Positions 1-64,000 of a stretch of DNA of 64,000 bases are shown piece by piece. The notes beneath the pieces are model-generated. The model was not told the origin of the DNA and made no database searches. It was given only the letters and a program-made list of their open reading frames with translations. Made by a program: the position numbers and the translations under genes. Position 1 is the stretch's first letter. Every line of letters begins with the position of its first letter. This DNA is from a virus (taxonomy: Duplodnaviria > Caudoviricetes). The stretch lies in IMG/VR virus record IMGVR_UViG_3300000439_000015, positions 21,208 to 85,207 of that record, one strand, 5' to 3'.

Positions 1-3000
1 CGGCGTGTTGGTTTTGGAAGCCGTCGAGGGTGTAGATGTTGGGGACAACAACTGGCTCACCAGCAAAGTGGTTGTATTGAAACTTCTGACCAGCGGCAAG
101 GGCAATCGAAATAGGTGAAATGGTATTGCCCGTGGCAGCGCCTGACAAGAAGTTGTAGGTGCCGTTGAACACCACGGTTTCCTGCGTGTCGCCTTCGCCC
201 ACGACCATAACGCCCCATACCTGTGGAGTGAAAAGATACGAGGCGGAAGAAGCACTAACACTGATGGGGTTGGACAGATAGATGTTTCCGCTGTCAATGT
301 AGGTGACGACGGTGCCCGTAGGAATGCCGTTACCTCGAACCGTCCAGCCCACCGAGATGTTGGGACTAGCAATAGTTGGCAGGGTCATGTAGTAGTTGCC
401 TGCAACGGTGGTCACACCCGTGATGGTTGTGCCAGTGGTTGGTGAAATGCCTTGCGAAGCGATGTTGCCGTACTGGTCGTAGTAGGTGCCGCCGATGGAG
501 ACGCTTGTACTGTTGAGTGGTGAAACAACAATGTAGTTCTGGTCTGACGTGGCAGTGGCGTAGACGGTGGTGCCGAAGAGCGAGCCAATGGTGGTGGGGG
601 TAAGAACCTCTTGGTCGCCCACGGTGTCTGAACCGAAGTAGCGGTCACCTACGTCGTAAGAGCCGACAAGCGTTCCTGCGGCGTGGTTGAATGACGTGTT
701 GCCGCTCATCATCACAACGCCTGCATTCTGGATTCCCGATGCGTCAAGGGCAGGTGAAGTGTAGGCAGAGTAGATGGTTGCCGTGTTCTCCAGTGGCAAG
801 ATGGCGGTCTGGCTGTCGCCATTTGGATACGTCGTAAAGGCGCTCGTCAAGAAGTTTTCACCGTCCACTGCCCACACGATTGCGGAGTTGGAGTATGCGT
901 CCACTTCCAATACGGCAAGTCGGCTTTGGTAGAAAACGTAGTTTGGCGTGTACGTCGTGAACGTGGTGTTTGTTGAGCCAACCGTAAGCATGAACGGATT
1001 GCTTTGGTTGTCCACCAAGTACACGGTGTAGGTAGAGCCGTTCAGCACAATCGCTGAGACGAAACAGATGTTGTAGGCGAACTGGGTGGCTGACGTTGAT
1101 GCAGGAGAGAAAATAACGTTCTGAGGTGAAATGACAACCGCATCTCCGATGTGGATGTACGGCGTGGCGGAAGGCGATACGCCAGTAATGCCGTTGTAGT
1201 TGCCGTTGGCGTATCCCGTCCATGAGTACGAAGGTGAAGCCTCTAGGTTCGCAACCGTGTCAAGGTAGAGCGTATAGGTGGTTCCACCAACCTGACCTGC
1301 CGATACGTTTGTCACGCCAGACTGCAACACGCCAGCGACCAGCAGTGCGTTGCTTTGCGTGCCGCCGATTGGGTACATTCCTGAGAATCCCGTGAACGGC
1401 GTTCCACCAGTGACAGAGCCTGGGTTGACCCATTCGCAGAGGGTGGCGTTGTAGTAGTTGAAATCAATGGTGTCTTGGAGAACCGTGGCGATGGCAGGAT
1501 TGGAAACCGTGACCTGCGTGGCGCTGTCCACTGAAATAATGACGGTGCCGCTTGGGAAGCCCGTGTACGAAACCGTTTGCCCGACAAGAAGGCCATTCGT
1601 GCCGTTCAACCCAGCCGCCGTGTTTGCGGTGCTGGAAATGTTGAGGATGGTAGACGTTCCGTAGGCCACGTCGCCCAAGTACGCCGTCACCTGTGCGGTC
1701 TGGTTGATGTTGTAGATGAACGGGCCGCTTATGCCCTTAGCGCTGGCAAGGGCGTTGTAGTTGCTGGAGTAGGGAACGATGTCGCCCGAAACGTACTGCC
1801 CAGACGAAAGACCCGTGATGTCTGATACCTGCAATGGTGCTGAAAAGACCATTTGCGTGGGGCTTACAATGGTGGGGCCAACCAAGTTTGTCGTTGTGTG
1901 AAGCGTCGTGTACGGAACGGTAATCGTTTCACCACCAAACGTTGCCGTTGGGTTTGCGCTGAGGACTACCGTCGAGGCCGTAGTATTCACTGAAGAGATT
2001 GTTGTATTCGCAGGTATGTTCGCCCCTGAGATGCTCATGCCAGCAAACAAAGAACTGATGTTGGTGACGCTCGTCAGGGTCGCAGATGCGGTTGAAGTTG
2101 CGCTTGCGGTAAACGTAGTGCCAGCAGGTGTAATGACATCAACCGAGTAGGCAGGCGTGTAGTCGTATGCGTGCCCACGGGGGCCGTAGAGTAGCCAGTT
2201 GGTTGGTGAAGTCGGGAACGTGCCACTTTGGTCGGTAACCGTTATTGAAGTCCCAGAACCAGTGTATGTACCTTGGAACACCACGGACTGGGTGACGTTG
2301 GCGTAGACGCCCACGCCTTCGACGGTGGTTGAGGCGTTTGGTGAATGGCTCGCCACAGACAGTGCGTTGGCGACAGGATTCGACTTGATGCTCGTTGGGG
2401 TGACGGGCATAATCAAGAACTGCCCGTGGTTTGGATTGTTGTACCCGTCAATGCTCAGGTAGGGGGCAGTGAAAAACGTTTCGTCAAACTTGTTGCCGCT
2501 GTCTGTGTTGAGGCGTGTGACAGTTGAATCAATGGTCGCCCCAAAGATGCCCGTATTGGATTGTGGGACGGCGTAGGAGACGGTGTAGGTGTCTCGCTGA
2601 GTGGTGTTAGCAGAAGCGGCGTTAGAGAGGCTCACGAAGCCATTGCTGACGTTGAACTGGATGCCGCTGGAGTTGCTTGAACCGCCGTTGATGTCATTGC
2701 TCAGGTAGATGTTTCCACCACTGATGTTGATAATGGTTGCCACATTGGTTGTGGCGGTGGTTGATGCGCTGACAATCATGCCGAGCATAAAACCCGTGAT
2801 TTGCGAAATCAAGTTGGTGGTGAAATAGTACGACGTTCCGCTTACCGTGTACGGGGCGCTGACCGTAAACGTCTGTGCGGCAAAGAGAGCGGTGGTGAAG
2901 GTTCCCGTGAACGCCGAACTTGGTTGGTGCGACAGAGTGATGTACTTGTTCACGGTGTCAATGTTTGTAATGACCGTGCTTGCTGGGATGCCCGTTCCGC

Positions 3001-6000
3001 TTACGACCTGACCGACGCATAGGTTCTGCAACGTCGTTGAGGTGAAACCACTGCCTGTCACAACGTTCGATACGCTCAAGGTGTATGCCGTCGCACCAAT
3101 GCTGGCGGTGACCGTAACTGGCTTGCCACTGACGAACTCGTCCTGCAAGAAGGTTTGTGAAATAGTGGTGCCAGCAGGAAGGTTGTTGCCCTGAATCGCC
3201 ATGCCCGAAAGGAAACTTCCGTCGGCTTGGTTGGTGGTGTAATACGAGTTGGAGCCGTTTGTCAAAAACCCGTTAGTGGTATACGAGGACTGGTAGCCGC
3301 CCGTCTGCGAGAAGTTGTACTGAGCCGAGGTGATTGACAAAGGCGTGATTGCCGTGCCTGCGGCAGTTGTCGTGCTGCTGATGGTGATGGTGCCAGAGCC
3401 AACCGATGAAACCGTGGTTCCAAATGGGATGCCAGCACCCAACACAGACATCCCTGCGTACACGCCAGCGGTGCTTGACAGTGAAATCGTGGTGGCACCC
3501 GACGACCATGTAGCGTTTGGTGCGGTACCGACGTTGTAGCCAAGAGCGTTGCCGACTGCGTACAGTTCGTCAATGTTGAAACTTGCTGAACCCGTGATAC
3601 TTGTGCCGTAAGTCTGGTAGCCACCAGAGGCAAGGCTGTTACCCGTGGTGATTGTGGAGCCAGAAACGCTATAGACCGTTGTGTTGCCCAGAAGCGTTGC
3701 ACCGTTGTACACGAGGATGCTGTCACCAGCGCCCAGCGGTGGCGTGGCGACGACGTTGTTTAGCGTATTGGAATAGATAGTTCCCGTGAAGGTGTTGGCG
3801 ACAACTGCCGAAGTTGTGCTCCATGAAACTGTATTGGCGGTTGCGGAAAGGAGCATCTCCACGGGGCCAGCACCGAGTTGTGTACTGCTGGCAAAAGTCG
3901 TCCCTGCTGGCAAATAAGTGCTGGAAACACTTGACCCACCTGTCAAGATGTTGTCCTGCGTCGTACCTGCCTTGGTTACAAAAACTGCTTCACCAGTTGT
4001 GCCCGTAAACGTGTTGGTTGAAACGCCTGAAACGCCTGAGGCAACGGTAGTAACCGTCCCAGGCCCAAGCGTCACCCCGTTACCAGAAACGGTTGTAACG
4101 GTTCGACCAAGTGGGATGGCTGTGCCCCCATTGAATGGCGCACCCACGCCAAACAAAGTGCTGATGTTGTACGCCGTGGCACCAACGGTAAAGGTGCCGC
4201 TGGTAGTGACAGTGTACGCCGTGGTTCCAATGTTGACAGAGGTGATTGTGGGCGTGACGTTTGTGCCTGCGGTGGCTGCAACGTTGGAGTTGAACACGAA
4301 CGAGAAGGTTGAGGTGAAAGTTGTATTGGAAAAGTTGTTTGACGGGGCGGCGTTCAGTGCAACACGTTGTGCGCTAGTGCCGTATCCCGTAGCGTCGTAA
4401 CCAGCGACGCTGTACGTCGTTCCCCATAGAGAGGTTGCCGTTCCGTTAGCCGTAGGGGTCTTACTGAAAGTGACTGTTCCCGTGCCGATTGAAACGATTG
4501 TGGTTCCGTTGGGGATGCCTGTTCCGAAAACGGTGGCTCCAACCTGATAGGTGGCGGTGCTGGCAACCGTGGCGGTGACCGATGCCGTTGTCCAAGTACC
4601 AGTGGAGTATTCACCTACACCATTGGCGTAGATGTGCGCCCAGCCCGTGGGTGTGGGGCTGAGGTACGGAAGCGATGCTGCGTTGCCCGAAAGGAATGAA
4701 GAGGAAATAACCATTTTTTGATTGGCAGCAACCGTGTATGTAGCCGAGTTGGTGAAACTAGCGCCCGACAGAAGAGTGCCGGAAGTTTGATTGACGTACA
4801 CCGCCGTTCCCACGGTGGCGGAAGTGACCAGTGCGCCCGAAAAACTAGCCGTTGAGTTGTCAACGGCTTGGTTTAGACCAACAGTCGTGTTTGTAGTAGC
4901 GATGTAACTGCCACCGCCAAGGGTCGCTGTGTATGAAACGGAATCCGGTTGAGACGATGAGCCTGCGGCTGCATTCGACATGGTGATGGTGCCCGACGTG
5001 GAGTTGACGGCTGTGACGTATGTCGTCGCTGGGATGTTCGTGGAAGTCGTGCTGTCGGTGACGACCATTCCCACTTGGATGCCCCGTGTTGCTGAAACTC
5101 CCTGAATGGTGGTGCTGGCATTTGTTACCACGCCAGAGAAGCCTGCGTTGGGCAACTGCATGACGAAAGTCGAGGGGTTGAGCGTCAGGTTCGTGGTGTT
5201 CCCTGAGCCTGCGATAACGGTCTGGCGCTGAGTGTTCGTGTTGAGGTCGGTGACAATCCAACCATTGGAAATCGAGATAATCTTCCCTGCATTCCACCCC
5301 ATTGAGGCAGGCGTAAGCGTGGTCTGCGGCTTGGTCGCAATGGTGACGGTCTGGCCTACTGCGAAGTAAGCGGTGCTTGACACGTTGATGGCGGTGCTGA
5401 AATAACCAATCGAAATCGAGAGAACCGTGGGCGGCGTGGCGGCTGCGTAGTTTGCCACCGTAGCGTCAGGCAAGATGCTGGTCAGATTGGAAAGCGCCTG
5501 CGCATCACCACTTGTGGCGACGTACCAAGGCGAGGCCGAGCCGTTGCCGACTGCGTAGGGGGTTGGCGCTTGACCGAGGACGTAGGCCGTGCTCTGGGCT
5601 GCTGAAAGGAACTGCCCCATGTACTTGTTCGCTGGCGGCTTGTAGAACTGCACGTTGGGCGACATCACCGTCGAGATGTTCTGGTACCCCTGAGGAAGCA
5701 TCAGCGACGACGTTGGGTAGTCCACGGGGTCTACAGACTGCTTGTACGGGACATTTGGAATCACGCCTGTTGCAGTGAAATCTAACCACTCGCTGTAGTA
5801 AGCGTCAGTCGAGGTGGCGTTTGGCGAGTAGGGGGTCTGCCCCTGTTGCAAGCCTTCCAAGATGGCAACGATTTGACCAGCACGGAATCGAGTGATGTCG
5901 TTGACGTAGAGGAAGAAGTCGCCACCCGTCTGGGCAAACGCCTGTGTTACCGTACCCGTTGCTGAAACGGTGCCAGCCGAGGCCGTGCTCGCCACCGTGA

Positions 6001-6445
6001 ATGACGTAGATGAAGCAGCCGTAATCAGGGCTTTGGTGATGTTATACGCCGTTGCGGTGCTCGTCATGGAGACGGAGATGTACGCACTCGTGTTGGGGAT
6101 TGCGCCCGATGCTGATTGCGTGTACGAGTATGTGGCGGCGGTTCCCGAAGCCGTCACGCCTGTCACCGAGTAGGTGACTGCCGTACCATCGTTGGGGTTG
6201 AAGGTGTTGGCGGCATTGGCGCTGCGTGTGCCGACATTTGGCTGTTGGAGCGTTGTACTGGTGGTGAAAAACTGGTACAGGTCTTGCGCTTGACCGTAGT
6301 AAGTGTTGCCCGAAAGGTCGGGAATCGTGGCTACTGAAAAGTGCGTTACGTCGTCTACGGCATCGGCGTGGTCTGATGAGTTGACGACTGTCCAGTTACC
6401 CTGCGAAGCAACCGTAGATTTAGGGCGTAACGTAAGGACTTTCAT
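1..6445 (-). CDS. Giant Thr/Ser/Gly/Val-rich tail (distal/adhesin-like) protein, >2148 aa, 3'-truncated by window edge
   Basis: ATG at 6445 (MKVLTLRPKSTVASQGNW...) just after the tape measure stop. The same frame reads as sensible protein at 6445, ~3000 and position 2, and no stop-terminated ORF in this frame appears in the track. Many repeats of a G(M/Q)xVxGxxIPxxTx(V/I) module. Confidence 0.8.
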   Translation of the reverse strand, partial: MKVLTLRPKSTVASQGNWTVVNSSDHADAVDDVTHFSVATIPDLSGNTYYGQAQDLYQFFTTSTTLQQPNVGTRSANAANTFNPNDGTAVTYSVTGVTASGTAATYSYTQSASGAIPNTSAYISVSMTSTATAYNITKALITAASSTSFTVASTASAGTVSATGTVTQAFAQTGGDFFLYVNDITRFRAGQIVAILEGLQQGQTPYSPNATSTDAYYSEWLDFTATGVIPNVPYKQSVDPVDYPTSSLMLPQGYQNISTVMSPNVQFYKPPANKYMGQFLSAAQSTAYVLGQAPTPYAVGNGSASPWYVATSGDAQALSNLTSILPDATVANYAAATPPTVLSISIGYFSTAINVSSTAYFAVGQTVTIATKPQTTLTPASMGWNAGKIISISNGWIVTDLNTNTQRQTVIAGSGNTTNLTLNPSTFVMQLPNAGFSGVVTNASTTIQGVSATRGIQVGMVVTDSTTSTNIPATTYVTAVNSTSGTITMSNAAAGSSSQPDSVSYTATLGGGSYIATTNTTVGLNQAVDNSTASFSGALVTSATVGTAVYVNQTSGTLLSGASFTNSATYTVAANQKMVISSSFLSGNAASLPYLSPTPTGWAHIYANGVGEYSTGTWTTASVTATVASTATYQVGATVFGTGIPNGTTIVSIGTGTVTFSKTPTANGTATSLWGTTYSVAGYDATGYGTSAQRVALNAAPSNNFSNTTFTSTFSFVFNSNVAATAGTNVTPTITSVNIGTTAYTVTTSGTFTVGATAYNISTLFGVGAPFNGGTAIPLGRTVTTVSGNGVTLGPGTVTTVASGVSGVSTNTFTGTTGEAVFVTKAGTTQDNILTGGSSVSSTYLPAGTTFASSTQLGAGPVEMLLSATANTVSWSTTSAVVANTFTGTIYSNTLNNVVATPPLGAGDSILVYNGATLLGNTTVYSVSGSTITTGNSLASGGYQTYGTSITGSASFNIDELYAVGNALGYNVGTAPNATWSSGATTISLSSTAGVYAGMSVLGAGIPFGTTVSSVGSGTITISSTTTAAGTAITPLSITSAQYNFSQTGGYQSSYTTNGFLTNGSNSYYTTNQADGSFLSGMAIQGNNLPAGTTISQTFLQDEFVSGKPVTVTASIGATAYTLSVSNVVTGSGFTSTTLQNLCVGQVVSGTGIPASTVITNIDTVNKYITLSHQPSSAFTGTFTTALFAAQTFTVSAPYTVSGTSYYFTTNLISQITGFMLGMIVSASTTATTNVATIINISGGNIYLSNDINGGSSNSSGIQFNVSNGFVSLSNAASANTTQRDTYTVSYAVPQSNTGIFGATIDSTVTRLNTDSGNKFDETFFTAPYLSIDGYNNPNHGQFLIMPVTPTSIKSNPVANALSVASHSPNASTTVEGVGVYANVTQSVVFQGTYTGSGTSITVTDQSGTFPTSPTNWLLYGPRGHAYDYTPAYSVDVITPAGTTFTASATSTASATLTSVTNISSLFAGMSISGANIPANTTISSVNTTASTVVLSANPTATFGGETITVPYTTLHTTTNLVGPTIVSPTQMVFSAPLQVSDITGLSSGQYVSGDIVPYSSNYNALASAKGISGPFIYNINQTAQVTAYLGDVAYGTSTILNISSTANTAAGLNGTNGLLVGQTVSYTGFPSGTVIISVDSATQVTVSNPAIATVLQDTIDFNYYNATLCEWVNPGSVTGGTPFTGFSGMYPIGGTQSNALLVAGVLQSGVTNVSAGQVGGTTYTLYLDTVANLEASPSYSWTGYANGNYNGITGVSPSATPYIHIGDAVVISPQNVIFSPASTSATQFAYNICFVSAIVLNGSTYTVYLVDNQSNPFMLTVGSTNTTFTTYTPNYVFYQSRLAVLEVDAYSNSAIVWAVDGENFLTSAFTTYPNGDSQTAILPLENTATIYSAYTSPALDASGIQNAGVVMMSGNTSFNHAAGTLVGSYDVGDRYFGSDTVGDQEVLTPTTIGSLFGTTVYATATSDQNYIVVSPLNSTSVSIGGTYYDQYGNIASQGISPTTGTTITGVTTVAGNYYMTLPTIASPNISVGWTVRGNGIPTGTVVTYIDSGNIYLSNPISVSASSASYLFTPQVWGVMVVGEGDTQETVVFNGTYNFLSGAATGNTISPISIALAAGQKFQYNHFAGEPVVVPNIYTLDGFQNQHA

Positions 6446-6478
6446 GGGCTGACCCCCACTTTACTACTGTTCCAGCGT

Positions 6479-9400
6479 TTAGCGTCCTTGCGCTCGCACT
6501 GCGTATTTCAGTTGCTTGAACTGTTCGTTGACGTGATTCTTCACGTCCGACATGGATGCGCTGTCCAGTGAACCCTGTACGTTGACTTGGAAGGCCCCTT
6601 GGTGGACGTTTACGGTGGTGTGGGGCACGTTGGAACCCTTTGTACCCGTGAGTGCCTTTCCAGCCGCAGCAGAGGCGCTGAGGATGTGTACGTTCATCGC
6701 CCCAGCCGTCGTCGGGGCTGTCTTTCCACCAGATGCACTTGGGCCACCGATTGTCTTTAGGTAGCCAAACTTGGCTCCGCCACCCAAACCAAGCCACCCA
6801 AGGACGTTTCCAATCGTGGCGTTGTACGCCTTGATAATCATGTTGGCAACACGAACGAAGCCGTTGTACAAGCCGTCCCAGATGGTCTTGCCAATGCTCT
6901 CCACATAACCGAATGCGCCAGTAAGCCAACTCCACACTTTTTTACCAGCGCCCAAAATGTCGTGCCATACGCCGACTGCTGCGTTGCGAACAGCATCCCA
7001 CGCACTGACGAACCAGCCCATGACGACCTTGCCAGCGTCCATGATTCCACCCCAAGCGCCTTGAATCCAACCAAATACGGTCTTTGCTGCGTCCTCAATG
7101 CCGTGCCAAGCGTCAACGGCCCAGTGCTTGACATCCTTCCAATACTTGATGATGAGGTACACCGCAGTGCCGACAAGGGCTACTGCGCCCGTAATCAGCA
7201 AGAGTTCAGGCAAGATTGGAAGCAGGGCAGTCCACAGTGCCGCACCCATTTCCACGATGGCAGGGATGATGGTTTCGGTGATAGCCGCCCATGCACCAAG
7301 CGCCAACTCCTTCATTCCTGCAAGTGCGCTCAGGACGAACCCCTTGAACGCCCCAGCCATTTCACCAATCGCAGGGATAATCGTTTCGGTAATCATGGTG
7401 CTTGCGGCAATGGCAAACTTCTTTATGGCTCCCAAGGCGGAGAGGGCAAATGCTTTTGCCTTCCCTGCCATAAGAACAAATGCGTCACCAACCGTGGTCG
7501 CAAGGTTTCTCATCCAAGCCCCAGCGGACAAGGCAAAGTCCTTCATCCACCCCAAGGCGGTGAGAGCAAACGCCTTTGCCTGTGAAGCCATGGACGCAAG
7601 CGCCGTTCCAGCATTAGAAGCAAGGTTTTTCATCCACGACAAACCGTTGGTGATGAACGTCTTTAGGGCCTTACCCATCTTGCCAAACACGCCAACAGAG
7701 GTGCCTTCCGTGGCGGTCATTTCTGCTTCAATGGTTCCTGTGGCCCCAGTGAAATCGGTAACCATCTGTGCGCCCGTGGCATCGGCAACGGCCCCGATGG
7801 TTGCGAAGTTCCCTTCAACACTGGCAGACATTGCCGCTGCTTCACCAGAAATGGTCGTCATTGACGTACCGATTGCGGTTTCGGTTCCCGTTCCTGCGGT
7901 GACTGCATCGAGCACCTCAGAGCCAAACATCTTCTTGATGATTTTACCAGCGCCACCAAACATGTTTCCAAGGCCGTGAACGAGCGGAGCCATCGAGCCG
8001 AGTTCACCACTCAACTGCATGGCACCCATCATCATGCCGTTCCAGTCAACCTTCTTGCCGTTGAACAGGTCTGAGATTCCCTTGCCGAACTGCGACAACT
8101 GACCCATTCCACCACCGAGGGCGAACGACGTTGCGGCACCGAACGCACCAGTCGCCGCCATACCAACGCCCGATGCGAACTGGCGACCACCACCCGTGCC
8201 GCCAAGACGACCACCGAGGCGGCTGAAGAACGAGGGCTTCGAGATTCCTTCCAGTGCCTTCGCAGACTTTTCAGCGGCCTCTCGTGCTTTGGCGTTATCG
8301 TCCCCCATCCGCTTCATCATCTGGTAGGTCTTGGCGCTCCAAGCATCCTTTTCTTCCTGCGTCGTCCCCCCAGGCTTAGCACTAGCAATCATCATCGCTT
8401 GGTAGTATGGACTGTTCTTGTATGATTCAGCGCCCGTGTGGACGGTTGAACTCATGCCCGTCTTGAACATGTCGGCGGACGCTTGCAGCGCCTTGGTGTT
8501 CTCGTTCAGAGCCGAGATGTTGCCCTCTTCGTCCTCGCTGGGCAACTGCGACTGCTTCATGAACTCTTGAACGCTGAGGTTTGAGCCGAGCAGGTAGTTT
8601 TTCACCCCTCGTGCTTTCTTCAGTTCCGCTTGACGGGCCTCGTAAGCGGCATCGCTTTCACCAGCCTTCTGTCGGGCGGCGAAGTACTTACCGAACAATG
8701 GCATGGTCTGCAAGCGAGCGTTCTTGTAAACTTCTTCGGCTTCGGGGCCTTGCACGTCGAGCATGCGCTGAAGTCGAGTAGCGGAGCGTGGGTTGACCTG
8801 CTTGGTCAGAACCATCATGTTCAACTGGCGCTGGCGAATGTCTTTTTCAGCAGCAGCCATGCCCTTGCGCCAACCCATGCCCATTCCTGCAAAGGCGCTA
8901 TCACCCTCTTCACGAATACCTGAGAAGGCACCCTTGAACCCAGCCTTCATGCGGATGGTCTGGCGCAAGACGCTGCCCACCATCTTTTCAGTACCCTGCA
9001 CAAGGGCCATCATCGGGGTTTGGAACAACTTTTTCGAGAACCAAACGGCGGCAAACGCCAACATGATTCCACCAAGTACCGCAAACAACGGCTTGAACTT
9101 GGTAATGACCCTTACGAAACCATCGAAGCCGCTAACCAAGGCATTGATTGTCTTGGCTGAAATCTTCGCCAGAATGGTAACAAGTTCCGCAAAGTACGGG
9201 ATAATGGGCATGACGGCTTGGAGCATCTGAGCAAATGCCGTAACCAAAGTTGGGAGCACGGGAAGGATTGCGGTGAGAACGCCGAGAAAGGCGTTGAGCA
9301 ACTGCGTGAGTTGTCCGCTCTGCTCCAACTTCTTGAAAATCCCAGCCAGTTCATTCAGGGCAGGTAAAATGGCACCAGCGACGGCGGTACCCAACTTGAT

Positions 9401-10528
9401 GAAGAGGTTGACGAAGATGCCAATCTCCTTGCTGCTGAACACCTTTGACAAGATTTGTCCAACTGCCGAGAAGAAACCGATGATTGGCTTCAGTACCGCC
9501 AGCAATGCAGGAAGAAATCCTGAGGTGAAAATCTTTATCATCGGCATGAAACTGGTAACCAAGGCACCAAGCGCATTACCAATCGTGGACGACACCAGCG
9601 TCATGGACTGTGCGATGGCGTTGAAGAGTGGCATGGCTGCTTGGAGCGCCGCACCCAACAACTGCGCCATGTTGTCAATGACGGGCATCAGCCCTCGGCC
9701 CAGCGTTTGACCGAGGTTGTTGAAGTCGTTTTGCAAGCGTTCAACTGGTGTAATGGCGGCCTCTGCGGTGCCACCCAACTGTGAGTTGATGTCCTTGATG
9801 GTCAACTGCTGAGCGGCAAGAAGGCCGTTGCGCTTCTCCGTCAACTTGATTTGTTCCTGCATGGGCTTCGAGAGGTGGAATCCCATGCGAGACATGGAAC
9901 CCATTGCCTTGGCAGGGTCGGCAAGCACTCGTCCCAGCGCCTTGGCACCCGTGACGACGCTTCCTCGTGAACCCATCTGTGCTGAAAGGTTGGCGGCAGC
10001 AATCAATGACTGGTTTAGGTAGTCGCCGCTCTTCTTCGTTTCAGCATTCTGCGAGTTGTACAGTTTTGTCAGGTCTTGGTTTGGAATAAGAAGATTCTGG
10101 GCCTGAATGATGCTGTTCTTCGAGATACCAGTTTGGAACGACATCTTGGTCGCCTGTTGGTCGAGCAGCGCCGAGTACTGTTCACCAGCCTTGTTGATGG
10201 CTGTCTGCGTACCGAGAACGGTTGACAAGCCGCCAACGAACGACATACTTGCGGAGCCTTGGTTTTTCACCAAGACTGCCTGTTGTGCCTGCAAACTGGT
10301 CTGCTGCGAGGCGAGGTCTACACCCTTGCTAAGCAGTGCGTATGCACCACCGAAAGCAATGGCTGAGCCAACGATTCCACCAACGTTGCTAAACAAGTTG
10401 GTCATGCGACCAGCGACGTTAGAGGCGTGTGCCGATACAGCGTCTAGTGATTCTTGAAGGTTGGTGGGGTCACCAATAATCTGTACCCGAAGTTGGGCAG
10501 CAGATTCCATTCCACCTGACATAGACAT
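6479..10528 (-). CDS. Tail tape measure protein (1349 aa)
   Basis: Long Ala/Gly/Leu-rich helical protein with amphipathic Trp/Phe-periodic repeats (e.g. WHGIEDAAKTVFGWIQGAWGGI), directly downstream of the tail chaperone. Confidence 0.95.
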   Translation of the reverse strand: MSMSGGMESAAQLRVQIIGDPTNLQESLDAVSAHASNVAGRMTNLFSNVGGIVGSAIAFGGAYALLSKGVDLASQQTSLQAQQAVLVKNQGSASMSFVGGLSTVLGTQTAINKAGEQYSALLDQQATKMSFQTGISKNSIIQAQNLLIPNQDLTKLYNSQNAETKKSGDYLNQSLIAAANLSAQMGSRGSVVTGAKALGRVLADPAKAMGSMSRMGFHLSKPMQEQIKLTEKRNGLLAAQQLTIKDINSQLGGTAEAAITPVERLQNDFNNLGQTLGRGLMPVIDNMAQLLGAALQAAMPLFNAIAQSMTLVSSTIGNALGALVTSFMPMIKIFTSGFLPALLAVLKPIIGFFSAVGQILSKVFSSKEIGIFVNLFIKLGTAVAGAILPALNELAGIFKKLEQSGQLTQLLNAFLGVLTAILPVLPTLVTAFAQMLQAVMPIIPYFAELVTILAKISAKTINALVSGFDGFVRVITKFKPLFAVLGGIMLAFAAVWFSKKLFQTPMMALVQGTEKMVGSVLRQTIRMKAGFKGAFSGIREEGDSAFAGMGMGWRKGMAAAEKDIRQRQLNMMVLTKQVNPRSATRLQRMLDVQGPEAEEVYKNARLQTMPLFGKYFAARQKAGESDAAYEARQAELKKARGVKNYLLGSNLSVQEFMKQSQLPSEDEEGNISALNENTKALQASADMFKTGMSSTVHTGAESYKNSPYYQAMMIASAKPGGTTQEEKDAWSAKTYQMMKRMGDDNAKAREAAEKSAKALEGISKPSFFSRLGGRLGGTGGGRQFASGVGMAATGAFGAATSFALGGGMGQLSQFGKGISDLFNGKKVDWNGMMMGAMQLSGELGSMAPLVHGLGNMFGGAGKIIKKMFGSEVLDAVTAGTGTETAIGTSMTTISGEAAAMSASVEGNFATIGAVADATGAQMVTDFTGATGTIEAEMTATEGTSVGVFGKMGKALKTFITNGLSWMKNLASNAGTALASMASQAKAFALTALGWMKDFALSAGAWMRNLATTVGDAFVLMAGKAKAFALSALGAIKKFAIAASTMITETIIPAIGEMAGAFKGFVLSALAGMKELALGAWAAITETIIPAIVEMGAALWTALLPILPELLLITGAVALVGTAVYLIIKYWKDVKHWAVDAWHGIEDAAKTVFGWIQGAWGGIMDAGKVVMGWFVSAWDAVRNAAVGVWHDILGAGKKVWSWLTGAFGYVESIGKTIWDGLYNGFVRVANMIIKAYNATIGNVLGWLGLGGGAKFGYLKTIGGPSASGGKTAPTTAGAMNVHILSASAAAGKALTGTKGSNVPHTTVNVHQGAFQVNVQGSLDSASMSDVKNHVNEQFKQLKYAVRAQGR

Positions 10529-10553
10529 AACGGCACGCTCCTAGACCTGAAGT

Positions 10554-10772
10554 CTATTTCACCTTTGACTAATAGCCGTTTTTGGCCTTCGCCATTTCCT
10601 GCTCTTGGTCATAAGCACGAAGTTTGTAGAAGGCCAACCATTCCACCAACTCAGGGGATGAGAGCGGACGGTGTGAGGGCGAACCCTCTAAGAGTTCCTC
10701 AACCGTCCGCCCCAACGTTTCCGCTAGGACAAAGAGGAATCGTCGCTCTGGGTTGGCGAGAAGTCTTTTCCC
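10554..10772 (-). CDS. -1 frameshift extension of tail assembly chaperone (lambda gpGT-like)
   Basis: The -1 frame after the slippery site reads GKRLLANPERRFLFVLAETLGRTVEELLEGSPSHRPLSSPELVEWLAFYKLRAYDQEQEMAKAKTAISQRWK*, with its stop at 10554-10556 just before the tape measure start. Confidence 0.85.
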
Positions 10773-11113
10773 GATTCGTCCACCGCATCTTCACCCATGC
10801 CCGAAAGACGAAGGGCGACGGCAGCGATGCCTTCGATTGCGGCAGCCGACTTCGCCATGAGAGCATCACGGTCAGTAGGAAGGAATACACGCTCGCCCGA
10901 TACGGGGTCGAAGGTGCAGTGAATCACCAAGTCGGGAAGAACATCCTCTAGGGCAAAGATGCCGTTGTTCTCGTTCTGAGCCTTGCCAATCATCCGAGCA
11001 CGGTCTTTGGCGGTCATAGCCTTGACCAGAACCTCTACGCCCCATGCTGGGACGTTGTAAAGTTCCGACTGGATGTCGTCGGCAGCGAAAATCTTTTCAC
11101 TAAGGGTTGACAT
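10724..11113 (-). CDS. Tail assembly chaperone (gpG-like)
   Basis: MSTLSEKIFAADDIQSELYNVPAWGVEVLVKAMTAKDR...; lies between tail tube and tape measure and carries the slippery site. Confidence 0.88.
   Translation of the reverse strand: MSTLSEKIFAADDIQSELYNVPAWGVEVLVKAMTAKDRARMIGKAQNENNGIFALEDVLPDLVIHCTFDPVSGERVFLPTDRDALMAKSAAAIEGIAAVALRLSGMGEDAVDESGKDFSPTQSDDSSLS
10766..10772 (-). other. Programmed -1 ribosomal frameshift slippery heptamer G GGA AAA
   Basis: Canonical X XXY YYZ heptamer in frame (TCG GGA AAA GAC) near the 3' end of the chaperone ORF. Confidence 0.85.
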
Positions 11114-11168
11114 TATTCTCCTGTTCGTTGTGGGCAAAACCCACCTACAGGATAGCCTACTCTATGGA

Positions 11169-11930
11169 TTAGATAAGCGAGCGAGAGACGACACCCGTGA
11201 CCTGAAGTTCAGCGTCAAAGGTGACTACGCCCGAAACCGTTGACTTCAGGTCGTACTTCGTCAAGATGCCCTGACCGTAGTATTTCACTGAGGCAGCGCC
11301 ACCAGCAAAGGCACCTGGGTCGGTGGGGCCGTAGACGAAGGAGATGAACTGACCAGCGGTGTTCTGGTAGTTCAGAGCCGACTGCATTGCAGCGTCAAGA
11401 CCAGTAAGGCCGAAGATGGTCGAAGCCGAATCGTAGTGACCAGAGAAGGTGACCGTGTAGTCCTTCAGACCGACGATGAACGACTTGACACCAGAGGCGT
11501 TGAACGAGGTCGTCTCTTCGGCAGCAATGGCAGTTGGGAAGTCCACGTCGTTGATGTATGGTGAAATGTTCCACATTGGAAGCAAGTAGCCCGTACCCGA
11601 AGTCGCACCTGCGGCGATGGTAGCGACGGAGAAGATGCTCGTGCTCGACGTGGTGGGCTGGGTCGCCGTAAGCAGCGGAACGGTCAACGAAGGCAGGGGT
11701 GAAAGGTTCTGGCTGTTGGCGGCGTTGGCGAAGAAACCGTAGTACGACGTACCCGACGAGTTGGTGTACAGAACGTTGTCTGAGGCAAGGAGCGAACCAG
11801 TCGTAACCAACGTACCAGCAGTACCCGTGAACGTCGTGGTGCTCATGGACGTGTAGGTGTTGATGGGCGTGGTTGCGTTCTCGAATCCGAGGGCGAGAAA
11901 GGCATTCTTACCGTGCTGGAAAGTTGGCAT
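11169..11930 (-). CDS. Tail tube (major tail) protein paralogue 2
   Basis: MPTFQHGKNA...ISPYINDVDFPTAIAAEETTSFNASGVKSFIVGLKDYTVTFSGHYD...YYGQGILTKYDLKSTVSGVVTFDAELQVTG, a siphophage tail-tube pattern. Confidence 0.85.
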   Translation of the reverse strand: MPTFQHGKNAFLALGFENATTPINTYTSMSTTTFTGTAGTLVTTGSLLASDNVLYTNSSGTSYYGFFANAANSQNLSPLPSLTVPLLTATQPTTSSTSIFSVATIAAGATSGTGYLLPMWNISPYINDVDFPTAIAAEETTSFNASGVKSFIVGLKDYTVTFSGHYDSASTIFGLTGLDAAMQSALNYQNTAGQFISFVYGPTDPGAFAGGAASVKYYGQGILTKYDLKSTVSGVVTFDAELQVTGVVSRSLI

Positions 11931-11939
11931 TGTTACTCC

Positions 11940-12959
11940 TTAGTAACGGGCGAACCCGTAATAGACCACCGCTGAGGGGCTTGTGCCGCCCAGCGTTACT
12001 GCGAGCCGTGTGTACGAATAAATCGTACCAGTCAAAATCTGAATGCTTGAACCTAGCGAGGTCAAGGCGACACCCTCAGGGCCACCAGTGGCAGGAACCC
12101 ATGAACTACCCGTTTGTGAGTGCTGCAACTGCACTGAAATCGTTGGCGACGTGCCGTTCAGGGTCAAAACGCCTAAGTGCAACTGACCACCGTTCGAGGA
12201 ACCCGTGCCTGAAGAGGTGAGTGAGGCAGCCGTGTAGAACGTACCTGCGCCGTTCAGCACGGTGGCAGGAAGGTACTGACCCACGCCGTTCCACACACCG
12301 CCGTCGGCGGTGGCTTCCATGTCAATGGCGACAACGCCAGCGACAGGCGACTTGATGTCGTACTTGGTTTCCACCACCTGAGCCAAGTGGCAGCGGAAGT
12401 CAGGGCCACCAGTGGCGGTAGCCGTTCCACCATCGGGGAAGATGAGGAATCCGTCGTCATTGTTGCCTTGGAAGGCGGCACCAAAGGCGTTCTCAACACC
12501 GCCAAGCGACTGCTCGAACATGCCCGACATGCTTAGGGAGCCTTCACGCAGGCCCTGAATGAACGACTTGACACCGTTGGTTTGGAACGCAGTCGTCTCC
12601 GTGGCTTCGATGCCTCGTGAGATTGATACGTCGTTGAAGTACTGGGAGAGGTCTGCACCGTAGCCAGCAGGAGCGGTGACGGCGATGGGAACCGTACCGC
12701 TGATGTCGGTTCTTGTGGTCGTACCGCTGATGGTGATGGTCTGGCTCGTGAGCGAGTTTGAGACTGCCGTGATGGTGCTCGAAGGAACTCCAGCAGCCGT
12801 TGCAGCCACGGTCATGCCGACGTAGAGGGGGGCGTTCGTCGCTTCGATGATGGTGATGGTGCTCGACGACGTGGCCCAAGTGCCGTTGACGGTAGCCGAG
12901 GTGAACGTGGGGTTCGAGAAGAGTACTCGTGTGTTCTTACCAATCATGAAAGTAGCCAT
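11940..12959 (-). CDS. Tail tube-like protein paralogue 1 with extra domains
   Basis: LSQYFNDVSISRGIEATETTAFQTNGVKSFIQGLREGSLSMSGMFE aligns with paralogue 2; has an N-terminal insert and a C-terminal beta-rich domain. Confidence 0.75.
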   Translation of the reverse strand: MATFMIGKNTRVLFSNPTFTSATVNGTWATSSSTITIIEATNAPLYVGMTVAATAAGVPSSTITAVSNSLTSQTITISGTTTRTDISGTVPIAVTAPAGYGADLSQYFNDVSISRGIEATETTAFQTNGVKSFIQGLREGSLSMSGMFEQSLGGVENAFGAAFQGNNDDGFLIFPDGGTATATGGPDFRCHLAQVVETKYDIKSPVAGVVAIDMEATADGGVWNGVGQYLPATVLNGAGTFYTAASLTSSGTGSSNGGQLHLGVLTLNGTSPTISVQLQHSQTGSSWVPATGGPEGVALTSLGSSIQILTGTIYSYTRLAVTLGGTSPSAVVYYGFARY

Positions 12960-13201
12960 TAGTTGCTCTCTTCAGTCGTGTTTTCGGCAGGTACCGAGGT
13001 ATCGGCAACAGGCTCAGGAGCCGTCACAGGGGCTTCTGGCGTGGCTGCTGATGCGCTTACGGCGACAATCCAGCCATCGGCAAGCAACCAAGCGATGTCC
13101 TCGCCTGGGAAATCGGAGATGATGGAACCAACCGTGGCAACCTTGCCGTTGTAAGCAATGTCGGCGTTGGTGACTTGATACGACTGGGTAGCCTTAGCCA
13201 T
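12959..13201 (-). CDS. Small hypothetical virion-associated protein
   Basis: MAKATQSYQVTNADIAYNGKVATVGSIISDF..., with an Ala/Pro/Glu-rich tail; operonic. Confidence 0.6.
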   Translation of the reverse strand: MAKATQSYQVTNADIAYNGKVATVGSIISDFPGEDIAWLLADGWIVAVSASAATPEAPVTAPEPVADTSVPAENTTEESN

Positions 13202-13254
13202 GAGTGCCTTTCGGGACGTTCCTACGGAAAATCGTACCACTCGTATTGGAAATG

Positions 13255-13533
13255 TCAGTCTGCTTCAGACTTCCGTCGCTTCTTGGCGTGTGGCTTGCTG
13301 ACCCTGTTGGGATAGAAGGCTCGCATAGTGACGTGCCCGTAGACACCGCCGTGGACGATGATGCTGATGGCCTCACCGTCAATGACGTGGGCCGAGATGA
13401 ACTTGAAGTCCCCTCGTTCACCACTGATGACGATGGGGTCGTCCTTCACAAACCCGTTCCATTCCTCGACGGCGACCCACTTGTGGGCAATCGTCGTGGG
13501 CGCTGATGCTGATGTGATGGTTCTTTTAGCCAT
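13255..13533 (-). CDS. Hypothetical protein
   Basis: 92-aa ORF in operon orientation with a basic C-terminus. Confidence 0.6.
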   Translation of the reverse strand: MAKRTITSASAPTTIAHKWVAVEEWNGFVKDDPIVISGERGDFKFISAHVIDGEAISIIVHGGVYGHVTMRAFYPNRVSKPHAKKRRKSEAD

Positions 13534-13718
13534 AGTTAGAATCCCCCCAGCAGACGGACGAGGGCAGGTGGAGCAGGAGTGTTGCTGGTCTTGGGTCGAG
13601 CAACCCTTGCGGCTGGCTTTACCGACTTCTTAGCGGCACCCTTGTTGTTCTTGGTCTTGTCGTTATTCATAGTTGCTCCTATCAGTGGGAAAATCGCAGC
13701 GGCTAACTGCGTCTACTT

Positions 13719-13747
13719 ATTGTACAGTATGGCTGTGACAAAAGCAA
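13719..13747 (-). promoter_or_regulatory. Sigma70-type promoter with TGTCACA box in spacer
   Basis: Minus strand TTGCTT-ttgtcacagccatactg(17)-TACAAT. Confidence 0.5.
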
Positions 13748-13754
13748 GAATCTA

Positions 13755-14021
13755 TTATTCTTCTATCTGTTCACCACACTCGCACACTTTGTACGAACCC
13801 GACATCGTGGAAACCAACATAGCATTCTCATGAGCGCAGCCGACTGGTACCACTTCCTGCACAGATTCCTGCACGGGTTCAGGTGATTCCAAAACAGGCT
13901 CGTCCTCAATCATGATGAGCAACTGCTCGGCGGCACGGATGGCGTGCAGGGCTGCTTCGTTCGCCAGCCGTGCTGAACGTAGGGCGAGCATTATGGGATT
14001 TGGCACATACTCACTAGACAT
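13755..14021 (-). CDS. Hypothetical protein with C-terminal Cys/His motif
   Basis: 88 aa; ends GCAHENA...KVCECGEQ; overlaps the upstream stop. Confidence 0.6.
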   Translation of the reverse strand: MSSEYVPNPIMLALRSARLANEAALHAIRAAEQLLIMIEDEPVLESPEPVQESVQEVVPVGCAHENAMLVSTMSGSYKVCECGEQIEE

Positions 14022-14457
14022 TTGGAACTCCGTTTGTTGCGTTGGTTGTCATGATGAAGTTCATGGTGAACTTGGGGCGCTCGACCTCATCAGGGCCGAG
14101 GTAGTTCGGGATGCCTTCGGTGGCGATGCGGACGCAGTAGGGGAAGTAGGTGGAATCGGGGACGACGTGGCCTGCAAAGACGTTGCGAATGGCGACTGCC
14201 CATGCGTAGGTGTTCGGGTAGTCCTCAGGGATGCCACGGACGGAGATTTGGATTCGAGGAAACTCCAACGCCGAGATGTTCGGCCCCATGGTGAAGTTCG
14301 GCTCCTGACCGAGGTACTCGTAGACGGCGACGGTCTGGTTCGGCGCTTCAGCAGGGATGCGGCCCAGAAAGAGGTTCACGCCAAGGGTGAGGTTGCCGTA
14401 TGAGGTGGAAAGGTTCTGGCTGCTAAGGAACCGTCCGATGTCATCAAGTATTGCCAT
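14014..14457 (-). CDS. Tail terminator / minor capsid-type head-tail joining protein
   Basis: LFLGRIPAEAPNQTVAVYEYLG...EFPRIQISVRG...ERPKFTMNF; position upstream of the tail tubes. Confidence 0.75.
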   Translation of the reverse strand: MAILDDIGRFLSSQNLSTSYGNLTLGVNLFLGRIPAEAPNQTVAVYEYLGQEPNFTMGPNISALEFPRIQISVRGIPEDYPNTYAWAVAIRNVFAGHVVPDSTYFPYCVRIATEGIPNYLGPDEVERPKFTMNFIMTTNATNGVPNV

Positions 14458-14876
14458 TAGTGCTTCCATCCCATGAGTGCGCCCTTTATCGTAGCCTTCT
14501 TTATGGCTTCCATCAACTTCGCCTCAGACTGCGCCAGTGGTGTTTCTAGGAACTTCGCCTGCGTCGGGGCTTCGTGACGTGCTTCGAGGTTTTCGTGGAC
14601 GTAGAGGGCGTAGTCAACGTCGGCGTTGCCGTAGTTGATGTACGCCTGCGGCTTCTCGTAGTTTGCCATTACCGACTTTGCTGGAATGAACACGCCAGAT
14701 GCTTTCAGAGCGCCCGTGTCCACGGGGACAAGTTCTTGGCTCTTGGCGAACACGCCGCTCATCACCTCGTTGATTGCGAGGGCCACATGCTTGTTGATGC
14801 TGCGTCGGATGATTGCCGGAACGGGAAGGGTGCTGGGGTCAATCTTGAAACGGGCGAACGGGCGACTGCGAGGCAT
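14457..14876 (-). CDS. HK97 gp10-like neck/tail completion protein
   Basis: SQELVPVDTGALKASG...DYALYVHENLEARH...QAKFLETP. Confidence 0.85.
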   Translation of the reverse strand: MPRSRPFARFKIDPSTLPVPAIIRRSINKHVALAINEVMSGVFAKSQELVPVDTGALKASGVFIPAKSVMANYEKPQAYINYGNADVDYALYVHENLEARHEAPTQAKFLETPLAQSEAKLMEAIKKATIKGALMGWKH

Positions 14877-14883
14877 TATTTCA

Positions 14884-15354
14884 CTACTCGAAGTGCAGGA
14901 CAGTGTTGTAGCCAATCAAGCCGTTCTCGTCGTAGTTGTTCTCAACGAACATGATGATGGGGTGCTGCTGCGCAGGATTAGTGACATTTGGAAGGGTCAC
15001 ACGGCTTTCGGTGCTGATGCCCAAGTAGAACCCGTTGAGGTACGCACGGCCCGAACTAACGAGGTCACGTCCATTGATGGTCGCCAACACTTTGGTCTGG
15101 TACTCCAAGCGACAGAGGTACTGCGTCGCCGCTCCGTATTCCACCGTCGAACTAGAGTTGCCCGATGAGTTCACAAAGTGCCGCCCGTAACCGTCCAGCG
15201 TTGCCGTCGGATTTGACGGGTTGTAGTTCGGGTTGGCGATGACATTCTCGATAAGAATAGGCTGGTTCATCAGGGCTAATAGGTCAGCGTCAATGCCCGT
15301 GGCGGCTATTCCACCAAGTCCATTGGGTTCTTCATAGCCGTAGTAAATCGTCAT
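14884..15354 (-). CDS. Head closure / head-tail joining protein
   Basis: Position between adaptor and gp10-like gene; beta-rich (YLCRLEYQTKVLATINGRDLVSSGRAYL). Confidence 0.6.
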   Translation of the reverse strand: MTIYYGYEEPNGLGGIAATGIDADLLALMNQPILIENVIANPNYNPSNPTATLDGYGRHFVNSSGNSSSTVEYGAATQYLCRLEYQTKVLATINGRDLVSSGRAYLNGFYLGISTESRVTLPNVTNPAQQHPIIMFVENNYDENGLIGYNTVLHFE

Positions 15355-15866
15355 TACGGAACTTCCTCAACGATTTGACCAGTCTCAGCCGAGTACTCTC
15401 CTGCGTAGTCGGGCGAGTAGCCCGTGCCATACGTCGTGGTGGTACCAAGGACGGAGCCAGAAGGCCACGCATTTGGAACGGCGTAGTAGGGGTCGAACTC
15501 GCCAACCTTCAGTTCCGCACCCAGTGCGTTGGGGTCTGCTGAAACCGATGGTGGGTTGACACGACGACCACGGAGCAACAAGTCCTTGGCGAGACGTTCG
15601 TAGCGTTGCGCACGGTCACCGTAGGACTTGCTGATGTCCAGTCCGCCGACGCTCTTGCTCTCGCTCTGAGCGAGGCCCGTGAACTGCGCTGCGAGGTTGT
15701 AGCAGACGTTTGAGGCGGCTCGGTAGAGGTTCTGGTTCACCTCTGCCAAGCAGAAGTAGATTTCCTCGTCCTGAATCAAGGGATTCGCCTCGACGGTATC
15801 ACCAATCATGAAGCGAACTTGGTCTTTGAGGGAACTGTTCGGATTGCCTGAGTAAGTCCATCCCAT
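15354..15866 (-). CDS. Head-to-tail adaptor (connector) protein
   Basis: MGWTYSGNPNSSLKDQVRFMIGDTVEANPLIQDEEIYF..., a pattern typical of adaptor proteins. Confidence 0.75.
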   Translation of the reverse strand: MGWTYSGNPNSSLKDQVRFMIGDTVEANPLIQDEEIYFCLAEVNQNLYRAASNVCYNLAAQFTGLAQSESKSVGGLDISKSYGDRAQRYERLAKDLLLRGRRVNPPSVSADPNALGAELKVGEFDPYYAVPNAWPSGSVLGTTTTYGTGYSPDYAGEYSAETGQIVEEVP

Positions 15867-16219
15867 TATTGGAGCACGCTTTCATCAATGACGAGCGTGC
15901 CCGTGAGTACACGAGATGCGCCGTTCGAGGTTTGTGTTGCGGTGATTTGGAAGCGCCAACGCCCTGCCGACAAGGACGAGAGTTCGCCAACGGCCCAGTT
16001 GACAGTCAAGTTTGGCTGCCCCACAGTAGGTGGAACAGTCGAGTTGGTCACGAAGTAGGTCTGGTTGGTCTTGGTAATCGTGGCACCGTTGGGTGGCTGA
16101 CCAATCGTCATTTTGAACGTCCATCCGCTACTGAAATCCAGTAGTGCACCGCTTGCGTCGAACCATTGGAATGCTGCGGCTGGCAGGCTTGCGGCAGGGG
16201 TGGGGTAATGAATGGTCAT
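15866..16219 (-). CDS. Small beta-sandwich virion protein (BppU N-terminal-like)
   Basis: FQWFDASGALLDFSSGWTFKMTI...GRWRFQITAT...RVLTGTLVIDE. Confidence 0.5.
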   Translation of the reverse strand: MTIHYPTPAASLPAAAFQWFDASGALLDFSSGWTFKMTIGQPPNGATITKTNQTYFVTNSTVPPTVGQPNLTVNWAVGELSSLSAGRWRFQITATQTSNGASRVLTGTLVIDESVLQ

Positions 16220-16249
16220 TGCTTTCCTTTGGCGACTAAAGAGGTGAAA

Positions 16250-17905
16250 CTACTGTCCGTCCTCATACGATGATACCCCGTCCTCTCGGAATCCCTCTGC
16301 CGTGTTTTGGGTGGTGAACGACTGCTGGTTGGGGTTGACGAACGTCTCGGCGGTGTTCTCGGTGTAGAACGGATTTGGGTTCTTGAAACCGAACAGGCTG
16401 GTGATTGCTGCCGAGTACTTGAAGTACGTCGCTATGGCCTTGGTCGCTTGGCGAAGCGCAGCGGAGCCAGTTCGGACGGCACTTACCGCACGGTAACCAA
16501 CGGTTGATTCCACCAGAGCGGAGTAAGCAGCGCCGAAGAACGAGGTAGACTTGACAACCTCAGTCTTTTGTGTGAGCGTGGTTTCGCTCGTTTTGGAAGT
16601 GCCGTATGACTTGGTTGCCACTGTCTTTTCCACCTCGGCGGCTTGTGCGGCGGCGAAGTATTGAGCGGACTTGGCTGCTTCGGTTGATTCCACCAACGCC
16701 GTTTCGTTTGTTTTGGTTACGCCACGAGATTTGGAACCGACAGTACTTTCGGTCAATGGTGTTTCACTTGTTTCAGATACGGTGCGTGACTTGGTGGCGT
16801 TAGTTGCCTGCGTCTCCGACGTGGCCCCATTCTTTACCGACGAGTAAGCCTTGCCATTCTCCTGCGACAGGATTTCACTGGCCTCAGAAGTGCGTGGGAA
16901 GTTTGCAGCACGGGCAACTTCTTGGCCTTCGACGAGGTACGGTTCAGCATCAACTGCGCTGTAGCCGTGGGCTTGTGCGCCAGCCGTTGCCTCTGTGCTG
17001 ATGCCCCTGTACAAGACGACACTGTTGTCCTTGTAGTCGCCGTAGAAACCCGCCAAAGTCCACGTTGACTGTCCATTGACGGTTGGAACGGGGGAAGCAA
17101 GGTAGTAGGTGGTGAACGGGTCGCCTGTGTGAATGAGTGTTGAAGATGTAACTTTCACAACGGGGATGTCAACGTATGCGTTGCCGTTTGAGAATCGAAT
17201 GACCTTCCCGTAGTAATCACCTATAACGAAAGAGGCGTAAGCGTCAAACTGCGTTGCGCCACTAGTAACAACCCCACTAAGGGCAGTCCCACCAACGGCG
17301 CTTGAATAAATGGCTTCTAGGTCTACCGAGCGGTTGTTGTCTGTCACGACGTAGCCGTGCTGATTAGCAGTCTCGACATTTGGAAGTTCGCTACTTTGCG
17401 AACTCTTGACACTGGCGTAGATGCGACCAGAAGTTGATTTTTCCACCAAAGCGGAAATAGCAGAACGGATAATGCCAACAACTTTGACGGCGTTTGTTGA
17501 CTGCCCCCCAAGCGTTTGCGATGTCTTGTTGTACGCACGCTGGTTGGCAACCTCTGTGGTGAAAACCGTGGCATTGGCGTTGGTTTTTGCGGACGACACC
17601 GCACGCTCGGCGTTGGTGTTGCTCGCCTCTGCACCCCGACCAATCTTTGATGACGAAACAGACTTTTCACCATTGGTCGCCTCTAGCAGTACCGTTGTCA
17701 ATCCAGTCTCATTACGGGTCTGTGACTTGGTAGTGACGGTGTATTGGCGTTCAGCGGCGACGGATGCCTTGTTGCTCTCTGAAGCCTTTTCAGCGTTGGT
17801 CTTTTGCGATTGGTTATTCTCGCTCGCACCGCTCAGGAAGCGCCCTGCGAAATCGTACTGTCCGCCGTTGAAGAAGGCTTGGCTGTACTTGACACCCCTT
17901 GACAT
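16250..17905 (-). CDS. Thr/Ser/Ala-rich putative virion protein with ~20-aa internal repeats
   Basis: 551 aa; repeated ...KTSETxLVEST... units. Confidence 0.6.
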   Translation of the reverse strand: MSRGVKYSQAFFNGGQYDFAGRFLSGASENNQSQKTNAEKASESNKASVAAERQYTVTTKSQTRNETGLTTVLLEATNGEKSVSSSKIGRGAEASNTNAERAVSSAKTNANATVFTTEVANQRAYNKTSQTLGGQSTNAVKVVGIIRSAISALVEKSTSGRIYASVKSSQSSELPNVETANQHGYVVTDNNRSVDLEAIYSSAVGGTALSGVVTSGATQFDAYASFVIGDYYGKVIRFSNGNAYVDIPVVKVTSSTLIHTGDPFTTYYLASPVPTVNGQSTWTLAGFYGDYKDNSVVLYRGISTEATAGAQAHGYSAVDAEPYLVEGQEVARAANFPRTSEASEILSQENGKAYSSVKNGATSETQATNATKSRTVSETSETPLTESTVGSKSRGVTKTNETALVESTEAAKSAQYFAAAQAAEVEKTVATKSYGTSKTSETTLTQKTEVVKSTSFFGAAYSALVESTVGYRAVSAVRTGSAALRQATKAIATYFKYSAAITSLFGFKNPNPFYTENTAETFVNPNQQSFTTQNTAEGFREDGVSSYEDGQ

Positions 17906-17925
17906 TTCACCTTCTACATGGTCGC

Positions 17926-19173
17926 TCAGATACTAAGAATACCACCGAAGCGTTCGCTGTCCTCTTTGAGGGCAATGAGGTTGGCTTGGACGTAACTGAT
18001 GTTCTGCTGCTGATGCCACTCGCTGGGGAAGTAGGTGCGCAAGCGAGAGACTTGGAACTTGGCGGTGATGGATGGGACGAAGCGGCGGTAGTTGGCATCT
18101 GTCCAATACCAATGGCTCTGCTCAACGTAGTACGAGATGTGCGTCGGGTCTTGAAACGCTCCTACGCCAGTGGCGCTAGGGGTCAGGCTAAGCACCATTC
18201 CACCACTTGCCAGTACACGGTGCATTTCGTTCCAAATCTCAACCTTGCGCATTGGGTCGAGGTGTTCGAGGAAGTCGCTGGCACGGAGTACGCCTACCGA
18301 GTTGTCGGGGCAAGCGCCGAGGATGTCAAACACATCACCAACGTGGTCGGCAGGCTCATTGATGTCTACTGTCTGGTAGCCGCTGGCTGGGTTGTGTGCA
18401 CCGCCGAGGTCGAAGGCAAACAGGTTGTTGTCCTTGGCCCATTTCACCATCATGTCCGAGATGAACCGTTCGTATAACTGCTGTGTTCCGTCTTGGATTG
18501 CTGGGTTGATGTCGGCTTGCGCCTGCGTCTGTCCAGCGTGCACCCGTTGCAGGTAGAGGTTCTTGGGTATGTGGTGAAATGACGTGATTTGGTACATGCG
18601 GCACATCAGGTCTTGGTCATCGAGCACGACGAAGGTGTCGTTGTAGCCGCCCACCGCTTCGTAAACGCTCTTGCGCCACGCCCTGAGGTGATTTGGTGCG
18701 TACCAGATGTATGCGACGTGATGGGGGTGTGGGGACTTTGATTGCACCACTTGGTAGTTGCGGTCTGCGTAGTACGACCACCCGTAGTTGTCATCAAACC
18801 GAGAGTAGTTCGGTGTTCCGTCCTCGTTGATTTGCGAGAAGTCGGAGTAGACGAAGCCAACGTCGGGCATTTCACCAAATGCCTTGACCACCTCGTCAAG
18901 CGCCGACGGCAGAAGAAGGTCGTCGTGGTCGAGTTCCAAGATGATGTCGCCGTTGCACAACTCCACCGCACGTTTTTTCAGTGCGCCCACGCCCTTGACA
19001 TTTGGATTTGCGTGTGAAACTCTGACACGGCTGTCGTCGGGCATGTCCCACTCTGCGCCATTGTTCAGCAACACCACCCATTCCCAGTCGGGATTCGTCT
19101 GCGCTTTGAGGCTGTCGTACACTTCATCTAGCCACTTTGGATTGTGGCTGGGCGTGAACACTGAAATCGTCAT
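17926..19173 (-). CDS. GT2-family glycosyltransferase fused to SAM-dependent methyltransferase-like domain
   Basis: N-terminal ISVFTPSHN...EWVVLLNNG, ELDHDD (DxD), DDQDL; C-terminal FDLGGAHNP...SDFLEHL...RVLASGG...AFQDPTH. Confidence 0.85.
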   Translation of the reverse strand: MTISVFTPSHNPKWLDEVYDSLKAQTNPDWEWVVLLNNGAEWDMPDDSRVRVSHANPNVKGVGALKKRAVELCNGDIILELDHDDLLLPSALDEVVKAFGEMPDVGFVYSDFSQINEDGTPNYSRFDDNYGWSYYADRNYQVVQSKSPHPHHVAYIWYAPNHLRAWRKSVYEAVGGYNDTFVVLDDQDLMCRMYQITSFHHIPKNLYLQRVHAGQTQAQADINPAIQDGTQQLYERFISDMMVKWAKDNNLFAFDLGGAHNPASGYQTVDINEPADHVGDVFDILGACPDNSVGVLRASDFLEHLDPMRKVEIWNEMHRVLASGGMVLSLTPSATGVGAFQDPTHISYYVEQSHWYWTDANYRRFVPSITAKFQVSRLRTYFPSEWHQQQNISYVQANLIALKEDSERFGGILSI

Positions 19174-19181
19174 GGAGACGA

Positions 19182-20807
19182 CTATACCCCGTTTGTGTGG
19201 ACGACTTCCTGATAACCACTGAGGTAGGGGTTCAACGCACCAGCGATGCCTGTGTACGGATAGGCCGCTCCGCTCGCCCAACAGATGCGCACAACGCCGT
19301 TTCCACCTTGAGGCCACCAGCCGATTGGTGGCGTGAAGGATTGGTTGTTGTAACTGGGGTTGTTGTTTATTCCACCGTAGCCGACAGTAATCGTGTAAGT
19401 GTTTCCCTGCACGAGACTGATGTTGTTGGCATAAAGCAACGCTCCACCGCCACCAGCGCCTGAACCTGTACTAGCGTCGGGGGTTGTGTTCGCACCGTTT
19501 CCACCAAGGCCACCGCCTGGGAAGCCGCCGTTGCAATACAGATACGCCTGCGGAGTATTGGTTGAGGTGAAGCCAGCAAACGTACCGCTAAGAAAGTTGT
19601 AGTAGTTGATGAGGCCACTGCCAGCAGTTCCCGTGTTGCCCCAAGTGGAACCACCGAAGCCACCGTAAGTGTTGTATGAAGCGTTACCAATCCCGTGAGC
19701 AGAGCAAGGGTTTGCAACCTGTCCGTTGTTTTGACTTGGAGTGACATACCAAGCCGTGTACGTCGTTGCTGGGCCGCTAGACACACTCAACGTGCAGACA
19801 AGCGCACCCGTGGCAGAGTTGTACGAAGTTACCTGTTGGATTGAGTAATAGTAATACGACTGTCCACCAGCGTCAGTTTGGGGCGTGAACGTAAGGTACA
19901 TACCCGTGGTGATTGGAAGTCCTGTTCCAATAGTTCCTGACCATGAGGCTGATAACGCACGGGCAGTTGACGTTCCCGAAGTTCCCCAGCCACCGTAAAT
20001 GCCCGTGCCACCGCCACCGCCACCGAAGTACGTTTCGCCGTTGGTGTTTCCACCACCGCCACCGCCACCGCCACCGCCAGCGGCACCAGTAGTTCCTGCG
20101 GCATTGTTAGCGCCACCCGTTCCACCAGCAGCGTTGTAGCCAGCGCACCCACCGCCCCCAGCAGCACGAGCAGCACTCCCCGTTCCACCAGCGCCACCTG
20201 CGTAGCCCGTGTACGTCACGGTTCCCAATGTTCCCGACGTTGAAACTCCACCGCCAGAACCGCCCGTAGGGTTTAGACCCGTTGTTCCACCATTAGCGGT
20301 AAGCGTGTACGTTCCATTGGAGAATGATGATGAGCCACCATTGCCGTAGTTGGAACTAGCAAAAGGCTGACCGCCAGAACCAGAACCGCCGCCGCCGCCG
20401 ATGAGAAGTATTGTGGCTGTTGCGGTCACGGGGCTTACCCATGAGTAAGTGGTGGAACGCCCCGTGGTCGAGTTGGTGGGGACGTTTCCGTAACCAACGT
20501 ACAACGTGACACTTGTGGTGATACCCGTGGCGCTTGACACCGTGAACGTCGTGGCGCTCACAACTGAAGCAACCGTCGTGACGTTCCTGCACACCGAGGT
20601 AGCGGTAGCCGTAAACACGTTCATTCCAGCAGAGATGTTGCCCGTGCTGGCGACGGTTACCGTTGTTCCTGAAACGTTCGACACAGCAAACTGGTTGTAG
20701 TTGTTTGAGGCTGGTAGAAAAAGGTGCGAGTTGACTGTGCGTGTGTCGGTAGTCTCAAACCCTGCACCACGAGCCGTTCCTTCAGCAAAAGTATTTGGAA
20801 AGGGCAT
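19182..20807 (-). CDS. Glycine-rich fibre/adhesin protein
   Basis: GGGGG-rich blocks; ILLIGGGGG...GGGALLYANNISLVQGNTYTITVG...GGNGVVRICW. Confidence 0.75.
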   Translation of the reverse strand: MPFPNTFAEGTARGAGFETTDTRTVNSHLFLPASNNYNQFAVSNVSGTTVTVASTGNISAGMNVFTATATSVCRNVTTVASVVSATTFTVSSATGITTSVTLYVGYGNVPTNSTTGRSTTYSWVSPVTATATILLIGGGGGSGSGGQPFASSNYGNGGSSSFSNGTYTLTANGGTTGLNPTGGSGGGVSTSGTLGTVTYTGYAGGAGGTGSAARAAGGGGCAGYNAAGGTGGANNAAGTTGAAGGGGGGGGGGNTNGETYFGGGGGGTGIYGGWGTSGTSTARALSASWSGTIGTGLPITTGMYLTFTPQTDAGGQSYYYYSIQQVTSYNSATGALVCTLSVSSGPATTYTAWYVTPSQNNGQVANPCSAHGIGNASYNTYGGFGGSTWGNTGTAGSGLINYYNFLSGTFAGFTSTNTPQAYLYCNGGFPGGGLGGNGANTTPDASTGSGAGGGGALLYANNISLVQGNTYTITVGYGGINNNPSYNNQSFTPPIGWWPQGGNGVVRICWASGAAYPYTGIAGALNPYLSGYQEVVHTNGV

Positions 20808-21802
20808 TAGTACTTGACCTGTGAGGCAAAGACCGTCCAAGTACTTGTACCCGTTGACATGATGGTGAACGTGTACACGTCAACGGTTGATGGGTTGGCG
20901 CTCGATGGTGCGGTACCGCCCTGCCAGAACGTTGTGATGCCGTTAGTTGTGTTGCCACTTGGTGGGAACTGGGTCGTACTTGAGTACGAGTTGGTTCCGT
21001 TCAACGTGTAGGTATACGGGGCATACGCCGTCGAACCGTTTAGCACTGAAAAGACTACGGTGGCGGACTGACCAGAAGTTGTTGGCGCACCCGTGATTGC
21101 AATGGTGTACTGACCGCCGACACCACCGTTGTAATAGGCGAAGGCAGGGTTAGTGGCAAGTGCAATGGTGACCGTGCTGGAAGATGCGATTGAACTACCA
21201 CCGAGAGTGAATGCCTCGTAGGGAGCATTGAACACGGCGTTCTGAGAGACGGCTGAGTTTCCTTGACTGCCCTGATTTCCTTGGTTTCCCTGAGGCCCTT
21301 GAGGAAGGGTGAAGTTGAATACCGCTTGACCTGCGGTTGCAGAGACGTTTGTGACGATTGCAGAGTTGGGGTACGCCGTTGTGGTGACCGTACCGACGGC
21401 AATGGAAGATTGATTTCCTTGGAACCCTTGGTTACCTTGGTTTCCCTGATAACCCTGAGGCCCAATCAAGGTTGACTGGGCACCTTGGATACCCTGTACG
21501 CCCTGAACTCCTTGCACCCCTTGGATACCCTGATTGCCCTGAAGTCCCTGTGAGCCGACGACGGCGGTAACCCACGAGCCGATAACGAGCGGAGTTGATG
21601 TGGTGATACCCGTGCCGAGGGCAACCGTAACGGTGCCTGTTCCAATCGAGGAAATGGTCGTGTTGACACCAGCCGAAGCGTTCTCGACAAACATACCGAC
21701 GGCAACGTTGGCTGTGCTGGAAATGCCAACGACTGTGCCCGCCACCGAAGTCGGCGTGAACGGAGAACCCGTCGCAGGCACAAAATACTTCAACTGGGAC
21801 AT
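20807..21802 (-). CDS. Short collagen-like (Gly-X-Gln) fibre protein
   Basis: GLQGNQGIQGVQGVQG... repeats; C-terminal domain homologous to that of 24419-27811. Confidence 0.75.
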   Translation of the reverse strand: MSQLKYFVPATGSPFTPTSVAGTVVGISSTANVAVGMFVENASAGVNTTISSIGTGTVTVALGTGITTSTPLVIGSWVTAVVGSQGLQGNQGIQGVQGVQGVQGIQGAQSTLIGPQGYQGNQGNQGFQGNQSSIAVGTVTTTAYPNSAIVTNVSATAGQAVFNFTLPQGPQGNQGNQGSQGNSAVSQNAVFNAPYEAFTLGGSSIASSSTVTIALATNPAFAYYNGGVGGQYTIAITGAPTTSGQSATVVFSVLNGSTAYAPYTYTLNGTNSYSSTTQFPPSGNTTNGITTFWQGGTAPSSANPSTVDVYTFTIMSTGTSTWTVFASQVKY

Positions 21803-21803
21803 T

Positions 21804-22223
21804 TCACTGCGCCTTTCGGATTAGTTCCAAAACCATCTGAAGTTCTTGCTCAACGGTCAAACCGTCTTTGATTACGAGGTCTGCGTCAGGCGTTTCCCAC
21901 ATGGTGTTGGTGTCGGGGTATGGACTTGACCCTATTCTATCTACCCAAATCAAGAAGTCTGGCTTGCCAAATGCTTCACGGGTGTCTACCGTCGGGCATA
22001 CGAAGTCAACGACGACAGTGAACTCTTGCTCCTGAAACAGGCGAGCCATTCCACCAAGACGACGGGCTTGCTCGATGCGGTCTGTGTGGGAGAACCCGAG
22101 GTCGGCGTTGACGTGGTTTCGCACTGCGTCTGCGTTGAGGTGAATGGCACCGAGCCATTCCGACAAAGCCTCTGCAAGAACCGTTTTGCCAGCCGTCGGC
22201 AACCCGATTATCTGGATAATCAT
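21804..22223 (-). CDS. cysC: Adenylyl-sulfate (APS) kinase-like P-loop kinase
   Basis: GLPTAGKT P-loop; LNADAVRNHVNADLGFSHTDRIEQARRLG...VVVDFVCP, matching CysC-type sequence. Confidence 0.8.
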   Translation of the reverse strand: MIIQIIGLPTAGKTVLAEALSEWLGAIHLNADAVRNHVNADLGFSHTDRIEQARRLGGMARLFQEQEFTVVVDFVCPTVDTREAFGKPDFLIWVDRIGSSPYPDTNTMWETPDADLVIKDGLTVEQELQMVLELIRKAQ

Positions 22224-22882
22224 TGCCCCTGCTTCCAAAACAACGAGTTGTCCATGTAGATTTCACTGTCCGCTTCCGTCATCTTCTGAAGGCGCTTGAC
22301 TTGCGAGTACGACAGGTTGTTGAAGGTCAACTGGCTCTGCGTGTTGGCGTTGTAGTTCGGCATGGTGTACTTGGCGTTGATGAGGTCGGGCAAGTCGAAC
22401 CGTGTGCAGATTGCTTTGCGCACTTCCTCTAGCGTTTCACCATTGAGTTGGTTGTCACGGAGAAGCACGTCCACTCGCTTGACGTTCTTTAGAACCGCCT
22501 CGTTTTCCACCTCAATGGGCATTGCGTTGAGTTTCGTCAACAGCGCACCGCCCTGAACATCGAACGAGTAGGCGAACATCTTGCTCTGGTAGTTAGTCAG
22601 CGCAACTTCGTTTGTGTCGAGCCACTCGTCAAAGGCCAACCACTCTTCCGCCATCTGCACCCGTCGGTACTCGTATTGGCTCACAAGGCGACGCATTGGC
22701 TCTCGGACTGAACTGATGACGAACGTCTCATCGTCCACGTCCTTCCACCCGTAATGCTCTTGACTGCCTGAGGTGGAAAGTTGTTGACCCTCAATGCCGT
22801 GGGCGTAGACCAACGGGTCGAGCAATGTGGACTTGATGTACGTTCCGCCTGCTTTTGGAATGTGGTGATGGAAGATTTCCAT
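22220..22882 (-). CDS. PAPS-dependent sulfotransferase (Sulfotransfer_2-like)
   Basis: 5'-PSB motif HHHIPKAGGTYI and 3'-PB motif SSVREPMRRLVSQYEY. Confidence 0.8.
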   Translation of the reverse strand: MEIFHHHIPKAGGTYIKSTLLDPLVYAHGIEGQQLSTSGSQEHYGWKDVDDETFVISSVREPMRRLVSQYEYRRVQMAEEWLAFDEWLDTNEVALTNYQSKMFAYSFDVQGGALLTKLNAMPIEVENEAVLKNVKRVDVLLRDNQLNGETLEEVRKAICTRFDLPDLINAKYTMPNYNANTQSQLTFNNLSYSQVKRLQKMTEADSEIYMDNSLFWKQGQ

Positions 22883-23109
22883 TAGGCGATTGGGTTGGGG
22901 TTGGGCGCTACGGGAACGGCGCTAATGGTTGCTGGTGGAATGAAGTCTGTTCCGTCGTATGTCCAACCGACGTTTGGAACCATGTCATTGTTCGTCACGT
23001 CAATGATGTTCGCCGAAGAGGTGAACGACGTAGCGAGAGTATCGTCCGTGTTGAGGACAAGTGTGACGTTTCCACCAGCGTCTACGAATGCGATTACTAC
23101 GTTTGCCAT
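22882..23109 (-). CDS. Small fibre-associated / assembly protein
   Basis: AFVDAGGNVTLV...PNVGWTYDGTDFIPP, typical of small genes next to Gly-rich fibres. Confidence 0.6.
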   Translation of the reverse strand: MANVVIAFVDAGGNVTLVLNTDDTLATSFTSSANIIDVTNNDMVPNVGWTYDGTDFIPPATISAVPVAPNPNPIA

Positions 23110-24419
23110 TAGTTGACCACCTCATTGGTTGTTGAACTGACATTAGTTGAAGGGAATGCTCGCTGGGTTCCTGCAATGCCCCAGACAATGCGCACGGCTC
23201 CGCCACCTGCCCCTGCCTGAACGTTTGCTGGGATTGCCGCTACTCCACCAGTGTTTGTGCCAACGTACCCCGAGGCAACGGTAAAAGAAGATGAGTTGGC
23301 GCTGGTGATTATGTAAGTTCCATTGAGTGTTAGAGAGAAGTTGTTTAGAAAAACAATCTGCCCAGCCTTGTAAGTGTTGGCTACGGTTATTGTCGTCGTT
23401 GTGCCATTTCCACTTGATGAAGCGCCAGTGTATGTTGCTTGAACTGGCCCAGCACTTGCGGTGCCCACTTGGACGGTGTAAGTCTGGTTTGGGATAACCA
23501 AGTAGTTGTTGATGTATGCCAATGCTCCACCACCGCCAGAAAAAACACTGCTGAAGGGTGTGGTTAGTGGGGTTGAGTATGGGGGTGAAGGGGCACTAAA
23601 ACCCGCACCGCCACCGAAGGCACCGCCACCGCCAGAACCGCCGTAGTTTGCCGTAGGCGAGTAACTGCTCCAAGCGCCGCCAAGACCGCCTGCCAGACCA
23701 CTGGTACTGAAATCTGTAGTGCCAGCCGTACCATTTGTGTCTATTTGATTGCTGCTGTTGTCGCCTTGACCGCCTGAACCGCCAGCGGAACTTCCACTTC
23801 CGCCCCCAGTGCCACCTAAGGCGTAACCGCTCGATAGTGTCCCCTTAGCGCCACCTGTTCCTGAGTATTGGTAGTTAGCGCCGTACACGCCTGTTCCACC
23901 ACCGCCTGCACCACCGCCTACGGTGTACTGGTTCTGGTAGTAGCCAGAGCCACCACCACCACCACCGTCGGTTGATGATGCGCCAGCACTTGACCGAGCG
24001 CCCGTATTTAGGGTTGTTCCACCTGCTCCGCCATTGGAAGAGTATCCACCAGCACCACCGCCGCCACCGCCGTCATAAGAGTTTCCAGCACCGCCAGAGC
24101 CACCAGTACCTGCCAGTACGACACCGCCTGTTCCATTGGCTTGACCACCAGAAGAAGCCACAATGCTTGCGCTTCCAAAGTACGAGGTTCCGCCAGAAAA
24201 GTATCCGCCACCTGCGCCTACGCAGACGACGCTGATGTTGTATACCCCTGCTGGACACGTCCATGTGTACATCTGGGCGTTGCTTGCCGTAACCGAAGAA
24301 GTTGCGTACACCGTTGAGGTGAAAAGGTGCGACCCAGTTGATTGGTTGACTAGGACGGTTTGGAACTCCCCGTATCCGTCCACCGACATCTCTGCTCGTG
24401 CTGAAATAATGGGCGACAT
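23109..24419 (-). CDS. Glycine-rich fibre/adhesin protein
   Basis: TWTCPAGVYNISVVCVGAGGG...GGGALAYINNYLVIPNQTYTVQVG...GGGAVRIVWG; paralogue of 19182-20807. Confidence 0.75.
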   Translation of the reverse strand: MSPIISARAEMSVDGYGEFQTVLVNQSTGSHLFTSTVYATSSVTASNAQMYTWTCPAGVYNISVVCVGAGGGYFSGGTSYFGSASIVASSGGQANGTGGVVLAGTGGSGGAGNSYDGGGGGGAGGYSSNGGAGGTTLNTGARSSAGASSTDGGGGGGSGYYQNQYTVGGGAGGGGTGVYGANYQYSGTGGAKGTLSSGYALGGTGGGSGSSAGGSGGQGDNSSNQIDTNGTAGTTDFSTSGLAGGLGGAWSSYSPTANYGGSGGGGAFGGGAGFSAPSPPYSTPLTTPFSSVFSGGGGALAYINNYLVIPNQTYTVQVGTASAGPVQATYTGASSSGNGTTTTITVANTYKAGQIVFLNNFSLTLNGTYIITSANSSSFTVASGYVGTNTGGVAAIPANVQAGAGGGAVRIVWGIAGTQRAFPSTNVSSTTNEVVN

Positions 24420-27400
24420 TAGTACTTATTGAGGTTGAGAAGTAGCGTCCAAGTATTGGTGCCCGTACAGATTGCGTTTATGACGTACACATCGAGGGTA
24501 GAAGCGTCCGCAGTAGACCACGCTACTCCACTTTGGTAGTACGACGTGATGCCGTTGTTCGTAGCGCCTTGCGCTGGGAGAGTGGTGAACGATGCGGTTG
24601 ATGTTGCACCCGTGGCTGGATTGGTTACCGAGAAGGACGAAGAAGTGGCGCTAAGGACAACCCACGAACCGTTGAAGTTGCTGTTTCCTGTCGCACCCGT
24701 AATGTACACTTCCTGCCCTGCTACCAGAGAGTTGCTGGCAGTGTAGGTAACAACGCCACCCGTGTACGAGATGGCGGAAATGGCAGTCGAAGCGCCCGCT
24801 TGGTAGCCGTTCACTGAAATGTTGCTGGGCAAGTACGCAGTTGCCGAGTTGTTGACCATGAGGGCAACTGTGATTGACTGACCAGCAGTAGTTGGGGCAT
24901 TTGTCAAGTTCAACTGCCACGGAGCGGTTGGTGAGTACGAGTTGTAGTAGTACACCGACTGGGTGTTGAGAGGGATTGATGCTGGGACGGCGTTGCTCAA
25001 CTGCGCCGTCGAGAGGTTTACGCTTTCGATTGGTGAAGCGATGATGGGGAAGTTGATGATGGGCGAAGTCAGGGTCTTGTTGGTTAGCGTCTGAGAAGCC
25101 GTCGTGCCCACAACCTGCTGGGCAATACTGGCTGGGTCGTAGGTGGACGTACTCATGTTTCCACCACCCTGAGGGCCTTGAGTACCGTTTCCTGAAGCGG
25201 TTGTGTCTAGCCAGAGAAGCGTCGTGTCGTATGGGGGCAATCCGTTGCTAGAGGTGTAAATGCCCTGCGCACCTTGGTTGCCTTGGTTGCCTTGATAGCC
25301 TTGATTGCCTTGTGTACCCTGAGCGCCAGTAACCGAGGCTCCCTGATTACCTTGGTTCCCCTGAAATCCCTGTGTTCCGGTAGAACCCGTCGAACCCTGA
25401 CTACCCGTAGACCCCTGATTACCCTGATTTCCTTGGTTGCCCTGTGCTCCGGTTGAGCCTTGGGCACCAGTGGCACCAGTTGCGCCCTGAGCGCCGGTGG
25501 AGCCTTGCGCTCCGGTGTTGCCTTGGTTGCCTTGAAATCCTTGGTTACCTTGATAGCCCTGACTACCTTGTGCACCTGTTGTACCCTGTGCGCCAGTTGA
25601 GCCTTGGTTGCCCTGTGAACCCTGTGAACCCGTCGCCCCTTGTGCACCTGTTGTACCCTGAAAGCCCTGCGTCCCTTGGAATCCCTGTGTACCTTGGTAG
25701 CCTTGGTTTCCCTGCGCCCCTTGGTATGTCACTTGCTGAGCAGTGAAAATGACGCTTGGGGTGGCTGGGACGGTGGGGCCGGTCTGGGAGCCAGTGGCGG
25801 CGATGGAGATAGTCGTGTTCGACGGTGCCCACGCCAACTGAACGTAGTCGTTGGCATTGACGTTGATGACGTAGTTGACGGCAGCAATCAGCGCACCAGA
25901 GCCACCATGCGAAGTCCCAGGCACGTTATACGTCGAGTTGCTGTCAATGACATCCGTACCGTTTTGACGAAGCCAAACATCCACGTTGTCAGAGTTGCTG
26001 TCAGAGTTAGCAAACTGAATCGAGTATTGGATGTTGTACGTTCCAGCGTGGGCGAACGTGACTTGGTTTCCACTGGCGATGGTAATCCCGTAGTTGGCGC
26101 TCACCGTGTTGATGTTTACGACGTTGGAAACCGTTGTGGATGAGGCCGTCTGGGTCGTCGTGTCGTATGCCGAGATGTAGTTGGCGATTACACCACCGGC
26201 ACCCTGCACGCCTTGATACCCTTGTGCGCCCTGACCAGAAACTTGCGTCCAGTTGATGTTGTCGGTGCCGATAAGGATTACACCATCAGTACCAGTACCA
26301 GTCGAAATCATCTCGTAGGTCTTGCCAACGTTGCTTGTTCCGGCGATGGTGAGCGTGTAGTCGCCAGCGGCAACCTCGCCAGCGGTGGAATCGTTGTAGT
26401 CGGTGGCACGGGTGAGTGTCCACGGCGTTGATACTGAGCCGGTTGCCGTTACGGTGTAGATACCGTTGTACTTGGCGTTGGTGTTTGCGGTAACGAGAAC
26501 ACGTTGGTTGGCGGTCAGGGTCACGCCGTCAATCACCAAAGCACCGTTTGCAGAAGCGGTAAGTTTTGCGCCGATGCCGTAACCGCCACTAGCGTCAATC
26601 GTGCCAGCCGTGTAGGTGGAAGAGTTCGTCGTTCCGGCGGTGTCGGCAACCTGAACGGATGAGTGGGCGTTGAGTGCTGAAGGCGCTCCCTGCACGCCTT
26701 GATTTCCCTGATACCCTTGATTTCCTTGGAATCCTTGCGTACCCTGCGTCCCTTGGAACCCTTGAACGCCTTGCGTACCCTGATTTCCTTGGTTACCCTG
26801 AGAACCAGTCGAGCCGGTTGAACCCTGATTGCCCTGAGAACCCTGTACACCCTGCGTACCTTGGAATCCCTGACTGCCCTGAACACCTTGGCTGCCGGTT
26901 ACTCCTTGGTAACCTTGGTTTCCTTGGCTACCAGTCGCCCCCGTCGAACCTTGCGAGCCAGTAGAACCTTGACTACCCGTTGCTCCTTGGTTTCCTTGAT
27001 TTCCCTGTGAACCAGTATTTCCTTGGACACCCTGTGTACCCTGTGTACCAGTGGTACCAGTGGTACCAACGTTGCCTTGGTTGCCTTGGAATCCCTGATT
27101 CCCCTGTACGCCCTGTACTCCTTGCGTACCTTGGTTTCCCTGCACGCCGTTTATTCCAGCATTCCCTTGGTTTCCTTGAACCCCTTGTACCCCTTGTACG
27201 CCAATAGAGCCTTGGTTGCCCTGATTGCCTTGTGTACCGTTTGCGCCGTTGTTTCCTTGGTTGCCCTGAACACCTTGGGTACCTTGGGTACCTTGGGTAC
27301 CCTGCGTGCCCGTAGAACCCCACTGAAGCCCTGATGCACCAACAGTAAGCACTTGGCCCGTAGAGCCTTGTGGCAGTCGAGCCAAAGAGTTTGCCCCCGA

Positions 27401-27811
27401 GCCGACAAGAAGGTCGCCAGATGCGACGATTTGCCCAACGGTTTCAGCAACGGCGTAGTTTGCCTCTGAGATGTCCGTCGAGGTCATGATTGGAACAACG
27501 GAAGCACCCGAAGCGTGCGACATTCCAGTACCCGACGTAGCGGTATCAAATGCACGAACTACGCCCGTCAAGGTGACATTAGAGCCTGACCAGTTGTAGA
27601 CGTTGGCTGGAACGTAGATGTGCTCTTCGAGTGACGTTCCGTAGTCAAGGGCGAGGTAGAAACCGCCGTTGATGCCAAGTCCTGCCCACGAGCCGATGCC
27701 TGCCGAGAAGGTCAGGTAGATGGTGGTATCCGTGGCCCCGATGGGCGACGTTAGAAGCGCAGCGTATGGTTCGCCCGTGTAACTGTTGAGCGAATAGGGA
27801 GTTCTTGCCAT
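24419..27811 (-). CDS. Long collagen-like (Gly-X-Gln) tail fibre protein, 1130 aa
   Basis: Two long GxQ triplet blocks flanking a globular LTANQRVLV...WTLTRATD fibre domain; beta-rich C-terminal domain. Confidence 0.85.
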   Translation of the reverse strand: MARTPYSLNSYTGEPYAALLTSPIGATDTTIYLTFSAGIGSWAGLGINGGFYLALDYGTSLEEHIYVPANVYNWSGSNVTLTGVVRAFDTATSGTGMSHASGASVVPIMTSTDISEANYAVAETVGQIVASGDLLVGSGANSLARLPQGSTGQVLTVGASGLQWGSTGTQGTQGTQGTQGVQGNQGNNGANGTQGNQGNQGSIGVQGVQGVQGNQGNAGINGVQGNQGTQGVQGVQGNQGFQGNQGNVGTTGTTGTQGTQGVQGNTGSQGNQGNQGATGSQGSTGSQGSTGATGSQGNQGYQGVTGSQGVQGSQGFQGTQGVQGSQGNQGSTGSTGSQGNQGNQGTQGVQGFQGTQGTQGFQGNQGYQGNQGVQGAPSALNAHSSVQVADTAGTTNSSTYTAGTIDASGGYGIGAKLTASANGALVIDGVTLTANQRVLVTANTNAKYNGIYTVTATGSVSTPWTLTRATDYNDSTAGEVAAGDYTLTIAGTSNVGKTYEMISTGTGTDGVILIGTDNINWTQVSGQGAQGYQGVQGAGGVIANYISAYDTTTQTASSTTVSNVVNINTVSANYGITIASGNQVTFAHAGTYNIQYSIQFANSDSNSDNVDVWLRQNGTDVIDSNSTYNVPGTSHGGSGALIAAVNYVINVNANDYVQLAWAPSNTTISIAATGSQTGPTVPATPSVIFTAQQVTYQGAQGNQGYQGTQGFQGTQGFQGTTGAQGATGSQGSQGNQGSTGAQGTTGAQGSQGYQGNQGFQGNQGNTGAQGSTGAQGATGATGAQGSTGAQGNQGNQGNQGSTGSQGSTGSTGTQGFQGNQGNQGASVTGAQGTQGNQGYQGNQGNQGAQGIYTSSNGLPPYDTTLLWLDTTASGNGTQGPQGGGNMSTSTYDPASIAQQVVGTTASQTLTNKTLTSPIINFPIIASPIESVNLSTAQLSNAVPASIPLNTQSVYYYNSYSPTAPWQLNLTNAPTTAGQSITVALMVNNSATAYLPSNISVNGYQAGASTAISAISYTGGVVTYTASNSLVAGQEVYITGATGNSNFNGSWVVLSATSSSFSVTNPATGATSTASFTTLPAQGATNNGITSYYQSGVAWSTADASTLDVYVINAICTGTNTWTLLLNLNKY
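25300..25725 (-). repeat. Gly-X-Gln collagen-like triplet repeat block 2
   Basis: 9-bp periodic ccttggttg/ccctg-type repeats; translation GxQGxQ; boundaries approximate. Confidence 0.85.
26690..27310 (-). repeat. Gly-X-Gln collagen-like triplet repeat block 1
   Basis: Translation GTQGTQGTQGVQGNQGNN...; boundaries approximate. Confidence 0.85.
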
Positions 27812-27834
27812 TTCAGCCCCTAAGGGTTATCCCC

Positions 27835-28557
27835 TTAGTTGCTCAGCAACCAAGTAGGCGTGACCTTCAGGGTGTCGTTCGCTCCAAGGGTTGGGCCTGC
27901 ATTGGTTGCTGAACCATCTGCGAAGTTGGCGGCGTAGTAAATGTTTCCTGTCGTGGTGCTGGAAACGGCATCCGTAATGAAGTAACCGTTTGCCTGAGGC
28001 CACGAACCAGTCGCCGTGAACGTAACCTGACCGCCCGTTGACTTTTCACCATTCACGGTGTCACCGATGAGAACGGTTGCGCTAGTCGTGTGCGATGAGG
28101 TGAAGGCGGAAGAAACCGTTACCGTCGAGCCAGAGATACCCGTAATGACTTTGAGTTCCGAGGTACCAGTGCTGTCGAAGTTGGCGGTCATACCAATGGC
28201 GACACCCGTGGTCGAAGAAAGCGAAGCAGTCCACGAGCCAGAAGCGATTGAGGCGCTAGGCGTGGTGGAAAGAACTGGCGAACCAGCGTTGTATGCAGTA
28301 GCGGTTGCAATGGCAGCAAAGTTGACAGACTGGCGGCTGTAACCCGATGCGGCGGTGCCAGAAGCGCCCCAGATTTCGTAACCCGAAGAGTTCAACGTGG
28401 CAAGGGTGACGGTGGCGGCAGGAACCGTGGTACCAGAGAAGTTAGTGAAAAGACCAAGGTAGTAGGTCGGGGCGGTACCAGAAGGCGTGGTGCCAGTAGG
28501 CACGGCAAGTTGGTTGAAAATCTTTGTCAAGCCTTGGTTGAAGAATACCTGAGCCAT
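27835..28557 (-). CDS. Putative virion structural protein (fibre-associated)
   Basis: MAQVFFNQGLTKIFNQL...YYLGLFT...GYSRQSV...VTFTATGSWPQANGYFITD...LGANDTLKVT. Confidence 0.65.
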   Translation of the reverse strand: MAQVFFNQGLTKIFNQLAVPTGTTPSGTAPTYYLGLFTNFSGTTVPAATVTLATLNSSGYEIWGASGTAASGYSRQSVNFAAIATATAYNAGSPVLSTTPSASIASGSWTASLSSTTGVAIGMTANFDSTGTSELKVITGISGSTVTVSSAFTSSHTTSATVLIGDTVNGEKSTGGQVTFTATGSWPQANGYFITDAVSSTTTGNIYYAANFADGSATNAGPTLGANDTLKVTPTWLLSN

Positions 28558-28618
28558 GTCTACTCCTAGGGGTTTGCGCTGTGTCTATTCTGCCACAGGA
28601 TTGGTGAAATGAAGCCCT

Positions 28619-29083
28619 TTACTGCTGGGCATCGCCCATGAACGTGCGCAGTTCATGGCTCAACTTCTTGACTTCATGCAGTTCAACTTCGAGGCGATGG
28701 AGTATTTCAGCACTCTCCTTGGAGATTTGCAGGTGCGACAAGGCTTGCTCGGCGGAAACGGCATCGGCTCGCTTGGCGGCAATCAGCAGAATCGCTCCTT
28801 GCAAGCCAGCCAACATTGAGAGGAAGAGGTTTAGCAAGATGAACGGATACGGGTCGAACCCCTTGTTGTTCAGCCAAAAGACATTGACCGCTGCCCAGAT
28901 TGCCATGAACACCAAGAATGTGCCCACGAATCCCCACGAACCCATCTTGTTGCGCACTGCATCCGCAGCCTTTTCACCACGGGTTAGTTCGCCACCCGTG
29001 CGAACGTATGGGTGGTCGTTCCACGGGTTGTTCTCGTCGTACCAGATTTCGTTTTCTACGCCGTCAGTCCACTCACTTGACAT
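28619..29083 (-). CDS. DUF1003-like membrane protein
   Basis: LTRGEKAADAV...GSWGFV...FDPYPFILLNLFLSMLAGLQGAILLIA. Confidence 0.8.
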   Translation of the reverse strand: MSSEWTDGVENEIWYDENNPWNDHPYVRTGGELTRGEKAADAVRNKMGSWGFVGTFLVFMAIWAAVNVFWLNNKGFDPYPFILLNLFLSMLAGLQGAILLIAAKRADAVSAEQALSHLQISKESAEILHRLEVELHEVKKLSHELRTFMGDAQQ

Positions 29084-29447
29084 GGATAACCTCGGCTCTG
29101 GTGATGATGTTGACGTTGGGCAGTCTCTCCAGCATTTGCGCAGGGGGGCGGTTTGGGTAGATGGCGTAGGTTTCCAATCCTGCCGCCACAGCCGCAGCCA
29201 TTTCCACCTTCGCACCCTCACTGGTTGACCAACCCATGAGAACGGCGATTGCGTCACACTCTAGGAGTTCCTTCAGGTGCGCCCTAAACGCCTCTGTGAG
29301 GCCCACAGTCTCGTCTGGGGTATCTCTGCCCCCAGTTGGGTTGTAAACGTCGTATCCGGCCCTCTGAAGGGCATCTGACGCTTTGTTGAAGGCTGGGAAG
29401 TTGCCCTGAGGTAGGCCACGCATTACGCCACTGATGTAAAACTTCAT
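29073..29447 (-). CDS. DUF4406-like (nucleoside deoxyribosyltransferase-fold) protein
   Basis: MKFYISGVMRGLPQGNFPAFNKA...VYNP...LLECDAIAVLMGWSTSEGAKVE. Confidence 0.8.
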   Translation of the reverse strand: MKFYISGVMRGLPQGNFPAFNKASDALQRAGYDVYNPTGGRDTPDETVGLTEAFRAHLKELLECDAIAVLMGWSTSEGAKVEMAAAVAAGLETYAIYPNRPPAQMLERLPNVNIITRAEVIHVK

Positions 29448-29469
29448 AGGCGACCTGCGTTACGGCTTT

Positions 29470-29730
29470 CTACCTAGTGGTTTTCTTAGCGACGGGCTTC
29501 TTGGCAGGAGCGGCCTTCTTGACGGGAGCCTTTTTCACCACGGGGGCCTCTTCTGGCTCAACCGTTGCGGTGAGTTCGGAAATCTCGTCGCTGCTCAACT
29601 TGACAAGGTAGTCAGTGCTGATAAGCGACTGCACGTTTGCCCAGTTGGAAGCGTCAACAAGGTCATTGACTTTGTAGTCAAAATCACCTGCGGACAGCAA
29701 CTTTGTAACACGGTGTGTTGGAGTACTCAT
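29470..29730 (-). CDS. Small capsid-associated protein with Lys/Ala/Pro tail
   Basis: Immediately downstream of major capsid; C-terminal KKAPVKKAAPAKKPVAKK. Confidence 0.6.
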   Translation of the reverse strand: MSTPTHRVTKLLSAGDFDYKVNDLVDASNWANVQSLISTDYLVKLSSDEISELTATVEPEEAPVVKKAPVKKAAPAKKPVAKKTTR

Positions 29731-29756
29731 AGGATTTAGCGTACCACAGTAAAGCA

Positions 29757-29791
29757 AAATCCCCCCCGAACCCGAAGGCCGAGGGGGATTT
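29757..29791 (-). terminator. Intrinsic terminator-like hairpin after major capsid gene
   Basis: aatccccctcggcc-TTCG-ggttcggggggggatt followed by tt on the minus strand. Confidence 0.7.
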
Positions 29792-29809
29792 CACTGAACT
29801 GCTTTGGAA

Positions 29810-30796
29810 CTAGATAATCGAGTTCCAGAAGAAGCCGAGGTCGGCGGCAACAACCTTGTCGTCGAAGGCGATTTCACCTTCAACACGGTCAGCCTTCAAC
29901 TCTTCCATGCGGAAGCGTGAAACACCAACCGTGGTGCCGAGGCCACCCGAAACGCCAGTCCACATAAACGTGTAACCAGCCGAAGGGGTCATCAGACCAG
30001 GGTTAGGAGCCGAGTAGCACAACAGAGCGTTGTTGTTGGCGGTGAAGTTGTACGAGCCGGTCAAGCCTTCGTCAGCGTTGTTGACGACTGCCTTGGCGAC
30101 GAGCACACGGTCAAGACCGAAGAGTTGAGCAATCAAGTCCTCGGTGATGATGGCACCAGCCTGCGTGTACTTGTAGCGGTCAACCAGCGTGGGGTGAGCC
30201 TTCAACTTCTGAAACACGGGGTACGAGAGCACGAGCGTGTTGGGTTCGTAACCAGTGTTCTGAAGAACCTGATACTTGGCCCACTCGATGTCCACGATGG
30301 GCAGACCGTTGGTGTAGTCAGACCACTTGATGGTGGTCGCCGTACCAGCGGTACCTGCACCAGCGGTTACACCGATAGCGTCGGTGCCCCACACGCCACC
30401 CTGAAAGAAGTCCTGCGCCCACTGCACTTCACGGCGCAGCAAGAGACGCTGGGTGACGAACTGCGTCGCTTCCATGTCGGGGTTGAGGGGGTTGTCGGCG
30501 TTAGCACGGGTCTGGTCGCCAATGTCCTTGTGGAAGGCGAACACGTCGGCCTGATAGGTGTCCGTGGTGAGGCCGTAACCTGAACCAGCGGAAGCCGTAC
30601 CGTCGGCACGACGCTGAGCCTCGTCACGGAACCAGTCGTCCTTGGTGTACTTGAAGTAGAGGTTCGACTTCTTGTCCACTGGAACGACAGGGAAAACCTT
30701 GTCCGCAATGAAGTTGTTGGTGTTCTGCAAGTACGCAACCGAGATGTTCGTCAGGATTGCGTCAATGTGAACGTTGTTTACTGATGGCTGTGGCAT
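29810..30796 (-). CDS. Major capsid protein (HK97 fold, lambda gpE-like family)
   Basis: MPQPSVNNVHIDAILTNISVAYLQ...FIADKVFPVVPVDKKS...RREVQWA...DKVVAADLGFFWNSII. Confidence 0.93.
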   Translation of the reverse strand: MPQPSVNNVHIDAILTNISVAYLQNTNNFIADKVFPVVPVDKKSNLYFKYTKDDWFRDEAQRRADGTASAGSGYGLTTDTYQADVFAFHKDIGDQTRANADNPLNPDMEATQFVTQRLLLRREVQWAQDFFQGGVWGTDAIGVTAGAGTAGTATTIKWSDYTNGLPIVDIEWAKYQVLQNTGYEPNTLVLSYPVFQKLKAHPTLVDRYKYTQAGAIITEDLIAQLFGLDRVLVAKAVVNNADEGLTGSYNFTANNNALLCYSAPNPGLMTPSAGYTFMWTGVSGGLGTTVGVSRFRMEELKADRVEGEIAFDDKVVAADLGFFWNSII

Positions 30797-30814
30797 GTTA
30801 TTTCACAGTCCTTT

Positions 30815-31552
30815 CTAGATAGCACGCACGGCGGCGGCAGCCGACAGAGCGAGGGTGATAACGTCACCAGCAGCCGAGGCTGGGGTGAGCGCAGTACCAA
30901 CGACAAACGGAATCGTCGTTGACGTGACGTTCGTACCCGACAGGTAGAACGTGGTCGAAACCGCACGACCTGAACTGTCAACCGTGATGGGAGCGCCAGC
31001 GGTAACGGCAGCGCCAGCAATCACCTTCGTGATGCCCGAAATCGTGATTTCGGCCTCAGAGTTGCCCTCAACACCAGAGTTGGAGTTCAACTTGGTGATG
31101 GGCTGGTTCTGAAGAACACCGACGGGACGGTCAGAAGCAGCCGTGACGAGGGTGGCAACAGGGCCGCTCTGGTAGGGCTGCGACGAAGGGGTCACGTTGG
31201 CGGTGACGGTAGCCGAGGTCAGCGCCAGAACCGAGAGGTTCACGGCGGTGATGTTGGTACCACTGTAGGTAATGCCCGTGATGAAGGCACCAGCAGGAAT
31301 CTGCGAGGTACCAGCAGCAGCGGTGACGGGAGCGCCAAGGACGATTCCAGCACTCGACGCAACAGTGATGCCAGTAATCTGGCTGCTGTTGGTGGTCGTG
31401 GTACCAGTGAAAGCGGCGGACGACAAGCCTGCAACCTTCACGAACTTGAACTGTGGCGAGGACGACACGATTCCGTTGGTGATGGTTGAGTTCAGGGTGT
31501 TGTCAGCCGTCATCGTAATCTTGACGGCGTAGGGATTCTGCTCGAAAGCCAT
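30815..31552 (-). CDS. Capsid decoration/cement protein (DUF2190-like) with inserted beta module
   Basis: QFKFVKV...RPVGVLQNQP...GITKVIAGAAVTAGAPITVDSSGRAV...ASAAGDVI; sits between scaffold and capsid. Confidence 0.8.
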   Translation of the reverse strand: MAFEQNPYAVKITMTADNTLNSTITNGIVSSSPQFKFVKVAGLSSAAFTGTTTTNSSQITGITVASSAGIVLGAPVTAAAGTSQIPAGAFITGITYSGTNITAVNLSVLALTSATVTANVTPSSQPYQSGPVATLVTAASDRPVGVLQNQPITKLNSNSGVEGNSEAEITISGITKVIAGAAVTAGAPITVDSSGRAVSTTFYLSGTNVTSTTIPFVVGTALTPASAAGDVITLALSAAAAVRAI

Positions 31553-31555
31553 GGC

Positions 31556-32371
31556 TTAGCGACCTTTCTCGTTGAGGTAAGACGTGTACAGGTCGGGGTT
31601 GCTCTGGGCGACAGACATCAGCGCAGCCTCGAACGAAGGAGCGGTACCGGCAGAAACAGCAGCCTTGGCAAGCGATTCCATCTTCGAGTAAGCGTCGTCG
31701 GTCATGACGGGAGCGTCCGAACCAACCTCAGTGAAAACAACGTTGGTTTCCACGAGGGCGTTAGCACTGTCGAGGGCCTTGACGATTTCGCCAGCGAGAA
31801 CGCCGTCGGATTCGGAAAGGCGACGAAGGGCAGGGCCAACAATCGTAGGGTCAATGTTGAGGTGCGACCAGCCAGCAGCCTTGATGACAGCAGCCTCATC
31901 AGCACGAGCCTCACGCTCGGCAATAAGGGCAGCCTCAGAAGCAGCAGCCTTGCGAAGGGCAGCCTCGGCGTTAGCCGAAGCCTCGTCCAGCATCTTGCGA
32001 ATAGCCTGTGGCATCGCCTTGATGATGTCAGCCTCGCTCGCAGCCTCAGGAACGATGACAACTTCGGTCATCTCTGAAACTTCAGACATAGTTTTCTCCT
32101 TGAAAACTTTGAGGGTTTCCAAAACAGCGTTCGCTGCCTTGGCGGTGTCCAGTAAAATCTCGTCTGCTTCGATTTCCTCAGCAGGCAACTCGGTTACCTC
32201 TTCAACAGGGGCAACTTCGTCCGAGACTTCAGTGGGACGGAGTTCGTCAAGCACCGCTTCAGCATCCGCAGGGCTTGCCGACTTCATTACTACCCAACCA
32301 TCGTGCAGGTGCGCAGGGTGGTCAACACCCGACGTTTCCTTGATGCTCAGTTTCACAAGTTTGCGAGCCAT
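31556..32371 (-). CDS. Capsid scaffolding protein
   Basis: N-terminal IKETSGVDHPAH...VVMKSA motif, acidic linker, helical C-terminus ending ...NPDLYTSYLNEKGR; upstream of decoration and capsid genes. Confidence 0.8.
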   Translation of the reverse strand: MARKLVKLSIKETSGVDHPAHLHDGWVVMKSASPADAEAVLDELRPTEVSDEVAPVEEVTELPAEEIEADEILLDTAKAANAVLETLKVFKEKTMSEVSEMTEVVIVPEAASEADIIKAMPQAIRKMLDEASANAEAALRKAAASEAALIAEREARADEAAVIKAAGWSHLNIDPTIVGPALRRLSESDGVLAGEIVKALDSANALVETNVVFTEVGSDAPVMTDDAYSKMESLAKAAVSAGTAPSFEAALMSVAQSNPDLYTSYLNEKGR

Positions 32372-32428
32372 TCGCTTCTGCTTTCTACGACTTGACCAAA
32401 CGGGAACCCGTAGGTCTTGACATAGTGA

Positions 32429-32456
32429 ACAGTAGAGGCAGTTTTGGAAATGTCAA
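32429..32456 (-). promoter_or_regulatory. Late-type promoter for scaffold/capsid operon
   Basis: Minus strand TTGACA-TTTCCAAAA-ctgcctc-TACTGT. Confidence 0.6.
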
Positions 32457-32486
32457 GTGTCAAATACTTGACACGACGAAAGACGA

Positions 32487-33302
32487 CTAAAAGGGGTCGT
32501 CGGAGATGGTGGAATAGAGGGGGCAAATGTCCTTGAACGAGCACCACTTATCGCACAGATTGTTGGCGATTGGTGGGAAGTAGCCAGCGTTGTACCAGCC
32601 CTCAATCTTCGCCCACGCCTCTCGCACACGGCGCTCTGCGTATAGGACATCTTCGTCGGTGACATCAATCACCAGCGTCTTGCCGAACTGAACGTAGAGC
32701 AGTCGAATCTGCTTGGGGCGCTCTCCAAGAACTTGCTCACACAGGTAGGCGTAAATCTTGGCAGGTAGAATGGCTGCCGCTTTGTACTTGTCGGTAGGGA
32801 CTTTGCCAGTCTTGTAGTCCACAATCACCAACGAGCCGTCAGGGTCACGGTCTAAGCGGTCTAGGATGCCACGGAGCGTCCATCCGCCCATGTCTACGTC
32901 CATCTTGATTTCGATGCCCTCTGAGGTGATTTCCTCTGGGTTCTCCATCGTGAAGTAGGTGCGGATGTACTTGGCGAGGTCACGGGCGAACGTTTGCACG
33001 CCGACCTCATCGAGTTCCATTTCACCAGCAATCTCGTCGCTCACGAGCGTGGGGAATAACTCACGCATCACTTCGAGGGTGTAGTCGAGGGTGCGGAGTT
33101 CGGGTGTCTCGGTGGTTCGCAGGAACACGGTTTCCAGCACTTCGTGGAACACGGTGCCACGGTAAGTCGCCATCTTCTTCGCCTCTGGGAGACGCTCGAT
33201 GGTGGAATACTGATACTGACGTGGGCACGTCTCGATTTGGTTCACTCGGCTAGGTGATACGCCATAGGGCTTTTCGCCTAGATACACAGGAGCGCTCGAC
33301 AC
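32487..33302 (-). CDS. RecB-family PD-(D/E)XK exonuclease with probable Fe-S cysteines
   Basis: VSPSRVNQIETCP...GTVFH...LRGILDRLD...IVDYKTG...YAYL...LCDKWCSFKDICP. Confidence 0.9.
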   Translation of the reverse strand: MSSAPVYLGEKPYGVSPSRVNQIETCPRQYQYSTIERLPEAKKMATYRGTVFHEVLETVFLRTTETPELRTLDYTLEVMRELFPTLVSDEIAGEMELDEVGVQTFARDLAKYIRTYFTMENPEEITSEGIEIKMDVDMGGWTLRGILDRLDRDPDGSLVIVDYKTGKVPTDKYKAAAILPAKIYAYLCEQVLGERPKQIRLLYVQFGKTLVIDVTDEDVLYAERRVREAWAKIEGWYNAGYFPPIANNLCDKWCSFKDICPLYSTISDDPF

Positions 33303-33329
33303 GATGTCAACCTTATCAGTTGGGTGATG

Positions 33330-33602
33330 CTAGATGGTGGACTGCGTAATGGGGCTGATGAACGTGTTGTATTCGATTGACGACTTCAACACCCGTGCCA
33401 TCTTTTCACCAGTGCGCAACGCTTCTTTGCGGTTCTTGCAGTAAATGGAGAAATCGGAGACGGGGGTGATTACACCAGTGAACGCTTCGTTACGGATGAG
33501 ACGCAGTTCGCCGTACTCTTTGTTCTGCCAAGCGACCAAACGGTAAGGGCCTAACTTGGCTTCCTGTTGACCAAAGTCATCAGGCTCAGTCCATTTCAGC
33601 AA
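33330..33602 (-). CDS. Hypothetical protein
   Basis: Open frame abutting the upstream stop; start uncertain (TTG). Confidence 0.45.
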   Translation of the reverse strand: MLKWTEPDDFGQQEAKLGPYRLVAWQNKEYGELRLIRNEAFTGVITPVSDFSIYCKNRKEALRTGEKMARVLKSSIEYNTFISPITQSTI

Positions 33603-33603
33603 C

Positions 33604-33891
33604 TTACGCAACTTCAACGGCAGAACCCGTGGTTTCCTCGGCGTACTGGACAAGGTGGCTGGCGGTAGCAAGAGTGCTCAGACTGTCAATCTGGCCTTCC
33701 AACTTGGTGATGTGGTCGCCTGCCTCGATGACGGCCTTGGTGAGGCGCTCGTTGTCGGCTGCCAACTGCGTAAGCGTGGCGCTCTGCTTGTGGGCGAGGT
33801 TGATAAGGGCGGTGATGTCATTGTCGTCAGGGGTGCCCTGCACGACGGCCTTCATGATGCGTTCGGTCAGTTCGTCTAGGTTGCTGCTCAT
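33604..33891 (-). CDS. Hypothetical coiled-coil protein
   Basis: MSSNLDELTERIMKAVV...; GGAG-like RBS upstream. Confidence 0.55.
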   Translation of the reverse strand: MSSNLDELTERIMKAVVQGTPDDNDITALINLAHKQSATLTQLAADNERLTKAVIEAGDHITKLEGQIDSLSTLATASHLVQYAEETTGSAVEVA

Positions 33892-33949
33892 AACACTCTC
33901 CTTGGTAGGGGGGTTGCCTAACTCTAGTGTATCACCACTATTTATGAAA

Positions 33950-34312
33950 TCAGACATTCCCAACGTATCGGAGCACGGCGGCGTTCTCGAAGGTTGTTTT
34001 GGCGGTGTATTCCACCTCAGTTGTTTTGCCGCAGTCGTTGCACTGAAGGGGCATGGGGTTAGCGATTTTGCGAACTCGCCAGTCGTGAGAGCAGTAGCGA
34101 ACATCACCATTGTTGACAAGACGGATGTTGCGTCCGTTTGCGCCAACCTTGATTAGCCCTTGTTGCTCTAGTGCTTTGAGGTGAACCGAGATGGTAGAGG
34201 TCGAAGAGATGCCCACACCAGCACCTATGGTGCGATACGTCGGGGCGTAGCCGAGATTATCCCAGTGCCAGCCGATGTATTTGAGTATCTTGTCCCGTGT
34301 ACCTGTAGCCAT
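33950..34312 (-). CDS. LexA-type winged-helix DNA-binding protein with C-terminal His/Cys motif, no peptidase domain
   Basis: RDKILKYIGWHWDNLGYAPTYRTIGAGVGISSTSTISVHLKALEQQGLIK; CSH...CNDC. Confidence 0.85.
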   Translation of the reverse strand: MATGTRDKILKYIGWHWDNLGYAPTYRTIGAGVGISSTSTISVHLKALEQQGLIKVGANGRNIRLVNNGDVRYCSHDWRVRKIANPMPLQCNDCGKTTEVEYTAKTTFENAAVLRYVGNV

Positions 34313-34336
34313 TCACCACAGCGTAGCAGGGTTTAG

Positions 34337-34816
34337 TTATTCGGCGTGAGTGTTGGCAAGCATGCCAGTGGCGGTATCAGCATTGAAGGAAGCGATTGCC
34401 GCCCTCTGAGCCAAAGCCTGAGCCGCTGGGTCTTTCTCGTATGACGCTTGTCCGCCCAATGGGGCGATGTGGTCGAGAATGGCCTCGTGAGCCTGCGCTG
34501 CATCGAGGTGGGCCTGAATCGCACGGGTCGCACGCATGCGGTCACCGTTAGACATTTCACTGCTGTGCTTCAGAACCATGTTCTTGATTCCTTCGGCGGT
34601 GGTGCGGTGAATCTGGGCGAGGGGCTTGGTCAGGCCATTGGAGATGCCGATGCCACGAGCGAAGTTCTGGGCGTTGGTGGAAAGGAAGTGCGAACTGCTC
34701 ACGGCCTTTTCCATGTCTGCACCCGACTGCCACTGGTTGCCGTGGAAAGCGTGGCCCTTGACATCACCCTTAGCCAACTGTACCCACGCAATGATTTCGT
34801 TGTTCAGATTGTCCAT
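34337..34816 (-). CDS. GHxFxGNQ-motif cargo protein (EIxxW leader), Ala/His-rich
   Basis: MDNLNNEIIAWVQLAK-GDVKGHAFHGNQW... Confidence 0.75.
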   Translation of the reverse strand: MDNLNNEIIAWVQLAKGDVKGHAFHGNQWQSGADMEKAVSSSHFLSTNAQNFARGIGISNGLTKPLAQIHRTTAEGIKNMVLKHSSEMSNGDRMRATRAIQAHLDAAQAHEAILDHIAPLGGQASYEKDPAAQALAQRAAIASFNADTATGMLANTHAE

Positions 34817-35352
34817 TAGATACCTTCCGAGAAACTTCCAACGCCAGCGGCTTGCTCGGCGCTACGGACGTTGTTTTCAGCAGCATCAACCTTATCTTGT
34901 GCGTCACTCATACGTTGTCCCGTGGCGTGGGCTGGGTCGGCGTTGGTGATTGTGTCACGGTTCGCCTCAAAGTTTTTGGTGTCACGGGCTGCACTTGCCA
35001 AACCAGCGTGGGCGTTGGCTGCGCTTTCGTGGGCGGTGGCAACATCACGGAGTTTTCCAGCCATTGAGCCAGTCGCCTTGTCTGCCATTGCGTGGTACAT
35101 CTGGGCTTGCTGATTGTGCGAAGCGCTTTGCTGCGTTGAGGTGGCTTCAGCGTTGCGACCTGCGTTCATCATGTCGTTTGCACCCCAGCGGCCTGGGTCT
35201 ACACGACGGGCTGGCTGTGCTGAAGCGCCAGTCGGGATGCCGCCAGTGTGCTGGTTCCCATTGAAGGCATGGCCTGCGGTTTCGTACTTCAAGATTTCAC
35301 CAACCTTGGCCCAGTTTGGGGCAAGTGCGTCTGTTGAGAAAGGGTTTGTCAT
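34816..35352 (-). CDS. GHxFxGNQ-motif cargo protein (FSTDAL leader)
   Basis: MTNPFSTDALAPNWAKVGEILK-YETAGHAFNGNQHTGG... Confidence 0.75.
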   Translation of the reverse strand: MTNPFSTDALAPNWAKVGEILKYETAGHAFNGNQHTGGIPTGASAQPARRVDPGRWGANDMMNAGRNAEATSTQQSASHNQQAQMYHAMADKATGSMAGKLRDVATAHESAANAHAGLASAARDTKNFEANRDTITNADPAHATGQRMSDAQDKVDAAENNVRSAEQAAGVGSFSEGI

Positions 35353-35356
35353 TTGA

Positions 35357-36292
35357 TTACATTCCTTCGTCTGCGCCCGTGGCACTACCTAGGCGTTCGG
35401 CAACCATGCTGGCACCTCGTGCAAGCATGGTGTTGTCACGGAGAATAGGACTTGTTGAGCCGCTTGCGTGTTGTTCGGCAACCCAGTTGTGAAGTTCTGC
35501 GGCGTGGTCGTGGGCGGCGATTGCCGACTTCAGAGCGCCCTGCTTCTCAGGGTTAGTCTCCTTGGCAAGGGCGTTTTTCAGCACTTGGCTGGCAATGCCG
35601 TGCTCGAAGGCTGCTGCACGGTGGGCGTTGGCGATTTGTGCGCCAGTACCACCGTGCTGAACAAGGTCACGAGCGTGCGAGGCAGCCATGAGAGCAGACC
35701 AGCCAGCGCCGTCCCGTCGTACATGGTCAAAGCCCTTGTCGAAGGGGTTTGAGGCGTACTGATTGCCGTGAAACTCGTGGCCCTTTACGTCGCCCTTCGT
35801 CACAAAAGACTTTTCAGCACCAGAGAGGATGACGTTGCCGTCGGTCACGCCTGCATTGCGACCAGACGTTGCCTTCATGGTTGCATCGGCGGCTTTCAGG
35901 GTGTTTTCAGCACTGGGGTTGTCGGCAGCGGCGTAGTGTGCGGCTGCTGCGGCTTCGTGCAACTTGGCGGCACCCTCTTCCATTGCGTATGAACGCCCGT
36001 TGGGGTTGTGGTAACTGGCGACAAGTTGACGCAAGCGCCCTGCCTCTTCGAGGTGCATACGAGCCATGCGGTCATGGGCCATGGTAGAAACGGTTGGCGA
36101 CTTTTTGCCTGCGCTCGCTGCCATCTGCGACGCTCGGTCACGAAGTGAGTTCAGAGCATCCCGTGTTTCACCAGTGGAACGAGCCGTGTATTGGTTCCCG
36201 TTGAAAGCATGGCCTGCCAACTCGTACTTCAGGATTTCACTGGCGGACTTCCAAACTGGAACCAGTGCGTCAGTAGAGAAGGGGTTTGTCAT
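35357..36292 (-). CDS. Two-unit GHxFxGNQ-motif cargo polyprotein
   Basis: MTNPFSTDALVPVWKSASEILK-YELAGHAFNGNQYT... plus internal FVTK-GDVKGHEFHGNQY. Confidence 0.75.
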   Translation of the reverse strand: MTNPFSTDALVPVWKSASEILKYELAGHAFNGNQYTARSTGETRDALNSLRDRASQMAASAGKKSPTVSTMAHDRMARMHLEEAGRLRQLVASYHNPNGRSYAMEEGAAKLHEAAAAAHYAAADNPSAENTLKAADATMKATSGRNAGVTDGNVILSGAEKSFVTKGDVKGHEFHGNQYASNPFDKGFDHVRRDGAGWSALMAASHARDLVQHGGTGAQIANAHRAAAFEHGIASQVLKNALAKETNPEKQGALKSAIAAHDHAAELHNWVAEQHASGSTSPILRDNTMLARGASMVAERLGSATGADEGM

Positions 36293-36302
36293 TATGTTTT
36301 CC

Positions 36303-36734
36303 TCACTTTGGCAGGTCAGCGTTGCCGTAGTGGTTTACCGCAGCCATTGTCTGGTTTACTGCCTTGGAAGCGTCTGTCGCTACGTTCTTGTTGCTGTAGT
36401 CCGCAACCTTGGCCCACGTCTTTTGAGCAGCGAGGTGCGCTTGGGCGAGGGCGTTCAGGTTGCCAGCAACGTCTTTGTAGCCAGTTTCGTTTCGTGCTGC
36501 CATTGCTTTGGCTGCTTCACCACGGTGGTACTCCGCCATGCCCAAAGCGTCTGCACGGTTTGGTGCACCGCCAATACGGTCACTGCCAACTTTGGCTGCT
36601 CGTCGCACAATGTTGTCCGTTCTGCCCGAAGTGAACTGGTTGCCGTGAAAGGGGTGACCATCAACGTCGCCTTTAGCCACGGGGTAGCGAGAGAGTGACT
36701 TGAGTAGTTCGTCGGTGTGGAAGCCAGATGACAC
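36303..36734 (-). CDS. GHxFxGNQ-motif cargo protein
   Basis: MSSGFHTDELLKSLSRYPVAK-GDVDGHPFHGNQFT... Confidence 0.75.
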   Translation of the reverse strand: MSSGFHTDELLKSLSRYPVAKGDVDGHPFHGNQFTSGRTDNIVRRAAKVGSDRIGGAPNRADALGMAEYHRGEAAKAMAARNETGYKDVAGNLNALAQAHLAAQKTWAKVADYSNKNVATDASKAVNQTMAAVNHYGNADLPK

Positions 36735-36916
36735 GAGGTTCTCCTTGTAGGGATTTCTACCTCAGATACTACGCCACGATTTCCTAAACCGATGTTCCAA
36801 AACCCCATTGACGGTGGTGATAAACGGTGCTAGACTTCGCCCGACTGACTTGGGGGCGCTGGACACAACGCCAAGTACATTCACACCGACCCCTGCCGAA
36901 AGGTGGGGGATTCGGT

Positions 36917-37414
36917 TTATTGGGGCCTGTTTGCGTCCCAAAGTGAGGTGAAATGGCCTCGCTCCGCTTCGCCAATGTGCTCCAAGAGCAGGTATCCATC
37001 GAGATGGTCTGTCTCGTGCTGAAAGATGCGAGCGAGCAATCCTTCCCCGTCAATCCTGTACTGGTTCCCGTCAAGGTCAAGGGCCGTCAAGGTCGCTTTG
37101 TACGAGCGGCTGATTTGCCACCCGAACTTGGGCACCGACAAGCATCCTTCGGGCGTGACCTCGATGTCAAGGGGGTCAGTGAAAACCTCTGGGTTGATGG
37201 CGACGTGAGCGCCCGTGCCGTCGCCGCTGTCCCAAACGAACATGCGGTGCGAGTAGCCGATTTGGTTGGCGGCAAGCCCAACACCGAGGTGAAAGTACAT
37301 GGCCTCAACCATCTCGGCGGCAATCATCTTGATGTTGTCTGTGATTTCACTGACCGAGGTCGTGGGGGCTTCCAAAATGGGGTCGCCATAGAAACGCAGG
37401 GCTGGGATGTTCAT
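36917..37414 (-). CDS. def: Peptide deformylase
   Basis: All three PDF motifs present: GVGLAANQIG, EGCLS, HETDHLDG. Confidence 0.95.
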   Translation of the reverse strand: MNIPALRFYGDPILEAPTTSVSEITDNIKMIAAEMVEAMYFHLGVGLAANQIGYSHRMFVWDSGDGTGAHVAINPEVFTDPLDIEVTPEGCLSVPKFGWQISRSYKATLTALDLDGNQYRIDGEGLLARIFQHETDHLDGYLLLEHIGEAERGHFTSLWDANRPQ

Positions 37415-37677
37415 CGTGCGCCCATCTCTCTCTTTGCCTCTTCGAGCAGTTCGGCGGTGAAGTCCTCTGGCGACAGTTCGGTCTTGGCGTGGGCCATCAA
37501 CTTGCCGCAAGCGATGCTGAACGCCCATGTGTACAGGCTGAGTTCCTCGTCGAGGTGCGTCAACTCCTTGCGGTAGCCGAGAACCATCTGGTCGTGCTTG
37601 GCAATCAGCCCTGCCGTCCCAGTGCGCATGGTAGCCAACTTCTCTTCGAGGTCGGCAATCTGCTCCGACTTACGCAC
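37411..37677 (-). CDS. Hypothetical coiled-coil protein
   Basis: 88 aa; overlaps neighbours by 4-8 nt. Confidence 0.6.
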   Translation of the reverse strand: MRKSEQIADLEEKLATMRTGTAGLIAKHDQMVLGYRKELTHLDEELSLYTWAFSIACGKLMAHAKTELSPEDFTAELLEEAKREMGAR

Positions 37678-37822
37678 GGTACTTCTCTGGCACTGGGCCT
37701 GTGTACGGAGCGCCGTTCAGGTCTGAGGTGAACGGGAAACGTGTCGAGCACTGCTGGCACATGACGTAGGTCTTAGCGCCTGCGTTCATCAGAATCCACT
37801 TGTGGAAGGCGCAACTAGCCAT
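37670..37822 (-). CDS. Small Cys/His (Zn-ribbon-like) protein, 50 aa
   Basis: MASCAFHKWILMNAGAKTYVMCQQCSTRFP...; below the track length cut-off; operonic overlaps. Confidence 0.5.
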   Translation of the reverse strand: MASCAFHKWILMNAGAKTYVMCQQCSTRFPFTSDLNGAPYTGPVPEKYRA

Positions 37823-37988
37823 GCTGAACCGTCATGACGTATTTGCTGGCGTTGGCGGTGAACGCCTGCGCCTCTTCCTTCGTGGCGAAGTCGGGCGATG
37901 TCATGACGGTGTAGTAGTAGCCATCACCACCTTGGTAGGTCTTGAAGAAGAACCCGTTGCCATTCCAAATCTCGACGACTTTACTCAT
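37815..37988 (-). CDS. Small hypothetical protein
   Basis: MSKVVEIWNGNGFFFKTYQGG...; TGATG coupling to the upstream gene. Confidence 0.5.
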   Translation of the reverse strand: MSKVVEIWNGNGFFFKTYQGGDGYYYTVMTSPDFATKEEAQAFTANASKYVMTVQHG

Positions 37989-38191
37989 CAAATAAACGCC
38001 TTCATGTCTTGCGCTTCTGCTTCCCATTGCTCTGGTGAACCGAGACGAACGACGTGCAAGCACACGTCCGTGCCGTTCTCCATGAGTTCTGATTCGGTGT
38101 CGGTCAACTCCACGCCTGCGTGGGTTTCGCACACCTGCTGGGTGCAGAACTTGTTGTCAATGCCGTACTGAAGCCACTCATCAAAGGTCAT
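37988..38191 (-). CDS. Small Cys/His hypothetical protein
   Basis: MTFDEWLQYGIDNKFCTQQVCETHAG...DVCLHVVRL. Confidence 0.6.
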   Translation of the reverse strand: MTFDEWLQYGIDNKFCTQQVCETHAGVELTDTESELMENGTDVCLHVVRLGSPEQWEAEAQDMKAFI

Positions 38192-38201
38192 GGCGTTCAC
38201 C

Positions 38202-38735
38202 TTAGCAGCCGTCGGCGTTCCATTCTGGGTGGATTCCGCCATTACGGTTCCAATAGAAGGCGGCGACACGGAACTGGTCTGCGATGCTCGCATCTTGGGC
38301 GTACTGGGCGGTGATGCCAAGGGCGTGAGCGCCGAACTGCCACGTTGGGGGCATGAACTGGAAGATGCCTGCTGCGCCTTCTGGGTTCACCTCACGGTAG
38401 TTGTGGAAGTCCGTGGGGGTCGAGCGAGATTCACGCCACATGACGCAGGTGAAGGCCGCTCGGCTCGGTGGTGGGAGCAAGTCCGTGTAGCCACCAGAGG
38501 GGGCTGTGTGGCTCGCTACGGGCTTTGGCTTGGCTTTGTGGTGAACCACAGGCTTGGCGACGTGAGCGTGCACCACGGGGCGGCTGTTGCCGTACCAGAA
38601 GATGGTAATCATCTTGGGCGTAGTCGTCCGAGCGGCGAGGTGATAGGCCACCTTGGGCGCAGCGTGGAACGTTCCTACGACAAGGGAGACTACGACTGTC
38701 AGTGCGAGGAAGCCACCTCGCACCGTGCCTAGCAC
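38202..38735 (-). CDS. Secreted Rpf-like/lysozyme-fold lytic transglycosylase
   Basis: Hydrophobic N-terminus, Pro/Lys/Val linker, then FTCVMWRES...GAAGIFQFMPPTW...ADQFRVA...HPEW; start codon uncertain. Confidence 0.8.
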   Translation of the reverse strand: MLGTVRGGFLALTVVVSLVVGTFHAAPKVAYHLAARTTTPKMITIFWYGNSRPVVHAHVAKPVVHHKAKPKPVASHTAPSGGYTDLLPPPSRAAFTCVMWRESRSTPTDFHNYREVNPEGAAGIFQFMPPTWQFGAHALGITAQYAQDASIADQFRVAAFYWNRNGGIHPEWNADGC

Positions 38736-38930
38736 GAGCCTGCCTTGGTAGAGGGATAGAACGGTACCGCTATTGGGTTGCTGGACACAACGCACTCCTT
38801 TGGTTGCCCATTGGGGGATGCACCAGTTTACCCGAATGTGACGGATAAGGCAAGTACTAAGCGATTTCCTTGCAAATAAAGGGTTTTGCCCACACCGTCG
38901 AGGTGATAGAAAAAAAACATGCAAAAAGAC

Positions 38931-38960
38931 TTGACAGATGTCACACGGGGGTGCCATACT
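38931..38960 (+). promoter_or_regulatory. Strong sigma70/SigA-type promoter (antisense to the cassette)
   Basis: TTGACA-gatgtcacacgggggtgc(18)-CATACT with TGn extension. Confidence 0.75.
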
Positions 38961-38966
38961 GGTTAG

Positions 38967-39294
38967 GTAAGAAAGCAGCAGTGCCGAGGTGCGCTTGTAA
39001 AGTCCCCACGAGAAAGTGGTCGAGCAAGCCGAAGGCCAGCCTGTGAGCCGTACCACCTGTTTGCGACACGGGCGCATTCAGTAAGGCCGTAGGGAGTTCG
39101 GAGCGAACTACGGCGAGGTGGGTACGGAACTCCTAGTGGGGGTGAGTGTTAGGCGTGAGGAAAAGCGCAAACCACCGAACCGCAAGGGGTAGGGTCGGGC
39201 GCTCGTTGGGAAACGGGTAGTCCGCCAGTGACATCAGTACGGAAAACCAAGGCTACCGAGTTAGAAGTCCCCTCAGCAAAGGCTGGGGGGATTT
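38967..39294 (+). ncRNA. Candidate structured non-coding RNA (~330 nt), family unassigned
   Basis: No credible ORF; bounded by promoter and terminator. Nested helices 38990-38996/39163-39169, 39004-39009/39136-39141, 39049-39058/39116-39126, 39086-39092/39108-39114. Confidence 0.65.
39267..39294 (+). terminator. Intrinsic terminator (possibly bidirectional)
   Basis: gtcccctcagc-aaag-gctgggggat-ttt; convergent with the stop of 39296-40885. Confidence 0.7.
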
Positions 39295-39295
39295 T

Positions 39296-40885
39296 CTATT
39301 TGTAGACCTCGTTCAGCACTTGATAGTGGATTTGGCTTGCCTTGTCGTCGTCGCCTGCCTCGTGCGCCTCTTGCTCTTGGGCGAGCAGTTTGGCAGCCTT
39401 GTCGCTGAGGTGTTCTTCCTTGGGCTTCGTTGCCTTTTGGAACGGGAGCAGGGCGTACTTGGCCCAGATTTCGCCAGCGGTTTTGGAAACGTCGCCTTTT
39501 TGGACTGGGCTTTCCCAAACAACTGCGTCGGGGTTCCAGATTGAGTAGTTCGTGTGGTCTTTGGGCTGCGAAATGTCTTGTTGTGAAACTAGGGTCATCT
39601 TGCCATCTACGTTTGCGGTCTTTCCATCCTCTTCGTTGGTTAGGCCGCTTGTAAATAACTTCGCTCCATCTCTAAGTTTCCCACGGAGTACGGTTCCGCC
39701 CTCACCAGCGTAGGCACGAGCGACTTCTTCGCTATCGGTTGCGTAAACTGCTTTTCCGTCTAGACCGATTTCTTTCTTGCCGCTTAGGGTATCCGAGACT
39801 GCTTGCGAACTTCTTACGCCTCGATAAACGGTTACTCCACTTGCGTCAGTCGTTTCCCACTGATTTCCGTGAAAGACGTGGCCCTGAACGTCGCCCTTTT
39901 GGACGTGCCGCTCTACCATGGACTTCGCCCACGAGTAGCCAGCATCACCACCCCACGCATCCCACGCCACACGTCCGTGCGACGGGTATCCGTGTTCACC
40001 CTGACGGAAGCCTTCTGCCTTCTTGTCGGGCTGGTGACGGTCAAAATACGCCTTCATCCGCTTCAGAGTGTCCAGTGAAATCTGGTGCCCGTTACCGAGG
40101 TCTGACGCACGCTTGCGCCCGACGTTGGTGAACCCTGAGCCAGCCTTGCCGTCGGCAATCCATTCCAATGCTCGCTTAGCGGCCTCTTGTACCCCCTGCG
40201 GCGGAGTGAACGTATCCTTCTTCACCGCAAAGTGGGCAGCGAGGGTTTGGAACACGTCAATAAGGCGGTTCAAGTTGTCAATCATCTGGGCGTACTTGTC
40301 GTCCATGCCGAGTTGGTGAAACTCATCCTGTAGCGCCTCTAGACGGGGCCGTAAGCCTGCCAGCGTCTCCAAGGTCAGTCCTGCGTTCCAAAGGGCTGTG
40401 GCGACCTCTGGGGTGGCTTCACGGACACGAAAGTTGCAGAGAGCGTGGTCAATGCCGACTATTCCACCTTGGGCAAACATCAGGTTCTTGGGACGACGGT
40501 CTGCGTTGGCGGTGATGTAGTCGAACAGGCGTAGGTTTCTGCCTTGGTTATCGTTTGGGTAGCAGTCCTCGCTGCCGAGTTCCAATCCTGACTTGCCGTC
40601 AATGTACGGCATAATCACCATCTTGGCATCGGTTCCCACAAAGCGGCAGTCACGGACGGGGGCGTTCATCGCCTCTCCGACACGGGCGGCGAGATACTCC
40701 TGAGCGGCGAGTATTTCAGCACGGTACAAACGACCCGTCTTGTTGCCGTGCCAGTCCTTCATGTGCTTCTCGACCCCTTCGGAGCCATCAGCAAAGCGAA
40801 CACGGAACATTCCGTCGTTCTGGTTGCCCTTCACAAACATGGGTTCACGAGACACGATGTCCGTGCTGGTGAACGGCACGAACAT
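39296..40885 (-). CDS. Polyvalent cargo protein: HipA/PI3K-like kinase + conserved phage head-associated domain + GHxFxGNQ + ADP-ribosyltransferase-like domain
   Basis: EYLAARVGEAM...FDYITANADRRPKNL...GIDHAL (kinase); PPQGVQEAAKRALEW...AWDAWGGDAGYSWA; VQK-GDVQGHVFHGNQW; VYRG...GKAVYATDSEEVARAYA...YSIWNP (ART-like). Confidence 0.8.
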   Translation of the reverse strand: MFVPFTSTDIVSREPMFVKGNQNDGMFRVRFADGSEGVEKHMKDWHGNKTGRLYRAEILAAQEYLAARVGEAMNAPVRDCRFVGTDAKMVIMPYIDGKSGLELGSEDCYPNDNQGRNLRLFDYITANADRRPKNLMFAQGGIVGIDHALCNFRVREATPEVATALWNAGLTLETLAGLRPRLEALQDEFHQLGMDDKYAQMIDNLNRLIDVFQTLAAHFAVKKDTFTPPQGVQEAAKRALEWIADGKAGSGFTNVGRKRASDLGNGHQISLDTLKRMKAYFDRHQPDKKAEGFRQGEHGYPSHGRVAWDAWGGDAGYSWAKSMVERHVQKGDVQGHVFHGNQWETTDASGVTVYRGVRSSQAVSDTLSGKKEIGLDGKAVYATDSEEVARAYAGEGGTVLRGKLRDGAKLFTSGLTNEEDGKTANVDGKMTLVSQQDISQPKDHTNYSIWNPDAVVWESPVQKGDVSKTAGEIWAKYALLPFQKATKPKEEHLSDKAAKLLAQEQEAHEAGDDDKASQIHYQVLNEVYK

Positions 40886-41866
40886 TTAGAAACTCATTCC
40901 GTGACTTTGCCCGTAAGTAACTGCGCCCATTTGGAAACGGCTCATCATGTCGTTGTAATCGCTCGCACGACCCATCGAGGCGAATGTGTCTCTCAAACCA
41001 GACAGCGTGTTTGCCATGCCCATGATGTCGTTTCTGCTGGGGTTGCCAAGCAGTGAAAAGTTTGGCATGCCTGTCAAGCGACCCAACCTCGTGCCCACCG
41101 TGGCACCGTCGAAAGCCATGGCGTGGTCAATGCCGAGAATCGAACCGTCCTTTTGCACCCAGACGTTGCCTGGGTTCATGGCGTTTCGACCACCAAACAC
41201 GCCGTCGCCGTTGCCGATGAGTTCACCAAAGAAGCGCAACTGGTTCAAGCGATTGGCGTTGTCGGGGTTCAGACTGTGCAGGGCGCTGGGATTGTTTCCG
41301 CCATTCACACCGGCAATGTCGGCGGCAGGCTTGCCTTCAAGCCATGGTTGGACAATCTGGTTTTTGTTTCCAGCAACACCCTCGCAACAGCGGATGGGCA
41401 TGCCGAGGGCTTCGCCAACCTTAGATGACAAGATTTCGTTCTGCGCTTGGCGTGAGGCGGTCAAACCCTGAGCAGGGAACGGCTTGAAGTTCTTGATGGC
41501 TCCGACAGAACCGTCCTTCATCTCGACCTTTTGAAAGCCTTTGTTCATTGCTCCGCCCATGCGCATTACACCACCTAACGGCTTGTTGATTTCCGAAGTG
41601 TTCAACCCTACCGCTTTGCCCGTTGTCTTTAGGGGCGGCGCTGGCTTAGATGGTGCGGCGGCTGGTGCGGCGGCACGCCCAGCGGTTGGTCGGGGCGCAC
41701 GGCCCACCCGTGGAATGGCTGGCTGAACAACACGAACTGCACGTCCACCGCCGTTTCCACCTGCACCGCCTCGGAAGTTGCCGTTCTCGTCAAGCCATTG
41801 GTTACCGTTGAACTTGTGGCCTGGCAACTCGTATTTCAGTACACGGAGAATCTGACGGAAGTCCAT
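40886..41866 (-). CDS. GHxFxGNQ-motif cargo protein with HipA/PI3K-like kinase domain
   Basis: MDFRQILRVLK-YELPGHKFNGNQW...NEILSSKVGEALGMP...MNPGNVWVQKDGSILGIDHAMAF. Confidence 0.75.
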   Translation of the reverse strand: MDFRQILRVLKYELPGHKFNGNQWLDENGNFRGGAGGNGGGRAVRVVQPAIPRVGRAPRPTAGRAAAPAAAPSKPAPPLKTTGKAVGLNTSEINKPLGGVMRMGGAMNKGFQKVEMKDGSVGAIKNFKPFPAQGLTASRQAQNEILSSKVGEALGMPIRCCEGVAGNKNQIVQPWLEGKPAADIAGVNGGNNPSALHSLNPDNANRLNQLRFFGELIGNGDGVFGGRNAMNPGNVWVQKDGSILGIDHAMAFDGATVGTRLGRLTGMPNFSLLGNPSRNDIMGMANTLSGLRDTFASMGRASDYNDMMSRFQMGAVTYGQSHGMSF

Positions 41867-41868
41867 GG

Positions 41869-42084
41869 TTACCCCTCTAGGAACGAAACGTAGGCACCGT
41901 TTGTCCAGTCCTTGCCGAGGTACGCAATGGTCTGCGCATCATCGGCACCCATCATCTTGCATGTGTCAACGAGGTTTTGGGCAACGCCCGTCACCGAGGT
42001 GATTGAATCGCCATCGAACACGATTGTTCCGCTTGGAGCAGCATCGGGATTGTTGACGGGAACGAAGATGATTGTCTGTGCCAT
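41869..42084 (-). CDS. Small acidic protein (71 aa) coupled to kinase gene
   Basis: MAQTIIFVPVNNPDAAPSGTIVFDGD...; stop 2 nt before the kinase start. Confidence 0.55.
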   Translation of the reverse strand: MAQTIIFVPVNNPDAAPSGTIVFDGDSITSVTGVAQNLVDTCKMMGADDAQTIAYLGKDWTNGAYVSFLEG

Positions 42085-42113
42085 ACGACACACTTTACTA
42101 TGGGTTTGGTGAT

Positions 42114-42512
42114 TTAGACAGTTGGAGTTGAGGCAGTCTGAACGTAGTTCTGCCCACCTACGCCCCACTGCTGATACTGCGAAGGCTTGTCGCTACTGGG
42201 ATTTGGAAGAACCTTCTGTCCAGCAACGAGTGACCAACGGTTGTCAATCGGGCGAGAGCAGGTGGAACAGGTGCGTGACTGCGAAGAGGCAGCGAACTGA
42301 CCCGTGATGGAGCCGTCGGCGTTGCGCTCAATCCAAGTGTCGGGAACCTTGATGGTATTGGAATGCCCCGACGCACACGTTGCAGTGAAAAGCAGGTTCT
42401 TAGCGTCAAAGGCGTTCAGTCCGCCCGTTGAGTGCTGGTTGCCACGAAAGACGTGGCCCTTCAAGTCGCCCTTTGTAATGGGGTACAAGAGTGCGTCGGT
42501 GCTGAAGTCCAT
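42114..42512 (-). CDS. GHxFxGNQ-motif cargo protein with Zn-ribbon-like motif
   Basis: MDFSTDALLYPITK-GDLKGHVFRGNQHS...CASGH...CSTC. Confidence 0.75.
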   Translation of the reverse strand: MDFSTDALLYPITKGDLKGHVFRGNQHSTGGLNAFDAKNLLFTATCASGHSNTIKVPDTWIERNADGSITGQFAASSQSRTCSTCSRPIDNRWSLVAGQKVLPNPSSDKPSQYQQWGVGGQNYVQTASTPTV

Positions 42513-42513
42513 G

Positions 42514-43233
42514 CTACGAGTTTACCGTAGGGTTTGCGAGTATCCCGATTTCGCACATGCAGTCGGGGTGAAATGGCGGCAGGTCTGCGTCGCTTGTGAC
42601 GGGCAGTCCGTCTTGAGCCTGACACTCTGGGCAAGCGCCATCAGCAGCGATGATTTGCATCTGAGCGCCGTTGGCTTGGAGTGTGTTCCTTACGCCGAGG
42701 TTGAATCCACGGTTCGCCTCTGTGTTGGCAATCATCATGGCTCGATGTTCGGCGGCTATTTCAGCAACCACTGCCGCCATAATCGCCGCTTTGCCCAACT
42801 TGTTCTTCATGCCGTTGGTGATGGCACCTGCGGCTAAGAGCATGGTTGTGTCGCCAATCCCTGACGCAATCTTGGCGGCTATGGGATTCATTTCACCAGA
42901 TGCGGCTCGTGCGGCGAGCATTGTTCCAATACCGAGGGCAAGGAGTGCGCCTGCGTGCTTCTCGGCGGCTTGCTGAACGTCTTGGTACATACCGCCGATG
43001 GTTGATGTCACAGGGGTGTTGTTTACTTGTAGGGCGGATGCTGGGTCGCCGCCGTTCTGGGCGAGCGCAATGGCTGCTGATACGCCGACAATGCTCTCTG
43101 CGAGGGCCTTCTTGACTTTGGCCTTGTGCTTCTTGGATGCCGCTACGACGGCTGGGTTGCCCTTTTCCTTTGTGGCGGTTTTGCCCTTGGCAAACTCAAT
43201 CCACTCTAGGATTTCACTGTCCGTGATGGACAT
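42514..43233 (-). CDS. MuF-like (phage Mu gpF / SPP1 gp7) head morphogenesis protein, short form
   Basis: RAMMIANTEANRGFNLG...ACPECQAQDG...LPPFHPDCMCEI; N-terminal MSITDSEILEWIEFAKG leader. Confidence 0.85.
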   Translation of the reverse strand: MSITDSEILEWIEFAKGKTATKEKGNPAVVAASKKHKAKVKKALAESIVGVSAAIALAQNGGDPASALQVNNTPVTSTIGGMYQDVQQAAEKHAGALLALGIGTMLAARAASGEMNPIAAKIASGIGDTTMLLAAGAITNGMKNKLGKAAIMAAVVAEIAAEHRAMMIANTEANRGFNLGVRNTLQANGAQMQIIAADGACPECQAQDGLPVTSDADLPPFHPDCMCEIGILANPTVNS

Positions 43234-43235
43234 GA

Positions 43236-44069
43236 CTACTCCGCAGAAGGCTTGGAGTAAGTTCCGCCCCGACGCTTGTATTCCTGAACAACCCAGCCAT
43301 TAGCAACTGCTGAAGGGTAGACATCAAACTTCTTTTGTGCGTCTGCCTTGACTTGGTTGTAGAGGTCTTGGTCGTCTGGCTCGCCCTTGCGGTCAGAAAT
43401 CAACTTCGTGTAATCAGGCTCGTCGTCTGCCTTAGAAATCGGAACCCCAGCGGCGACTTGCGAGGCGGCTGAAGCCGTGCTTGCGTTTGCGGCTATGTTG
43501 GTTCGGTTTCCCGAACGGGCGAAATCCCCTGCTTGCTTTGAGGCACTATCATGCGCCAACGCTGCTTGGAAATGAAGTTGGCTTACCAATCCGTTTGTTT
43601 TATCCGCCAAATCAAAGTGCGCCCTTGCAAGTTCAGCGTGTTTACCGGCTATGTCTTGCAAGTTGTGTACTTTATTGGGGTCTGCGTCAGGCGTATTTTG
43701 GACTTTTGACGCAAAGTTAGCAAGGTCTTTTGCTTTGGAAGCAACGTCTTTGGCTTGTTCGTAATCTTCTTGGTTGGCGTACTGGTTTCCCCGAAATGGG
43801 TGACCTGAAAAGTCGCCCTTAGCGATTTCACCAGAAGCGTGTCCCGTAGGCGCACCCGTAGCGTCAATGTGACGTAGTTGGCAGAACCCTTCGGGGTTGT
43901 CAATGTGCTTTCCAGCAATCGCTACGCAAGCGGCAAAGTCGCCTTCGCCGCCCCAGTTGATTTGACCATCGGCACCGTTGTTGTACCAGTCAATCAAGCC
44001 CTGAGCGTTGCCTGCTTTGTGGATTTCCACCTCACGGGCATACTTGACCCAAGAAAGAATGTCAGACAC
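43236..44069 (-). CDS. Three-unit cargo polyprotein (phage head-associated domain + GHxFxGNQ Ala/His unit + DUF5872-like domain)
   Basis: IHK-AGNAQGLIDWY...WGGEGDFAACV...FCQLRH; IAK-GDFSGHPFRGNQY; ISK-ADD...LYNQVKADAQKKFDVYPSAVANGWVVQEYKRRGGTY. Confidence 0.75.
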   Translation of the reverse strand: MSDILSWVKYAREVEIHKAGNAQGLIDWYNNGADGQINWGGEGDFAACVAIAGKHIDNPEGFCQLRHIDATGAPTGHASGEIAKGDFSGHPFRGNQYANQEDYEQAKDVASKAKDLANFASKVQNTPDADPNKVHNLQDIAGKHAELARAHFDLADKTNGLVSQLHFQAALAHDSASKQAGDFARSGNRTNIAANASTASAASQVAAGVPISKADDEPDYTKLISDRKGEPDDQDLYNQVKADAQKKFDVYPSAVANGWVVQEYKRRGGTYSKPSAE

Positions 44070-44092
44070 GGTTAGCCTTTAGCAACGGAAAC

Positions 44093-44452
44093 TTACTTCT
44101 GTAAGCCAAAGTGGTTAGTGTACTTTTCAGCAAAGTCACTTTGCGTTTGAGCGATACTGTCGCCCTTTTCCCAAGCGTCTCTAGCAGCAGCGTGTGCTGA
44201 AGCGGCTTTGTAGGCAATGTTTGACCCCGTAATGTCGCCACGCTTATCAGCCTTGCGAGCCTCTACAACCAAGCGGTTGATTTCGCTCTGGTGATACTGC
44301 GCCTTTGGGTTGGAATAGCGTGTCTTAGCCTCGCCAAATCCAGCGGCTTCGGTGTACTGATTTCCATGGAAAGCGTGTCCAGCCACATCACCCTTAGCGA
44401 CGTGGTAGATACCTTGTCCTGCGAGCAGGGCTTCGGTACTGAAATCAGTCAC
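44093..44452 (-). CDS. GHxFxGNQ-motif cargo protein
   Basis: MTDFSTEALLAGQGIYHVAK-GDVAGHAFHGNQYT... Confidence 0.75.
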   Translation of the reverse strand: MTDFSTEALLAGQGIYHVAKGDVAGHAFHGNQYTEAAGFGEAKTRYSNPKAQYHQSEINRLVVEARKADKRGDITGSNIAYKAASAHAAARDAWEKGDSIAQTQSDFAEKYTNHFGLQK

Positions 44453-44454
44453 GA

Positions 44455-45858
44455 TTACCGCCCAGCGGCAGCAGCGGTGTCGGCAGCGTAAGCAGCGTCA
44501 TTCAAGCGAACAACCTCGCCCTCAGCCTGAGCCTTTTCACCGTTGTACAATGAACGGGCCTTGTCAGAGAACTCGGCAACCTTGGACTGCGATGCGTCAC
44601 GGGAGCCACGGTCAGTTTCCTTCTGAAAGGTGTTCTGAATGCCCTTCAGAGCGCCGTGAGCCTTCTGAAAGTGACCAGCGGCTTCTTCGTGCTTGGCAGC
44701 AGCATCGTGCAACTTTCCAGCGGCTTCAAGAGCCTTGGCCTCGGCTACGGCCTTGCGTCCGTTGGCGAGGTGGGTGTCGTGAGCGCCCTGATAACGAGAA
44801 ACGGTCTGCTTCCAGCCTTCACGCTTGCCAGCCATTTCACCACGACTAAAGGTACGCATACCGCCGGTGTGCTGGTTGCCCTCGAAGGGGTGGCCTGGCT
44901 GGGCACCTGAGCGGCCCTTGACACCGTACTTCTCAACCGAGAAGATGTACTCCTGATAGCCAACGGACTTTTGGAACGGGCGGGTCAGCAACTCGTCGGT
45001 TCCGAAGCGGTTAGAGGCGCTAGGCGTGTATGCCTTCTCAATGCCAATCATGTCGTGACCATCACAGGTGGGGCAGCCCTCGTTGGCGTCGAAGCCGAGG
45101 CAGTCGGGGCAGAGAATAACGTCGTACTGAGCATCAAAGTCGGCGTTGGTCTGATTGGCACCCATGGGAGCGCCGAGGTCGGCTGCGTAGGTGTAACCAT
45201 TGGAATCGGTGGGCATGGAAGCGTCCTTTCGGAGAACTGACTTGTTGGTGGGCACTGCGGTGGAAAGCGAAGGTTCCGCCTGCCATGAATCGGGCAAAGC
45301 GTCGGTAGCGCCGAGAGCCTTAGCCTGAGTAATGATGTGCGCCTTGACCGCCTTGGGGTCAGAAGCACGCCCGTAAGACTGAACAGCGTTTTCAAGGTCA
45401 GCACGGGTTTCGATTGGGTACGAACCGTCAGGCATGGCCTTGCCCTTCGAGGCAAGTTCCTGACGCTTGTCGTCCGAGAAGTCACGCTTCAAGATTTCAC
45501 CGTTAGAGGCGGCACGGATGCCAGCAAGGGCGCTCTTAGCAAGGTTCAGTGCTTCAGAAGCGGCCTGTGCAGCCTTGTCAGCGTCACGGTACTCGGCAAT
45601 GGCGTTGTTGTATCCAGTGCGCAGTTGTTCTTTGTTCCAAACCGACTTGGTGATGCTCTCACGGTAGGCAAGTTCGGCAACACGAAGCGTCTCCGTCGCC
45701 TTAGCGAGGCGGAAGTCAGCGTTGTCCTTTTCACCACGAGCGGCAGTCTCGGCAAGAGCCATCTTGCCAATCTGCGACTTGGCAATCTCGGTGGTGTTGT
45801 TGGTCACCGACTGGGAAAAGGAGACAGTCTTTGGTGTGTTGCTAGGAACCTGAATCAT
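44455..45858 (-). CDS. Multi-unit cargo polyprotein (coiled coil + DUF6582-like + CxxC Zn finger + GHxFxGNQ unit)
   Basis: ILK-RDFSDDKRQELASKGKAMPDGSYPI...LPDSW; CPDC...CPTC; internal RFGTDELL...VEK-YGVKGRSGAQPGHPFEGNQHTGG. Confidence 0.75.
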   Translation of the reverse strand: MIQVPSNTPKTVSFSQSVTNNTTEIAKSQIGKMALAETAARGEKDNADFRLAKATETLRVAELAYRESITKSVWNKEQLRTGYNNAIAEYRDADKAAQAASEALNLAKSALAGIRAASNGEILKRDFSDDKRQELASKGKAMPDGSYPIETRADLENAVQSYGRASDPKAVKAHIITQAKALGATDALPDSWQAEPSLSTAVPTNKSVLRKDASMPTDSNGYTYAADLGAPMGANQTNADFDAQYDVILCPDCLGFDANEGCPTCDGHDMIGIEKAYTPSASNRFGTDELLTRPFQKSVGYQEYIFSVEKYGVKGRSGAQPGHPFEGNQHTGGMRTFSRGEMAGKREGWKQTVSRYQGAHDTHLANGRKAVAEAKALEAAGKLHDAAAKHEEAAGHFQKAHGALKGIQNTFQKETDRGSRDASQSKVAEFSDKARSLYNGEKAQAEGEVVRLNDAAYAADTAAAAGR

Positions 45859-45887
45859 AAGTTGATTACCTTTCGCTTCTGGTGAAA

Positions 45888-45909
45888 ATGCTACACCGAG
45901 ATTTGGAAA
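45888..45909 (-). promoter_or_regulatory. Late-type promoter motif
   Basis: Minus strand TTTCCAAAT-ctcggtg-TAGCAT. Confidence 0.6.
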
Positions 45910-45916
45910 ACCTCGG

Positions 45917-46921
45917 TTACTCTTCGCCGTCGGGGTAGGCGATGGCGTACAGAGGGTGGTTAGGCAACAGGTAGCCCTCAGGGGTGGTGTCAGGCTCACC
46001 CTCGAAGTCGTCCTCAGTTGACATGTCCAGCGGCGTGACGGCTGGGTAGTCAGCGTCGGGGTCGCTGTCGCTGTAGTCGGGGCCAGAGTAATCGTGCGAC
46101 GTGTAGTCGTTCATCATCTCTTCAGGGGCAGCCTTAGCGATGCCACCGTTCATTCCAGCAGCCAGAGCAGCCTGACGCAGGTAAGCGTGGGCGGTCTGGT
46201 AAGCGTCGCATGCCATCAGCGCCATCTGCATAGCGGTGGTGGTGTCGCCGTTCTGGTAAGCCTGAGCCGACTGCATCTTGTAGTTGTCACCAGCATCAGC
46301 AGCCTTCTCAGCGGCAATCACGAGGTCGTCCAAGTTGGAATCGCTTGACGATGGGGTGGAATCACTCGACGAGGACGATGAGGAACTGCTGCTCGACGAC
46401 GAAGAGGACGAACTGTCGTCATCACCACTGCCGTCAAACATGAAGCCAGCGTCCTTCTGCATTGAGGCGACGTGCATGGCGTGGTTGTTTGCCTCGACGT
46501 AGTTCTTGTTGCCAGCGTGGGCATCAGCAATAATCTTGGCACTGTTGGCCTGAGCCTCGGCAATGTGCTTAGCCGATTCCGAACGCTCTTCGGCGGTCTT
46601 GGTGGAATCGTTGGCGTGAATCGAAGCGTCATGGGCGGCGTGCATCGGGCCACTGCGGTGGGCATCGGCAGCAAGCGAGTGCAGTTCCGAGGCACGGTTG
46701 TGGGCATCAGCAGCGCCAAGGAAGAAGGAAGCGGCACGGGTGTCGCCAGTTGCGCCTGCGGCGTTGGTCATTGCATCAGCAACGTCGGCGTGCATGGCAG
46801 CGAGGTCGTCGTGATTGGAAGCCTCGGCCTCGTGGTCAACGGTGTCAACCTTGAAGGGTTCGGTGACGGCAGCAGCCTTGGTGAGCCACTGGGCGATTTC
46901 GTTGTTGATGTTGTCTGACAT
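45917..46921 (-). CDS. EIxxW-leader Ala/His-rich acidic protein with poly-Ser linker
   Basis: MSDNINNEIAQWLTK-AA...HDDLAAMH...AADAHNRASELH...poly-S. Confidence 0.7.
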   Translation of the reverse strand: MSDNINNEIAQWLTKAAAVTEPFKVDTVDHEAEASNHDDLAAMHADVADAMTNAAGATGDTRAASFFLGAADAHNRASELHSLAADAHRSGPMHAAHDASIHANDSTKTAEERSESAKHIAEAQANSAKIIADAHAGNKNYVEANNHAMHVASMQKDAGFMFDGSGDDDSSSSSSSSSSSSSSSSSDSTPSSSDSNLDDLVIAAEKAADAGDNYKMQSAQAYQNGDTTTAMQMALMACDAYQTAHAYLRQAALAAGMNGGIAKAAPEEMMNDYTSHDYSGPDYSDSDPDADYPAVTPLDMSTEDDFEGEPDTTPEGYLLPNHPLYAIAYPDGEE

Positions 46922-46931
46922 GGTGGAATCC

Positions 46932-47393
46932 TTATCCTTGGAGTGAGACGGACAACTGCCACGCCCACTTGTTGTGATTGTCAATGCGGTCTGCGAGGAA
47001 GTTTGCGATTCCCTGCTGATTTGCTTGTGTTGCTAAGGCAAATGCCTTATTCAGGCTTGTGAGAACACCTGCGTTTGTTTCGGCAAGAGAGGCTACCAAC
47101 TTCTCGTGGTGATAGCCACTCACTGCGTCGTCCGATACAGAAGCCATGCGAGCCAAGTCCGTCAAGCGGAACGGAGCGAACATGCCCAACTTGCGCAGGT
47201 TCTCAGCCATTGGGTCGAGGGATTCATACACGTCCGTGTAGATTTCCTCGAACTTGGCGTGATACTGGGGGAAGTCGGTGCCGACTACGTTCCAGTGAAA
47301 TCCGTGAGTTCGGTGGTACATCACGGTTGCGTCGGCAAGACAAGTGGCGAGGGCCACCGTCAAGTCTTGCGTCGCATCCTTAGTGATGTCCAT
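46932..47393 (-). CDS. dps: Dps / DNA-binding ferritin-like protein
   Basis: YHRTHGFHWNVVGTDFPQYHAKFEEIY...DPMAENLRKLG...IANFLADRIDNHNKWAWQL. Confidence 0.93.
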   Translation of the reverse strand: MDITKDATQDLTVALATCLADATVMYHRTHGFHWNVVGTDFPQYHAKFEEIYTDVYESLDPMAENLRKLGMFAPFRLTDLARMASVSDDAVSGYHHEKLVASLAETNAGVLTSLNKAFALATQANQQGIANFLADRIDNHNKWAWQLSVSLQG

Positions 47394-47404
47394 GGTGAAC
47401 TACC

Positions 47405-48025
47405 TTACGCAACGTTTGGCGTAGCGATTTGGTTGTTAGCGGCCCCAGAAACACCTGAGAGGGCGTTCGACATGCGTGCGGCCTGAAGTCCGTTGTTGAG
47501 GGTAGATACGGCGGTAGCGGCACGGCTGGCACTGGCGTGCAGTTCGGCGGCATCGCCAGCGGCCTTCATGATTGCACGAGGTGATGCGCCGGTGGCACGC
47601 AACTTCGACAGAACACGCAGGGCGTGACCGGCACGTCCAGCCTCATCACCAGCGTGGTGGGCGGCGTATTCGAGGGTCTTAGCCTGCTGGTGTATTGAGC
47701 GGTCATTGCGGTTCTTGCCGTCGCTGAACTTCGTCTGGGCGGCCTTACCAGCGTGGTAAGCGGCCTCGTTGAAGTGGTAGCGAGCAAGGCTGTGGTTGCC
47801 GTTGGTGTGTGCAGCCAAGGCAGCAGCGAGGTGGGAGTTGGCTGCGTTCAGGTGGTCGTTGCGTCCGTAGTTCTTTTCACCACGAGGATTGTGCGCCATG
47901 GCGTTCTGAATGCCGCCAGTGTTGCCGTTTCCACGGAAAGGGTGACCCATCTCCGGCCCAGAGCCTCGCCCGCCCTTTTCAAGAGTAAGGAGCCATTCTT
48001 GAATGGCGTTGGTGTTGTCGGTCAT
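47405..48025 (-). CDS. GH-motif cargo protein, Ala/His-rich
   Basis: MTDNTNAIQEWLLTLEK-GGRGSGPEMGHPFRGNGNTGG... Confidence 0.7.
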   Translation of the reverse strand: MTDNTNAIQEWLLTLEKGGRGSGPEMGHPFRGNGNTGGIQNAMAHNPRGEKNYGRNDHLNAANSHLAAALAAHTNGNHSLARYHFNEAAYHAGKAAQTKFSDGKNRNDRSIHQQAKTLEYAAHHAGDEAGRAGHALRVLSKLRATGASPRAIMKAAGDAAELHASASRAATAVSTLNNGLQAARMSNALSGVSGAANNQIATPNVA

Positions 48026-48060
48026 GTGCGTTGCCTTTCTAAGCGGAACGTTCTGGTGAA

Positions 48061-48082
48061 ATGCTACCCCTAGATTTAGAAA
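48061..48082 (-). promoter_or_regulatory. Late-type promoter motif
   Basis: Minus strand TTTCTAAAT-ctagggg-TAGCAT. Confidence 0.6.
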
Positions 48083-48102
48083 TCTATGGTTTAGGAACTG
48101 CT

Positions 48103-48582
48103 TTACCCTGCGAGCGCCCGTGCGGTTCTTTCATCCGCCAACTGCGACCTCGTGACCGCAATGACACTGGCTCCGTTGGCGTAATCACCAGCGGTAATAC
48201 GGTTTTCGTGGTTCTTTGCGGTGGTCAGGTGTACTCCGGCAGCGCCTTCGTGTGCTGTTGCTGCTTCTTCTAGAAGTTTTGCCTTTTCCGGTTTGGCAGT
48301 GGTGGCTAGTTCCCGTAGCGCCTTCGCTTGTTCGGCGTGCTGGGCAGAGAGTTCACGGTGCCCCTGTGCACTTGGGTTTTTAGCAAGTTCCTGCGCCCGT
48401 GGAGCAAGCGAGCCGAAGCGACCCGACACTTGGTAGCGGTCTGAGGGTGCTGATGAGCCTGCGCCCTCAGCGTCCGTGTGTTGGTTCCCATGGAAAAGGT
48501 GACCGAAGAAGTCCTTTTCCAATGCTTCCTCGGCCTTGGCAAACTGCACCCATTGCAGGATTTCACTGTCGAGGTTTGACAC
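48103..48582 (-). CDS. GHxFxGNQ-motif cargo protein (EIxxW leader), Ala/His-rich
   Basis: MSNLDSEILQWVQFAK-AEEALEK-DFFGHLFHGNQHT... Confidence 0.75.
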   Translation of the reverse strand: MSNLDSEILQWVQFAKAEEALEKDFFGHLFHGNQHTDAEGAGSSAPSDRYQVSGRFGSLAPRAQELAKNPSAQGHRELSAQHAEQAKALRELATTAKPEKAKLLEEAATAHEGAAGVHLTTAKNHENRITAGDYANGASVIAVTRSQLADERTARALAG

Positions 48583-48590
48583 GATAACCC

Positions 48591-49034
48591 TTAGTTACCG
48601 AACGGTACGTTGACGTACATGCCAGCACGGTATGCGGCATCGCCAATGTCCTCAGCGTGGATGCCCTCTTCTTGACCCTTGATGGTCGTGGTGCCAGAAC
48701 GTGTGTAGGTGCGCTGAACGGTGTAGGTGTCGTTGGGGTGGAGAAGAACGTTTACGCCGTAGCCACGGCTGACGGGAAGGTTCACTCCGACGGTGCGACC
48801 ACCCGAATCACGGAGCGTGTTGACACGTCCGCCAGAGATGCCCAAGATGTTCATTCTACCAATCTGACCAACGGTCTGATTAGCGTCCATCTCACGGAAG
48901 CCGTCGAAGTGAGCGCCAGAGTTTCCGCCCGTGTACTGATTTCCGTTGAAGGCGTGTCCAGCCAACTCGTACTTCGTGACGGCGTAGATTCCCTGACCTT
49001 CAAGCAATGATTCGATGGTGAAAGGATTGTTCAT
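48591..49034 (-). CDS. GHxFxGNQ-motif cargo protein with beta-rich payload
   Basis: MNNPFTIESLLEGQGIYAVTK-YELAGHAFNGNQYTGG...QIGRMNILGISGGR...VNVLLHPNDTYTVQR. Confidence 0.75.
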   Translation of the reverse strand: MNNPFTIESLLEGQGIYAVTKYELAGHAFNGNQYTGGNSGAHFDGFREMDANQTVGQIGRMNILGISGGRVNTLRDSGGRTVGVNLPVSRGYGVNVLLHPNDTYTVQRTYTRSGTTTIKGQEEGIHAEDIGDAAYRAGMYVNVPFGN

Positions 49035-50038
49035 TAGTTTCCGTTCGCCCGTCCGCCCAAGCCCATGGGGTTGTTGGATGCCATAGCAGCAACGTGTGAC
49101 AACGCCTCGGCTTGGTCAAGTTGCGCCGTCTTGTCGGCTGCGGCGTAGGGGGTCTTGCCATCAGCAATGTCTTGGTACGCCTTAGCAGCAGCGAAGTGGC
49201 TTGCGGCGGCGAGTTGAGCACCACGGATGCCATCCTTCACCATCTGACTGTCTTGGTGTCCGCCAGCCTGAGCCTGACGAACCATCTCATTCAGTTCGTT
49301 GCCAAGTTGAGCGTGGCGGTCTGCCATCAGCCTGTAGTTGTCCTGAACGGGGGCGCTATTGCGAATACGGGTGGCGAGTTGGGCCGTCGCCAAGGCACGA
49401 GCGGCGTGGGAGTACTGGTTCCCATGAAACTCGTGGCCCATGACATCGCCCTTGGCAACAGACTTCTTGCCCTTGCAGTCGGGGCAAGTAACGTTTCCAC
49501 CACGAATGGTTCCCTTACCCTTGCAAAGTTTGCAGTCGGCAGCCTTGTTCACCTCATTAGCGGCAGCGGCAGCGTCATGGAAGTCCGCAGCCTTCTGCGC
49601 CATCTTCCATTCAGTTGAGGCAGGTAGAACGACGTTCCTACCGCCACGGCCCTGACCGATGTAGGTGGTCTTGCCGTAGGTGTGCGACTGCGCCTCACGG
49701 TAAGCATCAGCAGCACGGTAGTGTTCGCCCGAACGGGCAAGTTCGTCCGCTTTCAGTGCGGCGAGGGCGGCTGGGCTTTGGATGTGAGCGCCGACGGGAA
49801 CTTCCTTCTGACCGAGGATGCGAGTGGTCAGGGGGCTATTGCCCTTCATTCCACCTTTTACCCACGCTTCGTGGCTCTGGTTGCGAGGCGGGCCTCCGCC
49901 TGCAACCGCCGCACCGCCACGGGATGCTCCCGATGCGCTCGTGTACTGGTTTCCATTGAACGCATGACCTTCAGTCTCATACTTGGCAACCACTGCCTTT
50001 TCAAGCCACGAGGTGATTTCATCGTTGATGTCGGTCAT
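49034..50038 (-). CDS. Two-unit GHxFxGNQ cargo polyprotein with DnaJ-type Zn finger
   Basis: MTDINDEITSWLEK-AVVAK-YETEGHAFNGNQYT; CKLCKGKG...CPDCKGK; VAK-GDVMGHEFHGNQYS. Confidence 0.75.
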   Translation of the reverse strand: MTDINDEITSWLEKAVVAKYETEGHAFNGNQYTSASGASRGGAAVAGGGPPRNQSHEAWVKGGMKGNSPLTTRILGQKEVPVGAHIQSPAALAALKADELARSGEHYRAADAYREAQSHTYGKTTYIGQGRGGRNVVLPASTEWKMAQKAADFHDAAAAANEVNKAADCKLCKGKGTIRGGNVTCPDCKGKKSVAKGDVMGHEFHGNQYSHAARALATAQLATRIRNSAPVQDNYRLMADRHAQLGNELNEMVRQAQAGGHQDSQMVKDGIRGAQLAAASHFAAAKAYQDIADGKTPYAAADKTAQLDQAEALSHVAAMASNNPMGLGGRANGN

Positions 50039-50046
50039 GGTGCTCC

Positions 50047-50343
50047 TTAGATTTCTGTGTAAGCAACGGTGGTTGAGCCAGAGGCGGTGATGGCGTAAAT
50101 GGCACCTGTGTAGGTTTGGAACGTAGTTGACTGACCAGCCGACAAAACGATGCCGCTGCCAGCCGTAGCGACGGTACTCAGTGAAATCGTGACTGTGTTG
50201 GAGCCAGTGTTGGTCAGGAATACCTGCAAACGGTTGACATTCGCTGGACGGATAAGCGTTCCGCCGACGGGGGTTGCTGATACCGATACCGAACCATTGC
50301 CTGCGTAAGCCTGCGAGAGGTTATTGGAAATGTGTGAAGGCAT
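50047..50343 (-). CDS. Small beta-sandwich putative virion protein
   Basis: NRLQVFLTNTGSNTVTISL...GIVLSAGQSTTF...GAIYAIT. Confidence 0.6.
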   Translation of the reverse strand: MPSHISNNLSQAYAGNGSVSVSATPVGGTLIRPANVNRLQVFLTNTGSNTVTISLSTVATAGSGIVLSAGQSTTFQTYTGAIYAITASGSTTVAYTEI

Positions 50344-52001
50344 TAGTTGCTCCCTAGGAATGGCTTGGGGTCGTCGTACTCGGTGGGCAGGTCAACGTTT
50401 ACGCCAGAACCCGTACCGCCGATGCTGAACCCACGAATCTTGCCCTTCTTGACAAGTTCCCAAGCCCATGGCTCCCAGATAACGCCGAGGAATGAGGTGC
50501 CAGCAGGGAAGGTCGTCTTGACAACGGTGTTGCTATCGGCCTTCAACATGGGGATTTCCACCTCGTAGGGCCACGTCATAGCCTCGACCCACTTGCCAGC
50601 CACGATGTCTACGTTGTGCTGAAGTCGAATGTCACGGTCTGCGTTCTCAACGTAGTCCCAGAGGGCCTTTTGGATTTCTTCGGGGTCAGTCCACTCGTTG
50701 TGAGCGTCCATGCGATTTGGAACGTACCAAGGGGCAAGCGTGAATCGCTTTTCGTCGTTCTTGCGGATTGCGCCAATCATTTCACCAAACTCTTCAGACT
50801 TCTGAAGAAGGTTGGCATCCTGCATGACTTCGGGGTTCACCATTTCTGGCGCTTCTTCCTCGATGACGGTCATGTTTTCAGGAACAACCTTGGGTTTCTT
50901 CTTGCCTGCGTAGAAGGCACCGATTCCACCACCGTTGTCCGAACCGTCAACGTGTACGGCTTCAACGCTGGGGCCGTCCATCTTCTCCACGCTGGTGCGG
51001 CCCTTCTTGTACAGAATGCCGACGGCGGTGGAGTGGGCATCGAGCGCAGGAACGACGTTGAACTTGCACCAACCGTTGGACACGCACGAGATGGCAACCC
51101 AGTCGCAGCCGTTTTCACCAGAGGCGATGCAGTTTCCGCACGTCATGCCCTGAGCAAGGTACGGCGAGAAGTCGGTGTAGGCAGCGTCCGTTGTGGGGAT
51201 GCGACCTAGTTCCTCAACCATGTCGTCTAAGGCTTCAGCAAGTTCAACCTGCCATGGGTCGAGGCCGTCCTTCCAATCCTCACCGTGGATTTCACTAGAC
51301 GAAGAAGAACTCGACGACGTGCTTGATGAGGAAGAACTGCTTGACGATGACGAACTGCTGCTGGATGACGAGGATGACGAAGAGGAACTCGAACTTTCCT
51401 CAGTGTCGTCTGAACTGTCGCTGGTGGAATCGTCGTTTTGTTCGCCCTGAACCGCTTGAAGAATGGCGGCAACCGTGTTGGGGTCAAGTTGTTCTACCTG
51501 AACGGAGTTGTCGGTGGCAGTCTCAACAGGAGCAGGCTGAGCGAACACGGGGGTGGGTGCCATGAAAGAAAGGGGGAAGTTGATGGCCTTGTCAATGGGG
51601 CTACACACGTCTTGTTCCACCACAGAACCGCAGACCACACATGGGTTTACCCCATCAAATGAGTTCTGGCTTTTGGTGAAGGGGTGCTCTACGTCGGCAA
51701 GGCCCTTGGCAATGTTGCGAGAAATAAGGCGCTGCTCGGCTTCGGCATCAATGGCCTTTTCACCAAACACTCGCTTGGAAAGACGCTCCCACAAGGGATT
51801 ATTCTCTTTGGCGTTTGGAACGAGAACGATGGAAACGCCCTCTTCACCAGACTTGTTGACCGACATAAGGTCGGCAGAGGTGTACCCGTCCTGAGCAAGG
51901 TCGGCTGCGCCCTGTCGCACCTCAAATGCAACGGACTTGTTCGCAATGATTTCACTCAACGAGACGTTGGCGACCACATCAAGAATGTTTACTTGTTCCA
52001 C
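50343..52001 (-). CDS. Prohead (capsid maturation) protease, XkdF/Peptidase_S78-like, with long acidic N-terminal extension
   Basis: C-terminal KRFTLAPWYVPNRMDAHNEW...IQKA...IRLQHN...FLGVIWEPWAWELVKKGKIRGFSIGG; directly downstream of portal. Confidence 0.88.
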   Translation of the reverse strand: MEQVNILDVVANVSLSEIIANKSVAFEVRQGAADLAQDGYTSADLMSVNKSGEEGVSIVLVPNAKENNPLWERLSKRVFGEKAIDAEAEQRLISRNIAKGLADVEHPFTKSQNSFDGVNPCVVCGSVVEQDVCSPIDKAINFPLSFMAPTPVFAQPAPVETATDNSVQVEQLDPNTVAAILQAVQGEQNDDSTSDSSDDTEESSSSSSSSSSSSSSSSSSSSSSSSSTSSSSSSSSEIHGEDWKDGLDPWQVELAEALDDMVEELGRIPTTDAAYTDFSPYLAQGMTCGNCIASGENGCDWVAISCVSNGWCKFNVVPALDAHSTAVGILYKKGRTSVEKMDGPSVEAVHVDGSDNGGGIGAFYAGKKKPKVVPENMTVIEEEAPEMVNPEVMQDANLLQKSEEFGEMIGAIRKNDEKRFTLAPWYVPNRMDAHNEWTDPEEIQKALWDYVENADRDIRLQHNVDIVAGKWVEAMTWPYEVEIPMLKADSNTVVKTTFPAGTSFLGVIWEPWAWELVKKGKIRGFSIGGTGSGVNVDLPTEYDDPKPFLGSN

Positions 52002-52028
52002 GGGGTGCTCCTTCGTGCCTTGCCCTAA

Positions 52029-52051
52029 ATGCTACCCCACCCTTTTAGAAA
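52029..52051 (-). promoter_or_regulatory. Late-type promoter motif
   Basis: Minus strand TTTCTAAAA-gggtgggg-TAGCAT. Confidence 0.6.
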
Positions 52052-52167
52052 CTACGGTTATTTACCCTTTGGTCGGGTCGCAGGCTTGGGGGTGGCGATT
52101 GTGGAACGGGTGCGCATTACCGCTTGCCCTTTTTGCTTCGAGGCTTTCACCTTGCGAATGCGGATGG

Positions 52168-53802
52168 TCACGAGGTCGGCCCTTGGTTGTTTGTTAGGGG
52201 GCCGTTCTGACCAGTTGTGTTTGCGGTTGTGCCTGCCGCCGACGGTGGGATTTCACCAGACTGGCCTGGGTAGCCTTGACTTGAAATGTCGGCCTGAATA
52301 CCTGAGCCGCCCGATTGGTCGTTGGGGCCGCCTTGTGGGTTCTGTACGCCCGTGGGTTCGGTGTTGCCCTGTGCGGTGCCGACGGTGGATGCTGAACCAC
52401 GAGCGCCGATAAACGCCTTCTTGGGGTCTGCCATCTCTGGGTCGGGCTGAATCTGGTTGCCGCCGTAGCGAACGTTGGCAGCCAAACCGTTTTCCTCTGG
52501 GCGGAACGCTGGCATTCCAGCAAGTTCACGCAAGTAATCTTCGAGGTTGTTGTCTGGCGTAAGCAACTGGCTCTGGGTCAGGTTCGTCAGGAATGCGCCC
52601 AGTTCCACCAAGTCAACTTGGGTTACCTGTCCGTAAGTGAGGGTCGGGCAGTGAGCGGTGTCAAACCCGTTCAGCGACATCAAGCGTGGAATGGCGTGGC
52701 TGTTGAACACTTCGGCAATGAGGCGAATCCAAGATTCCACTGCTGCCATGAAGAGGTCTACTTTGGAAGCGCCAAGGGCGAACGAGCCGACGGCCTCGTG
52801 TCCCAGCATGATGAAGTCTGCCAAGCAGGTCATCGCAATCTGCTGGTTGTAGCGAGAGATGATTTGGTCAGTGTTGAACTGGCGAGAGCCGCCTGAGTTC
52901 AGCAACTTGAAGTCAATCAACTGCTTGCCGTTCTCGTCAAACATCATCGGAAGGACGATGCCTTCGGTTTCGTTGCGCTTTACGCCTCGGACGATGCGCT
53001 CCATGGCATACAACGACGACTTTTCAGCAGGCGTAGCGTCTGCGGCGAGCCATTCGGCAGGGACGTAGCCGACAGGAAGGCCAGCGAGGTCACGCTCAAC
53101 GCCGACGGCCTCAAACTCTTCGATACGACGCTTGTAGTACCACGCCTTGAATGCTGAACGCAGGACGGAGCGACCTTCGGGGTTGCCACGAGCCGACGTG
53201 GTGCGGAACAGGAGCGACTTCTCGATTGGAATGACGTTCAAGCGACCCGTTGTGGGGTCACGTTGCACCATGGCCTTGATTCCACCACTCTCGTCGAACT
53301 GCCACTGCCACAAACTGTCCTGCGCACGCATGACAATCTTGCGCCAGCCAATCTTGTTGTCGCTGAACTTGGAGCGCTTTGAGGGGTCTTTCTGGTCAGG
53401 CCCCTTGCGCTGCTTGTAGACAATCTCGAAGTATGACCACCCGTACACGAGGAATGAGGTGATGGCAATCATGAGTTCATGCCACGAGTGGCTCATGTCG
53501 TCCATGCACTCCTGCACGAAGTCGGCTGCCAACTGGTCGTTGTTGTTCGGCGTTTCACCAGTGGGGTCGGTGTGGGGGTCTACACGCCAGTCCACCTGAA
53601 GAATGACACGCTCGATGGCGAAGATGATGGCCCCGATAACGGGGTCGTTTTCAGCCATGTCACGGTAGGCTGTGAGAGATTGGCGGCCTCGAAGTTGGGG
53701 AAGGATGTCGTCAATGACGAATCCACCCGTGCGCCACAAACCTGTGGCACCGAGTTCGCTGAAGTTATCCAGTTGAGGCAGTTGGTTTTCGTTATCTGCC
53801 AT
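52168..53802 (-). CDS. Portal protein (DUF935/Mu gp29-like)
   Basis: ELGATGL...LPQLRG...YRDMAENDPVIGA...IPIEKSLLFR...GNPEGRSVLRSAFKAWYYK...GVERDLAGLP. Confidence 0.92.
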   Translation of the reverse strand: MADNENQLPQLDNFSELGATGLWRTGGFVIDDILPQLRGRQSLTAYRDMAENDPVIGAIIFAIERVILQVDWRVDPHTDPTGETPNNNDQLAADFVQECMDDMSHSWHELMIAITSFLVYGWSYFEIVYKQRKGPDQKDPSKRSKFSDNKIGWRKIVMRAQDSLWQWQFDESGGIKAMVQRDPTTGRLNVIPIEKSLLFRTTSARGNPEGRSVLRSAFKAWYYKRRIEEFEAVGVERDLAGLPVGYVPAEWLAADATPAEKSSLYAMERIVRGVKRNETEGIVLPMMFDENGKQLIDFKLLNSGGSRQFNTDQIISRYNQQIAMTCLADFIMLGHEAVGSFALGASKVDLFMAAVESWIRLIAEVFNSHAIPRLMSLNGFDTAHCPTLTYGQVTQVDLVELGAFLTNLTQSQLLTPDNNLEDYLRELAGMPAFRPEENGLAANVRYGGNQIQPDPEMADPKKAFIGARGSASTVGTAQGNTEPTGVQNPQGGPNDQSGGSGIQADISSQGYPGQSGEIPPSAAGTTANTTGQNGPLTNNQGPTS

Positions 53803-54163
53803 CTCTGCTCCGTGCGTCTATCGCTTCACTTGCTTCTATAAGGCTACTACCCTTTTTCACTAGAGAACTGAGTTTGCGGCGCTGGCTGGGCGAGTGTCCG
53901 CCCCACACGCCCCAAGGCTCATCAAGCCCGTACTCCAAGCATTCATAGCGAACGGCGCACTCTGTGCAGATTTTACGGGCAGGGGCGAGGTGATTGCCGC
54001 CGTGGGTGCCCGTCTCTGGGTAAAAAAGGTCTAGATTGGAAGCGTCCTCTGTGCGACACTGCGCCATCTTGAACCACCACGGGCGGTGAATCGCCTTGGC
54101 AAGGTCAAACTCAATGAGGATGGCTTCGCTGGGGAGTTCGCCAAACTCGTCGTCTGCGTCCAT
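53792..54163 (-). CDS. whiB: WhiB-family transcription factor
   Basis: AQCR...LFYP...ARKICTECAVRYECLEY...WGVWGG. Confidence 0.92.
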   Translation of the reverse strand: MDADDEFGELPSEAILIEFDLAKAIHRPWWFKMAQCRTEDASNLDLFYPETGTHGGNHLAPARKICTECAVRYECLEYGLDEPWGVWGGHSPSQRRKLSSLVKKGSSLIEASEAIDARSRDGR

Positions 54164-54366
54164 TAGTCGTGCTCGTAGTTGTGTATGGACGACAGGTACG
54201 CCAAGTACTTCAACGCTTGGTTTTCGCTGAACCCGACTTCACGCATGCCCTCGAAGATTTCGTGCAACTCAGCCAACGACATCAGCAAAAAGTCGCTCTC
54301 CGTCAAGTTCACGGCGTTAGCCGTGATGTCCTTGTCAAAGTCGTCTGGTTCGTTTTTCTCTGGCAC
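54163..54366 (-). CDS. Small hypothetical protein
   Basis: LAELHEIFEGMREVGFSENQALKYLA. Confidence 0.6.
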   Translation of the reverse strand: MPEKNEPDDFDKDITANAVNLTESDFLLMSLAELHEIFEGMREVGFSENQALKYLAYLSSIHNYEHD

Positions 54367-54432
54367 GAACCCCAGATTAGTACATTTACTTACATTGATG
54401 TAGTTCCAAAACTCGCTTACAGGTAAGGACGC

Positions 54433-54462
54433 AAAAAAGCCGCCACCCGAAGGCGACGGCTC
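54433..54462 (-). terminator. Intrinsic terminator after ssb
   Basis: agccgtcgcc-TTCG-ggtggcggct-ttttt. Confidence 0.85.
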
Positions 54463-54503
54463 TCTTGGTTAGTCACCGCCACGAGGGTCGGTGCTGAAGT
54501 TGC

Positions 54504-54974
54504 CTAGAACGGCTCTTCGTCAAACTGTGGCTGCGCTTGACGTGGGGCCTGACGTGGGGCAGGGGTACCATTCGTGTGCTGGTTGCCAATGAAGGGCTTA
54601 GAGCCGCCTTCAGCACGCTCCGTGCGAGCGATGGTCGTCGTGGCCCAGCGGACAGATGCGCCGATTTCGTTGGCAAACAACTCAACCTTGGTCTTTTCGG
54701 TGCCGTCCTGAGCCTGATACTTGCGCTGCTGAAGTTCGCCTACGACGATGACACGGTTGCCCTTCGTGAAGGAATCAGCGAAGTTCTGGGCGATGTCACC
54801 GATGGCAACACAGTCGAAGAAGTGGGCTTCGTTCTCCCACTCGTTCGTCTCACGGTTCTTCTTGGACTTGTTTACGGCGACGGAAAACGAAATCATTGCA
54901 ACGCCGGAGTTCGCAAAACGAACCTCTGGGTCTTTGGTGATGTTTCCGATGATAGTGATGCTGGTGTCAGCCAT
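54504..54974 (-). CDS. ssb: Single-stranded DNA-binding protein
   Basis: ITIIGNITKDPEVRF...HFFDCVAIGDIAQNFADSFTKGNRVIVVGELQQR...acidic DEEPF tail. Confidence 0.96.
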   Translation of the reverse strand: MADTSITIIGNITKDPEVRFANSGVAMISFSVAVNKSKKNRETNEWENEAHFFDCVAIGDIAQNFADSFTKGNRVIVVGELQQRKYQAQDGTEKTKVELFANEIGASVRWATTTIARTERAEGGSKPFIGNQHTNGTPAPRQAPRQAQPQFDEEPF

Positions 54975-55040
54975 GGCTGTACCTCTTTCTGTTCAGTTAT
55001 GTCAGTTGGATGTTCTGACGGTTGGTTTGGTACTGCGGTA

Positions 55041-55319
55041 CTACTTGGTGTGAGCGTCGTCCGATACGAGCGACTTCACTGCATTGATTGTAGCAAGGTT
55101 GCGTGCTACCTGTCCACCCTTACTCGATGCGATTTCTCGGCGCACTTCCATTAGAGGTAAGTCCGTGAGTTCGCAAATCCAATCAACCGCTTGGTTCAGC
55201 ATTTGGAGCCGCAACTTGTCGAGCGAGAGGCAGGAACGCATCCCTTCCTCTAGCGCCACTAGGCGCATCTCGTCTGCGGTGATTGGCTGTGCTTCCATTT
55301 GTCTCAACCATACACGCAC
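55041..55319 (-). CDS. Hypothetical protein
   Basis: Operonic ORF upstream of ssb; start uncertain. Confidence 0.5.
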   Translation of the reverse strand: MRVWLRQMEAQPITADEMRLVALEEGMRSCLSLDKLRLQMLNQAVDWICELTDLPLMEVRREIASSKGGQVARNLATINAVKSLVSDDAHTK

Positions 55320-55350
55320 CTTTGGGGTGAAGTCGGGTCAATGAAACGGA

Positions 55351-55503
55351 CTACAGGTATGGATGATTCTTGCATACTGGGCACTTCTCCCAGCACTGCT
55401 CTCCTATCTCCCAGCAAGCCTCAATGAGGTGTGGGTCGTTGTGGTGAATGGAACATCGGGGGCACGCACGTCCCAAGAGTTCGAGCGTGCGCCTATCGGT
55501 CAT
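55351..55503 (-). CDS. Small Cys/His-rich protein, 50 aa
   Basis: MTDRRTLELLGRACPRCSIHH...ACWE...CWEKCPVCKNHPYL; ATGA overlap with the upstream stop. Confidence 0.5.
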   Translation of the reverse strand: MTDRRTLELLGRACPRCSIHHNDPHLIEACWEIGEQCWEKCPVCKNHPYL

Positions 55504-55853
55504 ACGACCAAGGTGCGGTGGCTCGCTGCAAGCGTTCGTAAGCCGTCTATGTGCGCCTGTGAGACACGGATAGCCTCTCGCAGGGTCATCACATTGTTCG
55601 TGGCTAAGTGGCTCCTGTAGCGAGCGTCAGCCGTCGCTACGGTTGCAGCGTCGTCGGCGTGGTCAATCGTGACCTTCGTTCCGTTCTCGAATGCTTCAGC
55701 ACGGACACGCAGTCGCTCTTGGGCGAACCCAACCTTGAAGTCCGTCTCAGCCTGAGCCTGTTCACGGACGGCCTCACCAAGTGAGGTGATGAGGCCGTCC
55801 ATGCGCTCTAGTTCTGTCTCGATGGCTTCTTGAATCTCGAAGGGTGTCAGCAT
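55500..55853 (-). CDS. Hypothetical helical protein
   Basis: 117-aa coiled-coil-like ORF. Confidence 0.6.
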   Translation of the reverse strand: MLTPFEIQEAIETELERMDGLITSLGEAVREQAQAETDFKVGFAQERLRVRAEAFENGTKVTIDHADDAATVATADARYRSHLATNNVMTLREAIRVSQAHIDGLRTLAASHRTLVV

Positions 55854-55856
55854 GGA

Positions 55857-56474
55857 CTACAGACCATAGCCGTAACGCTTGGCGCACGTCGGGCCAAGCC
55901 CACGAGCCACCGACACAGGCACCGTGAGAGTGCGCAGGCAGCAGAGGCAGGTGTTGCTCGCCATGGCGTTCGCTTCGGCCTGATTCATAAACTCGGCACG
56001 AGCAGCGTCCACGTTGCCGGTGAGCAAGAACTGGGCAGCAGCGATGATGGCGTGCTTGCCAGCGTGCGAGCGGAACACCTTGAAACCTTCGGGGGTGATG
56101 AAGGCGATGTCCTTGTACGAACGCTCGTTGTTCGAGCCGACGAGAACGCCGAGGGTCAACTTGCCGTTGGCCCACGATGCCTTCGAGATGCGGAACGTGG
56201 TGTGACCGCCGTTGTGGGCGACGGTGTAGAACCCTTCAGCCAACTCACGCATGGGAGCAGGTGCAGCGACGGCGGTGGTCGTAGCCGCTGGGCGACCTGA
56301 GCCGACCTTGCGAGGCAGTTCGGTCAGCAGGCCGATGAACTGCGAGGCGGTGGCCTTCGAGAGAAGGGCAGCCTCGGCCTGTGCGAGCAGGCTCTGGGGG
56401 ACGACACGCTGTTCGAGCAGTGCCTTGGCAAACGCAACCTGCTTCTCGGTTGCTGGGGTCTGGATGGTGGTCAT
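55857..56474 (-). CDS. DUF6011-like protein
   Basis: N-terminal ATEKQVAF; C-terminal CLCCLRTLTVPVSVARGLGPTCAKR. Confidence 0.75.
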   Translation of the reverse strand: MTTIQTPATEKQVAFAKALLEQRVVPQSLLAQAEAALLSKATASQFIGLLTELPRKVGSGRPAATTTAVAAPAPMRELAEGFYTVAHNGGHTTFRISKASWANGKLTLGVLVGSNNERSYKDIAFITPEGFKVFRSHAGKHAIIAAAQFLLTGNVDAARAEFMNQAEANAMASNTCLCCLRTLTVPVSVARGLGPTCAKRYGYGL

Positions 56475-56515
56475 TTGGTTCTCCTAATCAGTTGGATGTT
56501 TTTTGCTACTCAACT

Positions 56516-56545
56516 ATGGTACAGGCTGGCTGTGACATCTGTCAA
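56516..56545 (-). promoter_or_regulatory. Early-type promoter with TGTCACA box
   Basis: TTGACA-gatgtcacagccagcctg(18)-TACCAT. Confidence 0.7.
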
Positions 56546-56572
56546 GTCAATCTGTACTTTTTCTTTTTGCGC

Positions 56573-56965
56573 CTAGTCAGCAGCGTTGTAGTAGTCCTCT
56601 CGGAGCGCCTCTTCAATGTCGTCGGCGTACTTCTCGAAGAACCACTCAGTGAACGGCTCGTAGTTCTTGGCGGCCTCGTAGGTGGGGTTCCACACGCCCT
56701 TGCTCCCCTTCGTTTCGGGGTCGAGTACACATTCCAAGATGAGGGGTTCGTTGATGTGTTCCATGCCGAACGGTACGGGCTGTTCCTCGGCAAACTTGGC
56801 AAGTGCTTCTGACCACCACTCTTCGAGGCACTGCCACTTGATTTCGGCGTAGTCGTTGTCCCACTGCTCCTGCGCAGCGTCCGCCCTAGCGTCGTTCACC
56901 ATCTGGGCGTAGTCGTCGTCGTAGTAACTCATTATCTGGGCGTAGTCGTCGTCGTAGTAACTCAT
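56573..56965 (-). CDS. Acidic hypothetical protein with duplicated N-terminus
   Basis: MSYYDDDYAQI-MSYYDDDYAQM... Confidence 0.6.
   Translation of the reverse strand: MSYYDDDYAQIMSYYDDDYAQMVNDARADAAQEQWDNDYAEIKWQCLEEWWSEALAKFAEEQPVPFGMEHINEPLILECVLDPETKGSKGVWNPTYEAAKNYEPFTEWFFEKYADDIEEALREDYYNAAD
56900..56965. repeat. 33-bp tandem duplication
   Basis: atgagttactacgacgacgactacgcccagat(a/g) occurs twice on the minus strand. Confidence 0.9.
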
Positions 56966-57444
56966 TACGCTGCCACCTCAATCTCAGCCTGATAGCCGAG
57001 GTCAACGTAGAAGTCGTAGCGGTCAAAGGCGACAGGGCGACCATCGGGCAACTCGAACGAGATGGTGATGGAGTTGAGACGGTTCTTGTTGTAGCCGTCC
57101 ACCTTCAGGACGAAGGCAGGAGCGTAGGAACCGTCACGGCTCGCACCCGTCTTGCTGAAGTTCATCTCGAAGCCACGCATCGGCAAGCCGAGAGCGTTGA
57201 TGAGTTCCATGGCACCCTTGCGGAATACCTTGTTCTGCTGAACCTCGGTCATGTCGTCCGTGACCTCGGTGGACGAGACGAACATACGAGGACGAGCCTT
57301 GTAGTCGTTCATGTCGTAGATGTTGCCCCAGCGAAGGTTGGGGTTGCGACCCACGAGGTGAAGGGTGCCCTTGGACGTGACGAACGTCACGCCAGTGATG
57401 CGACCATAAGCGTCGGTTGCGACGCTGGTGGGGTTGATAATCAT
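56965..57444 (-). CDS. Hypothetical protein
   Basis: MIINPTSVATDAYGR...; AAGGAG RBS. Confidence 0.6.
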   Translation of the reverse strand: MIINPTSVATDAYGRITGVTFVTSKGTLHLVGRNPNLRWGNIYDMNDYKARPRMFVSSTEVTDDMTEVQQNKVFRKGAMELINALGLPMRGFEMNFSKTGASRDGSYAPAFVLKVDGYNKNRLNSITISFELPDGRPVAFDRYDFYVDLGYQAEIEVAA

Positions 57445-57496
57445 TTGATGCTCCTTGTCAGTTGGTAGGTAAATCAGTTGGTAATGCGATACATCT

Positions 57497-57526
57497 ATTG
57501 TGCCACATAGGTGTGACACAAGTCAA
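57497..57526 (-). promoter_or_regulatory. Early-type promoter with TGTCACA box
   Basis: TTGACT-tgtgtcacacctatgtgg(18)-CACAAT. Confidence 0.6.
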
Positions 57527-57531
57527 GTCAA

Positions 57532-57777
57532 TCAGTCAACGTCTGGTGGGTCGCAGTCCTCGGTGTGGTACTCGACATCAACCTTCTCGCCCGTCTCTGG
57601 GCAGGTGAAGTAGAAGGTGCCTTCCTTCTTAGACCAGTAGGCTCCGCTGGTTTCGGTGTACACGGCACGTCCCTCTTGGTCGTCGTGTTCGTCCTCGCAC
57701 GAGGGGCAGTTGTAAACGGTGTACTCGGTGTCGCAATCCGAGGTGTCGTCGTATGGATAGAAACTGTCTGCGTACAT
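57532..57777 (-). CDS. Small acidic Zn-ribbon-like protein
   Basis: YNCPSC...FTCPETG; AGGAG RBS. Confidence 0.6.
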   Translation of the reverse strand: MYADSFYPYDDTSDCDTEYTVYNCPSCEDEHDDQEGRAVYTETSGAYWSKKEGTFYFTCPETGEKVDVEYHTEDCDPPDVD

Positions 57778-57827
57778 CGTGTGTCTCCTAATCAGTTGAT
57801 AATCAAGTGTCTCACAGGGGTGTGACA

Positions 57828-57992
57828 TCACTCCACGGTGAACTTACGGCAAGCCTTGCGATTGGCTTCACGCTTCTTGTTCGGAATGCGTACAGCCAAG
57901 CCACCACGCCACTCGTGGAGTGTGCCACCGTTGGCAAAGTGACGCTCACGGCGTACCCCTGCTGGTGTGGTGATGGTTTGCTTTTTGCTCAT
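57828..57992 (-). CDS. Small basic protein
   Basis: MSKKQTITTPAGVRRERHFANGG...; ATG 6 nt after the -10 element (leaderless type). Confidence 0.5.
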   Translation of the reverse strand: MSKKQTITTPAGVRRERHFANGGTLHEWRGGLAVRIPNKKREANRKACRKFTVE

Positions 57993-57998
57993 ACAACC

Positions 57999-58027
57999 AG
58001 TTTGCCAGACGGGTGTCACATTGTCAA
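57999..58027 (-). promoter_or_regulatory. Early-type promoter with TGTGACA box
   Basis: TTGACA-atgtgacacccgtctgg(17)-CAAACT. Confidence 0.6.
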
Positions 58028-58174
58028 GCACTATTTTTATTTTTCTGTCCGCAACCATTCCCTGTACCTGCCGTAGGAAGTTGGATTAGTTCCTTCCATG
58101 ACCACTATGGCTGTTCGCACCGTTCATCTACATACCTAGTACAAGGTACGTTAGACGAGGTGATGTAAAGAAAA

Positions 58175-58209
58175 CTTTACTCAAGTGCAAAAACTGCATT
58201 TGAGTAAAG
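58175..58209 (-). terminator. Long AT-rich hairpin, probable terminator of lysis operon
   Basis: ctttactcaa-gtgca-aaaac-tgcat-ttgagtaaag inverted repeat, followed by a T-run on the minus strand. Confidence 0.6.
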
Positions 58210-58219
58210 TAGTAAAGAC

Positions 58220-58597
58220 TTAGTGGTCGTGACCGTCAGGGTCGTGATGCACTTCGGCCTCATGGTGAAGTTCTGCGAGTGACCGCTCAGCGAGCAGCAA
58301 CTCCGCCTCGACCTCTTCGATGCGTGAGAGGGTGGCGATGTCGCCGTGGTCTTTGACCCACTTCTCTCCCCACTTGGTTCCAATCCATGCGCCAAGAAAG
58401 TTGCCGATGACGAGCGCAACGATTTCCTTAGGTGATGTTGAGAGCGAGTACTTGGCGGCGTAAATCCAAAACAGGGCGTAGCCAGCCTCGAACGTGCCAG
58501 CGATGATGGAGCGGTTGCGGCTTTCGGCCTGCACCATAATCGTAGAGCAGATGTTGGCGAACACGAAGCACACGAAGGTGATGACTACGAGGGTCAC
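58220..58597 (-). CDS. Small multi-pass membrane protein (possible lysis accessory)
   Basis: Three hydrophobic segments plus a charged C-terminus; in lysis operon. Confidence 0.65.
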   Translation of the reverse strand: MTLVVITFVCFVFANICSTIMVQAESRNRSIIAGTFEAGYALFWIYAAKYSLSTSPKEIVALVIGNFLGAWIGTKWGEKWVKDHGDIATLSRIEEVEAELLLAERSLAELHHEAEVHHDPDGHDH

Positions 58598-59037
58598 TGG
58601 ATGAATCCCTTGATGTACTTCACACCCTCGTAGTCCGATGCTGATGCGACGTGCACGCCTGCGTGACCACGATGATGGAACTCACACAAGACGACGAGGT
58701 TGTCGGCTGATTCGACCCACGCCCCCAACTGCTCAGGATTGGAGATGCCTGGGTAGTCGTGTTCGAGCCATTCGAGGTTCACGTCGTTCATGAGAGCGAA
58801 CTCGATGTGGGCGTGGTGAAGTTCGAGGGGCTTGTCGAGCGAGCACTCAGAGAAGTCGCCACGGTGCTTGCCGATGGCGCACTGCCACTTGTCGGGGTCT
58901 TTCTTCCACTCACGGTGCAGGTGATTGAAGTCAACGTAGTTGGGGTCGGCCTCTCGTGGGGTGTGGTCGGGGTAGCGGACGGTGTACTGGTGGCTGACCT
59001 TCTGAACGTGGGCGGCTACGACTTCACCATCACTCAT
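58594..59037 (-). CDS. His/Cys-rich HNH-like protein
   Basis: QCAIG...ECS...LELHHAH...NLVVLCEFHHRGHAGVH. Confidence 0.6.
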   Translation of the reverse strand: MSDGEVVAAHVQKVSHQYTVRYPDHTPREADPNYVDFNHLHREWKKDPDKWQCAIGKHRGDFSECSLDKPLELHHAHIEFALMNDVNLEWLEHDYPGISNPEQLGAWVESADNLVVLCEFHHRGHAGVHVASASDYEGVKYIKGFIQ

Positions 59038-59350
59038 CGGCTGCCGCCTTCTTGCGATGGGTGCGTACCGCCTTTACCTCGGTGTCAACGGCTCGGTCTA
59101 GGTGAAGGTCGAGGCGCTTTTCCAATCGCTCGGTGGTCGTCTCAACGTCGGCACGAACTTGGGCAACGTCGGCGCTCAGGGACTTGATGTCATCCTTGAT
59201 TTCCTCTTTGACCTTCAGCACGGTTTCGTCGTTCTGCTTGGCACCCTTGGTCATGCGCCAGATGTTGAGGCTGGTCGAAACTATTGACAACACGACAAGA
59301 ATGGCCTGCCACGTTGCGACGGTTCCCAGTGAGACGGTGATTGCAAGCAT
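59030..59350 (-). CDS. Holin-like single-TM/coiled-coil protein
   Basis: N-terminal TM segment then coiled coil; directly downstream of endolysin. Confidence 0.55.
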   Translation of the reverse strand: MLAITVSLGTVATWQAILVVLSIVSTSLNIWRMTKGAKQNDETVLKVKEEIKDDIKSLSADVAQVRADVETTTERLEKRLDLHLDRAVDTEVKAVRTHRKKAAADE

Positions 59351-60633
59351 TACTTCTTCGCTTTCTTCTTGGCTGCCTTGTGGTGATGCTTTGGAATGGC
59401 GTTGTGCACGGCCCAGAGGCGCTGCCACGTCAGGATGTCAACCTTGCCGTACCAGAACGAGGTGATGTGCTGCAACTTTTGGAACTTGATGAGAGCCGCC
59501 TCGGTCAACACACTGAAAACGCCATCAATCGCCAGATGTGCGCCAGCCTTGTTCAGTTCTGTCTGTACAAACTTCACCTTTTCGTGGTAGGCGGTGCCGA
59601 TTTCCATCAATGGGTAGTTGGCGTTCGTCTCAACGGGGCGGTGGTAGGCGAGGTACCAAGCATTTCCATTCGACGTGTCCGCACCCCACAGGCCATCCAC
59701 TGAAATCCCCATGAGGGTTTGGTACTTCTCGACAGCGGCCTTGGTGCGAAGGTCGTAGTGGCCCGTCACGCCCGACTTTGGAAGCAAGCGCAGTGAAAAA
59801 AGGACGTGTTGGACGTAGTAGACCGTCACCCCATGCGACCCAGGAGCGTACAAAGGTGCTGGCACAGGGTGCTTTGGGGTCGAGGGGGTCACTCCTGCGC
59901 CCGTGAGGTTGGTGAACCACTTGGGGTCGGCGGCTTCCAAGTCAACGTAGCCACCGATGCCACTGACGAGGCCACGGCTGGTGAACTGCCAGATAGTCCA
60001 GCCCTTCTTGGCCCATGCCGCAGGGATTTTGGGGGCTGGCAGGCCGCACGCTGACTGCGTGGGCTGGTACGAGTGGGGGTAGGCAGCGAGCCAGAGTGCG
60101 TACTTGTTCAGTGAAATCGCACCGCTCCACCAGTAGTACGAACCCGTGTACACGATGGGCGTGACACCCGTGAGGGTTTTCACCTCAGTAAGCCACTTGT
60201 TCATCCACGCCACGTCGTGGGCGACGGAACTCGTCTGCGTCTCCATGTCGAGCGCAGGTGGTAGAACTCCCTTGGCTCCGCCTGCTGCGACGAAGTACTT
60301 TGCGTCCGCAACAGGGTTGTCGGTGGGGCGTGCATAGTCGTATGCGCCCCACGGCAGACCGGATTTCACTGCGAGGGTCGTGTCGGTTCCAAAGTAAGGG
60401 TTCGTGTACCACGTTCCTTCCGTGGCCTTGACGTACACGCCTGCGTAACCGGCCTTCACCACTGAGGCGAAGTCAATCGGGTGGGGGTTGTTGGATGACA
60501 CGTCCAGCATGTGCACCCACGAGGCGCAGAGCGGTGTTGTGGCGGCCTTTGCAGGGCTTGCCGTGGTGATGGGTGCCACCGCCAGTGCCAAGGCAAGAAT
60601 GAGGCTCGTGAAGGGATTGTGGGGTAGGCGCAT
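59350..60633 (-). CDS. Endolysin: signal peptide + GH25 muramidase + two PG-binding domains
   Basis: LDVSSNN...YVKATEG...GAYDYARP...PPALDME...IWQFTSRG; two (V/L)xxxQxxL...DGxxG PG_binding_1-like repeats. Confidence 0.92.
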   Translation of the reverse strand: MRLPHNPFTSLILALALAVAPITTASPAKAATTPLCASWVHMLDVSSNNPHPIDFASVVKAGYAGVYVKATEGTWYTNPYFGTDTTLAVKSGLPWGAYDYARPTDNPVADAKYFVAAGGAKGVLPPALDMETQTSSVAHDVAWMNKWLTEVKTLTGVTPIVYTGSYYWWSGAISLNKYALWLAAYPHSYQPTQSACGLPAPKIPAAWAKKGWTIWQFTSRGLVSGIGGYVDLEAADPKWFTNLTGAGVTPSTPKHPVPAPLYAPGSHGVTVYYVQHVLFSLRLLPKSGVTGHYDLRTKAAVEKYQTLMGISVDGLWGADTSNGNAWYLAYHRPVETNANYPLMEIGTAYHEKVKFVQTELNKAGAHLAIDGVFSVLTEAALIKFQKLQHITSFWYGKVDILTWQRLWAVHNAIPKHHHKAAKKKAKK

Positions 60634-60639
60634 ACCCAA

Positions 60640-60661
60640 ATCGTACCGCCCGTTTTGGAAA
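60640..60661 (-). promoter_or_regulatory. Late-type promoter motif (leaderless endolysin mRNA)
   Basis: TTTCCAAAA-cgggcgg-TACGAT-ttgggt-ATG. Confidence 0.6.
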
Positions 60662-60663
60662 TC

Positions 60664-60960
60664 CTAAGAGGCTACGCCTTTCACCATCTGAACGTTCATC
60701 TGTGGCTCCCACAGGTAGATGTTCAGGCGTGCACGGACTTTGGCACGCTGATTCGGGGTCAGGCCGCCTTGGTATCCGAAGGCTTCGTGGTAAACCGCCC
60801 ACTCTTGACAAGGTTCCAAAACTGGGCAGTCGGCGCAAAGTTTCTCCGCCTCAGAACCAAATGAACGCCCGTCCTCAGGGAAGAAGAGGATGTTATCTGC
60901 CCCTCGGCACGCAGCCTCTCGAATCCAAACTTCACGGCTTTGGCTGTTTGGGCGTGGCAC
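60664..60960 (-). CDS. whiB: WhiB-family transcription factor
   Basis: WIREAACRG...FFP...AEKLCADCPVLEPCQEWA...GYQGGLTPNQR. Confidence 0.9.
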   Translation of the reverse strand: MPRPNSQSREVWIREAACRGADNILFFPEDGRSFGSEAEKLCADCPVLEPCQEWAVYHEAFGYQGGLTPNQRAKVRARLNIYLWEPQMNVQMVKGVAS

Positions 60961-61231
60961 TTTTGGGGGTTACCTTTCTAGGGTGTACTTTGATACGGCT
61001 GTGCCCTGCCGTTGGTGTCCACTCGCCCTCGGTGACGAGGTTGCTTTTCATCCCGTTGATGGCAGCCTCGTGGATTGCGACGGAATCGTTCACCATTGGC
61101 ATGGGGCTTATTCGGGCGACGACTTTGCCGCCCCCCATGTGCTCTACGAGGTAGGTGTTCCGCTTGCCACGGTGCTTGGAGCCGTCCGTGTTGGCGCAGT
61201 AGATGTATGTGCTGATGACTACCTCGTCCAT
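60932..61231 (-). CDS. Hypothetical protein
   Basis: 99-aa ORF, operonic. Confidence 0.5.
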   Translation of the reverse strand: MDEVVISTYIYCANTDGSKHRGKRNTYLVEHMGGGKVVARISPMPMVNDSVAIHEAAINGMKSNLVTEGEWTPTAGHSRIKVHPRKVTPKSATPKQPKP

Positions 61232-61307
61232 GTGCCACTCACGCTATCCGCTATGTGTGACAAACGCAAGTCAATCGGCTGTCGGTATCGTGTTGATTTC
61301 CTCACGC

Positions 61308-61622
61308 CTAGAAGTTGCCAAGGTCAATGGCGCTGATGGCCCCAGCGATGACGGCGATGGCAGCGTTGAGGCCGTTGCGGAATCGTGTCCAGTCCACGTC
61401 GAAATCTTCCTCGTCGCTGTAGATGTTCAGCATCCAGCCGTTCTTGTCAGCAAGGTTGCGCAGGGCACGGTAGTTGTACTCCGTCCACGCCGATTCGCCG
61501 TACTCGATGTACGAGGCAAGGGCGACGGCGCTCAGGGCGACGGGTCGGCGCACGATGCTGCCGTCCATGCCCATCTCGCTGGTGTTGAAGGCATCGGTTG
61601 ATGTAATCGTGATGCTTATCAT
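61308..61622 (-). CDS. Hypothetical protein
   Basis: AGGAG RBS and upstream promoter. Confidence 0.6.
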   Translation of the reverse strand: MISITITSTDAFNTSEMGMDGSIVRRPVALSAVALASYIEYGESAWTEYNYRALRNLADKNGWMLNIYSDEEDFDVDWTRFRNGLNAAIAVIAGAISAIDLGNF

Positions 61623-61659
61623 GGTGGTTCTCCTAGTCAGTGGTCAAGTAGATACTTCA

Positions 61660-61688
61660 ATGATACATGATGGGTGTGACAGGCGCAA
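61660..61688 (-). promoter_or_regulatory. Early-type promoter with TGTCACA box
   Basis: TTGCGC-ctgtcacacccatcatg(17)-TATCAT. Confidence 0.6.
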
Positions 61689-61689
61689 G

Positions 61690-62067
61690 TCATCCGTAGA
61701 CAACGTTGCCCAGCATCACCATCTGCATGATGATGTCGCCTGCGCAACTGTCGTAGCGACTAACGTGGTCGTCCACTCGGCTACCGCAGTGGTACCACTT
61801 GCCTGCCCAGACCTTCTGGCACGCTTCGATGATGTCTGCGAAGGTGACCGTCTTGGCGATGACCCTTCCTTCGTCCTCTGGGTCGTCAATCTCGACCTCG
61901 ATGGTGAAGGTGCTGGGGTCGCCCTGCTCCGTCCAGTCTGCGATGGCTGCCTTGTTGTACTTCGCCCTGCGCCACCATGGTGCCTGCTCCCATCCTGAAC
62001 CAGTGATGGCAGTCCACACCTCGTTAGCGTCGAACTCTTTGGTGACGGTGATGAAAATAGTGTTCAT
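61690..62067 (-). CDS. Hypothetical protein
   Basis: MNTIFITVTKEF...DSCAGDIIMQMVMLGNVVYG. Confidence 0.65.
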   Translation of the reverse strand: MNTIFITVTKEFDANEVWTAITGSGWEQAPWWRRAKYNKAAIADWTEQGDPSTFTIEVEIDDPEDEGRVIAKTVTFADIIEACQKVWAGKWYHCGSRVDDHVSRYDSCAGDIIMQMVMLGNVVYG

Positions 62068-62288
62068 TCTGATTCCCCTTCTGTCTCGGTGTGGCTGTAC
62101 TCGAACTGAACGCAAACGTAGGTGGGATTCCACGGCTTGCTGGTTGGTGTCTCACCACACTCGTGGCATGCGAGCACTTCCCACTCTGGCTCACTTTCGG
62201 GCCATGGGTTGATGTCCCACAAGTGGTCGGCTGCTGGGCAGCCGCATTTGCAAATCTCGACCTGCTCCTGCTCGGTGGCGATGCCCAC
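62064..62288 (-). CDS. Small Cys/His-rich protein
   Basis: CKCGCPAADH...CHECG...CVQF. Confidence 0.55.
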   Translation of the reverse strand: MGIATEQEQVEICKCGCPAADHLWDINPWPESEPEWEVLACHECGETPTSKPWNPTYVCVQFEYSHTETEGESE

Positions 62289-62548
62289 TACGCACCAACC
62301 TTCACGCCGTAGGAGACAGGCTCGGCAGGGATGAACCAGCCGTAGGTGCGCTCGTCGCCCTCAATCATGGAGCGGTCAGTGGGGTCGTAGCCGAACACAT
62401 ACTTCTTGCCCGACAGACGCTCGATGATACGGCGGTAGCGAGCGTTGCTGTACTCACGCATTGCCACGGTGCTCTGAACCTTGCGCTCAGCCTTGGCGAG
62501 TTCCGCCTTGACTGCTTCCAGTTCCTTCTTCAGTTGCTTCTTGGTCAT
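62288..62548 (-). CDS. Hypothetical coiled-coil protein
   Basis: GAGGAG RBS; MTKKQLKKELEAVKAEL. Confidence 0.6.
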   Translation of the reverse strand: MTKKQLKKELEAVKAELAKAERKVQSTVAMREYSNARYRRIIERLSGKKYVFGYDPTDRSMIEGDERTYGWFIPAEPVSYGVKVGA

Positions 62549-62586
62549 TTGGTGCTCCTCGTCAGTTGGTGTTGCTTTATACATCC

Positions 62587-62616
62587 ATGGTACAGGACGG
62601 GTGTTACGTCTGTCAA
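62587..62616 (-). promoter_or_regulatory. Early-type promoter with GTAACA box variant
   Basis: TTGACA-gacgtaacacccgtcctg(18)-TACCAT. Confidence 0.65.
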
Positions 62617-62620
62617 GTAT

Positions 62621-62830
62621 TTATCTAACTATTTCGTAGTGGTGCTGAACCGCCTTCTTTTTCTTGGGCAGTTCCTTCATCTTTGCGCTGCCGCCGACGA
62701 TGGCGTGGTAGGCACGACGCATGCTCGATGCTTCGATGAACCAGTCACGACGTTGGCACTGCTTTGATTCGCAGACAAGGCCGTTGCGCCCTACCCATTG
62801 CACCTCTACGAGGTCAGTTGGAGATTTCAT
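62621..62830 (-). CDS. Small hypothetical protein
   Basis: 69 aa; divergent from the plus-strand operon. Confidence 0.5.
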   Translation of the reverse strand: MKSPTDLVEVQWVGRNGLVCESKQCQRRDWFIEASSMRRAYHAIVGGSAKMKELPKKKKAVQHHYEIVR

Positions 62831-62877
62831 ACCTACAACTGTAGCACGGTTGAGTGACGTATGCTATACTCGTTTGC

Positions 62878-63297
62878 ATGACAACTGACACCGAAGTAAA
62901 GACCATGACATTGTTCGCCTACGGAACACTCCGAACGGATGAGCCTCTACACAGTTGGGTGCGTGACGAAATCATCACCAAACTTGGGACGGGCGTAATC
63001 CGTGGAGCACGACTGTACTACTCGAATGCGCACAGGGGGTACCCGTACCTCGTGTTCACTCCGAACGTAGCGACAGACCAAGCCGTTGGTGAACTGTTCG
63101 AGGTTTCAATCAACGACAACATCATCTCGATGTTCAACATGGAGATGAATGCTGGCTACACCGTTGCTGATGCAATCGCTACGATGCCTGACGGCACGGA
63201 GCACCCTGTCGTAGTCTGCGCATGGTCGCACGAGCACGGCGAAGAAGTACCGAATAACGACTGGTGTTCAACTGAGCGAAAGGAATGGTGGCGATAA
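62878..63297 (+). CDS. Gamma-glutamylcyclotransferase (AIG2/GGACT-like)
   Basis: LFAYGTLR...GYPYL...AVGELFEV...NMEMNAGY; TATACT -10 element 7 nt before the ATG (leaderless). Confidence 0.85.
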   Translation: MTTDTEVKTMTLFAYGTLRTDEPLHSWVRDEIITKLGTGVIRGARLYYSNAHRGYPYLVFTPNVATDQAVGELFEVSINDNIISMFNMEMNAGYTVADAIATMPDGTEHPVVVCAWSHEHGEEVPNNDWCSTERKEWWR

Positions 63298-63719
63298 TGA
63301 GCAACCGAAAGAACAACCGAGAGTTGGCAGACATGCTCGACACGCAAGATGTCGGGTACCTAGCGAGTGTGTACGAGATGAGCGAGGACTTCATCCGAGG
63401 CATGAGCGACGATGAGTGGTGCGCCTTCCTCGGCTGCACGATGGGCGAGTTGCCGTACTTCCTCTTCGACGACGAGATTGCTCCGTTTGCCACGATTGAT
63501 GGTGAACCGATTGAGGCATTCGAGGACGAGGTTGAGTTCGATGACCTTGACACAGATGCGACGCTGTTCAGCATCGAGGCGTACCTGAAGAAGCAGGGCA
63601 AGAAGCCCGTGGCGAAGAAGCCGACGGTGTTCGCCAGTGAGTACGCACGCCCCTCGGCGTTTGCTGCCAAGTCCAAGGCTCCGAAGGTCGTGCCCCATCA
63701 CTTCGAGGTGATTCGATGA
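63297..63719 (+). CDS. Acidic hypothetical protein with basic C-terminus
   Basis: TAATG coupling to the upstream gene. Confidence 0.6.
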   Translation: MSNRKNNRELADMLDTQDVGYLASVYEMSEDFIRGMSDDEWCAFLGCTMGELPYFLFDDEIAPFATIDGEPIEAFEDEVEFDDLDTDATLFSIEAYLKKQGKKPVAKKPTVFASEYARPSAFAAKSKAPKVVPHHFEVIR

Positions 63720-63883
63720 CGGTGGGCTACGACACGGACGGCACCGCATGGATGACCGTTCGATACACAGTTGAGGTACAGGTGATGGCGGACAACGAAG
63801 AGGACGCTCTCTACTTTGCCGACCTCGCCTTGCCAGATGTTGACGTAAAGAGTCTCGCTGGTTCGGGAGAGGTGGTGAAGTAA
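63716..63883 (+). CDS. Small hypothetical protein (55 aa)
   Basis: ATGA overlap; MTVGYDTDG...VEVQVMADNEEDA. Confidence 0.5.
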   Translation: MTVGYDTDGTAWMTVRYTVEVQVMADNEEDALYFADLALPDVDVKSLAGSGEVVK

Positions 63884-64000
63884 TGGAAGAGATGAACCTC
63901 ACCGACGAGCAACGAGCACGAGCCATGGGTTTCTCATGCGCTTATGGCTTGACTGCGTTGGCATCAGCAGCGTCTAGGGCAGGCAAGGAGTTCGGCACGC
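63883..64000 (+). CDS. Hypothetical protein, 3'-truncated
   Basis: TAATG coupling; runs off the window. Confidence 0.4.
   Translation, partial: MEEMNLTDEQRARAMGFSCAYGLTALASAASRAGKEFGT

Follow-up and report, generated by a model that had tools for sequence, protein, structure and literature searches.

Among the described RNAs, the closest in general build are GOLLD and ROOL, which are linked to phages or prophages, and raiA and OLE, which are bacterial. All four are multi-domain RNAs supported by covariation and equipped with a promoter and a terminator of their own, features that are also found at the locus described here. This locus lies in the window, the whole 64,000-nt stretch of DNA that was analysed, which comes from the 85-kb record of an uncultivated freshwater tailed phage. 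In contrast to the four large RNAs, the RNA of this locus has no match to their Rfam models and is half their size or less (330-440 nt); it does not lie beside tRNA genes, of which the window holds none, and it occurs in only a handful of lake metagenome contigs. A second likeness is to CsrB/RsmZ and 6S RNA, with their hairpin domains bearing conserved purine-rich loops, strong expression signals of a constitutive type and variable number of domains, whereas the GGA enrichment, the repeats and the Rfam match of the CsrB, RsmY/Z and 6S RNAs are absent from it. Lambda OOP and P22 sar likewise possess their own promoter and terminator and are encoded on the strand opposite to the neighbouring genes. 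They are, however, about 70 nt long, overlap a coding region and act by pairing, while the present RNA is 330 nt long, overlaps no coding sequence and appears to have a fold of its own under selection. Finally, a total of 10,006 candidate structured RNAs has been predicted in viral sequences, phages included (Fremin, Bhatt and Kyrpides 2023, PMC10690425). That set is reported to be rich in tRNA-like elements, in terminators and in leaders that regulate in cis; its candidates belong to the same general class as the present RNA, being intergenic, covariation-supported and derived from uncultivated phage contigs, and the present RNA differs in being long, stand-alone and antisense-oriented. It represents a new, rare family absent from Rfam 15, within the known general kind of orphan structured phage RNAs.

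The unit occupies positions 38931-39295 of the plus strand, where a promoter and a terminator bracket approximately 330 nt. The promoter (38931-38960, +) is of the sigma-70 type, TTGACA-18-CATACT. Judged by the sigma-70 hexamers and a spacing of 16-18 nt, it shows 10/12 matches, an 18-nt spacer and a TG before the -10 hexamer; an A-rich tract lies upstream (38901-38928), and the site ranks first of the 4 found within 36000-41000. The predicted transcript of about 331 nt (38965-39295, +), whose 5' end is placed from the -10 hexamer, closes with an intrinsic terminator (39264-39295, +) consisting of a 14-pair hairpin and a U-run (TTTT), directly abutting the stop codon of a convergent 529-aa gene. 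Both signals had been named in an earlier note on this DNA, as a TTGACA-18-CATACT promoter and a GC hairpin with a T-run, and both are present, the promoter with its hexamers and spacer length conserved in homologues. The positions of promoter and terminator are conserved in the homologous loci L026, L030, L031, L034, L052, L054 and L055. The -35 hexamer and the 18-nt length of the spacer are kept in L030, L031, L052, L054 and L055, with a spacer sequence that differs at many positions, and the -10 hexamer across the syntenic loci is either CATACT or TACTAT. The stem and loop of the terminator vary among these loci, the L030 stem having two compensatory pairs and a different loop; on the minus strand, the terminator has no U-run. 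The same note had regarded this as the only plus-strand unit of the late region, a claim that is contradicted by a second, small unit at 36808-36909 (+), composed of a TTGACG-17-TAGACT promoter and a terminator with a GAAA loop.

On sequence grounds, the region of the RNA unit is non-coding. The RNA strand is devoid of ATG, the longest start-to-stop ORF on the plus strand measures 24 aa, and indels relative to the homologues are mostly of 1 nt, leaving no conserved reading frame, in agreement with the previous statement that the unit encloses no credible ORF. On the minus strand, a 291-aa ORF (38202-39077) overlaps the 5' third of the RNA together with its promoter. The first ~110 residues of this ORF look non-protein, and the C-terminal 177 residues are protein-like, comprising a signal or anchor helix and an Rpf/transglycosylase-like domain. 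Given this non-protein-like beginning, and given that the Rpf-like gene call begins at the equivalent of ~38735 in five homologous loci, the 291-aa ORF is taken to be an artefactual extension of an Rpf-like gene of ~177 aa. The Rpf-like (transglycosylase-like) gene itself (38202-38735, -) is divergent from the RNA promoter, has homologues that carry PF06737, and accompanies the RNA locus in conserved synteny.

On the other side of the unit, the 529-aa gene, which has no assigned function (39296-40885, -; stop codon 39296-39298), is convergent with the RNA. The last ~60 residues of its product (39296-39480, -) reappear, with 69-88% identity, as the C-terminal end of otherwise dissimilar proteins (P0012-P0015; 810-983 aa), and in the loci compared, the proteins with this type of C-terminus directly adjoin the RNA locus. 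Farther out, the portal gene (52168-53802, -) and the gene for a protease-like or MuF-region protein (50343-52001, -) lie on one side, and the scaffold (30815-31552, -) and major head protein (29810-30796, -) genes on the other. The space between the protease-like/MuF-region gene and the scaffold gene is filled by a long run of unknown genes and an exonuclease gene on the minus strand, and the RNA gene thus sits antisense in an accessory block between the portal/MuF-like and scaffold/major-head genes.

About ten distinct homologues were collected, several of them near-identical, and all derive from phage contigs of bog or humic lakes. A pattern search of IMG/VR gave two further contigs with the RNA; contigs encoding proteins similar to the Rpf-like neighbour gave L030, L031/L032 and L034; a metagenome pattern scan gave L035-L040, the distant L036 among them; and the C-terminal domain of the 529-aa neighbour, used as query, gave L052/L053, L054 and L055. 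Most homologues are more than 90% identical, and L030 is 76.8% identical. L036 is a phage contig of 45% GC. Its RNA is encoded on the opposite strand, within a 1.2-kb gap that follows a small-terminase gene; this gap contains no overlapping gene and includes a second strong terminator. With the window, L036 has in common a 31-nt core of the first hairpin domain (H1), identical except for a variable loop base, and the apex of the last (H4). The orientation of the RNA is opposite to that of the surrounding genes in every homologous locus, L036 included. In the L036 lineage as a whole, a non-coding stretch of 0.6-1.2 kb follows the small-terminase gene (L036:1580-2760, L046:3547-4458, L047:569-1187) and holds at least one opposite-strand RNA unit and a second strong terminator. 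Among these contigs, L046 has a 21-nt direct repeat, TTTCCTACAAGGCATAACGAG, in two copies, and the H1/H4-like part occurs only in L036.

The comparative data support a predicted fold of four hairpin domains, H1 to H4. H1 (38975-39044, +) is a long irregular hairpin made up of helices 1-4, with 4 compensatory pairs in helix 3. Its core (38993-39025, +) runs from GCUUG through the internal loop UAAAGUCC to CCAC-GAGAAA-GUGG, and returns through U to CGAGC; the internal loop is invariant, and the apical loop has the form GAGNAA. H2 (39048-39128, +) is a three-way junction containing helices 5-7, in which a closing stem (39048-39058/39117-39128) carries the hairpins H2a (39059-39079, +) and H2b (39086-39114, +). 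L030 has a shorter hairpin with another sequence, CCAG-UGCG-CUGG, in the place of H2b. H3, in the window of type A (39129-39190, +), consists of an outer helix, P3 (39129-39139/39180-39190), the inner helices GUG/CAC and GCGU/GCGC, and an 8-nt loop, GAGGAAAA (39157-39164). The outer helix varies at 8 of 10 pairs, 4 of which are changed on both sides, and in L030 it forms an uninterrupted 11-pair helix. H4 (39193-39226, +), a hairpin of 14 pairs, carries at its tip a tetraloop of the GNRA type, GGGA (39208-39211); its apex, CGUUGGGAAACG, is common to the window and L036, with a basal stem of CGGGC/GUCCG in the window vs UGUC/GACA in L036. A linker with the conserved GGAAAACCAAGGCUACC (39227-39263, +), absent from L031, extends from H4 to the terminator. 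As a separate observation, AAAGUCCCC (39000-39008), located within the invariant loop of H1, shows complementarity to the 3' arm of the terminator plus its U-run, GGGGAUUUU (39283-39295), and the 5' arm of the terminator repeats AAGUCCCC. This complementarity is possible in L030 too and, with a bulge, in L036, and may be a chance product of C- and G-runs.

The fold proposed in the earlier note was of a different shape. All six helix strings that it quoted occur where it placed them, but of the four nested helices that it built from them, only 39049-39058/39116-39126 and 39086-39092/39108-39114, both within H2, are supported by the homologues. The two long-range helices fail: that between 38990-38996 and 39163-39169 is broken in L030 by a U to C change at 38995, for which the local partner compensates by A to G, and that between 39004-39009 and 39136-39141 is broken in L037, where GUGGGG has become CGGGG opposite an unchanged partner. 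The suggested pseudoknot of ggagttc with gaactcc involves a partner hairpin that is absent in L030, and the pairing of ggtagtc with ggctacc is disrupted in L037 by a U to C change that improves H4. The supposed cc-GCAA-gg tetraloop, CCGCAAGG, is instead the 3' strand of the H3 outer helix. Substitutions in L030, L037 and L031 are compensated within local hairpins and not in the proposed long-range pairings. What stands of the original description is an antisense, structured, non-coding orphan RNA of no Rfam family, produced by a putative separate transcription unit; its long-range and pseudoknot fold does not.

Three covariance models were used, R1 covering H1-H2, R2 covering H3-H4 and R3 covering H3B, a second form of H3. 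In the window, R1 matches 38965-39128 and R2 matches 39128-39226, and R1, although built without L036, detects L036 as well (44.8 bits, E 9e-9). Under R1, 97.5% of cells are paired and 10 pairs are changed on both sides, compared with 2.2 +/- 1.3 double-changed pairs in shuffles (0/500) and 0-3 in slid controls. Under R2, 92.3% of cells are paired and 7 pairs are changed on both sides, compared with 3.3 +/- 1.2 in shuffles (3/500) and 0-3 in slid controls. Compensatory pairs in the homologues, a property that the claim of a structured RNA had been staked on, therefore lie above shuffles in H1-H2 as well as in H3+H4, while covariation in H3B is not significant. These figures are supportive rather than conclusive, since the alignments were fitted to the models and contain about six distinct rows each; most of the signal comes from L030, L036 and a small number of point changes, and shared ancestry can carry sequences past covariation controls even where no structure exists. 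Of the 74 modelled pairs in the window, 9 are G-U, corresponding to A-C on the opposite strand, and the folding-energy z-scores of window-type RNAs are lower on the plus than on the minus strand, both of which point to the plus strand as the structured one. The comparison of folding energy with shuffles, on which the earlier claim had also been made to depend, is favourable in one part and weak in the other: z is -2.41 for 38965-39294 with the terminator included, and -1.0 for the body alone. In the homologues, the corresponding body values without the terminator are -2.0 (L030), -2.4 (L031), -0.3 (L026) and -2.3 (L036).

The weak body z-score of the window is one of the points that would fit conserved intergenic DNA without a functional RNA, whose signals and apparent structure would come from recent ancestry and a G+C-rich composition; the others are the identity above 90% of most homologues and the fact that unstructured related sequences can pass covariation controls. 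This explanation is given a low probability. The helices persist through double changes both in L030, at 76.8% identity, and in L036, which belongs to an unrelated phage, and in L030 one hairpin has been replaced by another hairpin. In addition, the promoter hexamers and the spacer length are maintained while the spacer mutates, and a phage of 45% GC carries the 31-nt core in other genomic surroundings.

The domains are combined differently in related phages. L026 and L034 keep H1-H2, and in the place of H3 and H4 they have the shorter H3B with the loop UAGGAAAC, H4 being missing. Folded singly, H3B has the same outline as type A H3, and an AGGAAA-type loop is present in both; R2 does not detect H3B, and R3 detects type A only at E 0.47. 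We infer that H3A and H3B are homologous. L054 (5453-5715, -) and L055 (5053-5320, -) retain the promoter, the terminator and H3B, and have about 190 nt of unrelated, well-folding sequence in place of H1-H2; the H3B loop of L055 is UAGAAAAC and not UAGGAAAC. In L033, a related RNA is composed of a GNRA-capped hairpin, a second hairpin and H3B, and directly after it, on the same strand, comes a homologue of the small RNA unit. L031 (2331-2772, -) and L041 (11366-11805, -) encode a 442-nt RNA in which a window-type RNA is fused to an L033-type RNA; the latter part contains a GNRA-capped 10-pair hairpin, a second hairpin and H3B, and the fusion lacks the linker GGAAAACCAAGGCUACC of the window. 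L046 and L047, relatives of L036, have its 3' hairpin together with a different 5' part. No single domain is present across all related loci, H4 being missing from L026/L034 and H1-H2 from L054/L055. The members of the family are assembled from exchangeable domains that have been swapped, lost, duplicated or fused between related phages.

The core pattern is absent from the genome_contigs collection (one genome per species, 185,579 species), where pattern searches gave 1 chance hit; exact and degenerate core patterns in IMG/VR recovered only near-identical contigs plus chance hits in coding DNA; ten related phage records had no R1 match; and the INPHARED phages had no DNA match, either to the RNA in distant blastn or to 20 kb in megablast. 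Within the 85-kb phage record the RNA is single-copy. The 529-aa neighbour has relatives at ~60% identity, which form part of much larger proteins and whose loci all lack the RNA. R3 has a weak match at 11919-11974 (+; 20 bits, E 0.01), at the junction between two minus-strand genes, which is probably due to chance.

Rfam 15 comprises 4227 models, including those for RNase P, tmRNA, SRP, 6S, GOLLD, ROOL, raiA, OLE, riboswitches and ribozymes, and at gathering thresholds it gave 0 matches over the whole window. With cmscan at E<=10 on slices of 1001, 341 and 461 nt, taken from the window and the longest homologue, only chance-level matches far below threshold were obtained, mir-3150, CRISPR-DR21 and RF_site1 among them, and ARAGORN, which looks for a cloverleaf or for a tRNA-like domain with a tag reading frame, reported 0 tRNA or tmRNA genes in the whole window. 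The proposed cmscan comparison with Rfam, raiA, ROOL and GOLLD included, thus yields no family, and the assertion that the RNA is not tRNA, tmRNA or RNase P agrees with the ARAGORN result and with the lack of an RNase P match at E<=10.

By eye, some segments recall catalytic RNAs: GUAAAGUCC and ACGGAAAACCAAGGCUACC resemble CR-I and CR-V of RNase P, respectively, and GAGCCGUAC...GUACGGAAC bears a likeness to group II domain V. Such short resemblances and a multi-domain fold with GNRA loops of the kind typical of ribozymes would suit a diverged catalytic or housekeeping RNA (RNase P, tmRNA, SRP or a group II intron fragment) or a new ribozyme. The model searches on 341-1001 nt at E<=10 and the absence of a tmRNA in ARAGORN stand against this origin, as do the location of AAAGUCC in a local internal loop rather than in a long-range P4 and the loss of supposedly essential segments from L026/L034 or L054/L055; it is regarded as highly improbable. 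For RNase P RNA in particular, the criterion is a long-range P4 between CR-I (GGAAAGUCC) and CR-V, a P1-P2-P3 frame and an S-domain. Here only the heptamer AAAGUCC is present, and the comparative data assign it to a local hairpin, as part of its internal loop; L031 has no CR-V-like segment, and no match is obtained at E<=10. Across RNase P, tmRNA, 5S, SRP, group II domain V, boxA/boxB and K-turn, only short words were found, in segments that are not conserved and with no model in support. A sponge of the CsrB/RsmZ type, acting on CsrA, would be expected to display many GGA motifs in its hairpin loops, more than composition predicts, and is unlikely, since GGA is not enriched (7 vs 10.6 +/- 2.6 in shuffles; AGGA 1 vs 2.6). 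A type III antitoxin RNA (ToxI-like), which would have tandem direct repeats of a ~30-40-nt unit ahead of a toxin gene on the same strand, was also rejected: tandem repeats are absent from 38700-39400, and neither of the nearest genes shares the orientation of the RNA, one being divergent from it and the other convergent.

The position of the unit invites an explanation in cis. Fully antisense to a block of co-directional minus-strand genes, and keeping its opposite-strand orientation in all homologous loci, L036 included, the RNA could pair or collide with a minus-strand transcript running from the 529-aa gene through the 550-nt gap into the Rpf-like operon. Read-through from the upstream gene is plausible, given that the terminator hairpin lacks a U-run when read on the minus strand. 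Cleavage by RNase III or transcriptional interference might then uncouple or silence the Rpf-deformylase genes until late, although both this antisense action and this outcome are considered unlikely. A pairing role needs no conserved fold, yet compensatory changes and strand-specific G-U pairs are observed; the loops remain invariant while the stems change; and the RNA of L036 lies in a 1.2-kb gap without an overlapping gene.

The order of the elements, first a structured RNA, next a terminator and beyond it the antisense of more than 10 kb of minus-strand genes, also recalls a riboswitch-like leader that controls its own terminator, read-through giving a long antisense RNA against the cargo genes. 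Two alternative pairings would be available for such a switch, between GGCUACC of the linker and GGUAGUC in the 3' strand of H4, and between AAAGUCCCC in H1 and the terminator 3' arm plus U-run. The first of these is the pairing lost in L037 to the benefit of H4, and L031 has no linker. In L036, the second strong terminator would block read-through into the genes, and no riboswitch family in Rfam 15 is matched, leaving this mode of action very unlikely.

The small plus-strand unit raises the question of a partner. In L033, its homologue (3440-3570, -; 84% identical, promoter included) lies directly downstream of the relative of the large RNA on the same strand, and this adjacency, along with the co-occurrence in the window, suggests that the two RNA genes travel together. 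A target-like sequence of the small RNA in the Rpf leader is kept at all syntenic loci. These observations, with both RNA genes present in the window, could reflect a two-RNA circuit in which the large RNA is the partner or sponge of the small one (36808-36909, +) and the Rpf-like operon is tuned by the pair. The complementarity between large and small RNA in RNAduplex is, however, no better than in shuffles (33/200 as good), and the seed complement GCGUUGUGUCC of the small RNA is missing from the large RNA, so that the circuit is given only the slightest probability. RNAduplex of the large RNA with the Rpf leader was also no better than shuffles.

The reading favoured here, on balance the probable one, is that of a free-standing ncRNA gene of ~330 nt in the phage accessory block, whose functional step would be that of a trans-acting, protein-binding RNA. 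In this proposal, host RNA polymerase would produce a stable RNA from the near-consensus promoter of host type. The RNA would act in trans by binding at least one protein through UAAAGUCC and GAGNAA in H1, the A-rich AGGAAA-type loop in H3 and the GNRA loop in H4, and would serve as a decoy, sponge or scaffold in the interaction of phage and host, like the variable accessory genes around it. Action in trans is suggested by the strong expression signals of host type, by a fold under selection with loops that stay constant despite changing stems, by the rapid exchange of domains among close relatives and the transfer to an unrelated phage, and by the sporadic distribution and the position among variable accessory genes. 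As regards pairing targets in the rest of the 85-kb genome, four distinct 13-mer sites were found vs ~0.8 expected, a slight excess over chance, with none of them at a translation start or indicative of a target. The functional step taken by itself, a stable, host-made, trans-acting and protein-binding accessory RNA, is put forward tentatively. More speculative still is a modular phage-RNA system, in which the domains H1, H2, H3A/B, H4 and the L033-type unit would be shuffled, fused and exchanged between unrelated phages, as protein domains are in an arms race, each binding or mimicking a component of the host or of its defence, and in which the RNAs would work with the co-inherited small RNA.

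Phages have few long stand-alone structured RNAs, and for almost none of these is the function known. The weight of the present one is limited for now by its rarity, and it would be a local curiosity if it merely regulated the neighbouring Rpf-like operon. It nonetheless offers a compact, testable case, with clear expression signals, a four-domain fold and invariant loops that mark the likely contact sites, and nature already supplies variants with single domains swapped, lost or duplicated. In conclusion, should the RNA turn out to work as a decoy or scaffold for a protein of the host or of a defence system, an RNA-based strategy of domain shuffling would join the accessory genes through which phages interact with their hosts.
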